A program made the position numbers and the translations under genes. A DNA stretch of 4,395 nucleotides from a virus (lineage: Duplodnaviria > Heunggongvirae > Uroviricota > Caudoviricetes), in IMG/VR virus record IMGVR_UViG_2657245528_000002; one strand, written 5' to 3'. Below the pieces are notes generated by a model. The model did not search any database, was not told the origin of the DNA, and saw only the letters and a list, made by a program, of their open reading frames with translations. Of this stretch, positions 1 through 4,395 are shown piece by piece; position 1 is the first letter of the stretch; each line of letters opens with the position of its first letter.

Positions 1-230
1 AACAAATCCAGGCTACTGTGTTTAGTAATCAGATTTGTTCGTGACCGATATGCACGGGCAAAACGGCATCAGGTTGTTAGCGCAACCTCTTGCCACCCGC
101 TTTCACGAAGCCAGCCATTGAGCTGGTTTTCTTTTATGCAAAGCACACCGCACCGTAGCCACAGCGGATAAGGTGATTATTTTGGTCTGTCTGGTATTTG
201 GTTTGATGCGCTTTCAGAAAGGTCGTGCTT

Positions 231-265
231 AAAACGCAAAAAGCCCCGAGCTATTAACTCAGGGC
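231..265 (-). terminator. Rho-independent terminator, candidate tR' (target of Q antitermination)
   Basis: On the minus strand: GCCCTGAG-TTAATAG-CTCGGGGC (8-bp stem including one G.U pair, 7-nt loop) followed by TTTTTGCGTTTT. Stem begins about +31 relative to the predicted pR' start. On the plus strand the same stem has a C/A mismatch and a weaker T tract, so it is oriented for minus-strand transcripts. Confidence 0.7.
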
Positions 266-289
266 TTTATTTAACGAGTGCATTTATCC

Positions 290-330
290 ATCGTTGAGTC
301 AAATTTACCCAACTTTATTCAAAAAGTCAA
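290..330 (-). promoter_or_regulatory. Late promoter pR' with qut site (Q-utilisation element)
   Basis: On the minus strand: -35 TTGACT (330..325), 17-bp spacer, -10 TAAATT (307..302), predicted +1 at A295, and the -10-like pause-inducing element AACGAT at +1..+6 (295..290). The string TTGACT…GAATAAA.TTGGGTAAATTTGACTCAACGATGG matches my recollection of lambda pR'/qut almost exactly. Confidence 0.85.
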
Positions 331-372
331 TATCATGCCGTTAATATGTTGCCATCCGTGGCAATCATGCTG

Positions 373-996
373 CTAACGTGTGACCGCATTCAAAATGTTG
401 TCTGCGATTGACTCTTCTTTGTGGCATTGCACCACCAGAGCGTCATACAGCGGCTTAACAGTGCGTGACCAGGTGGGTTGGGTAAGGTTTGGGATTAGCA
501 TCGTTACAGCGCGATATGCAGCGCTTGCTGGCATTCTTGAATAGCCGACACCTTTGCATCTTCCGCACTCTTTCTCAACAACTCTCCCCCACTGCTCTGT
601 TTTGGCTATATCAACCGCACGGCCTGTACCGTGGCAATCTCTGCATCTTGCGCCCGGCGTCGCGGCACTACGGCAATAATCCGCATAAGCGAATGTTGCG
701 AGCACTTGCAGTACCTTTGCCTTAGTATTTCCTTCGAGCTTTGCCACACCACGGTATTTCCCCGATACTTTGTGTGCAAATTGCATCAGATAGTTGATAG
801 CCTTTTGTTTGTCGTTCTGGCTGAGTTCGTGCTTACCACAGAATGCAGCCATGCCGAATCCGGCTTGTGATTGCGCCATCCCCATAGCAGCCATCACATC
901 AGTACCGGAAAGAGAGTCAGAAGCCGTAGCCCGTGGTGAGTAGCTCATCATCGGGCTTTTTGGCGAATGAAATTTAGCTACGCTTTCTAGTCTCAT
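373..996 (-). CDS. Q: Late-gene antitermination protein Q (lambda-type), 207 aa
   Basis: 207-aa ORF beginning MRLESVAKFHSPKSP with the zinc-binding CRDCHGTG…CGRCKGVG motif; near-identical to lambda Q as I recall it. ATG 996..994 preceded by SD AGAGGGGAAG. Followed directly by a lambda-type pR'/qut sequence. Confidence 0.93.
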   Translation of the reverse strand: MRLESVAKFHSPKSPMMSYSPRATASDSLSGTDVMAAMGMAQSQAGFGMAAFCGKHELSQNDKQKAINYLMQFAHKVSGKYRGVAKLEGNTKAKVLQVLATFAYADYCRSAATPGARCRDCHGTGRAVDIAKTEQWGRVVEKECGRCKGVGYSRMPASAAYRAVTMLIPNLTQPTWSRTVKPLYDALVVQCHKEESIADNILNAVTR

Positions 997-1181
997 CGTC
1001 TTCCCCTCTTGCCCTGTTTGACCATCAGGACGCCGTTAACTATTACGTGACGCTCGCCTTTGCTGTCTCGGTTGTACTTGAGCACTGTTCCTCTTGCGCA
1101 GGAAAGCATCCTTGCCACTTCGGTCTGATTGCCTCGTGTCTGGATAAGAAGCTCTGGTATCGTTTGAATTGTGGCGTTCAT
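993..1181 (-). CDS. ninH: NinH-like small DNA-binding protein, 62 aa
   Basis: MNATIQTIPELLIQTRGNQTEVARMLSCARGTVLKYNRDSKGERHVIVNGVLMV… parallels lambda NinH (…KTIPDMLVEAYGNQTEVARRLKCSRGTVRKYVDDKDGKMHAIVNDVLMV…) as I recall it. Located immediately upstream of Q as in lambda; stop TGA overlaps the Q ATG (ATGA). Confidence 0.85.
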   Translation of the reverse strand: MNATIQTIPELLIQTRGNQTEVARMLSCARGTVLKYNRDSKGERHVIVNGVLMVKQGKRGRR

Positions 1182-1540
1182 GCGTTCTCCAGTTCGGTGA
1201 TTTTTATTCCAAGCCGTCCGCCTGGTACTTTCACACCACGAATTACGCGAATGTCATCGAATTGCTCGTCGTCTTCCGCAAATCCGGCGTGGATAAGGGA
1301 GTCGAGTAAACCTTTCAGGATGTTGTCGAGGTCGCGGCGGCGGGAGTCTGGAACGTCTGCGATGACTTTGATGCGGAGTCGTGATTTGGTGAAAATGTCT
1401 AACTTGAGTTGGCGGATGATTTGCTGAACGTCTTTTCGGTATTTCTGGCCTTTATCGCTTATGTAATATTGGCTTCCCCGTCTTCGCCAGTAGGTATTCA
1501 CCGACGGCGGGTATGGAAGCACAAACTGATATTCGTTCAT
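1178..1540 (-). CDS. rusA: RusA Holliday-junction resolvase (crossover junction endodeoxyribonuclease), 120 aa
   Basis: MNEYQFVLPYPPSVNTYWRRRG…RRRDLDNILKGLLDSLIHAGF…DDEQFDDIRV…GGRLGIKITELENA aligns with the RusA family in length and the acidic catalytic motifs (cf. E. coli RusA …[24 protein letters not shown]…). ATG 1540..1538 preceded by SD AGGGAGGGGAAG; stop overlaps the ninH ATG. Confidence 0.9.
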   Translation of the reverse strand: MNEYQFVLPYPPSVNTYWRRRGSQYYISDKGQKYRKDVQQIIRQLKLDIFTKSRLRIKVIADVPDSRRRDLDNILKGLLDSLIHAGFAEDDEQFDDIRVIRGVKVPGGRLGIKITELENA

Positions 1541-1914
1541 GACTTAATCTTCCCCTCCCTCAGCAGTATCGCCTGCGTTCTGATCACGCCTTCGAGGTGG
1601 TAAAGTCTGGCGTCTTTGTTGTCGAGATTATGGGTGCGTCGGTCGATTTCATCGTGACACGCACTACAAGCCCATGCACCGATCAGGTCGTCAGGCTTCA
1701 TTCCCGTTCCGCAAATTCCAGCCATCCGGTAATGTGCCAGAACTGTNNNNNNNNNNNNNNNNNNNNNNNNNNNNNNNNNNNNNNNNNNNNNNNNNNNNNN
1801 NNNNNNNNNNNNNNNNNNNNNNNNNNNNNNNNNNNNNNNNNNNNNNNNNNNNNNNNNNNNNNNNNNNNNNNNNNNNNNNNNNNNNNNNNNNNNNNNNNNN
1901 NNNNNGTTAGCCAT
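1537..1914 (-). CDS. ybcO: YbcO-like DUF1364 protein (putative nuclease); 5' portion hidden by the N run, true start and length uncertain
   Basis: Unmasked C-terminal 69 aa TVLAHYRMAGICGTGMKPDDLIGAWACSACHDEIDRRTHNLDNKDARLYHLEGVIRTQAILLREGKIKS match my recollection of E. coli DLP12 YbcO (…SVLAHIRLTGLCGTGTKPPDLIATIACSACHDEIDRRTH…). An ATG at 1914..1912 (MAN…) overlaps the antirepressor stop as TAATG. Stop TGA overlaps the rusA ATG (ATGA). Confidence 0.7.
   Translation of the reverse strand: MANXXXXXXXXXXXXXXXXXXXXXXXXXXXXXXXXXXXXXXXXXXXXXXXXXXXXXTVLAHYRMAGICGTGMKPDDLIGAWACSACHDEIDRRTHNLDNKDARLYHLEGVIRTQAILLREGKIKS
1747..1905. other. Run of 159 N (masked or unsequenced gap)
   Basis: Directly visible in the sequence; length is an exact multiple of 3 and falls inside the 5' half of the ybcO-like reading frame. 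Confidence 1.
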
Positions 1915-2636
1915 TAAGCAGCCTCCCCTGTTACTTTCAGCATTCCGTTATCGAGCAACTTTCTGGTCAGCCACTGTTGACCGCGCCCGGTGATTTTTGT
2001 GGTGAACGATATCTGTATTCCGTGATTTGTGTTGACCGCTGTTTCTTTCACTGTGAAATAGCCGCGATCCATATATTCCTGCATTGGCACATTGCGCCGG
2101 GAACCTGAAGCAATAAGGATTTTGTGATCACGCATCCACGCAAACAGTTTGTTTTGACCAATACCAACAACCTTTGCAAAGTTTCCAATCAAAATTCCGC
2201 TGGCCTCGCCAACGCGATCGGCAAACTCAACTTTAGGTGCGACAATTGCGAGCTGGTTTTCCAGTTGCATTTTCTGCTCAGCAAGATCGGCAGCAAGGCG
2301 CAACGCTTCCGGTAGCGTTTTGGGGATATTAACCGCAGCTTCTTCAAGCTCTCGCCAGCGGTCAACAAGGCGAGCGGTGAACTCTGGCGACAACTGGGCA
2401 ACAACGACAATACTGTCTCGCTTACCTTGTTCGCCCTCGAAGACGTAATGCTCGTACTGAACATTGAACCCTAAGTTATTGATTCTTTCGGAAACCTCAA
2501 TTTGAGGAAGCCGGATAACACCATTTTTAGCCAGCGTTTCGATGGTACGTTTCACATTGTCATGACGCTTACCCACCAACTCAGCGATTTCAATGCTTGT
2601 CATTTTGATGGCATTGCCATTTATTAACTCATTCAT
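1914..2636 (-). CDS. Phage antirepressor-like protein: N-terminal Rha-type domain plus C-terminal KilAC/ANT domain (Roi-like), 240 aa
   Basis: N-terminus MTSIEIAELVGKRHDNVKRTIETLAKNGV is typical of the phage regulatory protein Rha family; C-terminal half (…FADRVGEASGILIGNFAKVVGIGQNKLFAWMRDHKILI…) resembles the KilAC antirepressor domain. ATG at 2636..2634 preceded by SD GAGGAAG. Position and size fit the roi gene of HK022/HK97-type phages. Confidence 0.8.
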   Translation of the reverse strand: MNELINGNAIKMTSIEIAELVGKRHDNVKRTIETLAKNGVIRLPQIEVSERINNLGFNVQYEHYVFEGEQGKRDSIVVVAQLSPEFTARLVDRWRELEEAAVNIPKTLPEALRLAADLAEQKMQLENQLAIVAPKVEFADRVGEASGILIGNFAKVVGIGQNKLFAWMRDHKILIASGSRRNVPMQEYMDRGYFTVKETAVNTNHGIQISFTTKITGRGQQWLTRKLLDNGMLKVTGEAA

Positions 2637-2800
2637 CGTCTTCTTCCTCGTACATTGAGCTATTCGGATCGCTCATCAGTTCTGCGCAGCAATCGGAGCA
2701 CACGTGAACTTCCAGCACATGCAGCTTCTGACCGCAGTTAGCGCACGTTAAAGCCCGCTCGACGCTTTCTTGTTCGTAACTTCGATTTGGGTCAATCACC
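2633..2800 (-). CDS. ninF: NinF-like small zinc-ribbon protein, about 55 aa (not in the ORF track; hand-translated)
   Basis: Hand translation gives (M/V)[54 protein letters not shown], with CxxC...CxxCC spacing. The core [37 protein letters not shown] matches my recollection of lambda NinF. Putative GTG start preceded by SD GAGGAAAA and overlapping the ninE stop (GTGA); stop TGA overlaps the downstream ATG (ATGA). Start boundary uncertain by 1-3 nt. Confidence 0.6.
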
Positions 2801-2978
2801 TTGTTTTCCTCGCACGTTCTCTAAGCCACCGGATATCCCACAGGTGAGCCGTGTAATTGAAGGTTTTTACGTCAGATTCTTTTGGGATTGGCTTGCGTTT
2901 ATTTCTGGAGCGCTTCGTTGGAAGGTATTTGCAGTTTTCGCAGATGATGTCGGTGAAACTTCGTCGCTGTCGTCTCAT
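2796..2978 (-). CDS. ninE: NinE, 60 aa
   Basis: [60 protein letters not shown] closely matches lambda NinE as I recall it. ATG at 2978..2976 overlaps the ninB stop TGA (2977..2975) as ATGA. The track's 80-aa version begins at an upstream GTG inside ninB and is not preferred. Confidence 0.85.
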
Positions 2979-3415
2979 GCCGCCCTGTCTCCCCATCGCG
3001 CTTTCCATTCGAGAGCCAGTCGCGCTTCGTCTGACCACTTAACGCCACGCTCTGTACCGAATGCCTGTATAAGCTCTAATAGCTCCGCAAATTCGCTTAC
3101 ACGCATCCTGCTGGTTGACTGGCCTATTACCACAAAGCCATTCCCGGCAAGGTTAGGAACAACGTCCTGCTGCTTTAATGCTGCTGTAAACACACACTTC
3201 CAGCTTTCTGCATCCAGCCAGCGCCCATGCCATTCAACCTGACGAGAGACGTCACCAAGGCAAGCCCAAAGCTTTCGATTCTGGTCTAAGCTGCGGTTGC
3301 GTTCCTGAATGGTTACTACGATTGGTTTGGTTGGGTCTGGAAGGATTTGCTGTACTGCGTGAATAGCGTTTTGCTGATGTGCCGGAGATCGAATTTCAAA
3401 GGTTAGTTTTTTCAT
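2975..3415 (-). CDS. ninB: NinB (Orf-family recombination protein), 146 aa
   Basis: Protein from [31 protein letters not shown]... to ...[14 protein letters not shown] matches lambda NinB as I recall it. Real start is ATG at 3415..3413 preceded by SD GGGGGAGAGGGAAG; the track's upstream TTG start at 3433 lies inside tR2 and is rejected. Confidence 0.9.
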
Positions 3416-3430
3416 GACTTCCCTCTCCCC

Positions 3431-3463
3431 CAAATAAAAAGGCCTGCGATTACCAGCAGGCCT
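3431..3463 (-). terminator. Rho-independent terminator, lambda tR2-like
   Basis: On the minus strand: AGGCCTGC-TGGTAATC-GCAGGCCT (perfect 8-bp stem, 8-nt loop) followed by TTTTATTTG. Lies between the helicase stop and ninB start; matches my recollection of lambda tR2 just upstream of ninB. Confidence 0.85.
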
Positions 3464-3492
3464 GTTATTAGCTCAGTGATGTAGATGGTCAT

Positions 3493-4395
3493 TTAATACT
3501 CTGTCACGTTTTCCTGTCGCCACGCCTCGTCATATTCCGATTTCGGCATATTGGCGATGTAGCTATATGGCGATCCTGATTCAAGTTGCAGGAACTGGTG
3601 CGATTGCTCGTCAAGGAACAACGGGACACCACCTTCCCAACCTTCACCGTTACGTTGTTTTTCAAGCATCAAAACAGATGCCGGAGATGCCAGTAGCTGT
3701 TCGTCCTTCTCTGACATCTTTTCACCACTCTGAACTCTCTGTAACGCTCTCTCGCGAGCCTTGTTACGCCAGATGATGAAAAGGTTGTCTGTCAGGTCTG
3801 TTATCGCTCCAGAGCCTTTTACGTCCATTTTCCCGGTTGGTTTTTCTTCGCTGTCTCCTTTTCGCGAGTGAGTAACGAGAATGACGTGGGAGTTTGTTTT
3901 GTTTTTGAAGTCGCAAATCGAGTCAACAAACGCCTTCTGCCCGTTATAGTCATCGTCGCCTATGCCACATTTCATCAGGCTGTCGATGATGAATAACTGG
4001 ATGCCGTATCGGCGGCGAGCGTAGTCGAATATTTCGATCAGCCTGTCGGCTTTCGCCGTTCCGGTCAGGCCAAACACCCAAAGTCTTTCGTCATAAAATT
4101 TAAATGCAGAGTCAATTTCCAGCACTGGCGGCATCTTGCAGCACGTTGCCTGACGGGTAAGTCGCTTAAGGAGAATGCCTGGCTTCAGCTCAAGTGACGC
4201 GATGCACGTCTTCACACCCTGACGCATTGCCTCAAGTGCCATATGCCCGACAACCTCCGTTTTTCCGTGACCGTTCACACCATTGACCAGCGTCAACTCG
4301 GCCTCACGGAACTGGAATTTATCTGCGAGAGATTCCCACGGTGGATTAAACAGATACTGCTGCTTGCCGTAGAAAGCGTTGATAGTGTCCTGGTA
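3493..4395 (-). CDS. DnaB-like replicative helicase, RecA-fold ATPase domain (5'-partial; ORF runs off the window edge)
   Basis: Reading frame is open from the window edge (4395) to stop TAA at 3495..3493; the track start at 4296 is only an internal TTG. Walker A GVNGHGKT, Walker B-like LFIIDSL, HVILVTHSRKG and GSGAITDLTDNLFIIWR motifs resemble DnaB/T7 gp4-type helicase C-terminal domains. Sits where the replication genes lie in lambdoid phages, directly upstream of tR2. Confidence 0.75.
   Translation of the reverse strand, partial: YQDTINAFYGKQQYLFNPPWESLADKFQFREAELTLVNGVNGHGKTEVVGHMALEAMRQGVKTCIASLELKPGILLKRLTRQATCCKMPPVLEIDSAFKFYDERLWVFGLTGTAKADRLIEIFDYARRRYGIQLFIIDSLMKCGIGDDDYNGQKAFVDSICDFKNKTNSHVILVTHSRKGDSEEKPTGKMDVKGSGAITDLTDNLFIIWRNKARERALQRVQSGEKMSEKDEQLLASPASVLMLEKQRNGEGWEGGVPLFLDEQSHQFLQLESGSPYSYIANMPKSEYDEAWRQENVTEY

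Follow-up and report, generated by a model that had tools for sequence, protein, structure and literature searches.

The short-leader late promoter region of a P22-, HK97- and HK022-like lambdoid prophage sequence

How does a lambda-type Q protein serve a late promoter whose terminator follows almost at once? Besides gene Q itself and the late genes, a Q cassette includes the promoter pR', a sigma-dependent pause element and a terminator (PMC9388147). In the stretch of viral DNA analyzed here (4,395 nt; hereafter the window), an initial annotation had placed a lambda-type pR'/qut and, directly behind it, an intrinsic terminator within positions 231–330, and had implied that the arrangement was unusual. 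Both elements are indeed present at the coordinates given, on the minus strand. We conclude that region 231–330 is very probably the late-operon control region of a lambdoid prophage of the P22/HK97/HK022 type. The element is already known, being the usual late switch in lambdoid phages of these three types, and at least one GenBank record annotates it.

The genes of the window lie on the minus strand and form a lambdoid early-right/nin region, in the order DnaB-like helicase, NinB, NinE, NinF, Rha/ANT, YbcO, RusA, NinH and Q. Gene Q is located just upstream of pR', and its product is identical to lambda Q at 205 of 207 residues (99%), which is consistent with the earlier proposal that Q would have to suppress the leader terminator. 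The window stops short of the late genes. In HK544, whose element is identical, genes for holin, endolysin and Rz follow, with the holin start ∼62 nt past the window end.

Elsewhere in the nin region, a 240-amino-acid antirepressor-like gene of the Rha/ANT (KilAC-domain) type is found between NinF and YbcO (1914–2636, minus strand); it is a mosaic insertion, absent from lambda. A run of 159 N (1747–1905) masks the 5' part of the YbcO-like nuclease gene, and because of this run the listed open reading frame at 1537–1914 has no verified protein. Between the helicase gene and ninB there is a strong terminator-like hairpin (AGGCCTGC...GCAGGCCT, then TTTTTATTT; 3440–3463, minus strand), at what we take to be the position of lambda tR2, the start of the nin region.

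Promoter, pause module and leader terminator

The late control region and the adjacent Q gene comprise the following features, in the direction of transcription.

373–996, minus strand: gene Q, late-gene antiterminator of the lambda type (Pfam Antiterm PF03589, E = 1.3e-57; PHROG 127)
325–330, minus strand: pR' -35 hexamer TTGACT, the same as in lambda (promoter scan)
304–324, minus strand: putative Q-binding element (QBE, the 'qut' DNA site) in the promoter spacer, TTTTGAATAAAGTTGGGTAAA here versus TATTGAATAAAATTGGGTAAA in lambda
302–307, minus strand: pR' -10 hexamer TAAATT (promoter scan and lambda comparison)
297–302, minus strand: -35-like TTGACT at -7 to -2, the same sequence as in lambda
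290–295, minus strand: +1 (A295) and the sigma70-dependent pause element AACGAT (+1 to +6), invariant across eight aligned phages
279–289, minus strand: discriminator GGA (+7 to +9) and expected pause site C280/A279 (+16/+17), which are GGG and C/G in lambda
240–268, minus strand: tR'-equivalent intrinsic terminator hairpin, +28 to +56, of 13 bp with a 3-nt loop (terminator scan, folding and conservation)
231–242, minus strand: U tract UUUUUGCGUUUU, +54 to +65 (terminator scan and lambda comparison)

The assignment of pR' is carried by the comparison with lambda. The lambda pR'/qut 43-mer matches 288–330 (minus strand) at 41 of 43 positions, and no match was obtained in 200 shuffles; the promoter scan by itself is non-significant, with three sites versus 4.0 expected. 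The two hexamers are separated by a spacer of 17 nt. The QBE within it is lambda-type by sequence and carries two substitutions relative to lambda, each variant being seen with both classes of leader described below. By homology to lambda pR', the promoter is expected to fire constitutively.

From -12 to +8 the window and lambda are identical, a segment that includes AACGAT and the -35-like TTGACT; in lambda, the latter is the spot at which sigma region 4 repositions in the Q-loading complex (PMC9388147 and general knowledge). The initial annotation had extended this identity, over promoter, start site and pause element, to about +14. It holds for the pause element but is complete only through +8, and 11 of the 15 positions from +9 to +23 match, with differences at +9 and +11 and, later, at +15 and +17. 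Two of these differences fall at positions that have been studied in lambda, where the +16/+17 pause receives contributions from the GGG at +7 to +9 and from an elemental pause sequence (G-10, Y-1, G+1) that corresponds to G7, C16 and G17 (PMC5001585). The window has G7, C16 and A17, and therefore two of the three elemental pause positions; likewise, its discriminator GGA shares two of three bases with GGG. By analogy with lambda, the polymerase would pause at about +16/+17. Since GGA differs at +9, and A17 at +17, from bases published as affecting pause strength, pausing may be weaker here, or shifted.

The hairpin is the sole inverted repeat within positions 150–400. Its predicted free energy is -18.6 kcal/mol, and the leader folds with a z score of -3.7 relative to shuffled sequences. 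The U tract that follows consists of UUUUU (+54 to +58), GCG and a further UUUU ending at +65 (position 231). Termination may be incomplete as a consequence of this interruption (five U, GCG, four U). The leader RNA is predicted to end at about +57 to +62, giving a default transcript of about 57–62 nt, or ∼58 nt, within the ∼55–65 nt estimated originally.

A second pairing is available to the read-through RNA, in which +11 to +17 (AAAUGCA; 279–285, minus strand) can pair with +58 to +64 (UGCGUUU; 232–238, minus strand), and which would enclose the terminator hairpin in a longer helix. In HK620 the downstream sequence differs (CAUUU), and by eye it still pairs with AAAUG. This complementarity may be a chance product of a U-rich tract.

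Lambda homology, the replacement cassette and Q loading

By blastn, the window aligns with lambda at 97% identity from the start of Q to +23. From +24 onward the two are unrelated (1 of 17 positions identical), and homology resumes well beyond the terminator, so that two further features can be defined.

111–272, minus strand: 162-nt cassette, +24 to +185, in place of 405 nt of lambda (+24 to +428; blastn)
1–110, minus strand: segment matching lambda 45015–45124 at 96%, upstream of the holin gene S (blastn)

The cassette boundaries are thus +23/+24 and +185/+186. In lambda, the tR' hairpin begins at +135 and its U run extends to near +195, which fits the 194-nt length of lambda 6S RNA. A 6S-type leader of 194 nt is absent from the window, where lambda homology ends at +23 and a terminator begins at +28. 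Judged from this alignment, the short leader is the probable product of a mosaic exchange, in which a cassette with its own terminator replaced the lambda sequence. The left joint of the cassette lies just past everything known as needed for Q loading. On the opposite strand, a terminator-like hairpin (GAAGCCAGC...GCTGGTTTT, then CTTTTATG; 107–130, plus strand) is placed exactly at the joint where lambda homology resumes; it would halt transcription that runs antisense to the late operon and heads towards Q.

The Q-loading signals of lambda are DNA elements, namely the QBE, which lies between -35 and -10, and a pause element (+1 to +6) (PMC9388147; PMC4914094). Q engages the paused complex at an RNA length of 16–25 nt, and cooperation with NusA occurs only below ∼30 nt of RNA (PMC4914094). 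As the RNA grows from 12 to 15–16 nt, its 5' end threads into and through the torus of lambda Q (PMC9388147). Q-modified complexes remain anchored, and scrunch, until the RNA is ∼24–28 nt long, with the sequence from +17 to +36 affecting escape (PMC4005639).

Transferred to the window, these observations suggest the following course of events. From a constitutively firing pR', sigma70-bound RNA polymerase would pause near +16 through rebinding of sigma to the -10-like AACGAT (+1 to +6). When Q is lacking, the polymerase would escape and terminate at the hairpin and U tract (+28 to +58), freeing the ∼58-nt leader RNA. Once Q has accumulated, it would bind the QBE in the spacer and load, together with NusA, onto the paused complex, with the nascent RNA threading through the Q nozzle. 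Polymerase modified in this way is predicted, by analogy with lambda, to read through the leader terminator and those beyond it, and so to reach the genes for lysis and virion formation.

The initial annotation had seen in the close spacing a tighter geometry than in lambda. The distance is indeed short. However, the 5' arm of the hairpin begins only at +28, so Q loading would be complete before any terminator RNA exists, the RNA threading the Q nozzle at 15–16 nt (PMC9388147), and the short distance therefore poses no mechanistic difficulty. The two arrangements amount to a natural deletion experiment, in which one and the same Q is paired with a terminator either at +28 or at +135.

Distribution, existing annotation and other readings of the leader

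Over 420 nt, from the end of Q through promoter and leader into the downstream sequence, the window is 98.8% identical to HK544, 95%–98% identical to Emek, HK140, HK022, HK97 and many mEp and HK phages, and about 88% identical to more distant Salmonella phages such as PS34. The element itself (111 nt) is identical in HK544 (100%) and is matched at 99% in HK97 and 97% in P22; identities of 95%–99% extend across HK97, HK022, P22, epsilon34, Emek, HK620 and many mEp and HK phages. At least 80% of it is covered in 84 phage records, whereas lambda-type records match only to about +23. Alignment of eight phages led to the same picture of a common short element with lambda matching only to about +23. 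Among complete E. coli genomes, 333 of 5426 contain the whole element, and a further ∼210 contain only its promoter-proximal part. About 6% of these genomes thus carry the short-leader type of prophage.

To compare leader classes, we scanned viral contigs for the invariant pR' core (the 15-mer TTGGGTAAATTTGAC), added the phages fetched individually, and confirmed each site by an adjacent pause element. Of 100 lambda-type pR' sites confirmed in this way, 56 have the short leader and 44 the long leader of lambda. The same 15-mer, applied to bacterial genome contigs, is too short a pattern for 596 Gb, and nearly all of its matches there are chance occurrences in unrelated bacteria. In both leader classes the median identity to lambda Q is 206 of 207 residues, and no residue is specific to either class. 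With 56 of the 100 sites, the short leader is the commoner partner of lambda-type Q and lambda represents the minority form. The arrangement therefore does not stand as an oddity, being found in the majority of sampled sites, in the phage records and E. coli genomes counted above, and in GenBank annotation. It carries little weight as a discovery; some of the best-studied temperate phages have this as their normal late switch. Its value is modest and didactic. With lambda in the minority, the short leader would offer a natural template for work on how differences in the pause module tune Q loading and on whether late-promoter leader RNAs have functions themselves.

Every one of the 56 short-type loci retains an intact hairpin. 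These loci comprise 16 sequence variants, with predicted free energies from -12 to -19.5 kcal/mol, and most of the variation is in the hairpin loop. Downstream of the U tract, the short-leader sites carry several mutually unrelated classes of sequence, which places the terminator at the downstream end of a conserved Q-pR'-leader module.

The leader also contains a short open reading frame, MHSLNKALS (254–283, minus strand), with an ATG at +13 and a stop codon inside the hairpin loop. In principle, translation could be coupled to termination, with a ribosome on the 5' arm blocking hairpin formation, and the frame has nine codons, with its stop in the loop, in 47 of the 56 short-type loci. In the P22-type loop variants, however, it runs to 51–74 codons and is not conserved. 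Moreover, as read from the sequence, the only candidate ribosome-binding site is a weak GGA three nucleotides before the ATG; the terminator is reached ∼45 nt past the ATG, which leaves essentially no time for initiation; and lambda-type Q control has no need of translation (general knowledge). We therefore reject leader-peptide attenuation on the lack of frame conservation, and regard it as extremely improbable. The extension of the frame in P22-type loop variants explains the 'gp63' annotation of epsilon34; the nine-codon frame and gp63 probably reflect an artefact of annotation and not a real gene.

Existing records annotate the region in different ways. The Emek record (JQ806763) annotates a qut site and, at exactly this hairpin, a rho-independent terminator, and the HK544 and mEp records annotate PR' and a lambda Qut site with a 2-bp mismatch. 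In HK620 (AF335538; 756–798 of the fetched segment L005) the terminator hairpin is labeled 'qut', and in epsilon34 (EU570103; 706–734 of the fetched segment L004) a 'putative PaQ promoter' is given at the PR' coordinates on the opposite strand. Both the HK620 label and the epsilon34 placement look wrong. A literature search with the literal hairpin and leader sequences found no mention of them; the P22 pid paper and a Salmonella prophage review have nothing on the leader, and a BTP1 prophage transcriptome paper describes tRNA genes after Q and reports no late-leader RNA.

The HK620 label amounts to a different proposal, namely that the hairpin is part of the Q-utilization signal and that the real tR' lies further downstream. 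That record does give 'qut; putative Q-utilization site' at 15610–15652 and a 'late transcription terminator; tQ' ∼600 bp downstream. A lambda-like QBE and pause element are, however, both present upstream of the hairpin, and the hairpin has the canonical form of a terminator and is the only late-strand site flagged by our scan in that stretch of HK620. Lambda has unrelated sequence at the hairpin positions and yet uses the same Q, and the Emek record calls the hairpin a terminator.

Further evidence against the HK620 label comes from copies of the hairpin outside this promoter context. A hairpin of 30–37 nt, 97%–100% identical to that of the window, is found without any lambda-type pR' in three other settings (fetched segments L251, 901–936; L253, 1501–1537; L252, 901–930). 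In Hafnia phage Meifeng it lies between a Q-like gene of PHROG 753, which has no Pfam Antiterm match, and tRNA genes that are followed by holin. In a prophage of E. coli STEC299 a PHROG 753 Q-like gene precedes it by ∼190 nt and a holin gene lies downstream; GCACAACAGGTAAGAGCATT, the sequence after lambda tR', comes immediately behind the hairpin. In Pantoea phage AH01 it is found ∼100 nt 3' of an endolysin gene. Given its terminator form and these identical copies, after an endolysin gene and after a different Q-like family, we reject the hairpin as a qut component and consider that reading very unlikely. The variety of phage contexts instead argues for an autonomous terminator module that is able to replace lambda tR' and does not belong to the Q-loading signal. 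On sequence grounds, a module of terminator size appears to move between phages and is common to a second Q family and to an unrelated Pantoea phage.

Comparison with known late-leader systems

A leader RNA released at a late promoter might act beyond attenuation. StxS, which is constitutive and is ended by tR' in lysogens of Shiga-toxin phage, is such a late-promoter transcript, and late-promoter leader RNAs have been explicitly suggested as a source of small RNAs (PMC7547250). For phages 21, phi80, 82 and P22, too, the late promoters have been described as giving short RNAs under antitermination control, as relayed in that account from Roberts et al. 1976 (PMC7547250). By this precedent, the ∼58-nt constitutive leader could be a trans-acting regulatory small RNA in lysogens, more than a by-product of attenuation, with its 5' 27 nt as a seed and the terminator hairpin as an Hfq-binding module. 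Its layout, with an A/U-rich 5' region free of pairing ahead of a terminator hairpin and U tail, would suit such a role, as would a promoter that is constitutive by homology to lambda pR' and the presence of the element in 333 of 5426 E. coli genomes.

Other observations speak against this role and make it unlikely. A search of the whole window against Rfam gave no match at E ≤ 1. The seed pairs with the translation-initiation regions of HK544 at -15.4 kcal/mol, compared with -16.4 ± 2.0 kcal/mol for shuffled seeds, 70% of which are at least as good. The U tail runs for only 5 nt before it is interrupted, the high conservation of the leader is uninformative because the flanking DNA is equally conserved, and the sequence is without mention in the literature searched. 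The likeness to StxS is drawn from the published description of that RNA and concerns a putative function only; StxS derives from a longer leader by an RNase E cut at +173, is a 74-nt product in contrast to the ∼58-nt leader of the window, and has shown Hfq binding and targets (PMC7547250). It is similarly improbable, in our judgment, that the leader, which would be made in every P22/HK97/HK022-type lysogen, has a regulatory small-RNA function comparable to that of StxS, and/or that GGA and A17 change the position or lifetime of the pause and the Q threshold relative to lambda. 

Phage Louie (PQ850616) has a comparable arrangement, with a lambda-type Q and pR'/qut and then, as in the window, a hairpin and U tract, at +26 to +55. 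Its hairpin (+26 to +53) is nearer the start site than that of the window and differs from it in inner stem and loop (CGCGG/CCGTG); like lambda, Louie has a GGG discriminator, the downstream genes differ, and the element is 82% identical to the window. The Louie leader folds at -29.2 kcal/mol (z = -4.4). Close relatives of the window vary too little for hairpin covariation to be assessed, and only Louie contributes, weakly. Between the two hairpins, one pair has changed in a compensatory way (A-U to C-G) and two changes are compatible with wobble pairing, with 96% of cells paired, a signal that is statistically weak, as 64 of 500 shuffles reach an equal score. Louie (L250, 901–1006) represents a third, rare leader class, whose initial transcribed sequence is a hybrid of the two main classes. 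In addition, two reverse-strand open reading frames are inserted before its holin gene.

With the lambda pR'-qut-6S RNA-tR' region, the window shares the -35 and -10 hexamers, the -35-like TTGACT, AACGAT and the regulatory logic. The two differ in the discriminator and at +17, which are GGG and G in lambda and GGA and A in the window, and in the terminator, which spans +135 to +195 in lambda (-26.4 kcal/mol) and +28 to +58 in the window (-18.6 kcal/mol).

The late control regions of P22, HK97, HK022 and HK544 (gene 23/Q, P'R, qut and leader terminator) are the same element as that of the window. Their Q proteins are equally similar, and their hairpins lie equally far from +1. P22 gp23 and lambda Q have been reported to be interchangeable (PMC8022706). 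The differences are point polymorphisms only, with the P22 loop being TTTAACCG in place of TTAATAG in the window and the sequence after the U tract varying between phages.
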